Shown in pieces: positions 1-64,000 of a stretch of DNA of 64,000 nt (positions are counted from its first letter, which is position 1; every line of letters starts with the position of its first letter). The notes below the pieces were generated by a model that was not told where the DNA came from, searched no databases, and saw nothing but the letters and a program-made list of their open reading frames with translations. The translations under genes were made by a program, and so were the position numbers. The stretch is taken from NCBI GenBank assembly GCA_003971905.1, contig RSEE01000058.1:1-64000 (forward strand). The letters are read 5' to 3'. Source of the stretch: Moniliella sp. 'wahieum' (lineage: Eukaryota).

Positions 1-102
1 GGGAGAGAGTTATGCCGAGGCGATAGCTCGCTATAAAATCGTCCGCTCTATGCAGCATATGCCCTCCGTTTTCCCATCCGACGCCCCGTTCAAAAGTTAC
101 AC

Positions 103-196
103 CCACCCACCCTAACCCTCACCCCCTCACCCACCCCACCCTAACCCTCACCCCCCTCACCCACCCCACCCTAACCCTCACCCCCCTCACCCACCA
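103..196. repeat. ~30-bp C-rich tandem repeat (about 3 copies) containing CCCTAA/CCCTCA hexamers
   Basis: Unit caccctaaccctcacccccctcacccaccc is seen about three times. Confidence 0.8.
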
Positions 197-278
197 CCAT
201 GCCTGACACACCAAGACCAGGCGTCGCATCACAGTGAGAGTGGTAGGGGTGGATAGCTACAGCCTTGGGCTACTCAAA

Positions 279-1942
279 CTAACTCACTCCCGTGGTCTTC
301 CAGTCAAAAGTTGTCTCAACCCTGAATGGGTGGGGTGGGCATGCCCTTGTAACCCTTGTAACCTCATACGCTCCAGGACGATTGAGGTATCTCCTAGGGG
401 CTAGCCCGGTGGCGATGCCCTGGGCTTGACGGGTAATCGGCTGCGGAAAAGTGAAAGTTTGCACATACGTCTAGGCTTGGCGGACAAGGTGGTAAGACTG
501 TGGGGCTAGTAGGTGTTTCGTGGTGGTGCCGTCGTCCGTGGCGTGCGCGTTTGCGTGGGCATTCGTCGGCGCCATCACCATCAGCGTCGCCATCCCCATC
601 GCCATCACCGTCGGGCTCTCCGTCAGGCTCACGTTCCAACGGGCGGGTCGGGGTGGACCCGACGGCGGCCACGTGCTACCGACGCAGACACAACCCCAGC
701 CTCACGCACAGCCATCGAACAAGACCGCTCCCAGACCCAGACCCAGACCCAGATCCAGATCCAGATCCAGAGAGGCTCGGGCGCACGACGCGGAACAAGA
801 CAAAAGGACGTGGGCCGTGCGGGTCCGGAGATAGGTCAAAAGGTTCGCTAACGTTTCCCACCCGGGGGGAGGTGTGTGGCGCGAGGCGCAGGGTGAGGTG
901 GTGCACTCCTCGGGATGCGGCGCGGTTAAGGGTGGTGCTGGGGCGGGGGGCCGTGGTGTCCTGTGTGGGAGAGACGGGGAGGGCGGACGTGCGTGGGTGG
1001 GTCAGGGTGCAGGTGGAGGGATAGGAGAAAGGAGGTGGAGGCGGAGGAAGGGGACAGTTGGGACTGAGGTTGGGACTGGGTCAACGGGGCAGAGAAAAAA
1101 AGAAGGGTGGGATCTGTCAGCTACGCGGGGGATCTAAGTGGCTGTGCACTATAGGGGGGATGTGGGGGGAGGTGTGGGTGGGCAGGAGGGCAAGTAAGCG
1201 AGCGAGGGAGGAATTGATTCTGCGGCCAAAGAGCGAATCGGGGCAGAGAGGGAAGATGGAGGAAACAAGCAAACAACCAAACAAACAACCAATAAACAGA
1301 CAACCCGAAAAGCAAACTGTCAAAGGATGAATGCGTACCATCTCAACCTTCACCACCTTCTTCACAGGTACATCCAAGCTGCCTTCCCACGCCACCGACC
1401 TAATGCGTAGCACACCCACCTCTACCACCACTTCCATCTCCCCACCTTGCACCACTTCCACCACGCTCTCACTCTCGCTCGCACGCCCGCTCTCAGCCTC
1501 GCACTCAGCTTCGACCCCGCCGTCGCTCGAGCTCTTGACTCCAGTACCAGTACGTGCGGGAGGGACCGTCCGGGAGTGGCGATGAGGACGACGCAGGCGC
1601 AGGACCAGATGGGCAATGTCCAGGACGATCCCAGCCCCGCCCGACCCCGACCCCGACCCGGAGCGAGACGCAGCCCAGCCAGATGCAGATCGAGACGGGG
1701 AAAAGAGAACGAATGCGCCGGAGCGGGAGCCAGAGCGGGAGCCGGAACGGGAGGGGGGGTGCGGACGAAGGCGAAGGCTCGTGGTGCGCGGTCGGCGTGG
1801 CTGCATGCGGTGTGCAAGCGCAGGGGCACGGGGATGGGATTGGGATTGAGAGGAGGGTCGGGGGTGGCGAGGCAGCAGGCCGGCGTGGCGCAGGTGGGCG
1901 GTGGAAGTGGAGGTGGAGGTGCGCGGGACAGAGCTGGGCATG
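279..1942 (-). CDS. Hypothetical low-complexity (Ser/Gly/Pro-rich) protein, intron-containing, boundaries uncertain
   Basis: Overlapping minus-strand ORFs (1117-2085, 676-906, 394-672). A plausible intron has a GTACGC donor near 1338, a GCTGAC branch near 1120 and a CAG near 1076. No family recognised. Confidence 0.3.
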
Positions 1943-2284
1943 GTGGCGGGTACCAAGTTGAGCCAAGCCTGCCAGGTGGTGGTGGTGGTGGTGGTGGTGC
2001 GGATGCCGAGGCGAGGATAATAGGAACAGGTGCTGCCCCAGCGAGCGGCAGTTAGAAGCAAGGTTAAGCCAGTGGGGTAAATCAATACTACGGGTCGGTC
2101 ACGTGGATCTATTCTGGGCTATTCCTGTCTGCCCTCTAGCCTGTCGCACAGCCTGCGGAGTCTAGCTGGCTCTACGGCGTATATGCATCGACCCACAACC
2201 CACATCCACATACACATGCCATGTGTTATCATCCCATGCCATGTCATATGCTAACCTAGGACCCTGCGGGCTTCTCCGCCCTCT

Positions 2285-3684
2285 TCACTCGTCCCACACC
2301 CGACTCGGTCGCATGCCCGTCACGCCCGCTCCCGTCGGCTGGGGCGCAGCAGAGGACGAGGACGAGGTGGACTTCCTCTCGATCGCCTCGCCCTCACCTT
2401 CACCTTCACCTTTAGCTTTAGCATCAGCTTCAGCTTCAGTTTCACCTTTCGCTTCACCGGCAAATTCAGCTTGAGTGTCAGTTTGAGCTTCAGGTTCAGC
2501 GTCAGCCTCGCCCTCGTCCTGCGCTGTGGTGGTGAACAAGCTGGTGAGGGCGTGCCGTTTGGGTTTCTTGGGTGGCAAATAGGGAGATTCTGAGTAGAAA
2601 CAAAATCACACAATAGGTCAGGTTGGTGTACGTGTGCCCACGACCAAGCAGAAGAAACATGAAACACGAAACAAGAAAGAAGAAAGAAGCAAGAAAGAAA
2701 GAAGAACCAAACGTACCACCCGTATCGTGAGCCTTGGAGAAATACACCAACTCAGGTCCTTGGGAAACAATCAGCGGCTTGGCCCGATCGTACACGCCCT
2801 CAATCGATTCCAAACCAATGTAGGACGCGATACTGCTCAAGCGAATCGGATTGAGCGAGGTGTAGGTCTGCCACCCGACCCGCTGCCACGCGAGCGTCTG
2901 CTTCGCCTCATCTTCCGCCTCTGGCTTGGTCGTCGTGGCGAACTGAAGTGTATCCCCGTCCCGCTCGGTCACACGGCCGAGATCAGGATGCTTGTACCAA
3001 GTCGAGGCTTAGACCGGGCATGCCGCCTCCGGGGGTGAGCAGCACGTGCGGGCCGGGCTGCGGGTCAAACGACGGCGGCGGCACAGCCTGGCCAGCGTCG
3101 GGAGGCGCGACATGCTGGTCCGCAAGTGCGGCTTCCTGGTCCGGAAGCTCCAGGGCCGGGGGGGACGAGGAAGGAGGCGCAGCGAGGCGGTTGAGCGCGG
3201 CGACCAGGTCGTCGGCCAGGGTATCTTTGCCGGGGGCCTGTTCGGTGGTGGGGGCCCAGCCGACGGGCGGGCTGCCGGCGGGGAGATGAGGAGGAATTCT
3301 TTTCGGCCGGCGGGACGTGCAGGTGGACATCGTCTTGCAGCGGAGCCCAGACCAGCTCGTCGCCCGGCTGGCCAAAGTAGACGCGGATTGCGTCGGGAGC
3401 GGTGAGGGGCAGACGGTCGAGGCGCGCCTTGGCGCGTGCAGCGTCCTGCGCCGACTCAAACACCACGATCGCCCGGCAGTGCGGGGACAGGGGCACGTAC
3501 CGGCGCAGCGGGCCGTACGCATGCAGCAGGTCCAGCAGCGTGCGGCCCAGCTGCGGCGCAAGGAAAAAGTCGGGCGGGAGACGAGTGAAGATGAGGACGG
3601 AGGAAGCAACTACGGGAGCGACGGGAGCGGCGGCCTGCAAGCAACCGGGTCAGCCAGTTCCAGGCGCGCAAAAGCCGCAGACAT
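2285..3684 (-). CDS. RCN1: Calcipressin / regulator of calcineurin (Rcn1/RCAN/Cbp1 family), frameshifted, with a possible long C-terminal extension
   Basis: N-terminal RRM-like segment (YVPLSPHCRAIVVFESAQDAARAK...IRVYFG), then HLHVPPAEKN and, across a frameshift, GSPPVGWAPTTEQAP (the FLISPPxSPPxGW signature). An intron at 2590-2716 (GTACGT...CTGAC...CAG) lies downstream. Confidence 0.75.
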
Positions 3685-3787
3685 TGTGCTTATTCAACAG
3701 ACAGGCGCATGCGCGCTGTGGGAGCCCCCGGGGGCGTACATTAGGGGGTGGGGGGGGGGAAGGGGGAGGCGGTACAGCGCAAGAACA

Positions 3788-4501
3788 CTAGTAGGGACGG
3801 AAGCGGTGGTCGCGGGGCGGCTCGTTTCTTACTTTTCCTGGACCCGCCGTCTCCTGCTCCTCTGCTCCTCCTGCTCCGGCTCGAGCGGGTCGTCGTCGAC
3901 GATGCCGCATGGCCCGCCGGCCATGCAGCCGTTCCGAACGGCCCGAATGCGGCGAGCGGGTTGTCGGCGGCCGCGGCCGGGGCAGGGAGGAGGGTGGCGG
4001 CATAGGAAACGGCGTCAAAGGCGTCTTGGAGTGTCGCGTCCGAGTCGGGGGGGACGGTGACCCACATCTCGGTCAGGGTGCCGGGGCCGTCGTCGTCGTC
4101 GTCGTCGTCGTGCTCCGGGGCATCGTCGAGGTGGAGGTAGAGGGCGGTGGCGGCGGGGGCGGCGAGGGGCGGCGGGAGGGAGCGGGTGAGGGCGTGGAGG
4201 GTGATGCCGCGGTGGGCGACGGTGAAGCCGGGGCCGGTGTCGGGGAGGAAGCTGAGGGCGGCGTCGGTGATCCAGAGCTGGCCGTGGGCGTGGACGGGGG
4301 CGCTGTGGGGGTGCGGGTGGGGCGCGAGAGCGCAGCGCGGGAGGGCGGGGAGGGGGAGAGGCGGAGGTGGGCAGGGGTGCGTGCCAGCGCAGGACGGGCG
4401 GCACGCGCTCCAGCGTGGCAGGCGTGGCACCGGCGCTGTGTGCGGCGGCGGCGGGGAGGGTGGGCGGGGGGGCGTGGAGGAGTGCGAGAGGAGGGGGGCA
4501 T
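3788..4501 (-). CDS. LOT5: Lot5/pICln-like protein (Voldacs domain)
   Basis: GQLWITDAALSF...GFTVAHRGITLHALTR...LYLHLDD, an acidic run, then EMWV...LQDAFDAVSYAATLLP. The C-terminus GKVRNE...HRFRPY* is in a shifted frame. Confidence 0.75.
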
Positions 4502-4817
4502 TGTGGGGGGTTAGGGTGTGGTGGGGGGGACGCAGGCTGCGGTGGACGCAGCCGCAGGGGGGCGCTGGCGGGTGCAATTTCAAATTGCAGCGGGTGGCGT
4601 GTTGCCGTGTGGGCAGCCCACGTACAGACAGAGGCATGCGCATGGCTGGGACATGTGATGTGGCCTGGGACATGTGACATGCCGTAGACAGTTGAACGTT
4701 AACTGTAAGGCACGCACTGGCTGACCTCAGCCAACAGCCAGCAGCCCACCCACCATCCTACTAGTTAACCCTGCCCCCCCTGCATCAACCAGCGCTGCCC
4801 TCCACCTGGATCCCACC

Positions 4818-7663
4818 ATGGCTGCTGCCCCCGCTCGCTGGGCACCCGAGCCCGCAGCCCCCCGACCCGCTGCATGCGCTCGCCGCCGACTCGAGCGCCT
4901 CCTTCGCCGCCGACTCGGACGCCGACGCCACCCTCAGCCACGCCGCGCCCACCACGCCCCACCCCGCGCCCCCTCGCACGCCCAGCCCACCCCGTCTCTC
5001 GCCCGACCTCTCCCTCGCACACCCACACCACACCCACACCCACACGAGCCCCCCCCCGACCCCCTCAGCACCGCCGCCCGTGCCGTCGATGCCGCCGCCC
5101 TGTTGATCGAGCAGCTGCGCCAGGCCGTCTACACCCTCGAGGAAGAGCGCCATCGCTCCGACGCCGCCCAGGCCCACCCCCCCCTCCCTCTGCGCCCGAG
5201 CCCGACGCCCCCGAGCAGGACACACCCCAGCCAGATGCCCCCCGGCCCCACCACCGGCGCAGCCCACGCTCGACACGCTCATGATCGAGTTGGATGCCAA
5301 GTTGGAGCATACCAACCGCGCCTTTATGCTGCTCGACACGGCGCTCGACGCGCTGCCCGAGGATGAGCCGCTTCTTCGTCCCACAAGCACGGCCTGACGC
5401 TGCACACCGTACCCAGCAGTTCCTCGCTTGCCTCCCTCACCAGCGCAACCAGCTTTGACGACGAACTCTGGGCGGCCGGAGACATGTCGAGCGATGCGGC
5501 GCTGACGCTTGCCGCCGACACGGCCCGCGCGGCTCGGGTTCGGCACGCGCAGCCGCCGCGCGGACCGGGCTGGTGGCTTGGGCCAAACCTGGTCTCAGCT
5601 CCAAGACGAGGTGGAAATGGTTCGGCGCGAGCTGGTGGACGATAAGCAGCAGCGTGCCTTTTCCGGCGTGGTGGCGCATGCGCACGAGCTGATGGACAGT
5701 TTGGCACGCGCGTTGGATGCGCAGGATGCCGTGGTGCGCGACTGGCCGTCGGTCGAGGCGGCCTGTCTCAGCGCGCTGGCCGGCACTCGGACCCGGACCC
5801 GGACGACTCGGGCCACACGCTTCTCGACCTCGACACGGCCTTGTCGCGAACCGAGACGTACGGCTGGATCTGGCCTCGGTGGGCCGCAAAACGGACGTGA
5901 AGCTTTCGTACTGTGCCCAGCGTCCAGCGCGCGTTTTCCGGATTGGCTGCGATGCTCCACAGCCGCAACACATCCCATGGCGGTGCGGAGCGCATGCGCC
6001 TTGCCGCGGTCGAACGCTGGGAGAAGCTGACGCAACGCACTGCCACCTCGGCCCGGGAACGTCGGGAGAGTAGCGCATGCGCATCGAGCCGTGGTGCGCA
6101 AACTGGCTGCTGCCGCATCGGCGGATCCGGAACGCGACGCTGCCTTGGCAGCTGCTGCCGCTGCTGCTGCCGACGCAAGCGCCGACCTTTCCAATAGCTT
6201 TAGCTCGATCGGCGACCTTAGTTCGTCCGGTACCATCGTCTTCCCACTACCTCTTCTTCGCCCACCGAGTCGAGAGGCACACCGGACGCAGCCAGTTCCA
6301 CGCCCCGCCGTAGGGAACGGCGGCTGCCTTCTGGTTCACGTCGGGTCTGGCCCGAACGGCCGGTCGGATCGCAGTCTTCTTCCTCTCCCCGGGCGAGGAG
6401 AGAAACGGCCCGGTCCGGAGGTGAACACGCCCAGCTCCCTTGGTCCGCGCCGTCCGCCTAGGGACCCAAGACGGGTCAGTGACGCCTCGTCGTCGGCCCC
6501 CCCTAAACCCCCCCGTGGGATAGAGAAGCGCTCGCCGCCCGCTGGAGTACGCAGCCTGGGGCGTAGCGCGCCGCGCGCGCACCTGCCCCGCTCGCACGAC
6601 TCGGTGGTCAATTTGGCGCGCGCACTGGACCGTCTCGCGCTCGATCCCCGAGAGGATGCCTCTAGCTCTCCCGCTGCGTTGGCCGCCGGACGGGGCGCGC
6701 TGGGTCTATCTCTCACGCGGTCGATCTATGACGATGCGCCGCCCAGGCGCACTCGGTGCCGGTGCGTGGAGCCAGTCCTGTGTCTTCCACCAGTGGCGAG
6801 ACAGCTACCACGGCCACCACGGCGCCCAGTGTCGGGGCGCGTCCGCCGAGCCGCGGGGGCAAACGATTGTCTCGCATTCCACGGCTCTCCTCCAGCCTCG
6901 CGCTGGGCAGCCCTTCTCGGCCCGGCTCGGCGCGGCCTCCGTCGGCGCTCAGTTCACATGGGATGGAAGGTACGCCGCCGGTGGGCAGTTTGCACCTTGC
7001 GCGTTCGCCCAGTTCGCTCGGGGCGTCATCGCACACACCACGTACGCCACGTTCGCGCGGCCCACCACCGTCGTCGCGCAGCGCCAGGCCGCACTCCGTC
7101 CGAGGCGGCCCGCGCACCGTGGCGCAAACCCCCGACCCAGTGATTGCTCAACGCGCCCAACGTCTTTCTGCGTTTTACCGGGCGTGCGTCGTCTTGCGCC
7201 CAGTCCTGGGCCAGGGAGCCGGCCAGCTGCAGCCAGTGGCGCACGGGGCGAACGTAGTGCGCAACCCGTGTCGCCCCCCGGCCGGCCGAGCAGTACGCGG
7301 CCCAGTTCGCGCATGCGCCCCGCGTCGCGCATGGACGAGACAACCTACGGCGAAGGTGGGGGGGGAGCTACGTGCCGAACGCGCTGGACGATCTGGATGT
7401 GGCAGTCGGGGGTTGCGAATGCGGTCGGGGTGGCGATCGCGCGTCTGGAGCCGCCTTTGGGACGCGGACAGCGCCTGGTCCTGGGACCAGGCAAGGAGGC
7501 GCATGCGCGCTATGCGCTGGGCGGGCGGCCGGTCATGTGCAAGATCCTCGAGTTGCATCGCCCGGGCGCGGCGTCAGGACCAAGAACGACGCGCAAGACC
7601 ATGGTCCGCGCCGAGGGGTTCTGGCAAGACCTCGAGACGTGGCTTCTGACGCGGCTCGAGTGA
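4818..7663 (+). CDS. KAR9: Karyogamy/spindle-positioning protein Kar9-like with a C-terminal GAS2/GAR-like domain (frameshifted)
   Basis: Kar9-type helices: QAVYTLEEERH, LDTLMIELDAKLE, WSQLQDEVEMVRRELVDDKQQRAFSGVVAHAHELMDSLARAL. A Ser/Pro/Arg-rich middle follows. The C-terminus YVPNALDDLDVAV...ARYALGGRPVMCKILEL...KTMVRAEGFWQDLETWL resembles the GAR motif MVRVGGGW. Confidence 0.7.
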
Positions 7664-8590
7664 TGCATGATGTTGCTCCGGAGACGGGTGCGACAGGAGG
7701 AAGAGGAACAAGTGTACCAGCTGCGCTGGATCGTGTTTGCTTCCTCTGTCCGTATGTCGTGTCTACCGTGCTCATCTTTTGTCTGCCTGCCTGGCCAGCG
7801 ATGGGCCGGGTGCGGGTATCTACCACGTCTCGGTGGCCTCTTTCTGTTCTCGCCTTTCCGGTCTTTTGATGACGATGGCCCCAGGGCGATCTACATGCTG
7901 TACACACCAAAAAGAGACGCGTATGTTGTTGGCGGTGCGTGTGGGATGGTGGAGTTGATGTAGCGTGTATAGCTGTAGCTGTTCGCTGTGCATAGCAAGG
8001 CTGAAAGCCGATATCTGAGGTCTGACGAGGGCGATGAAGGTGAGATGAGGAGCATCGTTGTACCAATGAAGGAAAGCACATGATTGACTGGGGCTTGCTC
8101 CCCCCGAGAATGGCAAGACCACGCCATCGTTAGCCTTCGGACAGGATCGCCTGCACTTGATAAGGGCCTGCCCACATGCATGGCTGCTGCGTACTGACTA
8201 TTGATGGGGGCAGAGAGAGTGAGATAGCTGGTGATCGATAGTGCGACACACTGGCGCCATGCCGCGTGCAGATCACATGGTCGATCATGCCGCGCTGCCT
8301 GGCATTGCACCGCGGAGGGCACTGGCCCACTGTGCTGGGCAGCCAGCAGCGAGCTGGTGAGCGCCGAAAGCTACCGTCTAACGCGCTGCATATGGACACG
8401 CATCTGACTAGTGAGTGGGATGCTACGCCACTCGCCTGCCCGGCCCAATCAGCATACGGCCTTGAAAACCAAGAGCAGGTCCTCGCGCTCGCTGCTGCTT
8501 TTGCACGTTCGCGCCCCCACTCCCACCACCCCACCTCCTCTCCGTCTGTCCTACCCCTTCGCCATCCCCCCCCACACGCTCACTACCCGC

Positions 8591-10528
8591 ATGCGCACCC
8601 TCCTTTGTCTCGCCGCCGCTGCGTGGGCGGTGCTCCATGCCCATGCCCACGCCCACGCCCACGCCCACGCCCACACCCACACCCACGCCTCCCCCTTCCG
8701 CCGCGGCCATCACCCAACGCTCTCTCCCCGCGAACCCAGCCACGGCAAGATCCGTGGGTTCGAGCTCAACACGCCCCCGCCGCTGGATGCTGGCCAAGTG
8801 GGCTTGTTCCGCCAGTGTCGGCATCAGCTGCTGTACAATTCGTTTGGTCTCAATTCGAGCCAGCTCAAGACGGGAGCGTGGAGCCCGGAGCTGGTCAGCG
8901 ACTGTGGCCACCCCTCCACTGGCGTGGAATTGAACTGGAATTGTCCGGTACCAGTGCGTCTTTTCCCACCCCTGTGTTGTCCTCGGTAGCAGGGCACTGA
9001 CCTGAGGGCGCGAGCCATGCCTATCCAGGTTCCGGAACACAGTACGACCGTCTTGCCTCGATCTACCTTGATGGGGTAGAGCTTTGGCGGCACGACAATC
9101 CCGAGCCCACAAAGGCTGGCGTGGTCTGGAACACACGCAAGGATGTGAGCAAGTACTACCATTTGATTGCCAAAAAGGAGAAGCGGGAGGTCGTCTTGTC
9201 CTTCCCCAACTATGTCAAACAACATTGACAATGGGTTGCTCAATGTGACGCTGGATATTGTGGTTCATGTGCCGCGCAACCCGGAGGGGTACACGGGCCC
9301 CAGTCCGCTTGCCCATCGCACGGCGCAGCACATTGTGCCCATCTCCTACAACATTACCGACAACGACTCCAAGTTTTCCGTCGGGGGCGACGGCAACCCA
9401 CCTTCTGGCAACACCACATCTCCCTTCCCCGCCACACGCGCGCGGCCGTGGTGGAGATTTATGCGTCGGGGACGAACGAAGAAGAGTTTGGTACACATCG
9501 GTCAGTGACGATCTGTATACCTCTCTTCCTGCCAGCACAGTTCAGAATTTGGGGCTGTACCCTCATGGGCCGGTGCGGGAGGTGCAGGTGCGGGTGGACA
9601 ATCGGTTGGCAGGGTTGCCCAGCCGATGGCAGTCATTTACTGGCGGCATCTGCCCTGGCATGTGGAGGCCCATGGTCTCTTTTGGAACGTTCAACCAGCC
9701 TACCTATACACTCGATCTGACTCCCTTTGTGCCCATCCTGGCCGACGGCCACCCGCACAACGTATCTCTCACAGTGGTGTCTGCCGAGAAGAACGGGACG
9801 ATTGATGCGTCGTGGTTCGTCAGTGGCAACATCCAAGCCACCCTCGACCCGTCTGGCCAGCCTACCACGGGGCACATTGTGCATTACGAGGCGGAGGAGC
9901 TGCCGTACGGTTCGCTGACGAGCCACTACCGCCATACGGGAAACAACTCGTTTGAGGACATCATCCAGAGCCAGCAGCCGCGCACGCTCAAGATCGAAGC
10001 GGTGGTCAAGACGGGTTCGGATGCGCAGGGAAAACGGATCCGATGGGAGCAGACGGCTACCACCTTTGCCAACAATACGGTCACCGACAATGGCAATGCC
10101 CAAATCAATGTGGTCAACTCGCAGGGCCATGCGCATTCCTCCCATGGCGGCCAGCCCTTCCTGTCGTACCGCTGGGACCTGCCCTTGCACGTGACCACGT
10201 TCAGCACGGAAACCAGCTTGACAACGAGCGTGCACAAGGGGTACGATACCCACCTCGTCTCCCACGACCATCGTCTCGGTCTGCCGGCCTGGACGCACAT
10301 TCGCACGCGCCAACTCTCCCGGGCGGGTACGGGATCAACGCGCAACAGGAGCTCACTTCGGTCTATGGCAATGCGAGCCAACACTATGCTTACTCGGATG
10401 CCAATCGCAACACGTTTGATCGCACCACGCATGTCTGGGACGTGAATGCCACCACGTCGGTCACGCACGACCGCGTGGGCGGATCGCTGGCGGTGTATGC
10501 GGCGGAGATTGAGCCTCCGTCGGCGTGA
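8591..10528 (+). CDS. Secreted peptide-N4-(N-acetyl-beta-glucosaminyl)asparagine amidase A (PNGase A family), frameshifted
   Basis: Signal peptide MRTLLCLAAAAWAVL. Family motifs GTQYDRLASIYLDGVELWR, VEIYASGTNEEEF/WYT, GPVREVQV, FTGGICPGMWRPMV and YTLDLTPFVPILADG. Confidence 0.85.
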
Positions 10529-11974
10529 GAGGGAGTGGTTGGGGGTTGATGGTGATGCGGACGTCTGGGCATCTTTGCGTCTTTGCGTCTTGGCGTCATT
10601 GCCGGATGAAAGAGTTGGTTGTATATTCGCTCGCGCTGTGTTCTGAGCATGTTTTGCGATTGCTCCTACTTGTGAATTATTCTACCGAGTTAGGAGGTTG
10701 AAGACGTTGAAGCCAGTGAAGCTTGGAGGGTTTGAACGTACGTTGGATATTCAGTGGCATAGAAATGCCAGAGGTCAATTGAGACTGGCTTGCCCTAGAG
10801 CTCGGACAGACGCTTTGAAGTCGGGTGTGATTTCTATACCAAATGCTTGCAGGGATAGAGATGATGGGGCGGACTAAGAAAAAGCGAAAGAAGCATGTCT
10901 GGGTTCAACGTTCAATGTGGGTCATTATCAGTGGTACGGTCCACCGTGGTTGCTACTCTCAGATCCCACGAAGGGCGAGTTGTTGTTCCCAGCATTGTGG
11001 CATTCCCCAGGTACAGCTGCCCTGGTGGGAGCGGCGTGGCGTAACCAACTCGGAAACGGAGCAGACTGACTGAGGGGGGTAACAGAGACCTGAGGCGAAG
11101 CCGATGATGATCCGATTTGAGCCTCCCTCTCGTCCGCGCGCCCGAAGGCCGAGGGGCCCCAGACGGAAAGAAGGGATGTCGATGCGGGTGGAATGTGGAA
11201 TGTGAGGCCAGAGGGTGGCAGCCTGTGTTTTGGTGTGGGTGGGTTGGTTTGATTTGGGGCTGGCCGAGGCGAGCGGCGGTGAGGCGTGACGCGCAAGGGT
11301 GAGCAGGGATGGATGATGGATGGTGATGAGGATGAAGCGAAGGAAGGCGTGGAGACTGGCGAGTGTCGATTGGGCGGGCTGAGATTCTCGATTCTGAGAG
11401 GAGCGCTGTGCTGCGGCAGCGGCGCTAAGATGATCTGTGGATGATCGAAAACACGCAGTGCCGAGAGTGCACCAGTGCCAGCCAGAAGGCGAGACGCGCG
11501 CCATGTCAGACACGAGCCAAAACCAGCGCCTATCGCCTATCGCCGCCGCAGCAGGCCTGCGACCCACGCATGGGTTTGGCTGCTGCTTGTGGCCACGTGG
11601 GTTGTCCTGGGTTGTCCGGGCGCTGCGCCGCAGTCAGCTCGCCGCTCCACGTAAAAGCCGCCCCCCAACACCTCCCCCCCGCGCCCCGCACAGAACCTTT
11701 CAAGGGCAGACGCCTTTGCAGCTGCTGCACACAGTCCGCTACCTCCGTTTACCCAAGTCCGCACAGGCACAGCGCCCGTGTCCCATGGCGGTTAGCACCT
11801 GCCGCCTCTGCTGCGGCTGGCTTCGGCACGATATATATATCTCCAGTCTGGCCCGACCACTGCCTGTAACCTCATCTTGCCACGCCGCTCCGCTCTGTCC
11901 TTCCCTCCAGCCCACACCCCCCCCCCCACCGCCGCCTCTCACGCCTCCTCGGATCTCCTCATCGACCATTCACC

Positions 11975-12942
11975 ATGGCTCCCGTCCAAGGCGGTTTCTT
12001 GGGCCAACATTGCCGTTGGCGTCACGAAAATTTGAGGTAACCACGCTGGGCCAACCGCTGGAGGTGGTCAAGACCCAGATGGCCTCCAACCGATCCCAGT
12101 CGATGGCGCAGGCGCTCAAGACGGTGTGGTCACGCGGAGGCATCTTTGGCTTTACCAAGGCCTGATCCCAGGGCCTGGATCGAAGCGTCGACCAAGGGGG
12201 GCGTGCTCATGTTTACTGCCAGCGGCATCGACTCGGCCGCGCAACCACCTCGGTCTGTCTGCGAGCTGGGCCGGCCTCCTGGGTGGCATGGGCGGCGGCA
12301 TTGCACAAGCATATGCCACATGGGCTTTTGCACCACCATGAAGACGGCCGAGATTACGAGGCACAAGCAGGCTGCCGCTGGCGCGCCTACCGCCTCCACC
12401 TGGGCCCTGTTTGCTGATATTATCGCCGCGAGGGCATCAAAGGCATCAACAAGGGCGTGAATGCCGTTGCCTTTCGTCAAATGACAACTGGGGCAGCCGC
12501 ATGGGCTTTGCCCGTCTGGCGGAGGCCCCCGTACGCCAGCTCAGTGGCAAGTCGGCATCGGACAAGTTGTCGGCGCCCGAGCGGATCGTGTGTTCCTCCC
12601 TTGGTGGAGCTCTGGCTACGTGGAACCAACCAATTGAGGTGATTCGCGTCGAGATGCAGTCCATGGCCAAGGACGCCAATCGACCAGCCAACATGACGAT
12701 CGCTAGCACCGCCAAGTACATTTACACCAACAATGGCATCCTTGGACTCTACCGGGGGCGTGACGCCGCGAATCTGCTTGAGCGTTTGGCAAACTGTACG
12801 TATGTGTTCCGTTGACCCGCATGCAATGTGCTTTGGGTGATTTGATGTGCTGACTGCCCCATGGGTTGTGCGGTACTAATAGATCTGTATGTCACACTGG
12901 CGGATATGTCAAGGAGTCATTGCGGGCAAAAGCTCCGTGTGA
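11975..12942 (+). CDS. YHM2: Mitochondrial citrate/oxoglutarate carrier (Yhm2), frameshifted; intron ~12796-12882
   Basis: [59 protein letters not shown] and [14 protein letters not shown]. Confidence 0.9.
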
Positions 12943-13667
12943 TCAACTGACTGTGCGAGAGGGACTTTCTTCCACGCCTGGCTCTTTTTGTGTCATCTTG
13001 AGGCGTGCGGAAGAAGCACAGAAAACGGGTGCTTGCGACTCATCACTCATCCGCCATCCCTGTGGCGCAAAACATCACATAAGGGGGGGGGCAGCGAGAG
13101 TCTCGCTTTGGGAAATATGAGAACTCCAAACGGGGATCTGATCCACCCTGCTTATAGCATGGAGAGCCTCCTTCGTATGCATCCGAGGTGCTGTGTAACA
13201 TGTAACCGGCGTATGATACTAGTAGTGGCTGGCCTTGAAAATGACCGAGCCCACAAGTAGGAGGCGGCTACTTGGGGGCCTGCTATATGCCTGCGTCAGC
13301 TGGGCAACGTTTGGTAGTGCAGAAAAATGAAAGTTAGTACAGTGGCAGTCGGCCTTTCCTCGGCCTTTGGCGGCGACTGGGGGGGATGAGTACGATGAGT
13401 GAGCAATGGATGGTTGTTGACGTGCACGGGGCACTGAGCACTGATAGTACGGAACACTGCCCAGTTGCGAGGGGGTATGACATTTGTTTGTTAGGGTTGG
13501 GGCCACTGTGCCCCGGTGCGCTACTTCCTCGGGGTTAATCGGCGCTTCCGGCCCGAGCGCGGTGGGCCAGGCGCGTCGTTGCCACCAGCTTGCTTCTGCT
13601 GCCCAGCGCTCCTGGGGACGGGGCGTCGCCACCACCACCACCACACTGCCTTCTGCTGCTGGTGCCC

Positions 13668-16600
13668 ATGCCGTCCGCCCGTGCGCTCCGCACTGCCCTC
13701 AACGTCCGCCCGGCCGGTGCGGCTGCTGCGTGTCTGCGCAGCTCAACCGCCGCCGCCGCCGCTGCCCGCCACCCTGGGGAGCCCAGGCTGCGCCTCACCC
13801 CACCTTGCCCTCCACCTCCACCAGCGCCTGACCCTGCGTCGGCGCGATGTTGCCTCTTCCACCGCACTCTATCCTCCTCCGCTGCCCCACCGCAAGCAGT
13901 GCCTGTCGATGTCCCCACGTCCAATGTACGTGCTTCGCGTGGCACGTCCCAAAGCAGTGGCCACAGTATGTCTTCTGTCCCGCTCCCTGTCCCGCCCCTT
14001 GTCGCAGGCACCTGTCCTAACATATGCCCTACCTTTCAGATCTACTGAGCGAGGTGCTAGAGGCTCGTCCGAAGCACCAAAGCGCGCTTCGGCCCATTTA
14101 CCTTGACTCGCAATCCACACGGCTCTCGACCCGCGCGTGCTGGACACGATGCTGCCCCTTTTGACCAACCGGTACGGCAACCCCCACTCGCGCACCCATG
14201 CGTATGGATGGGAGCTGAGGAGGCGGTGGAAACGGCGCGCAAGCACGTTGGTGCCCTCATCGGTGCGGACGCCAAGGAAATCATCTTTACGTCGGGCGCT
14301 ACGAGTCGAACAATTTGGCGCTCAAGGGCGCAGCTCACTTTTATGGTGCGAAAAAGAACCACATATCACGGTGCAAACCGAACATAAGTGTGTCTTGGAC
14401 TCGTGCCGCACGTTGCAGGAGGAAGGGTACGAGGTACCTATCTTCCTGTCCAGAGCAATGGTTTGATCCGTCTTGCCGACCTGGAAGCGGCGCTGCGGCC
14501 CACTACGGCCATTGTCTCGATCATGGCGGTCAACAATGAGATTGGTGTGATCCAGCCGCTCAAGGAGATTGGTCAGCTGCTCAAGACCAAGGGAGCGCAG
14601 CTGGCAAAGGAGGCGGGGCTAAGTGGCAAGCCGCTGTTCCATACGGACGCTGCCCAAGCGGTGGGGAAGATTGCGTTGGACGTGAATGAGATTGGGGCGG
14701 ATCTGGTGTCATGTCGTCGCACAAGATTTATGGTCCCAAGGGCATTGGCGCGATCTACATTCGTCGTCGACCCAGGGTGCGCTTGACGCCGATCATTTCG
14801 GGTGGAGGGCAGGAACGTGGATTGCGATCGGGCACGCTGGCGCCGGCAGGTGGCCGGGATGGGCGAGGCAGCGCGCCTGGCCAAGGCCGAGAGGGGAGTA
14901 CGACTATGCGCATGTGTGGCCTTGTCCAAACGGCTGCGGGAGCGGATCGAGAGCAAGGTGAGCCACGTGTTGTTCAATGGCGATGAGGGCGGTATCCGGG
15001 TGCGTCAACTTGACATTCCAATATGTCGAGGGCGAGTCGATGCTCATGGCTCAAGCGGGTCTGTCTCTCGTCCGGCTCGGCATGTACATCCGCCTCGTTG
15101 GAGCCGTCGTATGTGCTGCGTGCGCTGGGTCTGAACGATGAGAATGCGCACTCGTTGGCCTAGGGAGCCGGACGGGCAGAAGGATGAGGAGAAGGTGATG
15201 GATTGGAGCCAGAGTGGGTCTGGGTACAGAGGCATCTATATAGGAGGCTGGACTAGGCACAGGGACAGTGAGTCACACAGAGAGAGTGCAGGGCACAGGG
15301 ACAGTGACACGCAGGGACGTCAGCGTGGAAGCCGATGGAACGAGGCGAACCTGGTCTACGACTGGGAGCCAGAGGATCACAGTCAAACCCCGCTGGCCAG
15401 GGAACCGGAGACATCGGTTGTGGGATGAGCTCTGCCAGTGGATGTAGAGAGGGGAGGACTGAGTGGCAACCGGGAACGAATGGCCTGGAGTTGTGCATGG
15501 CCACACGACTGGCCTACACCCCCGCTGTCCAGGATGACACCTGAACGAGCCGAGCGCTTGTGGTTGGTGTATTGTGCGACCGCCAGATGCTTGTAGAAGT
15601 CTTAGAAGTAAAAGTAGTAGGGGTGCGCCCCGAAGCGATTTGGTGGGCAAAAGTAAAAAGCACCAGTTATAGGTGTAGTGAAAGAAAATTGGAAACTTGG
15701 AGTAAATGCGGTCCAAGGTCGTTTGGCATCAAAATTGGATGCGTTTGGTAGTTGTTTGGTTCCGCATGCCTGGTGCCAGTGGGGTCCATTGGGCATGGGA
15801 AATGAACGGGCGCTATGCGTCAACCGTCTTGATCTGTTGGGTTCTCTTGTTGTTGAAAAAGGAGTGGAAGAAGTTGGGTGACACCCCCCCCATCCTTTCC
15901 CCAGGTGCCCCGGATGAATGGCAATCCGGGGCGTGTAGCCGTGTGGGGCACTTGATGAGCAGCCACCCCCGCTTTCTGCGATTCGCCTGCGCCGTTTGTC
16001 GTTGGAGGAATTTCGTCTCGTTGACGATACCCGACACGTTTTGTTCCGTGTGTTGTCCCTAAAAATCATTGCCCCATCTGTGGGGGACGAGTGTGCCGAT
16101 TGTGGCGGTAGTATGCCGATTGTGGCGGTAGTATGCCGATTGTGGCGGTAGTATGCCGATTGTGGCGGTAAGGTGCCGATTGTGGCGGTGGTGTTGTTGC
16201 GGGAGGAGGCGGGTGTGTCTTGTGGGCTTGGCGGCTTAGCTTGGGCTTGTAGGCTTGGGGGTGGGCTTGCTTGAAGAGCGCTCCCCTTCCGGGGGGATCA
16301 GATTGTAGCTCGTTGGCCTAGGGAGCCGGACGGGCAGAAGGATGAGGAGAAGGTGATGGATTGGAGCCAGAGTTGGGTCTGGGTACAGAGGCATCTATAT
16401 AGGAGGGGACTAGGCACAGGGACAGTGAGTCACACAGGAGAGAGTGCAGGGCACAGGGACAGTGACACGCAGGGACGTCAGGTGGAAGCCGATGGAACCG
16501 AGGCGAACCTGGTCTACCGACTGGGAGCCAGAGGATCACAGTCAACACTCGTCGCTCCGGTTTGGCATGGGCCGGTTCACCACGACGGAGGAGGTGGACT

Positions 16601-16709
16601 TGTGGCGGACCAGATCATTACGGTGGTGGAGAAGTTGCGCGACATGTCGCCGTTGTGGGAGATGGTGCAGGAAGGGATTGACCTGGATTCCATCCAGTGG
16701 TCCGAGTGA
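13668..16709 (+). CDS. NFS1: Mitochondrial cysteine desulfurase Nfs1; intron 13926-14039; interrupted by an insertion at 15155-16545
   Basis: Arg/Ala/Ser-rich presequence, then [70 protein letters not shown] and [24 protein letters not shown]. After the insertion it resumes with [12 protein letters not shown]...[24 protein letters not shown]. Confidence 0.92.
15155..15386. repeat. Left terminal direct repeat (LTR)
   Basis: TTGGCCTAGGGAGCCGGACGGG...GGATCACAGTCAA, matching 16313-16545. Confidence 0.9.
16094..16189. repeat. 20-bp tandem repeat (TGCCGATTGTGGCGGTAGTA, ~5 copies) inside the element
   Basis: Directly visible. Confidence 0.9.
16313..16545. repeat. Right terminal direct repeat (LTR)
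   Basis: Matches 15155-15386 with only a few small differences. Confidence 0.9.
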
Positions 16710-17650
16710 TTTCAGCCCAGATTTTGTTTTGGCCCTGTTCTTCTACCTGCTCGAATCAAGGTGCATGTGTACCCGCGTGTGCGCTGAGATGGACATGACG
16801 TGTGTGACGATGAATAGATGTTGCAATTTGAGATGCCAGAGCGTTGTTTGCCAAAGCAATCCGTAGAAGGCGGTGTGGGCAGGGCAGGGCAGGGAAAAGG
16901 GTTAGAGTAGCAACCTTCTACGCATCGCCCTCGGATGGACCCACGGCAGGTGACGGCCCAGAGCGGGTTACCGGTTGCAGGTTGCCGGTTACTTGCATCG
17001 CATGAGCGTCGGCAGCGTTGGCCAGCGCGGTGCTGCGCAGCAAGCGGAGGCATGGTCGATGGCCACCTAGCAATACACGCGATCGCACCGCATCGAAGCC
17101 GCTCTGCATCGCAGCGCATAAGCGAATATACCACTTGCGCTAGCCTGCGCTGCTAAGCGCTAACCCTTGCCCCTGGCCCGGCACAGCGCCAGAGAGATGC
17201 ACTGGCTGCATCGACACTGGACAAGTGCCGAGCGACGCTAGCGACAGGAGCCAGTGCCGCAGACCGTCTGTGTACACTGATCCGTCGCAAGTGGAACGGG
17301 GCCAGTGTCGCCGCGCTGCAGGCCCTGGCGTACAGCCGAGATCTAGCTTAATTTATGCCCCCCCCAGTGCTTCGATATCCAGCCCCAGCTCCCAAGCGAA
17401 AGGCTTGGCCCATTCAGCAGCTGCCCTCGCTTCCCCCCCACCACCACCACTCTCTATCCCACCCTCGCGCATTCGCTCCCCCTCCCTCGCCTCCACCTCG
17501 CTTTCCACAGCTCCACACCCGACGCCTCTCTTTCCGTCCCCCCACTGGTCTCTTCTCACTATAGCATAGCACGTGAGTCGCCTCTGCTAGCCGGCCTGAC
17601 TTTCATTCATGCATGCATGCGTACTAACCAACCCTTTTTTGTGACAGATC

Positions 17651-18649
17651 ATGTCTCCATCCCCCACCGACTCTGCAACACCGCGCTCCCAGCGGTCCAC
17701 CACCCCATTAATACCCCCGCCTGAGCCCGCGCGTACTCCCGGTGCCCCATCATTATTCTCAAAGCATGTAGCCCAAACGAAGGAAAAGCTATCGCCGAAG
17801 AAGGCCTCAGGTCTATTCAAGCGCTTTACTCGTAATATTACGTCCAGGATGCCTGGTCAGAAGAAAAAGAAGGCACCTGTCGTTGTTGTTGCTTCCGATG
17901 TTGGTGAAGCGGACGAGCATTTCCATCTTTCTGAAGCGCCACCCCTGCAAAAAAAAAGTTAGAGCCACGGCCAGCTGGGTACCCTCCCAAACCAGGTGCC
18001 CGGAGTATAAGCCGCCGGTTGTACAGTATCCGCCCCCGCCCGGAGAACCATTAGATGGGCCCGTTCGTCCTGCCAAGACAGAAAGCAAGGCAGATGATCT
18101 CCCAGCAGCAGCGAGAGAGGTCCCTATCGACACCCCAAGCCCCGCATCCGCACGCCCAAAATTGTCTTGGCCGTCTTGAAACGCATCAAGAGGGGTAAAA
18201 AGGATCCCAAGAAAACTGGTAAGGCCGCCTCAACCCCAAAGGGAACCGAGGCTAAGGCCGAAACCAAGGCCGAGACCAAAGCACAGACCAAGGAAAAGAC
18301 CAAGGAAAAGGCAAAGACATCAGATACCAAGGCATCAAAGACCAAGGCATCAAAGACCAAGTCATCAAAGACCAAGTCAAAGGCCAAGACAGCAAAGACC
18401 AGGCCAAAGACCAAAGGAAACGAATCCGAGACATCAAAGACCAAAGGAGATGAACCCAAGACAGAAGAACCCGAGACAGAAGAAAAAGCCAAAGAATCGG
18501 GAGCCGAGGATTTTGCAGATGCGATCACGAGTCTTCCCGACGAGGACAGTCCTACTGAAGGGGAAGGCATATCTGAAGAAAAGGGCAAGTCTGAGCAGGA
18601 GGGAATGTCGGAAGAGAGAAAGCCTGAGCAGGAGGAACCCAAAGCCTAG
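17651..18649 (+). CDS. Hypothetical charged low-complexity protein (Lys/Thr-rich then Glu-rich), frameshifted
   Basis: Three consecutive plus-strand ORFs (17651-17962, 17883-18179, 18167-18649) with protein-like bias: KTKAS repeats and an acidic tail. No family recognised. Confidence 0.5.
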
Positions 18650-19723
18650 ATCGATCAGAACGATGAGGCTGATTATCGTAGCCTGTCGAGACTTGACAGG
18701 CTCTGTCTCGTTTGTATATACCGTTTCACCACTCATGCACAGCATTCTCTACTTTGAGTGATTATGTCGTGTGCGGCATATCCTTGATCCAATCATTCTC
18801 ACCCCTGTTACACCAATTGGCCCAACATGTACATCACTACGAGGGGCCCCATACCCAGTCCCAATTGTGCTCCTTCATTATATGAGTAACTGATTCCCCC
18901 TTCTCTCCCCTTATTCTTTGCTATTCGATGTTCATCATCCCTGTGTCCATGGCTATAATTGCGTTTCGTCTCCCGTATGTCCACGCGTGGTCTGGAAGCC
19001 ACAGTCACGTACAATAATTCTCATCCTTACGTTCCTTTCTGGCGTTCTCTCTATCGGCTGGTGGTGAAGTTCCGAGGTATTTGTGGCTATAGGAATAGTA
19101 CACCGAACCTGCTTCTTGGATGAACCTATGCTTCTTTCCCCTCTCTACGAGCTTGCCATTTGTCGCATGGCAGGCCTTGTAGCAAGGTGCCAGGCTCGCA
19201 TCTGTTGGCCGTTAGTCCAGTAATAGAGCGATACGGTATCAGAGGAGATGGAGTGGCAGTCAGTGGGAGTGAACAAATTCAATGAGGGTGTGCGCACGGA
19301 AGCAGCTATTAGCATTACTGTGGAGGCGAACAAGGCAGGAGGGGAAGAAGTGGTGGTGATGGAATCAGGGGAAGGCAGCCCGGACGCACAACAGGGAGGG
19401 GCAGAAGAGAGAGGCGGCCCCCACACTCACAATTACAATGAGAGACCGGTTTGCCCCACATCCTCTCTGACCTTAGGCCTGAACAATGCGTAAGGCCAAA
19501 AAGGTTTAGAGATATCCAATGGATACTATGAAGCTCACCCGTCGAATACCCTCTGTGTTTGCAGGAAAGATGAATTGAATCAGAAGGCAGGCAAGGGCGT
19601 ACGCGTGTTATTACTACGCCCCGAGAGTGAGTGGAATACAAAGAATGAGAGCAGCCAAGGAGGAATGGAAGGGGCAAGGGAGAAGTGGGGATGGGGGTAG
19701 GTTGGGGGGGAGGTGGGTCTGCT

Positions 19724-22084
<2,361 letters not shown>

Positions 22085-22335
22085 CGTGCTGGGGGGGGCG
22101 CGTGTGGAGGAGAGACGGGATGGAGGCGGATGGGAAGACGGGTCGTCAGCAGCAGCACGGGCCACGCGCCCTTATTATACGCTCCACCCGCCTCCCGACG
22201 GCACCTGAAAATTTGGTCTCGGGCCGCGCCGCCTGTCCTACGTCACTCCGTCGGCACAGCGCCTGTGTCGCAGCGGATTGTCCGCCTCAGCGCCCCAGCG
22301 CCCCAGCGCCCCAGCCTCAGCCGCCACCTCGACAC

Positions 22336-22348
22336 TTCCTGAATGTTC
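22336..22348. promoter_or_regulatory. Perfect three-unit heat-shock element upstream of SSE1
   Basis: TTCctGAAtgTTC (nTTCnnGAAnnTTCn) about 250 bp upstream of the Hsp110 start. A TATA-like TATAATAAG is on the minus strand near 22171-22179. Confidence 0.7.
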
Positions 22349-22757
22349 GGTCTCCTTCGCCCCCGAACCACGACGTTTCAAATTGCAGTGACATGTGACA
22401 CCTGAATGGCCCGCCGCACGTGATGGACGTCACGTGCCATCACCCGCCCGCACTGAACCTCAGCCATGTGCATGCCGGTGCCATTGGGCTAAGGCTGCCT
22501 AGGGAGGCCCACCGAGGTAGGCTCCCGTGCGCGCAGCGCTCACGCCGCTCCGCGGTCCGTAAACTGTGCGTATGTAACCTGTGTATTTCTACCTCGATGG
22601 GTCGGGGAAGCAACCAGCGCAGGTCACCTGGGCAACATAGAGGGCACGATCAGATCAGTTGCATGTAGAGTACACGGGAAAGTGGGCGTCGGTGCAGCCT
22701 CCCAGGCGCCAAGAGGAAGAAGGGGACAAATGTGGGCGCGCAGCACGATGAGAGCAC

Positions 22758-23632
22758 TTAAATGTTGGCCAACAGGTCCTGCAGCAGCTCCGTCTTGTCC
22801 TTGCCCGAATTCTTCTTGACCCATGCGTTCATCTTGGGGTCCTTGTATGCCTTCGACGGGGGCGGTACCTCGATTGGCCAGAGGAACTGGGACACTGCCT
22901 TAAAGTTCTCCCCAACCGTCGCCAGTTCATGGACAATGTCGTCGACCGAGAGGATACCGAGCTCGCCAAGGTGTTGCTCGATGAGTGCATTGTCGGCAAT
23001 GGGGACTTTGGTTGTCTCTTCCCCCTGGCCAATGCGGGCATGACCACGTTTGTAGATCAAGTCGCGGATCGTCTTAGTACTGGGTTCGCCAAACGCCACA
23101 TAGGGCGCCACGACTGCCAACATCGTAGCGGTCGCCGGGGTGAGACGGATAAACACGCCTGTCCAAGCACGCGTCAGGCGCAGCATCTGGAGCACTTGCT
23201 TGGGCTTGGTTGCAGGTCGTGTCCGTCCCACATCCTGCCGCACCACGAACACACACGTCGGGGTGTCGGGAACAGCAATGACAGAACCGGCGCCCTTGGT
23301 AGCCAGCCTGCGCAACCGCACCTGTTCCCGTCCTTGGCGACGCGCCTCGTCAACAAACGTCTCGGCACGCTTGAACGCGTCCTTGCGCTCGCGCTGCTTA
23401 CGCTTCTGCTTCTGCTCGTTTTCAACCCGAGGAAAGAGTATGGTCAGCAAGCTGGTTTCCTCCTGCTCGGGGCATATCAAGGCCAAACGATAGGCAGGGG
23501 CAAGTACGCACAGTTTGGATGCTGCGGCGCTTGACAATGGCCTCGCGCTTGGCAGCATCCACCTTGCGGGCGACGAAGGAACGTCTCGGGGTCAGCGAGG
23601 TGAGCGTCGGGAACGGCAGAAGGGTCGGACAT
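22758..23632 (-). CDS. RLP7: Ribosome biogenesis protein Rlp7 (uL30/L7-like)
   Basis: DPETFLRR, FKRAETFV, KQVLQMLRL..TGVFIRL, VAPYVAFGEPS..IRDLIYKRG, DNALIEQHLG..GILSVDDIVHE, FLWP. It is more divergent than true RPL7. Probable intron near 23430-23510. Confidence 0.8.
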
Positions 23633-26600
23633 TGTCAGAGGATTGGTGGAGAGAGCAGGACAGTGCCGTGAGGATCCCATCCAATCTACTGCGACCGGGC
23701 AAAAAAAAAATGGCAGGATGACCTAATCAGCAGTATTTTCCGGCCAAAATGGATTCCGCTCTTCAAGTTTAAGCTTTAAGCTTTAAGTTTCATCGGTCAC
23801 GTGCGAGTGATGAAATTTGCATTTTGAAAGCTGCGACTTGCCTGTTGCGATCGGATGAATATCAAGCTTCCACGTTGCAGCGCCATGTACCACGCCCAAA
23901 TTGAACATTCAGTTGCAAGAGCTCGTGCAGCTGCAGCCACAGAAGACGCGGTAGGGTTGGGCGGCGTCGGACCAGTGTGCTGCTGGTATGCCGCATTTAC
24001 AACAACTACGTGCCGCGGAAAGCCGCGGATGGCTGCGGGGATACATGCTACACAGCTCTGCAATACAGCCTGCTATACGGCTTGCTATGGCTTCGTATTC
24101 CATTCGGATCTCGTGGCCGTTGCACGACGAACGCCTAATAGCGCGCAAAGGAGAGCGGAGCGCGTGGGAATGGAGGCTCGGCTGGGCGCAGACGGTGGGG
24201 CACACGAACCGAGGATTAGAATGTCTGAGCCCTACTGAGTCACTAGTCGCTCTATAGGCACTGGTACTGCCCATCGTTCTAATTCGTCGACACCAATCGA
24301 CGAGGAGACCTATGCTCGAGCCGAGCTTTTGATGAGACCCCTCGGTCCCTTCTGAATTCCAGCGATGCCAGCAAAGAGATTTGCAACAGAAATCGCCAGA
24401 TGTGGAGTGAGTGCTATCGATTGCTGGCTCCGGGCGAGGCCAGAGTGTGGCACACACGGTGTAGTGGTGCTAGTAGCCCAAACCGGGAACCTCCCGGTTC
24501 ATTCCTTCCAACATTCCTTCCTGGAGAGCAGGAATATGGTCTTCTACAATCAAAGAGGAGCAGAGGATGGAGAAGATGGCGGGTGGGGAGAGAAGAGAAA
24601 ACAGAAAGGGAGACCAGTATAAGAACACCTCCATAAACTATAGGTTCCTCAGTCTCTCGACAGGGAGGGCGAGTCGTCTTCGATGTCATCGATCATCTGC
24701 ATCCGATGGATCCGATGGGAGCAGCAGGAGGCCCGCCGGCCTTCTCATTGGGGTCAACCAGTCACACGACCCGTCGCAATGCTCTGCCAAGCCTCGCGCT
24801 CAGCGAGGGCTGAGCTCAGCCTGAGGGCCTGAGGTGAGGTTCAGGGCCCAGACTGAGCTGAGCGGCTGAGCGCACGCTGAGCGCGATTTAAGATCTAACG
24901 ATCTAACGCGCGACGCGTAACGTGTAACGCCTAGAGCCTCAAGCCACAGGGCCTGCGTGTGGCACTCTGGTTTGCGGACTTCCGGGGTTGATGCATGATG
25001 TATGATGCATGATGCATGATGTCGCAGATGGCACCCGAGAGGCTTGAGCTTGACGCGTGAGCGTCACCACAGTGAGCCAGTGACGACGAGCGCTGAGCTC
25101 ACCGGTGAAGCTGTGTGGGGGCACACGAGGCGCATGTACGACGGACCGGGCCGGTGGCAGTGTGGGGTGGGGTGGCGGCATGGCAATGTTCAACGTTTCA
25201 GCGTTCTCGATGAGCCAGAGTAGAGGCAGGCATCGCAAGAGCAGTCAAGCGACGGTGGCGACACGCTTGCGGCACCAAGCGTTCAACTCTACCCGTCGAC
25301 GTGGCAGTGCCTACTTCGACAAGGTTCGGGGATCGAAATGATCGGATCGGTTGCCCGCGAAACCATCGCGTGCAATTGGTGACGAGGGGCTGGTGACTAG
25401 GTGCCTGGGCTACTATATAGGACGAGGGGCATGCCAAGAGTGCTTCGTGACGAAGCGACTACTGTGAGTCGTGACTAGTTGCTAGTGACGAGTCCATGTG
25501 ACATGTGATGGCGCCTCCATCGAGGGCACAGTGGCGAGTGGCTGCTCGGCGGGGCAGTTTGGGCTGTGCGGCCGTAAGATCGTAGGAGATCTGAGATCTA
25601 AAACGTACACGATGCCACGGCCAGGCTCCTCTCCGATCTCCCTCTTCCGTACCTTCGGTTCACCATCCACATCCACAGAGACGGTGCAGATGTTGATCGT
25701 CATTCATCAATCAGCGCCGAGACTCGACTCAGCCGTCGGCAATGCACGTGATTGTGAGAGGGAAGAGAGGGAGAAGGGTGACCGGGTGGAGGCGGGAGAG
25801 AGAAAAGGACAGATATCGCGATAGAGAGGGGCGCAGAAGTTATGAGAGGCGAATAAGGGGTATCGATGCATCGACTTATCTATGGCGTGCTTGTAGCCGG
25901 GACCGGCGGGACGACAGTACCCACACAAAAGCGCTTGGGAACCCATGACAAACACAGCGAGACATTCCCCGTCTCAAAAGCAAAACCATCAGCACAGCGT
26001 AGATTATTATTCCGCCCACGTCGGTCGTGTGTTGGTTCACGGATTGTTGGAAAGGCAGGAGCAGAATGAGGAATGAGGAATGAGGAAAGAGTGGGATGGG
26101 CTTTGTGGATAGCTATCTGTCTGGATGGCCGTATACGGCATGAACTATACGGTGCGGCGTTTGCGCTGTAGTCACTATATTATCAAACACAGGCAAGTGT
26201 GTGATGCGATTGAGCACGTCGCCATCGGCCGAAGTAGGCGGTTCGTGCGTTGATCGATGACGAAGAAGTCGATGAAGCTTGAAGCCGAAAGCATGGAGCC
26301 CCAGTCGATGAAAAGGTAATCAAACCGTAGGCCTTAGCACACAGGCGATCAATCAGTCTCTAGCCCGACTGCCCACAAAAGCATTATTTCTTCCTGCTGG
26401 TCCTGTTCTGGAATCAGGGATAGGCGGGGCGGCAGCAGCGGCTCAAGGCCAGGGACTAGTGACTAGGGAGTAGGGAGCATGCTTCCCTCCCTGATGGAGG
26501 GACCGCGGCTGCCAGCTGGCACATGTCATAAGAGAGATCCCTACACTGTCGCGCAGAAGGGAGGAGCTCACCCCAGCGCGGTAAGACCCTGGCGAAGGGG

Positions 26601-27003
26601 CAGTCCGCCGTGGGTTCCTCGAGTGTTCAGTCTCCTCTCCCGTCTGATGGATGATCCGCCGAACGGCCCTGGGTAGGCCACTGCCCTCTGCTGTGTCGGC
26701 GGGCGAGGCAGTGCGCCTATGGCAGAGCCAATTGGGGGAGTGCGTTGGGGCAATGCTTGTAGGGAAGAGGCGCGTTCGCTTCGCTGGCCCATCCCTGCCG
26801 CACGCATCTGCGCGGCCATCGTCTGGTTCGCACGCATTCTGCTCGCCCAGTGCCGCCCCCTGCCGTGTTCCCCCCTCTCTTTGTCGTGGCCCGCTCTGCT
26901 CCTCCTGCCACTTGTGGGGGTTGAGGCTCCAGGCTCAACACGCGTGTCCAGCCTGCCTGTGAGTGCGGGTGCTGGCGCTGCGTCCAACCCTCCCCCGTTG
27001 CAC

Positions 27004-28546
27004 ATGAGCGACCTGCCCCACGCCGTCCCCACGCTTGCCGTGTCTGGGTCCAGTTGGTCTCCTGCACGCCGCTCGCCACCCCGGCTGCCCGTCCCTGACA
27101 CCAACAGCGGCAGCGGTGCGCGTGGCGGTGGCGACTACGTGTGTAATGTCTGCGGCAAATCCTTTGCGCGTGAAGACCTGCTCCGGCGCCATCGCCTGCG
27201 CGAGCGACGCTCGGCCTTAATCCAGCGCCCGCCACGTCAACGCAGTTGCGCGAATGCTCCCGCGCCAAGAGCCGGTGCGACCTAGGGCAGCCCGCTTGTG
27301 GCCGATGCGTCAAAAGAAAGAAGGCTTGTGTACGTCTCCAGAGACAGGACTCCTCTCATGTCTTCTCCCTCATTCCTGCGCTTTGTTGGCAAGCAGTTGC
27401 TGACGTTGGATGGTGGATGGCCTTTAGATTTACGCGAACAACCCGCTGAGCGAAATACGCTCCCACGCACTCTCGACTGCGCATCCCCTGTCTCCCGGCT
27501 TGTTCTCCCAAGCTGTGTGTAGCCCCGGCGTTGCGACCGCGCGCGTCGCTGCCATCGCATTTGATACCACTGCCGCTTCGGCTTCTGCTTCGGCTGCAGC
27601 CGCCGCGTTTGGCAGAGGCGGGATGGGCGGTATGCAGTGGCGTACGAGTCCCAGTCCCGCCCCTCTGACTGGGCAGACATGGCCGCAACCGCCAGCAACG
27701 CCTACGCAGCCCCTCCTCCTCCGCCATCGCAGCCGTATGGCCAGCCGGACCCCTTCGACGCCGATTGCAATCCCTCCTACCCTTTCCTACGCTCCTGGTC
27801 CGAACCGAGCGATCTCCCGCCCGCTCTTCTCACCCCGCGCGGCCCCGAACCTCTGGCCCATCAGTCGCCTTTTCGTACTCCCCTCCCGTGGAGCTCACAA
27901 GCAGTACCACTCCGTCTTCCATCCTCCTCCCCCGCCCCAACACGGCGTCCTGCATCCTGACCCGCCTGCGCTACCCCACCTCCATTATCCTGGCGCTGGG
28001 AGGAAAGCATCCCAGAGGGAGTGCTTGCGCCCCTGTCGGCCTCGGTCTTGGCCCTCAGCCGTATCAGTCCCCTCCGGCCTCATTCCGCAGGCGGGTTCGT
28101 CCTTACTATTCGACCCCGCCGTACCCATCATGCCTGCTCAGCCTCATCCTGGCCAAGCCCCATCTCACTCTCCCAAAAACGTGCCTTGGGAGTGGAGAGA
28201 CTCGAGGCGGCGCCCTTTCAAGCAAGCTCTGTTACTGACTTGGGCTGATGGAGCCGGTGGGCATCATCGGGGGATCTCTTCTGGCCCCTCCACTTCATTC
28301 CGCGCTCTCCACACCCTGTCATCTCAACCTCACCATCTTGTCTCCTCCTCTTCCTCCTCGGCTCCTCTTCCACGCTCCATCCCCATCCCGACCCCTCACT
28401 GGCCCTCCTTGGCCACTCCTTCCCTCCGCCATTATCCCAAACCGCGGCCTGGCACCCTGAATCAGGCGGTCCAACGTATCAGGGTACCTCCTCCACATAC
28501 GCCCCAGCCTCGCAACCGCCACAGGATCTGCCTTCGTCCTACTTGA
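27004..28546 (+). CDS. Transcription factor with a C2H2 finger plus a Zn(II)2Cys6 cluster; intron 27330-27427; 3' end not resolvable
   Basis: YVCNVCGKSFAREDLLRRH, then across a frameshift C..CSRAKSRCDLGQPACGRCVKRKKAC. A canonical intron and a Pro/Ser-rich region follow. Confidence 0.8.
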
Positions 28547-31500
28547 CTGGGCTTCCGGGACAACAGAACCCAGCGACGCTGTCGGATCGGCAGCAGCAGG
28601 CCCTCCTTTCCTCACGCCACTAGGGGGATCCAATGGGCTTCCCCCTCGATTCCCTCCCGCTCAGAATGGGCGGACGCTTCAGGACCAGGAGAGGGGCAGG
28701 CTCATCCCCAGGGTCCATCGCCTACACGCAACAACCAGACCGCAGGCGCTCCTCTTGCTTTTGACCCAGCCCCGCCTCCGATCAATGGCATGCTCATTGA
28801 GAGTCTTTCTCTTGTTCTGAAGAGGTGGGCATGATGGCTTGTGATGACTTGGTGGAGTTTGTTATGCATGCTAATCTTGGAGTTGGGCTTAGCGAGCGTT
28901 CGTTGGCTGGGCTCTTGGCTTGAAAAGGAGATGGCTTGGCCGGGAGAGGCTGGTGGGATTCTCATATTAAGGCAAACGCACCAAACAAATGAAGTTCTCG
29001 GACTCTCGTCTTTCGCCCGATCGGTCAAACACCACGAGCGGAAAAGCTACCGCCGAATCGATGGGCTAACGAGTTAAGACTGGAATGGTGCAAAGTCTGA
29101 GCATCAATATGCTGCTGCTGCTGCGAGTGTTGGGTACTTTAAGGCTTCTGACGTGAGACGTCTCGCGTCCAGCCGCGCTGCGCGAGAAACCTCAGTCCCC
29201 TACCCCCCTGCGGCTCACAACTCTCAGTTACCCCGCCCCCTTCCTTCCCCCGTCAACATTGCAGACCATGCTGTACCTCAAGAGCCTTCCTCAATTACTG
29301 CCACCCAACTTCGTTGCTCCGTTGGACTTAGTCGTTCTTTGGTCCTATACTATGACTACAACACGCTTGATTCCCTTCGGAACATGCAACAGGAAGTGCA
29401 TCCACTTTAGACGTCTTTACTTTTGCTCTCTCCCTTCTGCCTTTGAATGTGGGGCAAAGATTCACATGGACCATCTCCGTGCACTTCCTCTTTCTTGCTA
29501 TCCAGGAGCGTCCGTAGGGGTGAAACGCCAGGAGCAATCCCGCCTACTGCATAACGCGCTCGTTTTTTTGAACAACTTCATTTCCCTCTACTCTGCCTCC
29601 CGCAGACATTCATTCACCTTTTACGCCTTATCTTCTCCACGTCGCTCTTTCCCACACCTAGACCACTGTTACAAGCTGCGTTGGATGTGAGATGGTCTGG
29701 TCCAATCTAAGGCACGCCTGCTCTGCAGGGCACATGCCAAGTAGAGTGCGCTCCCAAGTCCACCCGTGCTGATGATGGTTGGTCATACCATGTGCGGTTG
29801 CCCGAATGGCCACATACCCGCACGACAAGTGTCGCGCCCCGCTCAAATGAAAGACGGTTGGCCTAAATGAGACCACCAAGTTTCCCGTAACTTTGCGATG
29901 ACGGTCGACCCGTCACCACTTGCCCTAATCTTTCTCTGTTGCTGCACCTCCGGCAATCAACCTTTCTTTCGGCATTTTTTCCTTTACTCACCCCTATCAC
30001 GTCCGTTTTCCCTTTTCGATCTAGCCTACATCCCTAGTTGGTGGGGATCCTTGCCCCACCTTCCATTCTCGTCCCTTCCCTCCTGTCCTGTGCCCAAGTC
30101 CTGCCCGGTTCCAGCCATTTAATTCAGTACAGGCAACTTCGTCTCCACTTAGCTGCCTCTCCGTTTTCCAACCTCATCCTCCACAGCTTTCCATATCCGC
30201 CCAGTCGCGCGAGCCTTCCTTCAACCGCATCGATTCCCCGTACCAACTTATGGCGTGGGTTCTTTTCCAGCCACGTCGACAGCAACCCCTGTTCAGTCCC
30301 AGCTCCGGCAGTGTTTGTCCTCCACTGCCTCAACCCGTCCTGAAGGCCCGGAGGCTTCAGTAACGTTACTACGGCCCACGCCGGTGGGTACGCACCCTTG
30401 GCCCACGTGCAGTCGCCTTGCCTTCACGCCCAATAAAGGCCTCTCCTGATCCACCAACTACTAATGCCAATAAGACCCAAACTACCGTGAATTTTCCTTC
30501 CGGCTCCTATATGGGATTGTGCCCCACATACTTGGTTGAGCCCCTGGTGGGCCCGCCCGTGACAACCACACGTATCCCATACCGTGGGTCCAACTCCGAC
30601 AGAATGGGTCTCCTGCCACATCAGTAGTCGCGCGAGTGCACTGGCACCCTGACACCCAGTCCTGTATTGTAACTATGATCACAGTGGGGTGGGTGTATGC
30701 ACACCGCTGGCTGTCAGGAGACGGAGATGGGGGAAAGGGAGCAGATGGATTGCATACATCTATGGACGCAGAGGAGGTATATGACCTCCTCAGTAAGGGG
30801 CACAGTCTAGAGAGGTGAACACAGGATCTCCCAACTGATAGTAGGAATCACGTCATAGTGCCCATACGGGTCTAGTGGGCCAAGGGCCCCCTAGCACGGC
30901 GTGAGTCTGACACTGGCCTCTGGCAAAGTTCCTTCTTCTAACAGTGCTGGGGCTCAAAGGGCGCGTTGGGAAAGTTGTCATGTTCCTCCATCTACCGAAG
31001 ACTGCTCGAGATGATCAACAAACTAATGATGGATTCCTCCGCCTTCTGTCGACGGCCTACTTATACGCTCTCACTGTTTACACGATACATTCGACACCAC
31101 ACAATCTTATTATTAGACAGCGGGGATCGATGTTGGATTACCGTAGAATAATCGGGTCGAAGAGTCTTATTGGAAAGACGGTTCATCGCTCGCATGTTGA
31201 CCCAACTGTTTCGTATTGACTCTAAATGGAGGGGGCAGAGAGTGTCGACCTGCTGCTATATTGATGGCTTCCCACCCGGGAGGGGCACGAGCGAGATATA
31301 GGAACAAATCCCGATAAGATAGCATGTGGTATAGGCGCAGCGTTGCTTGTCCCTGTCTTACGCTTTTGGGGCGCGTGATACGGAAGCGACGACATATAGG
31401 ATTCAAAGGTATTAACATACAACGTGAATTTTTCGCCGAGCAAGGAAGAGAGGAATGTGCCTCTTGGTTGAGTGAAGGGTGATGATAATGGAGATGAAAG

Positions 31501-33075
31501 CAGAGCACAATGTCCATTTGGAACAAAACTGTCTCCGGTATATTCCTTCCCTCGTTGCCTTTCTTCATCCAGCAAATCAAGAGAACGGAGCATTGGAACA
31601 GAAACTTCCATCTTCCAGCTTATCATTCCCCCGACGGTTACCTCACTTACACTGTTTTTGTTCGAGCAAGACTGCTCCTCTCCCGGCTAACTGCTGCCAT
31701 GCCCCCCCCCCTCTCTGCAGTATCATCTGTGTATCCCTCACTCTCTTTGAAGCGAGAGCAAAGCATCTCGCAAGGGAGGAATACCGGGGCAAATTGAAAA
31801 CGCACCCAAGTTGGCGAAGAGGGGTACTAGGTCCCGGCAGGTGTGAAATCTGTCATTTTGCGTCTCCTCTTCGCCCCCTCTTCATGATGCCTAGATCGAC
31901 CACCATAATAACCGACGCAGCTGGTGGACGGACGCGGGCCACGATGTGAGATTCTCCTTTCCATTCCAAATCCCCCTCCCCTCCCCTTTCTCCTGCCCGC
32001 TTCCCTTTCTTCTTATCGTCGTCTGCGCATATTGGAAATGGATCTGGAAATTCTATACCTTTTTGCCTTCTTTTGGCGCTTGTACAATCCCTTCTCCTCT
32101 CTGTCCCGGCATATAGTCCGTGTACTAAATACTGTTCACAGAGTGTGGTGACAGACCCACAAGGATGCCTTTAATCCCTGCTGTATGTCCGACGTGGAAG
32201 ACTTGCATTGTTACCGATATTCACAACAGCAAATGCTGTTAGCCAGCACCTCTGTCTGTTCTTTGGAGCGGCAACAGAAGAGGTGTAGAGAACCACGGAT
32301 GTAAGGAATGGGAAATGCCGCAAAAGCGAGACGTACTTGTCGTCGGAAATGCATTTCTCCCCTCGTTGGCATGTATTGCAGCAATAATTAAAGACGCCCA
32401 TATAGGTGCCACGGAGAGCAACACAAGACCCCCAAGGTCCAACCCAACCCCAATAAGGGCCTATGTTGATACTGTGACTGACTTGCCCAGTTGCGGCGCA
32501 CTTCCCGAACCACTGAGCTCCGATGCTCTGGACCCCGAAGGTTGATGTGGCGTGCGTGTGGCGACGTCGTACTATATACAAGCCAATACAGCCATCAGTG
32601 AGTGCATGAGCAGCCTCATTCACCGGCAGTATACTCTTCGTACACCCAACCACCACCAGCACCCACATCTCTCGCAAGCCAGTGGTGGCCTACGCTGCTA
32701 TCCTAATAAACCTCAGCCGCCATTGCAGTCTCTGTGGTCCGATGAATGAGGAGGGACGTCGCTGCACCTATAAATAGTAGGCTCTTGGTCATGGAACGCC
32801 GCGTGCTGGATGTGGACGCCTCAATATCCTCAATGGAGGGAGAAGACATCTGTTAAACGTTCAAGCTGAACTGAAATTGAGAGCTACCATGGTGCCCGAT
32901 GACCGATGATGGGACAGGCGATCGGTGACCCCCGCAATTTCTTTGCACCGATCTCTTGCCTCCTCTCTGATCCTGGTCCTGTTTTTTTGGTGGCACACCG
33001 ACAAGCCAACCACGACCCGGCCGTTTGGAGCGAGCCCAGCCCCGGCCAAGGTTCAACGGGGGTGTCCAAGCCGCG

Positions 33076-34049
33076 ATGTCCAGCTCCAGCTCCAGCTCAA
33101 GCACGCATGCCAGCCCCGCACCGCGCACCGCGTCCGCGTCGTTGGTCAAGCGGCTGGAGCGGGATACGAAGCGCAACTGGGACGTGTTCTACAAGCAGAA
33201 CGAGACGCGTTTCTACAAGGACCGGCACTGGCAAGACCACGAGTTTGGAGCGTGGAGTGCGTCTGCTGCTGTGGCTGAGGACGAGGCGACCTCGGCGGCG
33301 GGGACGAGTTTGGTGCGCTGCCCGCCAATGCTTCCCTGGTTCATCCGGTCCTGTTGGAGCTTGGGGCGGGGTGGGCAACGCCCTGTTCCCGCTCCTCAGC
33401 CGCTACCCTACGCTTACTGCCCACTGCTGCGACTTTTCCCCGCGAGCGATCGCGTTTGTGCAGCAGCACGCGCAGTACGACCCGCACCGAGTGCACGCGT
33501 TCGTATGGGACTTGACCGCTGGTCCGCCCCACTCGTTGGCCGAGCAAGTGCGCAGCGACCTGCGTGCGGCTCCGGGTCGGACGAGCTGCCGGTCATCGGC
33601 ACGCCCACTGTAATCAACATGATTTTCGTCTTGTCGGCCATCCCGCCCACGGAGCAGGCAGCGGTCCTGAAGCGGATTGTGACCTGCTTGACCCGGCGGT
33701 AGGTGGCGTGGTGCGGTTCAGGGACTATGCCGAGGGCGACTGGCGCAGACGCGGTACGACAGCAAGGACGCCAAGAGTCCAACCTACTATGAGCCTGCCC
33801 GGCTCGACCCGAGTCTGCCGTACTACCGCCGTGGTGCCGATGGCACGCTTGCCTACTTTTTCCGCCCGGACCACCTGGCCGCCTTGGCCGCCGCAGCCGG
33901 GCTCCAAGGCCCCCCTCCAACGATCCAGGAACGCACCGTCGTCAATCGCAAACAGCAATCTACCATGCACCGCCGTTTTATTCAGGCCCAATGGACCTTC
34001 CCTCCGCAACCCCCAAGCAGCAGCTGATCCTCCGTCCCGGCTCCACTAG
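33076..34049 (+). CDS. tRNA m3C methyltransferase (METTL6/Trm140-Trm141 family), frameshifted
   Basis: RNWDVFYKQNETRFYKDRHW, GVGNALFPLL, CCDFSPRAI, MIFVLSAIPP, FRDYAEGD and VNRKQ..MHRRFIQAQW. Confidence 0.85.
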
Positions 34050-34286
34050 CTTACAGCGCATCGCCTATTAAAAGCATCATCAACTTGCTCATCGCAGTCT
34101 CTCCCGGTGAACCCACGGCGGATTCATACAACGCAAGAAACTGTACGCAATAAGTCAAGGCCATGGAAGATGGTACGCCATCCTGCATTCGTGCGGCACA
34201 GAAGAGGGGATTCCATGTCGGATAAAAAGAAAAGAAAAAACACAGAAACCAGGGGGTTGGGGGGGTCGTGGAGAAGGCCCAGCAGC

Positions 34287-34381
34287 GGTACTGGTACTGG
34301 TGCTGGCACTGGTGCTGGCACTGGTACTGGTACTGGTACTGGTACTGATACTGGTACTGGTACCGGTACCGGCACTGGCAT
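34287..34381. repeat. (CTGGTA)n-type hexanucleotide microsatellite
   Basis: Directly visible, between convergent genes. Confidence 0.9.
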
Positions 34382-34592
34382 ACCGCCAGTACTCTACAGC
34401 AACACGCCGTGGGATGGGAAAGGATGGGATGCGTGCGGTGCGGTGCGATACGATGCGATGCGATACGATACGATGCGATGACCAACGTGACAAATATGAG
34501 ACGCTCGCGGCAATATAAAAACGGGATGAATGGAGAACAGAACCGAGGCCGGGTAGAGACAGAGGGGGGGAAAGATAGGGGCTACGAGGCGA

Positions 34593-37372
34593 GCTAGCCC
34601 GATCCAGCTGACGGAGAGGCCGTCGCCCCAGTCGAAGACGAGATGAGTCCCACTGCTGTAGCGAGACGACGGTGGGCGGGGGACATGGACCAGTCCATGA
34701 TGGACCAAAACGGTATGGGCTAGCGCCTTGTACGCTGCTTGTTCTTCCTTGGACAAATTGGCGCGGCCAAGAGCTGGGCAACGAGTTGCGACCCATGCAT
34801 TGGTCCAACAGCACGTCTCGGTACTTCTCTGCGGTGAGTCGTCTTGGCTCGACTCCACCCCTTCCGCTTGGCTCTGTGGGATACCGTCGTCTGCAGCGGG
34901 GGGACAACAGAAAAGAGGCACCGGATCAAGTCCAGGCACTTCCGACTCAGCAGTTTGCATTCCCAATCGTAGCAGCACCGCTGAGCCCAACTTATGCGTT
35001 GCCAGATCCGCAACCGCCGGGCGGAGCCGGTCCCACACAAGACCAAACCTACGCCCAGAGCGGAACGTGTGGCTGGTATCGTCCAGCAGCCAATGGAGCA
35101 AAAGGGACCATTGGAGGAGCAAGCCAGGGGATGGCACAGAGCAAAATGGCCAAGGCAGCACGTCGGCGTTGTCGCACACTAACGCGCGGGTGTTCCAAGA
35201 CGGTGCGCATGGCGCGGCTCCAAACCGTCCTTGGGCAATCTCCCAAGTTTGTTCGAAAAAGGCATCAAAGACCGGGTCGGTATAAGGCGGACCGAATCGG
35301 AGCAAGCCCTGCACCACATAGTTCCCATACTGGTCCAAGAGTAACGGGGGGACATAGGGGTGCCAGTGCATCCACCGCATATGCAGCTCCTGTCGCGCGA
35401 GCGCCGAAAAGTCGGATGGAACTGGGAATGGAACACATTCCAACACCTTCTGCGCCACCCAGGTCCCATTCTTATGGCATCCAATCCGGGCCAGGTGAGG
35501 CGCCAACGCCGCCAACATGTCCAACTTGACCGGCTCCGATGCCCGCTCAAAAAGGCGTTGCACAATGACATTCCCACAGTAGTCCGATGCCAAGAGGGGC
35601 AGGTCGGTCAACAGGGTTTGAGCACACTGATCCACGTCCTCGTCCCCTAAGGATCGTTGCCAACCCGCTTCTCCCTTCGAGGCGAAACAGGGGCAGGACC
35701 CGGTTCTAAGCCTTTTCGCAGCTCTCGGAGATGAAGCTGATCAAGCGGCGAGTGCCCTTGATTGGAGGGGCGGGCAGGACGGGACTGAACCGGCGAGGCA
35801 GGTCGGGGGTCGTACGCCAGCTCCACGGGCAATCCTCAGAAAGGCTTAGTCCATCAACGGGACCGAGGCCTGCCAACAGAGCACGTTGCTCTTCCACGTC
35901 GGGATAGAGGAGCAAGTGAGGGGCAAAGCAATGCGCCCTTGTCGCTCGACGGCACAATGGAATTGGATGCCGATGCCAACCCATGGGCCATGTTACGCTC
36001 GCGTGCCGCGGCCGAGTAGGCATTCCCCGCCGGGATGGAGGAGAGGTGCAAGCTGCGTCGTTGCACGAATCGTGGCGCTTCTTCGCCCTCGTCCCCCCCG
36101 TTCCTCATGCCTATGGCAGCCGAGGACAAAGTCGCCCTGGCGTAGGCAACTTTAATCGGTTCCCTGGCCCAGGCTCGTCCTGTAAATCGGGCGAGTCGAG
36201 TCCCAGACCAAGCCGACGACCTTGTCCCAAAATTCCCACGTGGTTCCTTCCATCTGTTCACGTGCCACCGTCGCGTCCTGGAGAGAGACGTAGTTGACAA
36301 ACGCACAGTGTTTGAGGCTCAGGACTCGGTACCTTCCAGAGGACCCCAACGACGGAAAAGAGAATGCAGCGTGCGTTGGTTAGCTGCTTGGGCAAGCTGC
36401 CAATCCACAGGGCCCGATCGGTGGCGGGTCCCGGGGACGGATATCACTTCGGCTGGCGTGCGTCGGTCCATGCCTGCCGGTTCCTCCCTCCAACGAGGGA
36501 GGAGCTTGTGCCCACTGTGCGATTGGTGGGGAAGTATGCCGTGGTATGGGCCACAGCCCTTGGGTTAGTCCGGGTGCTGTATGGACAAGAGGAGAACGTC
36601 CCACGCCCCTCAGGTTCATAGGAAAGTACATGCCATTATGCGGTGGCTGGTGCAGATGCGGATGGAGGTGCGGATGGGGTTGGTGAGAAGGGGCGTGGGT
36701 GCGTGTGCGACGCGTATGGCACCGCAGGTGCTGGTGCGGTTGGTTCCAGTAGGTATTGGTTCCAGAAGACAGATAGGGACTGTCAGCAGGGGCAAGAAAG
36801 CAACACGTGTGCCAAACTGGTCAAGCCACTTCGGTTTCCTCTGAACTGCGGGACAGTATGGTTCCCTGAGGGACAGAGTAGGGTGACAGGGCGGGGGAAC
36901 CGAAGGTCGGAGCTGGGATAAGACAACGGCTTGGAAGACGCAGAAGAAGAAGGCCAAGCGGTTCAAATTCATGGGCGTGGTATTGGACGGCGCGACTAGA
37001 CCTGAACCGACGTCCGTGTCCGATGCGAGTCTGAGGCGAGAGGCAGAGTGCTTCCACCTGGACTGGCGGGCGAGTCGGGCTCAGCGGCACCTGCAGGCCC
37101 GCGTAGGCGGGTGTGGCAAGGGGCGAATAGCGAGACCGGAATGCGCCCACTGTGCCCGACCGAGAACGGAGGTACTGCTCGGCGGCCAAGCTGGCCGAAG
37201 GCGAGGCGGTGGTGGTGGGATACGACGGGCGATCCCTGCCAGACTCGACCAAGCTGTACCGTCGCCCATCCAAACGCACAACAGTCTCTACGGCAGGCGT
37301 GTCTTGTGGAGGCGGCGGCTGTTGTTCCAGTGGTGTACCTGCAGGAGGCCACGCGAACGGGGCATCCGCCAT
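34593..37372 (-). CDS. Pumilio-repeat + RRM mRNA-binding protein (Jsn1/Puf2 subfamily), frameshifted; ends approximate
   Basis: RRM VLSLKHCAFVNYVSLQDA. PUF repeats LASDYCGNVIVQRLFE, IGCHKNGTWVAQK, LLLDQYGNYVVQGLLRFG, EIAQGRFGA and LATHKLGS. Confidence 0.85.
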
Positions 37373-39330
37373 GGGGCCGTGCGGGGGGGAGGCGGTGCCA
37401 GCAGCGTGTGCTGAAGGCGAGGTGGGGCCACGTGGGTCGGTGAGAGGTCCGCAGGGGGAGGGGCAAGCATGGTAGCAGCACGGCGGCGCGAGCCTGCACG
37501 GCCAGCGCTTCGTCGTCGCCGGCGTCATCGGCGGCGGCCAGCTGGCCAAGGCGGGCGGCGAGCAGGCGGGCGGCGGCGGCGGAGGCAGAGGGGCCGGTGC
37601 GGGCACGGTGGATGCCGGTCGCGGACGCGGGACGAGGGGGGCGGTTGCATGCCGAGCGGGTGGCGGGCGAAGAAGGGCGGCGGCGGATGGGCGACGGGCG
37701 GCCCAAGCGCAGCTGGGCGTGTGCGTCGGGGACGGGGCAGTGAATGGGCAGCGGCTTGTGCAAGCGATGGAGAGCGAACTCCGTGGGGCCCTATCCTCTC
37801 AGACGTGTTTTAGAGAGCGCACAATATTGTGGTGCCTGTTATTTACGCGCCGCTCACGCGCTCAGCTGTGGCTGTTGGAGACGGTGCGGCCAAGCCACTG
37901 GGCGTGCACCACAGCTAGCCCACATATGCCACCTGTGTCCCACGCAGCGGTTAGGATGCAGCCCTCCTCCAGCTTGTCTGCCTCATCCTTCCCACCCAGC
38001 CCGTCCGCTCGCTCGCAGCATCGAAGCACATCGAAGGACTGTCGTGAGAGGCTAGTCGCTGATGGCGGCGGCGGGGCTCCATCCGTCGCTTGCACGCGGG
38101 TCCCGACGACAGTGCACGAACAGTGTGTGATGTCATGCCCATGCATCACACATCACACATCAGGCATCCTCGCTTGTGGCAATGTGACAGTGATGTGACA
38201 CGTGACATGTGGCAGCGACCCTTGTACCAAGCCGTACCTAGGAAAGCTATTCTTCTTGCTTTCAGAGCGCCATCGAGCCGGCGAGTCTGCTGGTCCCACG
38301 CCGCCATCCTGACATCGACACAGAAGAGCTTAACCGAGATCGAGGTGCCAGCTTCCACTACGACCGCGTGATTACAACTGGTCAAGAGGCTGGTCAAGAG
38401 CTGGTCACAAGAAGCTAGTCAAGAAACTGCTGCAAACGCTTCTTCAAGCTTCCAAAGTGCTTTCAGGGAGAAAAGAATCTCGTGGAATATCTCCTGCGAT
38501 AAACGCCTCTTTCGACCCTCCCTGAGGCCTGAGGACTTAGGCGTAGTCGTTATCGATTCTCGATGCTCGATTCTCGCATCTGCCTACTGTCCTCGGCAAC
38601 CTGCTGGGATCTCAGTCTGAGATCTGAGACGCCGCACCTTCTAGTGTGGCAGTCAGATCTCAGAACGAGTGGCAACAACAATTGGCAGCGTCTCAGATTC
38701 CACCAATCAAAGACGAAGTAAACTTTAGAACAAGCAACTAGTAAGTAGTAACTTTAGAATTTTACCGGAAGCGCGGGCCTTGCACCGTTCAAGCTCGGGC
38801 TAGGGCGCCCGCTCCGTCTCGGCCGCTCGCCGACGTTCAAGCTACCCATATCAAGACCAGTATACCCAGCACTTGTACCCAGGACGAGGCGGTCCCGTTC
38901 CGCCTCTTGTTCCGCTCTTTCCTGTTGCGCCTCCGGCTGCCTTCCCCTGATTGCATCCACACCACCTCTTCCCTGCCTTGCTTGCCTGCCGCTACCACAA
39001 CACTCGTCAGTGTTTTCTCAGTACTCCAACTCAACACTCAGATTTGAGTCAGCTCAGGTACTCAGCCTGTAAGCACCTGCCTTATGGAGACCAGCTTCAC
39101 GAATCAAGATCATCATCAAGGAGGATCCGGTAGGTACCCGCCCTTGCGCCCCTGGCAAAGGGGAAACCAAAGCGAACACCACAATGTTGCTCCTGCCCCT
39201 CAGCCTATAGGACAAACGATTGACACATGGTGCATAGCCCAAAGTTCCCAGCGAATTCCATTGGTCCGGTAGACACGCGCAAAGAAAACATGTGGAATGG
39301 AATTGCGGCCCCAGGGGCAAAGCCAAGGCT

Positions 39331-40789
<1,459 letters not shown>

Positions 40790-41344
40790 TCAGCGCATCC
40801 GCAGGCATAGCCTATGCGCTAAGCGCATAAGCCCACTCGTGCCAGGGCGAGCGCAGGGGGCACTGCAGGGGGGCAGTGCTACGTGGCCCCCGCTGCGTAT
40901 GACGTGGATGGCGCGCTGACGTAAGGAGCCTACCTGCCTGCGCCGTCTGGCCAGCCCACTCATATACTGACGACTAGTCACTGCCAGCCCCTGGCCAGCC
41001 CCGTATCGACACGGACGGGGATCACCGATTAGACCCATCCCATCCCGCATCACCCATTGCACCAGCCGTTGCAGCCAGGCAAGCTCTCTGAACGTTTCAG
41101 CGCACACGCACGAACCGAGCGAGCGCGGGTTGGTCTGGCACGGCGCGGAATCCGCTTACCTAATCCCAACGACTTCTTCCGACTTCGACCCATTTCCCCT
41201 CCTTTCCCCCGTCTGGACGTGGTGCGGAGAGCCAGAGCGCAGCGGGCTTTAAGCACGCCTGCGGGCCCGTGCTGCGCCCTCTCCCCACCACACACGCCTC
41301 CTTCCCGCACCCCCGCCCTCCTCCCAGCAGTCCACCGCCCCACC

Positions 41345-42572
41345 CTGCCCGAGCCGGCGCCGGCAACCCGATTGTCTTCCTCGATGTCACGCTCGACGGC
41401 AGCAAGGAGCCGAAGCGCATCGTGCTCGAGCTCTTCAAGGACAAGACGCCCAAGACGGCCGAGAACTTCGTGCACTAACGACGGGCGAAAGGGCAATGCG
41501 ACCACCGGCCAACCGCTGTGCTTCAAGAGTTCTACCTTCCACCGTGTCATCCCCAAGTTCATGATCCAAGGTGGCGACTTTACTCGCGGAAACGGCACGG
41601 GCGGCGAGTCGATTTACGGTGCCAAGTTTGAGGATGAGAATCTCGAAGGGAAGCACGACCAGCCGTTTTGCTTTCGATGGCCAATGCCGGACCCAACACC
41701 AACGGCAGCCAGTCTTTCATCACCACGGCCACGGCCAGCCATCTGAACGGCAAGCATGTTGTCTTGGTCGTGTCTGTCAGGCAAGAATGTGGTTCGGCAG
41801 ATTGAGCACACCCGACTGGCGCCAACGACACCGCCCGTGCAGCCCGTGACGATTGTGGACTCTGGAGAGCTGTCGCTGCGACGTGGAAGGAAGAGACCAA
41901 GCAAGATGTGCTGGACAAGTTCCCTGACTACCCGGAAGACTATGGCAGTGAGCTCTTGGAAGAAGACGTATGTATCGCATCTACTACGACCCTCTGGGAA
42001 TGTTGTGCTGACCCTGTAGGATAGCCCCACAAGGCCTTGGATGCTGCTGAAGAAGAAATCAAGGCGCACGGTACGACCTTCTTCAAGGCTGGCGATTACC
42101 CAAGGCCCTAGCGCAATGGCAAAAGGCTGTGCGCTACGTGCTAGTGCACCCTGTCACACCGAAAGCCATCCGAGGCTGAGGCGATTGAAAAACGGAGGAA
42201 CGACATGTTTACCTCGCTGCAGCTCAACATTGCCCTTGCTGCCCTCAAGGTGACACCTACTTCGAGTGCGATGCAGAACGTGGCTATCAAGGAGGCCAAC
42301 TCGATCCTGGCCCGGACCGAGCGGTGTCGCTGCTCGATGCGCCCCAAGACAAGCTTCCTGAGACTAAGGGATCGATTGCCAAAGCATTTTACCGCCGTGC
42401 GATGGCCTACAGCGCGGGCAAGCGTTACGAAGAGATGCATGAAGGACTTGGACTCTGCCCTGCACTTTGCCCCCACGGACCAGGGGATCAAGAATGAGCG
42501 AAGGGCGGTGGCTAGCAAGAGGACCAGCGCCGCAAGGCCGAGCGCGCAGCATACAGCAAAATGTTCAAGTAA
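41345..42572 (+). CDS. CPR6: Cyclophilin-40 / peptidyl-prolyl isomerase D with TPR domain; intron ~41968-42019; start uncertain
   Basis: [69 protein letters not shown]-like C-terminal half ends AYSKMFK*. Confidence 0.9.
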
Positions 42573-42719
42573 CCTGCTACACCATCTTTGGGTGGGAACC
42601 TCATCGGTCTGTCTGTACCCCCTTGCAGTGCATATACAAGCCATGGGGTCTATGTTCCTTCCATAGTTGACTCCCTGGCAACTTCAAAAACCGGACCGCT
42701 AGATTAATTTTTGAGCGCG

Positions 42720-44024
42720 GAAGAGGGAGCTAAACGAAGCTATTCAGATGGAGGTGCTCCAGGGCACGCGGTGAACCGGCTCCCCTGCGCCTGCCACGGA
42801 GCGGGTGGCGGCTGTGTCTGCGCTTGCGCCGGTGCCTGCGCCTCCCCCTGCGACGGACGCTCAAGGCGGAGTTACCGGCATCCCCGCAGATCCTTGCCAT
42901 TCAACATGCTGACAACCTTGTCGGCCCCCGCCTTGTCCGGCACCACCACCACTCCCATCCCGCCCCCATGCACATCCGCACGTACCGCGGCACCCCGTCG
43001 TCCGCACCATATCCTTCAGATCTTCCACCCCACCTCTGGCGCCAACTAGTTCACCTCGTCAGTTCGGGTCGGGAGCATGAGGCTAGAAGGGAAAAGAAAA
43101 TACGTTAGAAATCAAGACTGTCACCCCATCTCCCCCGGGGCGCCCATGGTGCGGGCGGGGGGGTGGAGAAGCGGCTAGCCCCCGATCTTCTCGGACAAAC
43201 ACCCTGCCCAGCAAGGTAGCTTCGTTCAGCTATGATAGATGGCGCGTTGGGCATCGTCCTGCGTCGCATACTCCCAATGCCACACCCTTTGCTCTGACCA
43301 TTGGGCAGAGTAAGGATATCGGCAAACAGGACGTTGCCCGCCGAGCGCATGAAATCCTTCAATTCGGTCCAGCGCACATTGTACGGCAAATTGCCCACAT
43401 ACACACGATTCCTCTGCCGCTCCACATCGGGGGCAGGAAGCCTCCTGCTCCTCCTGTTCCAGCTGCTAGCCCTGCTCCTGTTCCTGCTCCTCCTACTCCT
43501 ACTCCTGCTCCTCCGCCCATGCTGCCGGTACTGCCTCCACCATAGGAAGCAGGAGGACCCACCGAGCCCGGGGGAGGCGGCTGCGCGTACCCGCCATACG
43601 GCGGGCGGTAGCTGTCGCGGTACGGTGGACGGTAGCTGTCGCGGTACGGTCGCCATACGGCTCACGGTACTTGTCACGATACGTGTCGCGGTACGTGTCG
43701 CGGTACGGCTCGCGGTCGGGGTACGGAGGAGCGTACCCGTAGCTGGAGGGTACGATGCTGCAGGCGGGTACGCGTACGAGGTGGGCGCGCCGCATAGTGG
43801 TTGGGCGGCTCGGCGTAGGGAGAGGCGGCAGCGGCAGCGGCACTGGCACTGGCAGGAGCGGCAGCGGTAGCGCCAGTGGCCGGGGCGGTGCGGGCGGGGT
43901 TGTACTCGTCCCGCGACGCGCGGAGGCTCGGAGACGAGGCACGGCGTGGCTCAGGCGAGTGGGAGCGGCGGCGGCCGGCGTAGTACTCGGCGCGCGGCGG
44001 CGGGTACGCGGGCGTGTCGGCCAT
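42720..44024 (-). CDS. GBP2: SR-like RRM protein of the Gbp2/Hrb1 family; 3' end approximate
   Basis: Arg/Ser/Tyr-rich N-terminus, then [44 protein letters not shown]. Remnants of a second RRM (EDLKDM...VRADVH...SMLNG) follow. Confidence 0.75.
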
Positions 44025-45737
44025 GGCGGGCGGTGGGGCGCGGACGGTGGAGGTGGTCAGAGGCCGCAGGCTGCCGATGGACGCTGGGCCGCTCCGAGCC
44101 GACAGGCTGGCTGATGAGGTCATCCATCATCCACCCGCTCGGCGTGGAAGAGGAATTGGAAGGATTAGGTAAGCCAGTGCTGCAAATTCAATATTTACCG
44201 GTTACTTGGTCGAACGGATTGGAGCGGGCGGGAGCGCATCGATTTTTTGACAGTTGGGCTGGCTGGGCCGAAGAGCCCATCGGGGAATGGGTGGATCAAG
44301 TATACTCCTTCTCCTCACCCCATCCAGACCCCCCACATCCCATCCACCTCCCATTCCCCATACACACACAGCACCCTCACAGCAGGACAGCCACCGTGCT
44401 CGTTGCCATCGATTCCAGAGCTTACATTGTGCCATGTGCATCCACACAGAGTGCATGTTGGCGTTTTACCGCGGTTACGCCCCTCCGGTTGGAGAACAGG
44501 CCTCCCACATGTAAGCGAACTTGCACAGCAACCTTTGCAAAAGAGGAACACGCGTGTGAAAACTCATGCACTGGATCTGGGCCAGAAACCTCATGCCTTG
44601 CACAACGGCTCCTGGGAATGAGAAAAAGGTGTGCATTCCAGTGGGAGAAAGGAAAGGAAAGGCTCCCATATGACAACTGAAGGCGAAACGTGGAAATTGG
44701 GAAAATGGCAGCCACTCAGTCGCTCTGTTCGTGGTTGGACACCTGTCTGTCCCTGCCCGTCGCCCCAAATGCGGGGACCGACTATCACTGTGTGGATGGC
44801 TCATTCATGTGGGTCTTTCTTCGCCCCCCCGGCAACGGTTTGAGGGAAAATGCCCATCACTTTATAGATCTTGGTCAGCTTGGTCCCAGGCACTTTTGTG
44901 GCCCCATACTATATTCATCCACACATCGTGTCTCGCTGAAAACAGTGTTCGCCAACACGATGTGTACGCAGCGGCGCCCTCATCTCCATCCACTAATGAG
45001 CAGTATTATGGGAAGTCCCGTAATACCGTGATTCCCTTCAAGTGCGTTCTGCATTTTGCCTTGATCCTGAGCCATGCCTCAAAACACCCTCAAACGTCTC
45101 AACAATGGCTGTTCTACTCTACGTGCGTTCTATTGGACGACCACAGTCTATAGACGATATTCCGAAGAGACTTGATACACGAAATTGAAGGGCACAATTA
45201 GAAGTAACGCATAACTGACCTCATCATGTAACCTCAAGCATCATCTGCATCGCCCACAGCACCATGGGCCATGCATGTATTAGGTGCACATACGATGTGC
45301 GGGGAATCTCGCCCCCATGTCTCGAGACGCAACTGAAGAGAGATCAGAGGTTGGATGAGATATACATTGCCAAGACGCATTCAGTCCTGGGTATGGTAGC
45401 ACAGGTCATTAATATGTCGTGGCATATCTTCAGTACGCGCGCCCACAGAGTGTACGCGGAGGTAGGACCATATGAGCAGTACCAAGCGTAAGGCCCATGC
45501 GAGAGAAACTAAAAGCGAGCAGATGGAATTCGATACTGGCAGGTCCGTGCACCCTGGGCGCGGGGGTTGTGTTCTGCGTCCAGTGAGGGCTGCGTCATAG
45601 AATGCACAGCGCGGGTTGCCGGGCACGGGGGCAGTGGCAATTACCGGGCTTGGGCAGTTCGCGATTATGTTGGCTTTTCGCTAACCGATAAGTGCGACCC
45701 CCATCCCCTCGAGGCCCAACTTGGTTTCGTCCCACCA

Positions 45738-47571
45738 ATGTCTGCCTCCACGGAGCGTGCTCCCCTTCTGGGGTCAAACGACCCCAACTACGCCTCGGTT
45801 GAGGCCCAGGATCCTGCTGCCACTGCTGAAGAGATTGCGCAGGAGAGCGCGTTCGAAGCCAGTGCGTCTTTCCCTTACCTGGTGTGAGAATCAAACTGAC
45901 GCGCTCGTCTCAGTCCAAGCCGCAGAGCATGGCGTTGACCCCGACTCGTCGGCTTTTGCGCCGCACGTATCGCGCGTCTCGCTGCGTGGCGCGCCTGAAA
46001 ACCCGGATTGCCTCCCAAATCAGAGGTGCTGGTGATCTTGAGTGCGCTCTGGATCGGCAGTTTCCTCGCCGCCTTGGACGGGACGATTGTTGCGACCATT
46101 CTCACGGCGGTCGTCGGAGTTCAATGTGTCTAAGGAGATCTCGTGGCTTGGAACGTCCTACTTGCTCACCCAGACAGGTTTCCAGCCACTGTACGGAAAG
46201 TGCTCCGACATTTTTGGCCGCAAGCCTGCTACGCTCTTTGCCTCGGCAGTCTTTTTCCTTGGCTCGCTCCTTTGTGGGCTATCGCGCACGTTTACCCAGC
46301 TTTGTCTTGCCCGTGCACTGGCCGGAATTGGCGGCGGGGTCTGACGACCATGTCGACCATTGTCACATCGGACCTGGTCTCACTCAAAGAGCGTGGCACG
46401 TACCAAGGCTTTGGTAACCTGGTATATGCGGTTGGCGCCTCTGTTGGTGGGCCACTTGGAGGAGCGCTCGCCGACGGTGGCCTGGGATGGCGCTGGGCTT
46501 TCTTGATCCAGGTTCCGCTCTGTATGATCCACTTTGGCGTTGTCTCGGCCAAGGTCAAGATCCCGCCCGGCCCAGGTTCAATGATTGAGAAGTTGAAAAG
46601 GATTGACGCATTGGGTGGTGCGACGCTCGTCTTGTCCGTCACGCTTGTGCTACTTGCCCTCAGTTTGGGGGGAAACACGCGCCCTTGGTCGGATGCCCTT
46701 GTGCTTTGCTCGCTCTTCAGTGGTATTGCACTGGCCGCAGGGTTTATCGTGGTGGAGAAGTACGTGGCACGGGAGCCGCTGATGCCGCTGCGTGTTCTTT
46801 TCCGGCGCACCCCTGGCGCCGTGGCATTGGCAGCACTCTTCACCTCGGTTAGCCAATTTGGGATCTTGTTCAACATTCCTCTCTACTTTACCACGATTGA
46901 GCGTACCTCCTCTTCCTACGCTGGTCTCCACTTGATCCCCAACTCAGTCCTGCCTTGCCTCCTCGTGCTCGATGGGCAGCGGCCTGATCATGGCCTGGAC
47001 TGGACGCTACAAGCTAATGCTCCTCATCGTTTCGGCTGCGGCAGCGGTAGGCCCATTGGGAATGCGTTCTGGCACCAGGGCACGTCTGAGTGGTTCTATT
47101 GGCTAATGATGCCCTGGAATGGCATTGGCTTTGGTGGCATCCTGACCATCACGCTTGTTGCGCTCATTGCCTCGGTTGATCCAGCTGACATGTCAGCCGC
47201 AACCGGCATGACGTACCTCTTCCGTGCTGTGGGTTCGATCAGTGGTGTGTCGGTTTCGCAAGCCATCCTGCAAGCCCGCTTGCAGACAACGCTCTCTGCT
47301 GCAGGGCTCAAGCCAAAGATTGTTTCGGCCATCCGTGACGATGTGAACGTGATTGGCACGTTGCCACGCAAGCTCCGCGAAGCGGCGATTGGCGCCTACA
47401 CCCAATCTCTCCGCTCCGTCTCTCCTATTCATTTTCCTTACGACTATCTGTGCCTTCTTGGCGACCATCCCCATCCAGGAATTTGCCCTTCCCGGAGCCA
47501 AGCCCGCCAGGCCGCCCCGTCGGGCCCGACACGAGGAGCCCATTGCAGAGGAGGAGGAACCTGCAGAGTAA
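45738..47571 (+). CDS. MFS transporter, DHA2/Vba-like (vacuolar basic amino-acid or drug transporter), frameshifted
   Basis: N-terminal ERAPLL sorting-like motif. FLAALDGTIVAT, SWLGTSYLLTQTGFQPLYGKCSDIFGRK, SDLVSLKERGTYQG, GWRWAFLIQVP and ATGMTYLFRAVG. Confidence 0.88.
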
Positions 47572-48035
47572 ACTTTCTTTCGTTTACTCTTGTTTTCTTT
47601 TCCCTTTCCTTTTTCCTTTTTCTTTTTTTCTCTTCCCTGTTTCCCTATCAATTCTTCTCCCTTACTCGCATTATCATCTCTTCTGAGGCAGTCAAGCACA
47701 CGAGAGAAACTGATTACCCACAATGGATGAGAACAAAGTGTCAGAGTTGCAACTCGCAGGAGGAGCGCAGAGGAGGAGGGGTACCACCCCGAAGAACCTG
47801 CATTAAGGCGGAGGTTGATGCCTACAATAAAATGTTTTAGCGTCTCGTCGATTATGGACAAAAGGGCAAGCTGCCGTCGCGGTCGGGCTGGGGGGAATGG
47901 TAACTGTAGGTTTTGTCTTCGAATAGCATGACAGGCAGTCGTAGGAGAGAGAAAAGGGAGCCCGTTTTTGGCATCTCTGTGCGAGAGAAGTTACAATCCG
48001 CATTTGGGGTGAAACTGGTGTTGTGTAACAAAAAA

Positions 48036-48131
48036 TCTCCCCTCTGGGAGTCGAACCCAGGACATTCCGGCGGAAGGTTTTCTTCCAATAGACCAATACA
48101 ATCTGACGCTCTTCCACTGAGCTAAGGAGAG
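48036..48131 (-). tRNA. tRNA-Tyr(GTA), intron-containing; anticodon arm imperfect
   Basis: Acceptor stem CTCTCCT/AGGGGAG+A, A box TAGCTCAGTGG, anticodon loop TTGTA, T arm CTGGGTTCGACTCCCAG, followed by an oligo-T terminator. Confidence 0.8.
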
Positions 48132-49299
48132 GGCTGGGCTTAGGAGCCTCTAAATAGGGAAGTACTGCTATTTTTGTTGTGGCATGAATTACTTTGGCTC
48201 GTTCTTCTTTTGGACAGGGAGACGCTACCTTCCTAGTGGACACAAGTCTGTTCCTTGATACGCTCCCGTTCAAGTTCCCGTTTCACATAGAAGTTGTTGT
48301 GCTCATATCGTCCTTGTCTCCCCTTCGATTGCAGACCCGCGGGGTGGTCCTGAGGCGGATGGCCCTGCGTTTCTAGGAGGCTACACGAAGATCAAGCTTG
48401 CTCAGATTTGTGGGACTGGACGACCCATTGTGCACACCCTCCTATACCATCCCAAACGTGGAAAGCTAGCATCGTTGGCCGTTAGCACACTCTTTCCGCG
48501 ATGACCCTGACCAACACGGTCACGACTTCTATTTCCCTCGACTGTTTGCCAACAATGCGACTAAAGCTCCCACTTCAGTTCACCAAGCATTGAAGTTCAA
48601 CGACGCGCTTTGGCCGAGAGGGTGCAGTTGGCCACTGACTTTAGCGACACGGGCGCGCGCTGGTTTACTACGCACAAGCCAACAAAAGCAAAGTCTTGGC
48701 AATGCGTACAATGCGTAGAGGCGTGTGTTGTTCTCCTCGGTGCCACCCATGGGTGCAACCAACGCTCCTTCGCCTCCAGCTTAGACGAGACCTAGTTTGG
48801 TCTCGCGGCCTAGCGCATCTTGTTTACCACCAAGTCTTTGTCGATGCTTCTCCGCCCTTTATGTACATCAACGGAGAGAACGCACTGGATTCTACACCGG
48901 TGCAGGCGAGACGATAACCCGAGGTCAGTGGTGTGGTTCGTATTGGGTGGGTTATGTGAATGCGACTGAGACGTGTGTGGGAGTCTCGTGGCGGGGGGCA
49001 AGGATGAGTACCCGGCGGGATTCGAACGGAAAGACGGCAATCTATCATCAGTGGTACTTGTGTATCCTAGCAACGCCAAGACGCTTGGCAATGCCGTCGG
49101 CGTGCTGCGGAGGCGGGTCGCGGTAATCAACATCGCCTCACCCCTTTCTGCCCCGGTAGTTGGCGCCCTCTGTGCCACTAGGTCGATATGGCGCTACGAG
49201 AACGGGAGACACGGATGGGCGCATGAACCATGAACGAGCAGATGGACAAGGCGTCCGGTTCACTGCTGGAGGCTCGAGATCTGACGTGGAACTACGATT

Positions 49300-50420
49300 A
49301 TTTGCTGTGGTGCAACGGGCGGCTCAAGGACAGCCGCCTGTGTTCCGAAGAGCAGACAATGACTTTGTATTGGTGGTGGCAGTGGCAGTGGTGATGGCGC
49401 AAGACATGGAAATGGAAGTGGAAGTAGAAGTGGAAGTGGAAGTGGAAGCGATGGTAATGGTGACGACGGGGGTGGGGGTGAGGATGAGGACGCGGTAGTG
49501 CTGGCAAGGGCATTTCACCGCCATTGAATTTTTCTACTACCTTCTCGACCCGCGTGGTTGGGCGGTGAGGGGGCGTCGCCGTCATCCTGAACGACGTGCT
49601 GGGCATGGAGACTGGCCCACTGGCTGCTGGCTAGCATGCATCCTGCAGAGCGGCGCAGTGCAGAGCGGGGGGACGCCGGGGCGCAGGGGCAGTGTTGTAC
49701 TGCGGCGGAGGGGACTGCAGCGGACACGCGGGCTAATTTGGACGGCCGGTTTGGATTTGGAAGCGGTTGAAGCTGGTGGCCGCCGGCAGCTCGGGCTCAG
49801 CGCAGGGCTGGCCGTGGCTGTCGACGCTGGGATGCCTCCATCGCTGCGGCCGGGGGGCGATGGGGGCAGCCGCACGCGTCTGGGCAGGCGAGCGCCTACA
49901 CCAGCCAACACTCCACCCGCGTCGGTCGGCGGGCGTTTGCGGCATCTACTACTCTACTATGATGGATGGCTCAGCTGGCCAGCGCCATATGGCCCAGAGC
50001 GCGCCACCATCCGTCCCTGATACCACCTCCATCGCGCCAGAGAGGCGACAGCATCCAGCGTTGCAGTTCCATCAGGCCGGAGCTCCTGCAGGCGGCATTG
50101 AACGTTGAACAAGCCTCGCGGGCTGGCCCCAGACGGAGATGAGACCGAGTAGATAGGAGAGGCCGTGACGCTGACGCCCGTCACGCGTAGCCGCCCCAGC
50201 CGGCGCTTGTCTTTGGATAGCGAATCCCCCAACCTGCCCTGGGCGGCTGGAGCGCGCTTGTCAGATATACCCGCCTTGCGCCAATCCCCTCGCCCACTTG
50301 CCGCAGTTTTCCCCCTCTCTTTTCAGCTCTCTGGCCCTCGCAGTCTCTCTTGCTTTCCGTCCACCACACCACCCCCTCCCCTGTTTCTGCATCGCTTCAT
50401 CAAAACAGCACCGTGTATGT
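49300..50420 (-). CDS. Possible hypothetical protein, boundaries uncertain
   Basis: A chain of GC-rich minus-strand ORF pieces (49957-50232, 49582-49911, 49298-49606) divergent from H3. No family recognised. Confidence 0.3.
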
Positions 50421-50720
50421 CCCCCTCCTTCTCTCCCCCCTCTCCTGTCCTCCCCTTCTCTGGCTGTGGCTACGCGCGGCTATGGTCTGCATGTCATGCC
50501 CAGACCCACCGCGGCCATAGCCACACGCGTTGCGGCCATCGGCAAGGCTATACCCATCATCGCCATGTAGCACTTCCTTGGTACTGACTGCTGTCCAATT
50601 TTTTTTTTTTCCTTTTCGCCTTCATTTGCCCACTGCTACTGCTGCGCATCGACTCTCACGTGCACTCCCCATTGTCCTTCACCATCCCCACCACCACCGC
50701 CACTACCGCTACCGTCCTAA

Positions 50721-51164
<444 letters not shown>

Positions 51165-54100
51165 GGCCCCGGCCCTTTTTCCGTACATGCACCAGCCCGT
51201 GCATCTCTTTGCCTCTCGCGCTTCTATGTCTCGTCCTGTTTCTTTTTCCCCCGCCACATGCCTCTCCCATTGGATCCGCCTGTCTGCTGCGCCCTAGGTG
51301 CCCCGCAGCAACAACTATGACGTGTTTCCTTCCCTCCCTCGCCTCGTCCTCCAGTCTCGTCTGTTTCCGTGCGCAGGAGGAGCGCGCGCCGCCCTGGCCA
51401 TCTACATTTCGTCTTCTCTCTTTCGTACGCGCATTTTGCGGTGCTGCGCACCACGAGGTAGTTCAGTATAGACATGTTTAGCCTACAGTGAAAATGGTAC
51501 GGTGGCCGTCATAGAAAACCCATCGTATTGAACAGAACAGCAGGACGGGCGACTTGGCACCTCTCTTTTCAGTTTGCAGCCGTGCGAACTCAGGAGGGAC
51601 AGGGGGGCGAATAGGAGTGGGAAGCGACGCTTCAAGCTTCAGGCCTCAGGCTTCAAGTTGAAGCTTCAAGCTTGACTTGAAGATTCACTGGACGAGCGTC
51701 GTCGATGAGTCGGCCCGGGCATCCCTGAGATTGATTACGGCCGGTGGAAAATTGAATGTTGATCACAGAGATCACCGGCCGCTCAGTAGATCATCGATCA
51801 CCAGTAAGATGGGCCGCAACACTGCCGCATCAGAGCTGCTGAATCAGCAACGGGCGCCAGTGGCCATATGCACAGCGCCCCCAGACGAGCCACGGGTCAG
51901 GTCGTCGCGTCGCCCTTCGGTGTTATGGGCACATCACGTGACTTGGAGCGCGCACCGTACTAAGAACGCAGATAGAGATACCAGACCGCGTCCTTATTGT
52001 GGACACACCTGAGGAGATCTTCATCACCTTCACTACGCCCATACACCTGCTGGAGTTCAACTAGGGAGTGCTACAGCCCGCAGAAGAGATCGGCTTCAAC
52101 ACGTACGGGAAGGCAGGGTGGTTAGTTACACCAGTCGTGCAATTCAAGCATGCCAAAAGGGAAAGGAGACAGGAAAATAAGAGCAAATCCGTTGATGAAG
52201 CAACCAAAAAAAGGGGTTTGTACAGCTTGTAGAACGAATCTGGCCAGCTCTTATAGTAAGCAAGCGTTGCAGATCAATTGCGGAGAGTGCAGGGGAACTG
52301 TAGTAATAAGTAGCACGAACGTCTCCCACGCCCTGCCTGTTCTCCCTATTACTGCTGTCTCACTTCCCCCTTCCCTTTTCTCCATTCACTCAGTTCACAC
52401 AACTCTTTTTAACACCCAGAAGATTTTTCCGTTATTTCGGTCGTCCCAGCCGCAAGCATGCGTCTCTCGCCGCGCTGCCGGTGCCAAAAAAACCTACCTC
52501 AGAGAGTGAAGTTCTTAGTACCTCGAAAGGTCGAACATTTTTTTTTCTTTTAAAATGAAGACCGCTTGGCTTTGAGCACAGCTGAGTCGGGTTGAATGCT
52601 GACTCTGTTCACCCTTGCCGTATAATAGTCATGTTCCGATTCAACCGTCATATTGAGGATCCCATCTACACGCCAGGAAGGGAAGTGTATGTGCAGCAGA
52701 CGCGTGTAGGTCTATATAGGGAGCGCGTAAGGTCTATATAGTGAGAGGCCTGGGTGAGGCCACCGACAGCGAGCTCGTTTGTTCTCATTTCAGTAACCCT
52801 CAGTGTCACTTATCCACTTAGCTATAGGCAATGGAGATTGTATTGCAGAGCTAAATGAAGAACTAGTAGGCTGTAATGCGTTCCGAAGCCGCATGCACGT
52901 GGAAATTCTTCCGGAACGCGCTCGCCCGATACTACCCTGCGTATGCCGAGCCAGCTGTGTCACTTAATGCCCATGAGCGCATGAGATGTTGTGGACCGCT
53001 GGCGTTCAACCCAACGCTCAGGATTATAACATTTTGGCCAGCAATACCATGCAACGATCTGCGCCCACGCTCTCTCACCGGCCCACAAAAGAGTACTGTT
53101 GCCGTTGTTATTGAGATTATCTTGGTACATCTCCCTTCCTCTTGATACCTCCCCCGTATGGTCTCGTTGTGCTTGCTTAAGGATCGATATCCATTAATAT
53201 CGAAGAACAACTACTTCAGCACAGACAACAGGCACCCCCGTTACGAATGTTAGTGGCAAAAGGGATTTGCTTACACGGCCTAGATTCGTCTCCACTCTCT
53301 CAATACGCAGGGGTGTCGTACACTGTGTCAGCGGTGGGACGTTCACACGGTTTGGTAATCATGGTTGGCACCGTGTTTGTGCTTGGGCTTACGAAGTTCA
53401 CGTGTACGTGAACTTTTAGTGTAAAGGAGCCACGGGAATGTTGATCTTCTCGGTGTATAATAGACAGCTCGATACCTTTGTCGGCCAGCATCAGATTGAC
53501 CGAATCCCCTTCCGTGGTTTTCCCCTTTCACCGTCGCAGAATGCAACACCCCTCCATCCGGACGATGGCAGAGAAACAGGAGATCGGTTTTTTGGTCACA
53601 TCACGGTAAAAAGCATAGTGAAAGGGGCAGGCGGCCGGACAGGGCAACAAGCGACCGCGGATGTAAGAAGTGAATGGATGAAGCTTTGAAGCTTCAAGAA
53701 CAGACAGGGGAGGGTATCACCTCGAATAGGGCGCTGGGTTGGGTAGCACGTCGTTTTGATTTACAAAAGGGTATCTCACCGGCAGAAGCAGGGGCCTGGC
53801 TGTGGGTCGCACCTATCAGTCATACCTTTTTGCACTGCATCTGGGCCTCCGTCGCACCAAAAGGCGGATCGGTATAATGTTCCATGTTCCACGAGAACAG
53901 CTGCCTATGCGCAAAAGCTCCCAGCTGTACGCTGACATGGATAAGGCGCGCAGAGAAAGGGTTTCTACCTCTCGATGTTTATCGACAGTGGGTACGTCTG
54001 AATGGATTCTCGGCTCTCAGTAGTGCTCTCCTCCGCGTTCCATGACACAGAGCATCATTCATCACTCTGTTAATTCCATCCATCATTGGTCAAGCGGTTG

Positions 54101-54984
54101 GGGAATCAAGATGTCTGAATTCCCCAAAAGGGGGAACGTGGGGATCCAAAAGCATAACACGTTTGTGGCAAGTCACGTACATAGGCCAAGGCACCTTATC
54201 GATTATCCTACAAGCCCCTTACACACCTCGCTAACCTCCGAAACCTACACAGTATCCAAATCCCGGACCGGCCCAACCCCTGTCTCTTCCAGATGTGGCA
54301 TGATCATGTGCACAAGGCCATGAGACGGTGCATGAAGCTTGAAGTTTGAAGCTTGAAGCCTGAGGACCTGATGCTTAGACCTCAGGGCATGTGAGTGCAG
54401 TGTTGAGGCGCTGAGGCCTCGCTTCAAAGTTTAACCGAACGTTCAAGCTGTGAACGTTGTGAACGTTGACGTCAAAACCACCACGTTCCTCATTACATGA
54501 TCCGTTGCTCTCCGTCTGTCGAGGTTCTCTAACACCCAGCACTTTGGGTTCCCTCCGGTCCGTCTCATGTTGCTCCTGACAATTGGGCTGCAACCAGACG
54601 GGCAAAAGACTGAGTACTGAGTAGTAATAGTAGGGGCGAAAGTGGAGACTATACGGAATCGCGAGTACGGAGAACTGAGGTAAACCCTGAACAAAGAATC
54701 CAGTTGGAAAAGATAAGGTGTCGGAGGCCATGGAGAGAGAGAAGACTGGAGAGAGAAGCGGATACAGAGTCAAAAAAGGAAGATACAGGTGCGAGGATAT
54801 TGACGCTTGAAGGCAGTAGCCTGGTGTCAGAGCGTCGCAAGGGGGAGGAGACACTATGTCATCTCTGCGCCACAACCATTATGCTCTCCCCATGTGCCAT
54901 CCTCTGGCATTAGTTCTTCCCTGACATCATCATCGCGTTGGCGGTTTCAGACTGTGCTCGCAGGGGTCCTGGCATTCAAAACCT

Positions 54985-55110
54985 CCAAGCTCCAAGCTCC
55001 AAGCTTCAACTCTAAGCTCCAAGCTCTAAGCTCCAAGCTCCAAGGGCCACAAAAGCTCCAAGCTCCAATACGCTCCGAGAGTTCAAGCTCCAATAATAAG
55101 AAGCTCCGAG
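54985..55110. repeat. (AAGCTCC)n heptamer tandem repeat
   Basis: Directly visible. Confidence 0.85.
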
Positions 55111-57827
55111 AACTCTACAAGACCCCGCATCCTCAGCTGCATGGACCGTGGACGGTAACCGGGGTAACCGGTAACGCGTAACGTAACCCGTAAACGTTAA
55201 ATGGTGCAGTGACATGTGTTTTGTGACATGTGACACCTGAAAGTACACCGAGTTTGTGTGCACCAGCGATTGTGGGTTTGAGAATGACCGTTACGCGTTA
55301 CATTATACCGGGTTACTAGTTACTCGGTCACATGTTGCACGCTACACGGATGTTCCGAGTCACTATCGCTTGTGGGCACACCAATGCACCCAGATGCACC
55401 CAGAGGCCGTGGAGGGCACGATTGGGGAGGGGGAAGTGGGAAACACTCTCTATGAGGCTCGATCCATTTAGATCGTAGAGAAAGTGTGCCTATACGTACC
55501 ATAGCGTAGAATAGCATGATGCATGGGTCAGATGAAGCTTGAAGCTTTTGAAGCTTGAAGCTTGAAAATGAGCTTGAAGAGCTTGAAGATGCTTTGCCAC
55601 CGCGTGATAAAGTGTTTCTGCCAAGCATATGTGGATTGATAAGCTCGATCATCGATTATCGAGCTAATCTACCATGCACAACTGCACGATGTATAGGCAG
55701 GAGATCATTGATCGTTGAACGTTGAGACCGTTGATACGTTGATCGACCTATAGGAAGAGAAATATATTGGACCCATGTGGATTCAACATATATTCAACAC
55801 GGCTGAAGTTCAGCCTTGAAAACGTATGTTCAACGTTCACTGTTCACTAGTTACCTAGCTACCGGTTACCGGCACATGCACAACTTGAACAGGTCCTTTT
55901 GACGGAGAAGACATAACGTTCAACGAACGTTCACGATGTTCATGTCATGATGAACAAGTTCATCGATTCATTTTCATCGAATGCATCGATCCTCGCTCAG
56001 ACGCTCAGCCTGAGCGCTGTAACGTCATTAACGTTTAACGTCATTAATCATCGATCTCCTCTTGAATATCGTGGGCTGGCGAGCGAGGCTCTCGGGAATA
56101 TTCGTCGCAGTCACTAGTCACATGTCACATGTCACACCTGGAAAGCTTATTAAAGTTGGTATCGCCGTCGATGGCCCCACACAACGAATGGTTGTTGAAC
56201 ATGTTAACAACGATTCAATCAACTGATCAACGTGGTCAACGTCGAGTCGCACGTTGTCCGATGGATGGCTGAGAGGTTCAGCCGCTAGCCAAGGCATGGT
56301 TACTCCGATTACTCCGGTTACTACTTACTCCGGTTACTAGGTTACCAGTTCCATGTTGAAGCCTACGACCTACCCACACCAGGAGATACTGCGGTTGCAA
56401 GTGCCAAGTAGGTACTCGTCTGTTGCTAGCGTTTACTGGTTACCTTATCATTACCAGCGTGTTGCCGGAGATGGATTATCGAGATAGGCATATCCTGGAA
56501 TCGACGGGCATCGATGATCAATAAATTAATGATCGGTGATCAGCGACTGTCTGAGATATGAACCATCGATGATTGAATATGATCGATGATCTCGCTTGGG
56601 GATGCTCGATGCCAATGCCCCGCCAATGCCCCGCCTGCCCCGTCTTCTCCCGAGCAGGCAGGATGGCAGGGTGCGCCGAGCGCTGTGGGCCGAACGGGTC
56701 CGTGTTACATACGCTGCCCTCCGTTGTACGCTACGCAAGTGGACCGTGGAGTGGCCAGTAGCCGCAGAGCTAGTAGCGCCCAGACACGCAGAGCATGGGT
56801 GGCATGGTGCGTGGTGGCGCACAGCCGCCCATGGCCCAGGCGGACGGGCTATCAGGATATCAGCGCCCGAGGATACCAGTGTGACGTGGGACATGGGACA
56901 TATACATGTGATGTGCCATGTGCTCGGGGATATGTCGCGTTCAAAAGAACAAGAGAACCACCAGTTTCGGCAGACAAACGGCCGCGCTCGGCGCTCCGCC
57001 TGAGCTGAGCACGCGGGCAGTCAGGACAGTGCGCAGGGGCAGGGTGGCCCAGTGCGGTCCAATGTCCAAAGCCTAATCTGCATCCTCGGGCCCTGAGGCC
57101 CTGAGGCCCTGAGCCGAGGCCTGATATACCGGACAGATGAGGCGCAGAAGCTAGTAGCTGTGGCACCGCACCAGCCCACACACCTTGGCCACCGGGGCAC
57201 AAATGGCGGCTGTGTGTGATGTCATTGAACACCCTGCCCAGGCCAGCACACTGTGACCTGGTGCCCCATGCTTCCCTGAGGCTTCCGAAGCTTCAAGCGA
57301 AGCCTCAAGCTCTCAAGCGCAAGACTGCGGTCGATTGGCTGGGCAGCACCGAACGCAACGCCCTGGGGCCGAGGCCCTGAGGAGTAGGTACCCGATAGGC
57401 TGAGTTAGCAGTTAGCAGTTGCTAGTTGCTAGTTATCGGGTATCGGCTACCGCTTGCCGGTCTAACATGTACCAGTTCCTAACTCCCCTGTGCGCTCGAG
57501 GCGCTCTGGGCCTGAGGCCTGAGGAGGCTGGGGCCCTGAGGCCTGGGCCTGAGCGCCTGGGCCCTGGATGCACATGGCCTCAGCCTGAGGCCTCAGCCTG
57601 AGGTCTGGTGCCCGGTGCCCTGAGATCTGATCCCTGGGATCGATGAGATCGATGATCGATGACGCTTCAAGCCCCGAGCCGCCTGAACCGCTGAGGGAGG
57701 GTCCGCCACCCCCCTAAAACCAAACCCAGATGTCAGAAAAAGATACAAAAGGGGCCCTGTTCTCGTCCTGACTCGTGTTCTCCACCGCCACCGTTCTCCT
57801 CTCTCCTCTCTCCCCCTCTCTCGCACC

Positions 57828-58018
57828 ATGAAGTTCTCCTTTGCCGCCATCTTTGCCGTTGTGGCCGCTGTTGCCGTCTCGGCTGCCCCGGCCCCGGCCC
57901 CTGCTCCTGAGGGTGGTACGTGGCTTGCATCCTTATTCTTGGGATTCGTTTTCATTAATCGGTGTTGCTGACATGCTTTTGACCCGCAGACATGTGGTGC
58001 CAGGGCTGCGCCCGCTAA
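57828..58018 (+). CDS. Small secreted prepropeptide, 38 aa: MKFSFAAIFAVVAAVAVSA-APAPAPAP-EGDMWCQGCAR; intron 57916-57989
   Basis: CACCATG start context after a CT-rich leader, a textbook signal peptide and a canonical 74-nt intron (GTACGT...GCTGAC...CAG). The spliced frame closes at TAA 58016-58018. Confidence 0.75.
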
Positions 58019-60007
58019 TTTGGCAAGATCCCAATCTGGGGCTCCCACGCGGTGCATCCGTCGTCTTGGAGTTTGTCTTGTGCCACTTGCTTGATTTCTT
58101 GTTCTTTTCCCACCCTCTCTTCTTGTGTATCTTGTCGCCAAGGTGTATAGGCTTTGGGCCACGTGCAATGTAGCTTGAACGTCTTAACGTCTTGAACGTG
58201 GGAATACTTTAAACCGTTTATACTTCAGGCCGCGAGCACTTGGTGCTGTAGTCATCAGTTTGGATCCCCAAACAAATGATCGAAAGCGTGGATTCTGTAG
58301 CTACTCGTCAGGCACTGAATGCGAGTCATTCTTCGTTGTTCGTTTAAGGCCTGATGGCTTATTCTCCCCTTTTTCGCACCACACCCTCTGCTCTTGCTTC
58401 TTCCCCACGAACTATTGCTGCATTTGGCCAGTAGTCCCGACTTGGTTTCCCTCGCCTTAGGCCCGACTGTGACATTAACGTTCGTGAGGAGGAAGCAAGA
58501 GCAGAGGACATGGTGCGACGCATCAGAACAGGGAAGATGCGACACGCTCGGGACGACGAATTTGGGAATGAGAGCCAGATCAGCCGAACTATGGTAATGG
58601 GGTTAAGCGCATTTTGGGAACGGCGGGTTGTGTACATTACTTGGGCGACATGTGCCACACCATTGAATCTTCAACACCAAAGCAGCCGAACCCATTCAGC
58701 AGAAGCCTCGAGCAAAACGGACCCACCACTTTTCCCCGCCTTACATGTTACACAGTCCTCACACCACAATGGACAAGAGGTCCGGTGGACTGAGAAAGAA
58801 GATCGAAAGACGTGATGAGATAGTGGGCCCAATGGCGAGAAAACGGTGGCAGAATAGATTCCTAGAGGAGGTCATGGGACGAGCCCCGAGGAGGCATCCG
58901 CCCCTACAGTTTAGGGGAGTACAAAGGTCCTGCTGAAGTGCATGTCTGCCGTCTGCCGTGCCCCACTCCTCAGGTCCTAGTTCAAATCCTCCCAGATCCG
59001 GGCGGGTCATCCGTTGCCCATTTCCTCGGACACGTCTTCACCGTCTCTGTTTCACACATTATGACGCATCGAGCAAGTGTTGTAGAAGACCGAATGACGT
59101 CTCACTGGTAGAGATTCTCCTCTACCATGCATGGCACGAACCGTACACCGCACACACCGACAAGGCTGTGTGCCTTTATTGAACCCATGACCACATAGTA
59201 CTGCGCTTCATGCTTCAATCTCCGAGTAGTAGCAGCCTGACACACTAACCGAAGAGACCACACCTCGTTTGCAACCACGAATTCCTCTTCATCTACTGCA
59301 GCTGCGCAGATAGGGGAATGCGAGTTCGTAAAACGACCTGGTCTCATTACGTCCCGCGTGTCATCCTGTGCGCCTCCTTTTCCTTCTCGTTTTTCATAAT
59401 AAAGGAGGTTGAATGATGCCGCAGTGGGACAAACAACATGTGATGCGATGTAAGAAAGCTATGCGCTCAGGTTAATAGTCCAGTCGCCTTTGGATTGTAC
59501 AGGCGGCCAAAAAGCTGTTCCCCCACTTCAAGGACAGGCAACTGTGTCTCTTCTTAGTTGCCTCTTCGCTATCATTTGCCCTTGCCTTCGAGCTTCCGTC
59601 TCTCCACGCGCATAACTCTCTAGCGTCACGTCGCGTGGATCTGCTTCTAGGCACGTCGGAACAAAGTCCCTGGCATCCTTTCGGATTTAATTTGGGCCTC
59701 TCGCGTTCCTGATACTCCTGTTTTAATACTGTGGAAGCTTGGGACACTCACGATCCAAGGCCAGATGGAAGAAGGCCGGTAGTTACACTGAAAGAGCGAT
59801 GCCGTCACTCGCAAGGGATGCCAAATGCAGGTACGTGCTATCGTAGTTTGACCCGAGGAACGAACTAGAGACGCACCAGAGGCTACGTGCAGGTCAAGCA
59901 AATGGCAAGTTGGCCGAGCGCGCCCCAACCCAAGCCACCGAGAGAGCAGCGCGCCGGACAGATGGCCCAAAGAAAGGGGACAAGTCATGCCAAAACCGTA
60001 GATCCAT

Positions 60008-60859
60008 TTAGGCTGCCTCCTCGGCCGCCGGAGCCTCTGGCGCTGGGGCGGCAGCTGCAGGTGCGGCGGCCTCGGCGGTAGGTTCAGCTTCAGCCTCCTG
60101 CATGTCAGACGTCCAAAGCGTCAGGTTGTCCCGGAGCAACTGCATGATGAGTGTCGAGTCCTTGTAGCTCTCTTCGCTGAGCGTGTCGAGCTCGGCAATG
60201 GCGTCGTCGAACGCCTGCTTGGCAAGGTGGCACGCGCGGTCAGGAGAGTTGAGGATTTCATAGTAGAACACGGAGAAGTTGAGTGCCAAACCGAGGCGAA
60301 TGGGATGGGTCGAAGCGAGCTCAGCAGCAGCCACGTCAGAGGCTGCCTTGTACGCCTCGAGCGATTTGTCAGCACTGTCCTTGCGCGTCTCGCCCGTGGC
60401 AAACTCGGCGAGGTAGCGGTGGTAGTCGCCCTTCATCTTGTAGTAGAACACTTTGCTCTCGCCCGACGCGGCCGAGGGAATAAGGTGCTTGTCCAGTACG
60501 CTGAGAATGTCCTCACATACCTTGGCCAGTTCGGCCTCGATCTTCTCGCGGTACGCCTTGATGATGGCGACCTGGGCCGTGTTGCCCTTGCTCTCCTCCT
60601 TCTGCTCGATGGAGGAGACAATGCGCCACGAAGCACGGCGAGCACCAATGACATTCTTGTAGGCGACCGAGAGCAGGTTGCGCTCCTCGACAGTCAGCTC
60701 TTGGTCGGCCGACGCGACGGCCTTCATGCTCTCGACCATCTCTGGGGAGGGGTCAGGAGGGGGGGCAAGGCAGAGGGGCGCAGGGGGGCACGTACCATCG
60801 TAGCGCTCGGCCTGCTCAGCGAGCTTGGCGAGGTAGACGTTGTCGGCGTGGGTGCTCAT
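60008..60859 (-). CDS. BMH1: 14-3-3 protein; intron 60742-60795
   Basis: [44 protein letters not shown] and [22 protein letters not shown]. Confidence 0.98.
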
Positions 60860-61453
60860 GGGGGGGGGCTGGGCTGGATGGCAGGGGCGGGGGGGTGGTG
60901 GTGTGGTCGGGGGCTGCTCGGGGTGGCTGGGCTGGGACGGGATGGCGGACCGGAGGGGTTAGTGAGTACGCCCCGGGCCCAGCAGCCCGCAGCCGCAGCC
61001 CTCGCGCGCGCGGCGGCGCGACTGCCCCTGTGCCTCCCGCGGGCCGGAGCGAGGGGCGCGCCGGCAGCCCCCGCGCTGGGCGGCACTGGGCGGCACTGGG
61101 CTGCACTGGGTGCACTGCTGCACTGGGCCTGCACGGGCTGCGCGGCGCGCCACTTGGGCTGCCTGCTTGCCGCTGGGCCAGCCAGAGCCACGCCGTGCCT
61201 GTCTTGGCCTGCCTTGGCGCACCCGGCCACGAGGGGGTGGTGTGACAGCTACACATCACATGTCGCGTGCAACTGGCAGCAGGCACGTGACGCGCCCATG
61301 TCCCCGTGCAGCTTACATCAGCAGGGCACTTGTCCGTGGGAGCAGCCCAGGCACAAATTTGCTGTGGGGAGCGCACGTCCACATCGGCCCTCGACTCTGA
61401 CCGACAATCGCCGCGCGCCATCCGCCTGCCTGCACGCCCTGCCTCTGCGCACC

Positions 61454-63140
61454 ATGAGGCTGCTCTCGCATTGCCTCCCTCGTCATCGGCGCTGCTGCCG
61501 CCGCCACCACCGCCACCGCCCTTTCCATCCACTCCTCGCCCCGCCCCGCCACCCCCTCCGCCTCCGCCTCCGCCTCCTCCGCCGACCACCCCACCCCGTC
61601 GTCGTTTGGCATGGGCTCGGCGACAGTGCCCAGTCCGAGGGTATGACTGGCTTTGCCGATGCCCTGCGGGAGGCCTACCCCGGCATCTTTGTCCATCTCG
61701 TCGCTCTCGCCGACACGGCGGCGGCGGACCAGCGGGCGACGCTGTTTGGTCTGGTCAACGACCAGGTGGCGCAGGTGTGCGAGCAGCTGGCATCCATCCC
61801 CGAGCTGCAGGACGGATTCGATGCGATTGGTTTCTCGCAAGGCGGGCATTCATGCGTGCGTATGTGGAGCGCTGCAATGCGCCGCCTGTCCGCAACCTTA
61901 TCACGTTTGGCAGTCAGCACATGGGCATTGCCGGTCTGCCCGCCTGTGCGCCGCGCGACTTGCTGTGCCGCGCAGCGTCGGGCATGCTCCGCAACGGCGT
62001 CAACACCGACTATGCCCAGTCCCACGTCGTCACTGCGCAGTACTACCGCAACCCGCGTAGCCCTTCCGAGTTTGAGGGCTACCTGGCCCACAACCACTTT
62101 TTGCTCGACATCAACAACGAGCTCGAGGTCAACGAGTCGTACAAGCGCCGTCTCTCCAGCCTGTCCAACTTCATCATGGTCGTCTTTTCCGAGGAGCAAA
62201 CTGTGGTGCCCAAAGAGAGCGGCTGGTTCGCCGCCTACCCCCTGGCCGAGGCGGACGAACCCGAGGATCTTCCCCCCGTTCCGTTGCGGGAGAGTTCGAT
62301 CTACAAGGACGACCGGCTTGGCCTCCAATCGCTTGATCGCCGCGGAGCGCTCGTCTTCGAGACGTGCGAGGGCCCGCACATGTCTATTGATCCGGCGTGC
62401 CAAGATAAGATTCTAGGGCGCTGGCTGGGTACGCCCGCGTCGCAATTTGCCCAGTGGGAGGGGCGGCCAACGGCGAGTGTTCTGAGTCGTCTTGGGTGGC
62501 CTGAGACTGGTTCTTGGCGCTGGCCACAGTGCACTTTCATGAGCAACCCAGATGGCTCTCGTCGTCTACGCATCGAGCCGGCTGCGTCCGCTCATGTAGC
62601 CCACTCGAAGGAGCATGCCCCCTTCCCCCCCATCGACATTGACTATACCACGGCCGAGCTCGTTGCTGTGGTCATCCTTGTTGTCCTGATCTCGTTTCTG
62701 TTCTGGAAAGCTGTGGTTGTGATTCTGATGGTTATCCTTACGGCCATTCTCTTCCCTGGGTTTGTGGTCGGTGCTGTTCTTGCCTTGCCGCTGGTCATGG
62801 TCGCGTTCCTGGTGGGGTGCGTGATTTACCTCCCGTTTGCGCTGATTGCTTCCCTGGTCCGCCGAAGGACGCAGCCCCAAGGCATTCTGCTCCCCTACCA
62901 TCCCGCATGGGAACCAAGGCGACCGACTACGTACGGTGCCGTCGGCCCAGCCGTCTTTGTCCAGGGCGTTCGTCCACCTCAGCCCGTCCCGCATCCTCAC
63001 CCAACTCCTGTTCCGTCCCATCCCCCCCCCCCCTAGCTCGTGCCCCTCAACCATCTTCGTCTACGGTTGCACCCGATGTGGAAGCCGCCCCTCCCAGCTA
63101 CGACGAGGTGGTCTGTTTCACCTCTTCTCCGCGCAAGTGA
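61454..63140 (+). CDS. Palmitoyl-protein thioesterase (PPT1 family) with a C-terminal hydrophobic segment and Pro-rich/PPSY tail; frameshifted
   Basis: PVVVWHGLGDS, GFDAIGFSQGG (nucleophile elbow), RAYVERCNAPPVRNLITFGSQHMG, AQYYRNP, VVPKESGWF and GPHM. Confidence 0.88.
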
Positions 63141-64000
63141 ACCCCGTGACGTATGTCGGTCAGGGGGGGTGCTTGTCCAGCCGTCATCTCAGGGTTGGTT
63201 GGTCAAAGTGGTCCCCCCCTGTTCCTCTAGTTTGTTTGTTCGATGTGTTGTTCAAACCCCCCACTCCACCCCCCGTTCCAGCTATATTCACTTTGTCGAC
63301 ACGTTACATGGATTTTGTCCTCGCGATCCCATTCCCCAATGTCGTGACATGTGGCACTCCTCCACTGGCTTTCCTTACCGCTGAGGGCTGAGGACTGAGG
63401 CTGGTGACCACGGTCCTCGCCCCGAACCCATTCCCCGTTCGTGGTCTACGCTCCAGACGATACAGGCGAGAGCTTCTCTGCCGTTCTGGGCGGTGGCGCG
63501 ATTTGTTGTAGGATCAATTTCGTTTTTTCCCATCTAATCCCGCTCGCGGCGCGGCATGACCTCAGGCCAGAGCTCCTCCCTCGTAGTTTGGGGTCAGATC
63601 AGTTCCCATGGCTGCACGCTCGATGACGCGGACGCAGAATCGTTCTTGTACCCAAAGCAGAAGGCCGGTCGTCCACGTTGCGGCAGCATGGGGGGCAATG
63701 GTACAGAGGTAGTGTATGGACCGTAGAAGGTTGTAAGGTGTAAGCGGATAGCGAAACGCACGCTTCAGCCTCAAGCAGTTGAGCTTAGCTGCCACGCCGG
63801 GCCGTCGCCGCGGGAACGACTCGCCTATTGGTAGCCGGTACCGTTTCCTGCGGGTGTGTGTGCAATGGCACGGTAGACGAGGGGGAGCTGGTCTGGGGTG
63901 GGTCGGGAGCAGGTGGCTCGAGCTGGCCCATGCTGCGCCAAAGGCGGGGAACAGCCATTGCAAGGGGCACGGCGGGGCGATCTGCAACACTTGTACAGAC

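Follow-up and report, generated by a model that had tools for sequence, protein, structure and literature searches.

TRIMs, some of which are tandemly arrayed, are recognized in the account of Gao et al. (2016, PMC4717578) by a size below 1,500 bp, by the existence of two or more complete copies whose target duplications differ, and by the absence of retrotransposon proteins; more than 77% of those treated there are below 1,000 bp. In Copia elements of rust fungi and in the fungal Helenus TRIMs, according to Kojima (2024, PMC10886601), the anticodon loop of mature tRNA-Tyr serves for priming; these elements have Copia partners and duplicate 5 bp of the target, and the same account includes Ty5 and Drosophila copia among the elements with half-tRNA priming. 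In Candida albicans, Tca1 has 388-bp LTRs and a copy number of 5-10 and is regarded as inactive, and the families treated in the same source include primer sites matching internal tRNA regions (PMC4139406).

The locus examined here lies in a 64,000-nucleotide stretch of DNA, called the window throughout, and is compared below with these systems. The window very probably holds a ~1.4-kb non-autonomous Ty1/copia-type TRIM that was inserted very recently, in antisense orientation, in one of the five NFS1 copies of an allopolyploid member of the Ustilaginomycotina. The features of the locus are collected in Table 1.

Table 1. Positions of NFS1 and of the inserted element in the window.
Feature	Position	Strand	Remarks
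NFS1 5' part up to the insertion	13668..15153	+	Mitochondrial cysteine desulfurase; putative start ATG 13668; many assembly indels
Putative native NFS1 intron, 74 nt	13966..14039	+	GTATGT...CTAAC...CAG; splicing would restore the frame
Left target-site copy CACTCG	15149..15154	+	True duplication probably 5 bp within CACTCG; empty site on C60 and in runs X1 and X2
3' LTR	15154..15387	-	Element antisense to NFS1; ~240 bp in other copies
Polypurine-tract-like G-rich site	15388..15398	-	Just before 3' LTR; 20/21 bases as in the C100 copia family, LTR start included
Internal region, non-coding, ~0.92 kb	15388..16311	-	Pfam in 0/9 sister-copy frames; weak low-complexity tblastx matches only
20-bp tandem repeat, ~5 units, in leader	16090..16189	.	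Unit number differs among copies
Primer-binding site	16298..16311	-	Complementary to nt 27-40 of spliced tRNA-Tyr(GTA), 13/14
5' LTR	16312..16547	-	TATATA word at 16396-16401
Right target-site copy and displaced NFS1 3' end	16546..16709	+	52 codons SLRFG...WSE; TGA 16707-16709

The part of NFS1 upstream of the insertion contains the motifs SSHK and SSGSACTS, which we take to be the PLP-lysine and the catalytic cysteine, respectively. Further copies were sought at the DNA level across the genome (69.5 Mb, 223 contigs). All five candidates (5/5) were NFS1 loci, namely C58 (the window), C60, C113, C31 and C34. The element is absent from the last four, all of which read straight across the site. 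The identity of the gene was tested on the open C113 homeolog, which matches PF00266 1-371 from end to end and human mitochondrial NFS1 with an E value of 6.6e-172, displaced end included; it thus has both the domain and the full-length mitochondrial NFS1 match of an NFS1/IscS cysteine desulfurase. Stop-free frames were found in C113 (572 codons, PF00266 1-371) and C34 (508 codons, PF00266 1-369), and an open frame is demonstrated for only 2/4 uninterrupted copies, because C60 and C31 are split by assembly indels (8 and 12 gap columns, respectively, against C113, with frameshifts).

The substitution distances of the NFS1 exon are 1.2% for C58/C60, 1.3% for C113/C31 and 16.0-18.7% between groups. 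C58 and C60 are collinear for ~20 kb around the site, and by sequence comparison C60 is the empty-site allele of the window copy. The preliminary description had argued that the organism needed a second allele or a paralogue, which it has in the four uninterrupted copies that the genome search located elsewhere in the assembly. It had also held that an intact homeolog would make this an ordinary heterozygous insertion, and since uninterrupted copies are present the insertion is read as one here. NFS1, a gene of sulfur supply, is essential in yeast. There is no paradox in its interruption at this locus: the insertion is an ordinary mutation that is buffered by four other copies.

The assembly is rich in indels. 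Alignment of the window NFS1 exon with the open C113 copy gave 17 gap columns in 1108, and 9 of the 10 indel places listed between the window and contigs of two other runs are extra bases. Single junction bases are untrustworthy. Apparent frameshifts are frequent in the housekeeping genes of the window (13668-15153 and 19900-22300), and these are indels of the assembly. Genes that seem broken elsewhere in this genome need to be read with the same caution.

In the sequence as assembled, CACTCG occurs at 15149-15154 and again at 16546-16551, a spacing of 1391 bp. The direct repeats at 15155-15386 and 16313-16545 align over 229 bases with 0 substitutions and 7 gap columns, a similarity above chance (E 1.7e-108). 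A split of NFS1 by 1391 bp between near-identical repeats with CACTCG, as originally described, was thus recovered at the same positions. The NFS1 frame enters the insert as ENAHSLA*, and the plus-strand frames of the internal region contain several stops in all three phases. The displaced codons, those that follow ENAHS, number 52 on the empty C60 allele. The early stop and the loss of the C terminus reported previously stand as far as the displaced codons and the reading ENAHSLA* are concerned, whereas the exact place of the first stop is uncertain, as is the 6-bp duplication, because the window junctions are 3 bases short of the pattern of the family, which is TG...CA ends with a 5-bp duplication.

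The 6-bp target put forward earlier is probably not a true duplication, since an exact 5-bp duplication with TG...CA ends (LTR ~240 bp) was found in 21/27 other insertions, and all 21 duplications are different. Sequencing error, with three dropped bases, probably accounts for the sixth base pair. Three 5-bp words within the window target fit equally well. Among the six insertions with inexact duplications, one has a single-base difference, and two or more are composite loci in which the wrong ends were paired. An unusual integrase was rejected as the source of a 6-bp duplication because sister copies show 5 bp. The ends of the window copy look non-canonical, and a tyrosine-recombinase or Penelope-type element was also considered; it was rejected on finding TG...CA ends and 5-bp duplications.

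Published structures place the C terminus of NFS1 beside the scaffold protein ISCU2 (PMC11618653). Because the C terminus adjoins ISCU2, an NFS1 protein that ends before it would probably be inactive. A literature search for C-terminal truncation of Nfs1/IscS returned nothing beyond this position next to ISCU2.

The element belongs to a family with many copies. The 13-nt end of its LTR has 216 exact matches in the genome, positions being available for the first 100 of the 216, compared with 0 for the reversed control. The internal part has at least 46 matches (40 scored of 116 candidates). In local BLAST, full-length sisters and the window copy are separated by 0-7 substitutions along ~930 internal bases; these counts were preferred to the 13-22 substitutions of whole-element global alignments, which are inflated by the variable tandem repeat. 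Together with the absence of substitutions between the two LTRs, this near-identity bears out the recent activity proposed at the outset. Single units measure ~1,380-1,420 bp, with one deleted copy of 1,346 bp, below the TRIM limit. Sister copies have the TG...CA ends, primer site and purine tract of LTR retrotransposons, and the window copy is 3 bases short of them.

Protein coding was examined in the sister copy L013, where 0/9 stop-to-stop frames match Pfam (9 of 13 frames, the other 4 being mostly flanks), so that no retrotransposon protein was seen. A tblastx comparison with 10 copia loci gave weak low-complexity matches only (E 0.001-0.002).

Some family copies are truncated or inverted, and others form tandem arrays with common LTRs. 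Long tandem arrays, inverted or palindromic rearrangements and short LTR-leader-LTR derivatives were observed at L004/L005/L039-L041/L047 (C145:52.6-58.4 kb), C34:327438-328934, L009 and L010. At L015/L108 (C1:618.5-621.2 kb) a tandem element copy ends ~20 bases before a tRNA-Thr(CGT) gene. At L093:2903-8554 (C16) a copia element is nested in a ~90% diverged relative of the LTR of the window element, and older members of the family therefore exist.

The 14-nt primer site lies directly after the 5' LTR, occurs once in the 64-kb window and has its mismatch opposite tRNA-Tyr position 37. The half-tRNA primer of Ty5 and Drosophila copia is in the same register, nt 27-40. An initial tRNA pattern that required G at position 37 gave no match, and a looser pattern found the tRNA-Tyr genes. 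Among 30 loci taken from the looser search there are 14 tRNA-Tyr genes, and 14/14 have an intron at the junction spanned by the primer site. ARAGORN called Tyr for 3/5 tested genes, with the intron at 37/38 in two. Since the match crosses the splice junction, the primer would be the 5' half of mature tRNA-Tyr. A primer from the 5' end of tRNA-Ala was rejected; the Ala genes seen, which are the main Rfam tRNA matches, do not match the site.

Position 37 was also compared among copies. C stands opposite it in 37/38 junctions (L001-L030, overlapping loci counted twice), and A37 is present in 14/14 Tyr genes. The matching base was seen at one L001-L030 junction and also in L038 and L039/L047. These rare copies could carry primer sequence that was copied back into the element.

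At least 150 copia RT genes are present in the genome (150 scored of 204 candidates). Ten copia loci were taken at element length, and one of these, on C100, has the identical 14-nt primer site. The domains that it encodes, protease-like, integrase and RT, follow the copia order, and the interior of its LTR is not similar to that of the window element. Related primer sites were seen in three further loci among the ten, which belong to two other families. A 3'-truncated tRNA primer and a 5-bp duplication, as expected of an element mobilised by Ty1/copia, are common to the window family and a coding copia element. The C100-type family is, on these signals, the likely mobiliser, although another family may be the true one because only 10 of the 150 copia RT loci were taken at element length. 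No coding element with a window-type LTR was found among 25 copia loci compared, two of which overlap one place where a copia element is nested in a diverged relative of this LTR; such an element may exist among the LTR places beyond the first 100 of 216. The genome-wide search for copies and for an autonomous partner that the preliminary description had recommended has thus yielded 216 LTR-end matches and, in C100, a candidate coding partner with the same primer site.

More widely among the copia elements, at least three multi-copy families with unrelated LTRs and related tRNA-Tyr anticodon-loop primer sites are represented by L093, L094, L095 and L101 (C16, C10, C100 and C12). The primer sites of copia families L097, L098 and L102 differ from the tRNA-Tyr type.

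The composition of the host genome was judged from several genes. A neighbouring gene, presumably Hsp110-like by its translation, is present six times, with two close copies and four others at 78-79%, and eIF6 was found at 4 loci. In general, single-copy genes are present 4-6 times, in groups 16-21% apart. The groups C58/C60, C113/C31 and C34 suggest a three-parent allopolyploid of Ustilaginomycotina. Gene neighbours differ between the C58/C60 pair and C113/C31/C34, which speaks against a simple picture, and the latter three have upstream genes in common. In the window, the gene downstream of NFS1 contains degenerate 12-15-base tandem repeats at 18251-18464, rich in lysine, threonine and aspartate on the plus strand. 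The best named NFS1 relatives are from smuts (77-81%), followed by Tilletia (76-77%) and Malassezia (71-74%). With smut fungi (77-81%) as best named relatives, the host can be assigned to Ustilaginomycotina but to no group within it. Among the papers listed in a literature search, none matched a comparable hybrid within Ustilaginomycotina.

Family copies with 2-3 substitutions over ~930 bases were found on C60, C108 and C69. C108 and C69 carry 79%-identical homeologs of the neighbouring gene. Near-identical copies on contigs whose homeologs are ~20% apart suggest that the element family spread after the parental genomes met.

Three other explanations were weighed. In one of them, the insertion is an assembly artefact, in which a repeat copy was misplaced in one NFS1 haplotype. 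The assembly is error-rich, the junctions are 3 bases off the family pattern and other runs show empty sites only: X1 and X2 contigs of the close allele type bridge the empty site with a skip of 1397, and among the listed pieces of three low-depth runs, made from other samples, no contig spans a filled junction. A misplaced repeat is nevertheless very unlikely. The insert is a complete element, since it has its two LTRs, a primer site and a purine tract, and it lies between duplicated target bases, which misjoins would not usually produce. Both flanks continue collinear with C60, and the runs with an empty site come from different samples. Equally little favours an assembly composed of separate organisms, in which C60 would be the sole backup of the interrupted copy. 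This would fit the 16-19% divergence between groups, as well as the lack of NFS1 neighbours common to the C58/C60 pair and the other copies, but family copies with 2-3 substitutions lie both on C60 and on the homeolog contigs C108 and C69, which points to one nucleus. We regard such a mixture as highly improbable, and even if it were true the empty site on C60 would keep the insertion heterozygous.

The remaining explanation is that the insert is spliced from the NFS1 pre-mRNA, using GT at 15154 and AG at 16540-16541, so that the allele still works. Such splicing would take out 1388 of the 1397 added bases, so that a scar of 9 bases remained and the frame was kept, and Drosophila vermilion/412 provides a precedent for the cryptic splicing of LTR elements in antisense orientation. 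An in-frame outcome has a chance of 1/3, however, and the donor GTTGGC is off-consensus. No CTRAY branch point occurs on the NFS1 strand anywhere in the insert, and purines and earlier AGs mark its 3' end; the putative native intron of Table 1 looks different in these respects. The consensus donor, branch point and acceptor expected of a spliceosomal intron or introner-like element were not found together at the two ends of the insert on the NFS1 strand; consensus donors are internal only (15268, 16425 and weaker ones). Splicing is also unneeded, as other NFS1 copies are present. Removal from the mRNA, which the preliminary description had offered as one way out, is hardly credible given the missing CTRAY and the missing consensus donor at the start of the insert. 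Were it true, the scar left by any TG...CA copy of the family with a 5-bp duplication would have a length divisible by three, and exonic antisense insertions could be partly self-masking, which would aid their spread in a gene-dense genome.

For the recent insertion of a copia-mobilised TRIM, which we prefer, the following course is proposed. Element RNA would start in the LTR at 16312-16547. Judging from the shared cis signals, a coding copia family that has the same primer site and the same 3' purine tract would package it, the 5' half of a spliced tRNA-Tyr cleaved at nt 40 would serve as its primer, and the copia integrase would carry out integration. The C58 allele would then yield at most a protein minus its last 52 residues, and may be a null that is covered by the other NFS1 copies.

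The insertion itself matters little, being a textbook example of polyploid redundancy that tolerates a transposon in an essential gene. The extension of half-tRNA-Tyr priming and of TRIM-type elements to a smut-related fungus is of modest value, the priming mode being known from earlier work on Copia of rusts and on Helenus (PMC10886601). A literature search by titles and the starts of abstracts found no smut-related case of fungal copia tRNA-Tyr priming, and the supplements of Kojima 2024 may list further families. A near-identical family on contigs ~20% apart in coding sequence, which would date its spread to after the genome merger, provides a fungal case for transposon activity in hybrids, again of modest value.

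Among the described systems, the fungal type of Helenus (TRIMp3) shares with the window family an anticodon-loop primer site and a 5-bp duplication. The LTR was examined for a tRNA-derived sequence with box A and box B, and none was found in an Rfam scan of L013 to E 5. A box-A-like word and two GGTTC words are present near the LTR start, spaced too close for a tRNA. Because its LTR lacks a tRNA-like sequence, the window element is not a Helenus, and membership of TRIMp3 was rejected. Relative to Helenus and the rust Copia families as described by Kojima (PMC10886601), it differs in the lack of tRNA-derived LTR sequence, in its longer internal part and in belonging to another fungal subphylum.

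The window element resembles Ty5 and Drosophila copia in its 3'-truncated tRNA primer, which ends in the anticodon stem, but it uses tRNA-Tyr rather than initiator tRNA-Met and encodes no protein. With Tca1, as presented in PMC4139406, it has in common that it is a non-coding fungal LTR element with a 5-bp target duplication, whereas the window family has about a hundred near-identical copies. The likeness to the TRIMs of Gao et al. (PMC4717578) extends to a length below 1,500 bp, different 5-bp duplications, the lack of protein and arrays of at least three LTRs with internal parts. Unlike the plant TRIMs in that account, the window element is, at ~1.4 kb, at the upper size limit, and its host is a smut-related fungus.

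Follow-up and report, generated by a model that had tools for sequence, protein, structure and literature searches.

The window, the initial 64,000 nt of contig C58, contains near its end a real gene for a tiny secreted precursor (Table 1). The gene starts with an ATG at 57828 in the context GCACC-ATG, and has two short exons separated by an intron whose splicing is predicted from its splice signals. After splicing, the precursor would have 38 residues, in which an N-terminal signal peptide, whose cleavage after V-S-A is predicted by the (-3,-1) rule, is followed by an X-Pro spacer and a C-terminal predicted mature peptide of ~11 residues. The initial annotation had proposed such a hidden two-exon gene; its description of the signal peptide, X-Pro spacer, phase-1 intron and stop was confirmed, and its 38-residue spliced product was reproduced exactly from the sequence. 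The start context, CT-rich leader and canonical intron that it pointed out recur in all five copies of the gene (see below), which have ACC-ATG, a leader of 78-91% pyrimidine, a GTAYGT donor and a GCTGAC-type branch. None of the 38 codons ends in A, a property shared by 97 of 20,000 38-codon stretches drawn at random from the window. A scanner for short genes combining a signal peptide with X-Pro dipeptides, run over the 64,000 bases, gave the peptide gene as its one match, and two matches in a looser version. Among the alternative splicing patterns (three donors by eight acceptors), the donor at 57913 would give a product one residue shorter, and was rejected for its poor consensus and the lack of a counterpart on C170.

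Table 1. Coordinates of the peptide gene, its flanks and the linked transporter gene on contig C58.
Feature	Position	Strand	Details
Stretch without recognisable gene, histone H3 to peptide gene	51180..57743	.	6.6 kb; probable long regulatory region
TATA-like element	57744..57751	+	TACAAAAG; putative function
Pyrimidine-rich leader, ACC-ATG start context	57768..57827	+	common to 5/5 copies
Exon 1	57828-57915	+	88 nt
Signal peptide, 19 residues (exon 1)	57828..57884	+	predicted cut after V-S-A
Four X-Pro dipeptides (exon 1)	57885..57908	+	predicted removable spacer
First two residues of predicted mature peptide and base 1 of split Asp codon	57909..57915	+	
Intron	57916-57989	+	74 nt, phase 1 (predicted); GTACGT donor, GCTGAC branch at 57967, CAG acceptor
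Exon 2	57990-58018	+	29 nt including TAA; MWCQGCAR and stop; CxxC core CQGC[AG]R
14-3-3 (-), palmitoyl-protein-thioesterase-like (+) and small membrane-protein (+) genes	59950..64000		part of putatively inverted segment
Linked OPT gene	~64,445-67,700 (just past window)	-	Pfam PF03169 and ORFs

A search of the fungal assembly (69.5 Mb, 223 contigs) revealed five copies of the peptide gene, namely those on C58, on its allelic contig C60 and on C170, in addition to an older paralogous pair on C7 and C55. The initial annotation, which had missed this family, had suggested a search for paralogues and orthologues; the C7/C55 pair answers the former, whereas no relative was found outside the genome. 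When exon 1 and 11 leader codons served as the query, a protein search gave two candidates, neither at E<=10; an Atlas search with the unspliced 47-residue frame gave no usable match, and a degenerate exon-2 pattern had no match among metagenome contigs, all of these being weak tests for an exon of nine residues. Matches on C26, C84, C13 and C107 were rejected as chance. A match at C5:357,737 was rejected as a family member; the secreted, Cys-containing protein there is longer, though still small, its signal peptide is similar, and its gene has a TATA box.

The genes tested form two near-identical pairs, and the pairs are ~81-86% alike, which points to two subgenomes with two alleles each. The copy on C170 is the homeologue of that in the window, with a histone H3 gene 5.1 kb upstream that is 87% identical to the window histone H3, and with further genes in collinear order; C21, the allelic contig of C170, stops 2.2 kb short of the peptide gene. 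The histone H3 gene in the window (50757-51167) has two one-base frameshifts, likely assembly errors, and encodes an unusual 11-residue stretch that is found in the C170 copy as well.

Superposition of the C58 and C170 copies showed that 74 of the 88 nucleotides in exon 1 are identical, with nine synonymous and two non-synonymous changes among 29 codons; within the signal peptide there are synonymous changes, and the amino acids are unchanged. Exon 2 of both C60 and C170 is identical to that of C58 at all 29 nucleotides. The intron of C170 shares 52% identity with that of C58, compared to 44% (maximum 48%) in shuffles; the intron measures 75 nt in C60, 103 nt in C170 and 91 nt in C55. The distal 300-nt flanks are at the level of shuffled sequence, with 51% identity upstream and 48% downstream. 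Altogether, the synonymous bias, the intact exon 2 and the flanks at shuffle level are indicative of purifying selection on the peptide coding sequence.

The X-Pro spacer that was originally claimed keeps its register in C58, C170 and C55. It has four units in C58 and C170 and two in C55, and the single change of C170 against C58, from Ala to Val, falls on an X position; the C60 copy contains one Pro-Pro, within a C run. The second residue of the predicted mature peptide is Gly in C58 and Lys in C170. The coding parts of C7 and C55 each contain indels, at different places, and exon 2 of C55 reads cleanly into acidic residues, CQGCGR, two further residues and a stop three codons later than that of C58. 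Trp-Cys is present in three of the four readable copies, and the Trp is absent from the C55 paralogue. The two Cys, Gln, Gly and Arg, with Asp/Glu before them, have persisted across the old duplication. The WCxGC pattern proposed at first has to be replaced by the conserved core CQGC[AG]R.

Each copy has a TATA-like element upstream of the start codon, TACAAAAG at -84 in C58, -84 in C60 and -90 in C170, and CATAAAAG at -76 in C7 and -78 in C55. The ~6 kb upstream that had been described as free of recognisable genes measures 6.6 kb, and we likewise recognised none. It gave no coding-like alignment with the 5.1-kb spacer of C170, except for one 46-nt repeat block. The palindromic hexamers AAGCTT and ATCGAT occur in it at 2.1 and 2.0 per kb, compared to 0.2 and 0.3 per kb in positions 1-51200 of the window. 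Long intergenic stretches, including 51200-57827, contain arrays of AAGCTT, ATCGAT, ACATGT and ACGCGT at 7-base spacing. These arrays are enriched upstream of all peptide genes; nevertheless, they are not specific to them, since arrays are found at unrelated loci too. The peptide genes are subtelomeric, that of C170 lying 4.3 kb from the contig end. At the opposite end of the window (105-195), CCCTAACC-type repeats match the end of C170 (57,143-57,320), which terminates in telomere-like repeats. On the 3' side of the peptide gene, a short element at 58375-58593 matches C123 and C72 (71-80%), and ~300 nt of this region are absent from the C60 allele.

A gene for an oligopeptide transporter (OPT) is found on the contig of every peptide copy. 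On C7 and C55, it lies downstream of the peptide gene in the same orientation, with its N-terminal motif 2.5 and 2.6 kb, respectively, from the peptide core. On C58 and C60 it ends 6.4 kb downstream of the peptide gene, with three genes between, and on C170 it is 45 kb away. We found at least 60 OPT loci on 48 contigs (101 matches; 71 of 232 candidates scored). The regions within 7 kb of these 60 make up 1.3% of the assembly, a chance figure that would rise with more loci. The OPT expansion is very large, with tandem copies on the short contigs C72, C105, C171 and C185.

The OPTs linked to the peptide genes are distinct from the others. With the C58 OPT as the query, a DNA search retrieved only those on C60, C170, C21, C55 and C7 (eight candidates). 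In clean segments, the six linked OPTs fall into two groups with ~60% amino-acid identity between them, compared to at most 38% against the remaining loci of the 60. In a tree of one 200-residue region, which included the 37 of 60 genome loci that were long enough and 32 outside proteins, the six form one clade with a support of 0.999. Among the 60 stretches examined, some with short flanks, the acidic-VFAF N-terminal motif is present only in the peptide-linked OPTs. This link between the peptide family and one OPT clade had also escaped the initial annotation. The same motif characterizes a group of basidiomycete OPTs from Exobasidium, Ustilago, Wallemia, Malassezia and others, within which the linked OPTs occupy a long branch whose exact placement is weakly supported; they are ~40% identical to the outside members, whereas the latter share 50-70% among themselves. 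A second acidic-VFAF OPT of Ustilago (opt4 in one record) and the one of Malassezia group together in the tree. The OPT relatives that were named, including ten clusters reached via a metagenome OPT, comprised no Cryptococcus protein, and none of the full-length OPT proteins retrieved was identified as CNAG_03013. At 79 metagenome OPT loci, 42 of them with the N-terminal motif and most with short flanks, no convincing small secreted gene was found nearby. A recurring "CxGC-stop" near metagenome OPTs was rejected as a homologue, as all seven cases checked are antisense inside the OPT coding region.

Gene order gives some insight into the history of the pair. On C63/C52, which represent the other subgenome, the two genes that we take from their translations to be a 14-3-3 and a thioesterase-like gene abut a ribosomal-protein gene that on C58 lies past the OPT gene. 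When the C58 segment from 14-3-3 to OPT is inverted in silico, the order of C63/C52 is restored, and the OPT gene comes to lie head-to-tail after the peptide gene, as in C7/C55. By parsimony, we infer that one inversion from 14-3-3 to OPT separated a head-to-tail peptide-OPT pair on C58. On C170 the OPT gene is followed by a C2H2 gene that resembles the one after the C7 OPT. Contigs C41 and C42 carry the homeologues of the C7 flanks, and at both syntenic breakpoints (~39 kb examined per contig) the peptide, OPT and C2H2 zinc-finger genes are all missing. Six further blocks that share the C2H2 gene (C27, C5, C123, C72, C61 and C3; ~10 kb each) contain neither a peptide gene nor an OPT gene, and the search for a closer homeologue of the C55 OPT gave none. 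The gene orders on C58, C7/C55, C170 and C41/C42 suggest that the peptide and OPT genes were probably ancestrally adjacent, duplicated as a unit, missing as a unit once and loosened twice. On C41/C42, a single contiguous loss or gain could account for the joint absence. As all copies stem from one ancestral pair, their adjacency counts as one observation and not three; moreover, adjacency is not required, since it has been loosened on C58/C60 and C170. The assembly contains ~19 matches to the 14-3-3 gene (60008-60912); a related C2H2 zinc-finger gene accompanies several of them, which suggests repeated block duplication.

The peptide family and its tie to one OPT clade point to a system of the Qsp1/Opt1 kind known from Cryptococcus, a lead that we had noted before the neighbouring OPT was seen. 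By analogy, we propose, with a probability of about 0.5, that the locus encodes a Qsp1-Opt1-like module in which the peptide is secreted, trimmed and re-imported by the linked OPT. The 38-residue precursor would enter the secretory pathway and lose its signal peptide, after which a dipeptidyl aminopeptidase (DPP-IV/STE13) or a surface protease would strip the X-Pro spacer stepwise, until trimming stops at Glu (C58 and C170) or at Ala-Ser (C55). The product, of 11 residues or, in the older paralogue, of 13, would have a CQGC[AG]R end preceded by acidic residues. It would accumulate outside with rising cell density, and the linked OPT would take it back in to act inside the cell; the CxxC may form a small disulfide ring that sets the activity of the peptide. 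The proximity of the OPT genes, the clade of linked OPTs, the joint absence, the gene order explained by one inversion, a DPP-IV-family gene (one PF00930 match, on C73) and the signs of purifying selection support this proposal. By contrast, the two genes have been separated twice (to 6.4 kb, with three intervening genes, and to 45 kb on C170), OPTs are very numerous here, their count being a lower bound, and no convincing small secreted gene stands beside the 79 metagenome OPT loci. In addition, Qsp1, as given in PMC5959062, has no Cys and no sequence likeness to the peptide, and the Pro-Pro of C60 would stall DPP-IV, unless it is an assembly error.

Three other explanations have to be weighed against this module. 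The gene might be an artefact, either a piece that a frameshift has cut from a larger secreted protein or a chance pattern in non-coding DNA. One-base indels are indeed common in the assembly, as seen in the doubly frameshifted histone H3 of the window and in all six OPT copies examined, which are broken, so that the worry of the initial annotation over an indel hiding a larger protein was fair; the indels in the coding parts of C7 and C55 add to it. However, C58, C60 and C170 agree on exon 2 and its stop, and a fourth contig has the same core. The DNA 3' of the stop is not conserved among the copies, and the unspliced read-through differs among C58, C60 and C170. A shared stop followed by unshared DNA makes a longer protein masked by an indel unlikely, and, with the changes in exon 1 biased to synonymous ones, an artefact of either sort is highly improbable.

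The two remaining explanations accept the gene and assign another role to the peptide. A secreted acidic CxxC peptide might bind Cu/Zn or carry thiol reducing power, the complex being recovered by the linked OPT. OPT-family members transport glutathione and metal chelates, the linkage to an OPT fits such a scavenger equally well, and what survived the old duplication is precisely the two Cys with Gln, Gly and Arg after Asp/Glu. Nevertheless, a peptide with just two Cys lacks the many clustered Cys of metallothioneins, no adjoining metal-transporter gene was recognised in the flank translations of the peptide copies, and no fungal precedent is apparent from literature titles and abstract openings; we regard the scavenger as unlikely. 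A somewhat stronger, though still minor, possibility is that the peptide acts at a surface, as a ligand of the alpha-pheromone/KEP type, as an antimicrobial or on a host, and that the OPT is a chance neighbour inherited with it, consistent with the twofold loss of adjacency. Spacers of XP/XA removed by STE13 do occur in basidiomycete precursors (PMC9769878), and an alpha-pheromone-like precursor with two Cys is described from Trichosporon oleaginosus (PMC6339444). Yet the peptide genes have neither a dibasic site nor repeats, the Trp is not conserved, and the linked OPTs are a clade of their own. A search for a Ste2-type receptor gave no match in the genome, although with a weak control, as the control genomes gave none either. 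Moreover, the net charge of the peptide is neutral to acidic, in which most antimicrobial peptides differ from it. Two weak STE3 matches are found on C104 and C111, away from the peptide genes.

Compared to known systems, the peptide gene resembles the precursors of alpha-pheromones (Fusarium oxysporum) and STE13-type KEPs in having a signal peptide, a short peptide preceded by XP/XA dipeptides, two Cys and, in three of the four readable copies, Trp-Cys, as these are described in PMC7289986, PMC6339444 and PMC9769878; both the dipeptides and a DPP-IV-family gene are present here. However, there is no KEX2 site, and C58, C60 and C170 contain a single core. The likeness to alpha-pheromones that had been suggested is not supported, as the Trp is not conserved (C55), the CxxC differs from the Cys2-Cys9 of the Fusarium pheromone in PMC7289986, and KR/RR sites and repeats are lacking. 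That pheromone is reported as a density signal, which disulfide formation switches off (PMC7289986). The KEP survey, as described in PMC6339444, required at least three repeats, and could therefore not have listed this gene. The peptide is not a CaaX pheromone either, in agreement with the initial annotation, as it has a signal peptide and ends in C-A-R.

The closest parallel to the proposed secreted and re-imported peptide is Qsp1 of Cryptococcus, described in PMC7537855 as an 11-residue peptide that leaves the cell as a pro-peptide, depends on Opt1 and is matured by Pqp1, and as the first peptide quorum-sensing system described in a eukaryote; it is reported to be active in the cytosol (PMC7537855, PMC6571750). 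OPT1 is given as CNAG_03013 (bioRxiv 2020.08.07.241190), and CNAG_03012 (QSP1/CQS1), which the reference list of PMC10914677 calls a "quorum sensing-like molecule", appears as its neighbour on chromosome 3 in PMC8187385 and PMC3618354. Both systems, as far as these sources describe Qsp1, have a tiny secreted pro-peptide with a product of ~11 residues (predicted here) and a peptide gene that adjoins an OPT gene, which holds here for C7/C55 and, before the putative inversion, for C58/C60. In contrast, the mature Qsp1 given in PMC5959062 has, by eye, no motif in common with CQGC[AG]R, and Qsp1 is reported to be cut by the serine protease Pqp1, whereas a pure X-Pro spacer of the DPP-IV type is predicted here. 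The predicted layout is thus Qsp1/Opt1-like, yet the peptide is no Qsp1 homologue by sequence. In the literature searched, no counterpart of Qsp1 appeared in smut-related fungi. In addition, there are two paralogous pairs of peptide and OPT genes here, different from Cryptococcus. It is tempting, if doubtful as a whole, to see in them a second fungal peptide-import signalling system beyond Cryptococcus, with a DPP-trimmed CxxC peptide, a dedicated fast-evolving OPT, two duplicated channels and the redox/metal state of the ring gating the signal. Were the OPT to prove an orthologue of Cryptococcus Opt1, an old origin of the peptide-OPT module within Basidiomycota would follow, and other species would be expected to have comparable tiny genes, as yet unannotated, beside this OPT group. 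Such genes fall under the usual ORF cut-offs and are missed by a repeat-based KEP screen; searching beside the acidic-VFAF OPT group may be a route to more of them. Altogether, this conserved spliced gene of 38 codons, linked to a transporter clade of its own, offers a second case after Qsp1 that can be tested directly.
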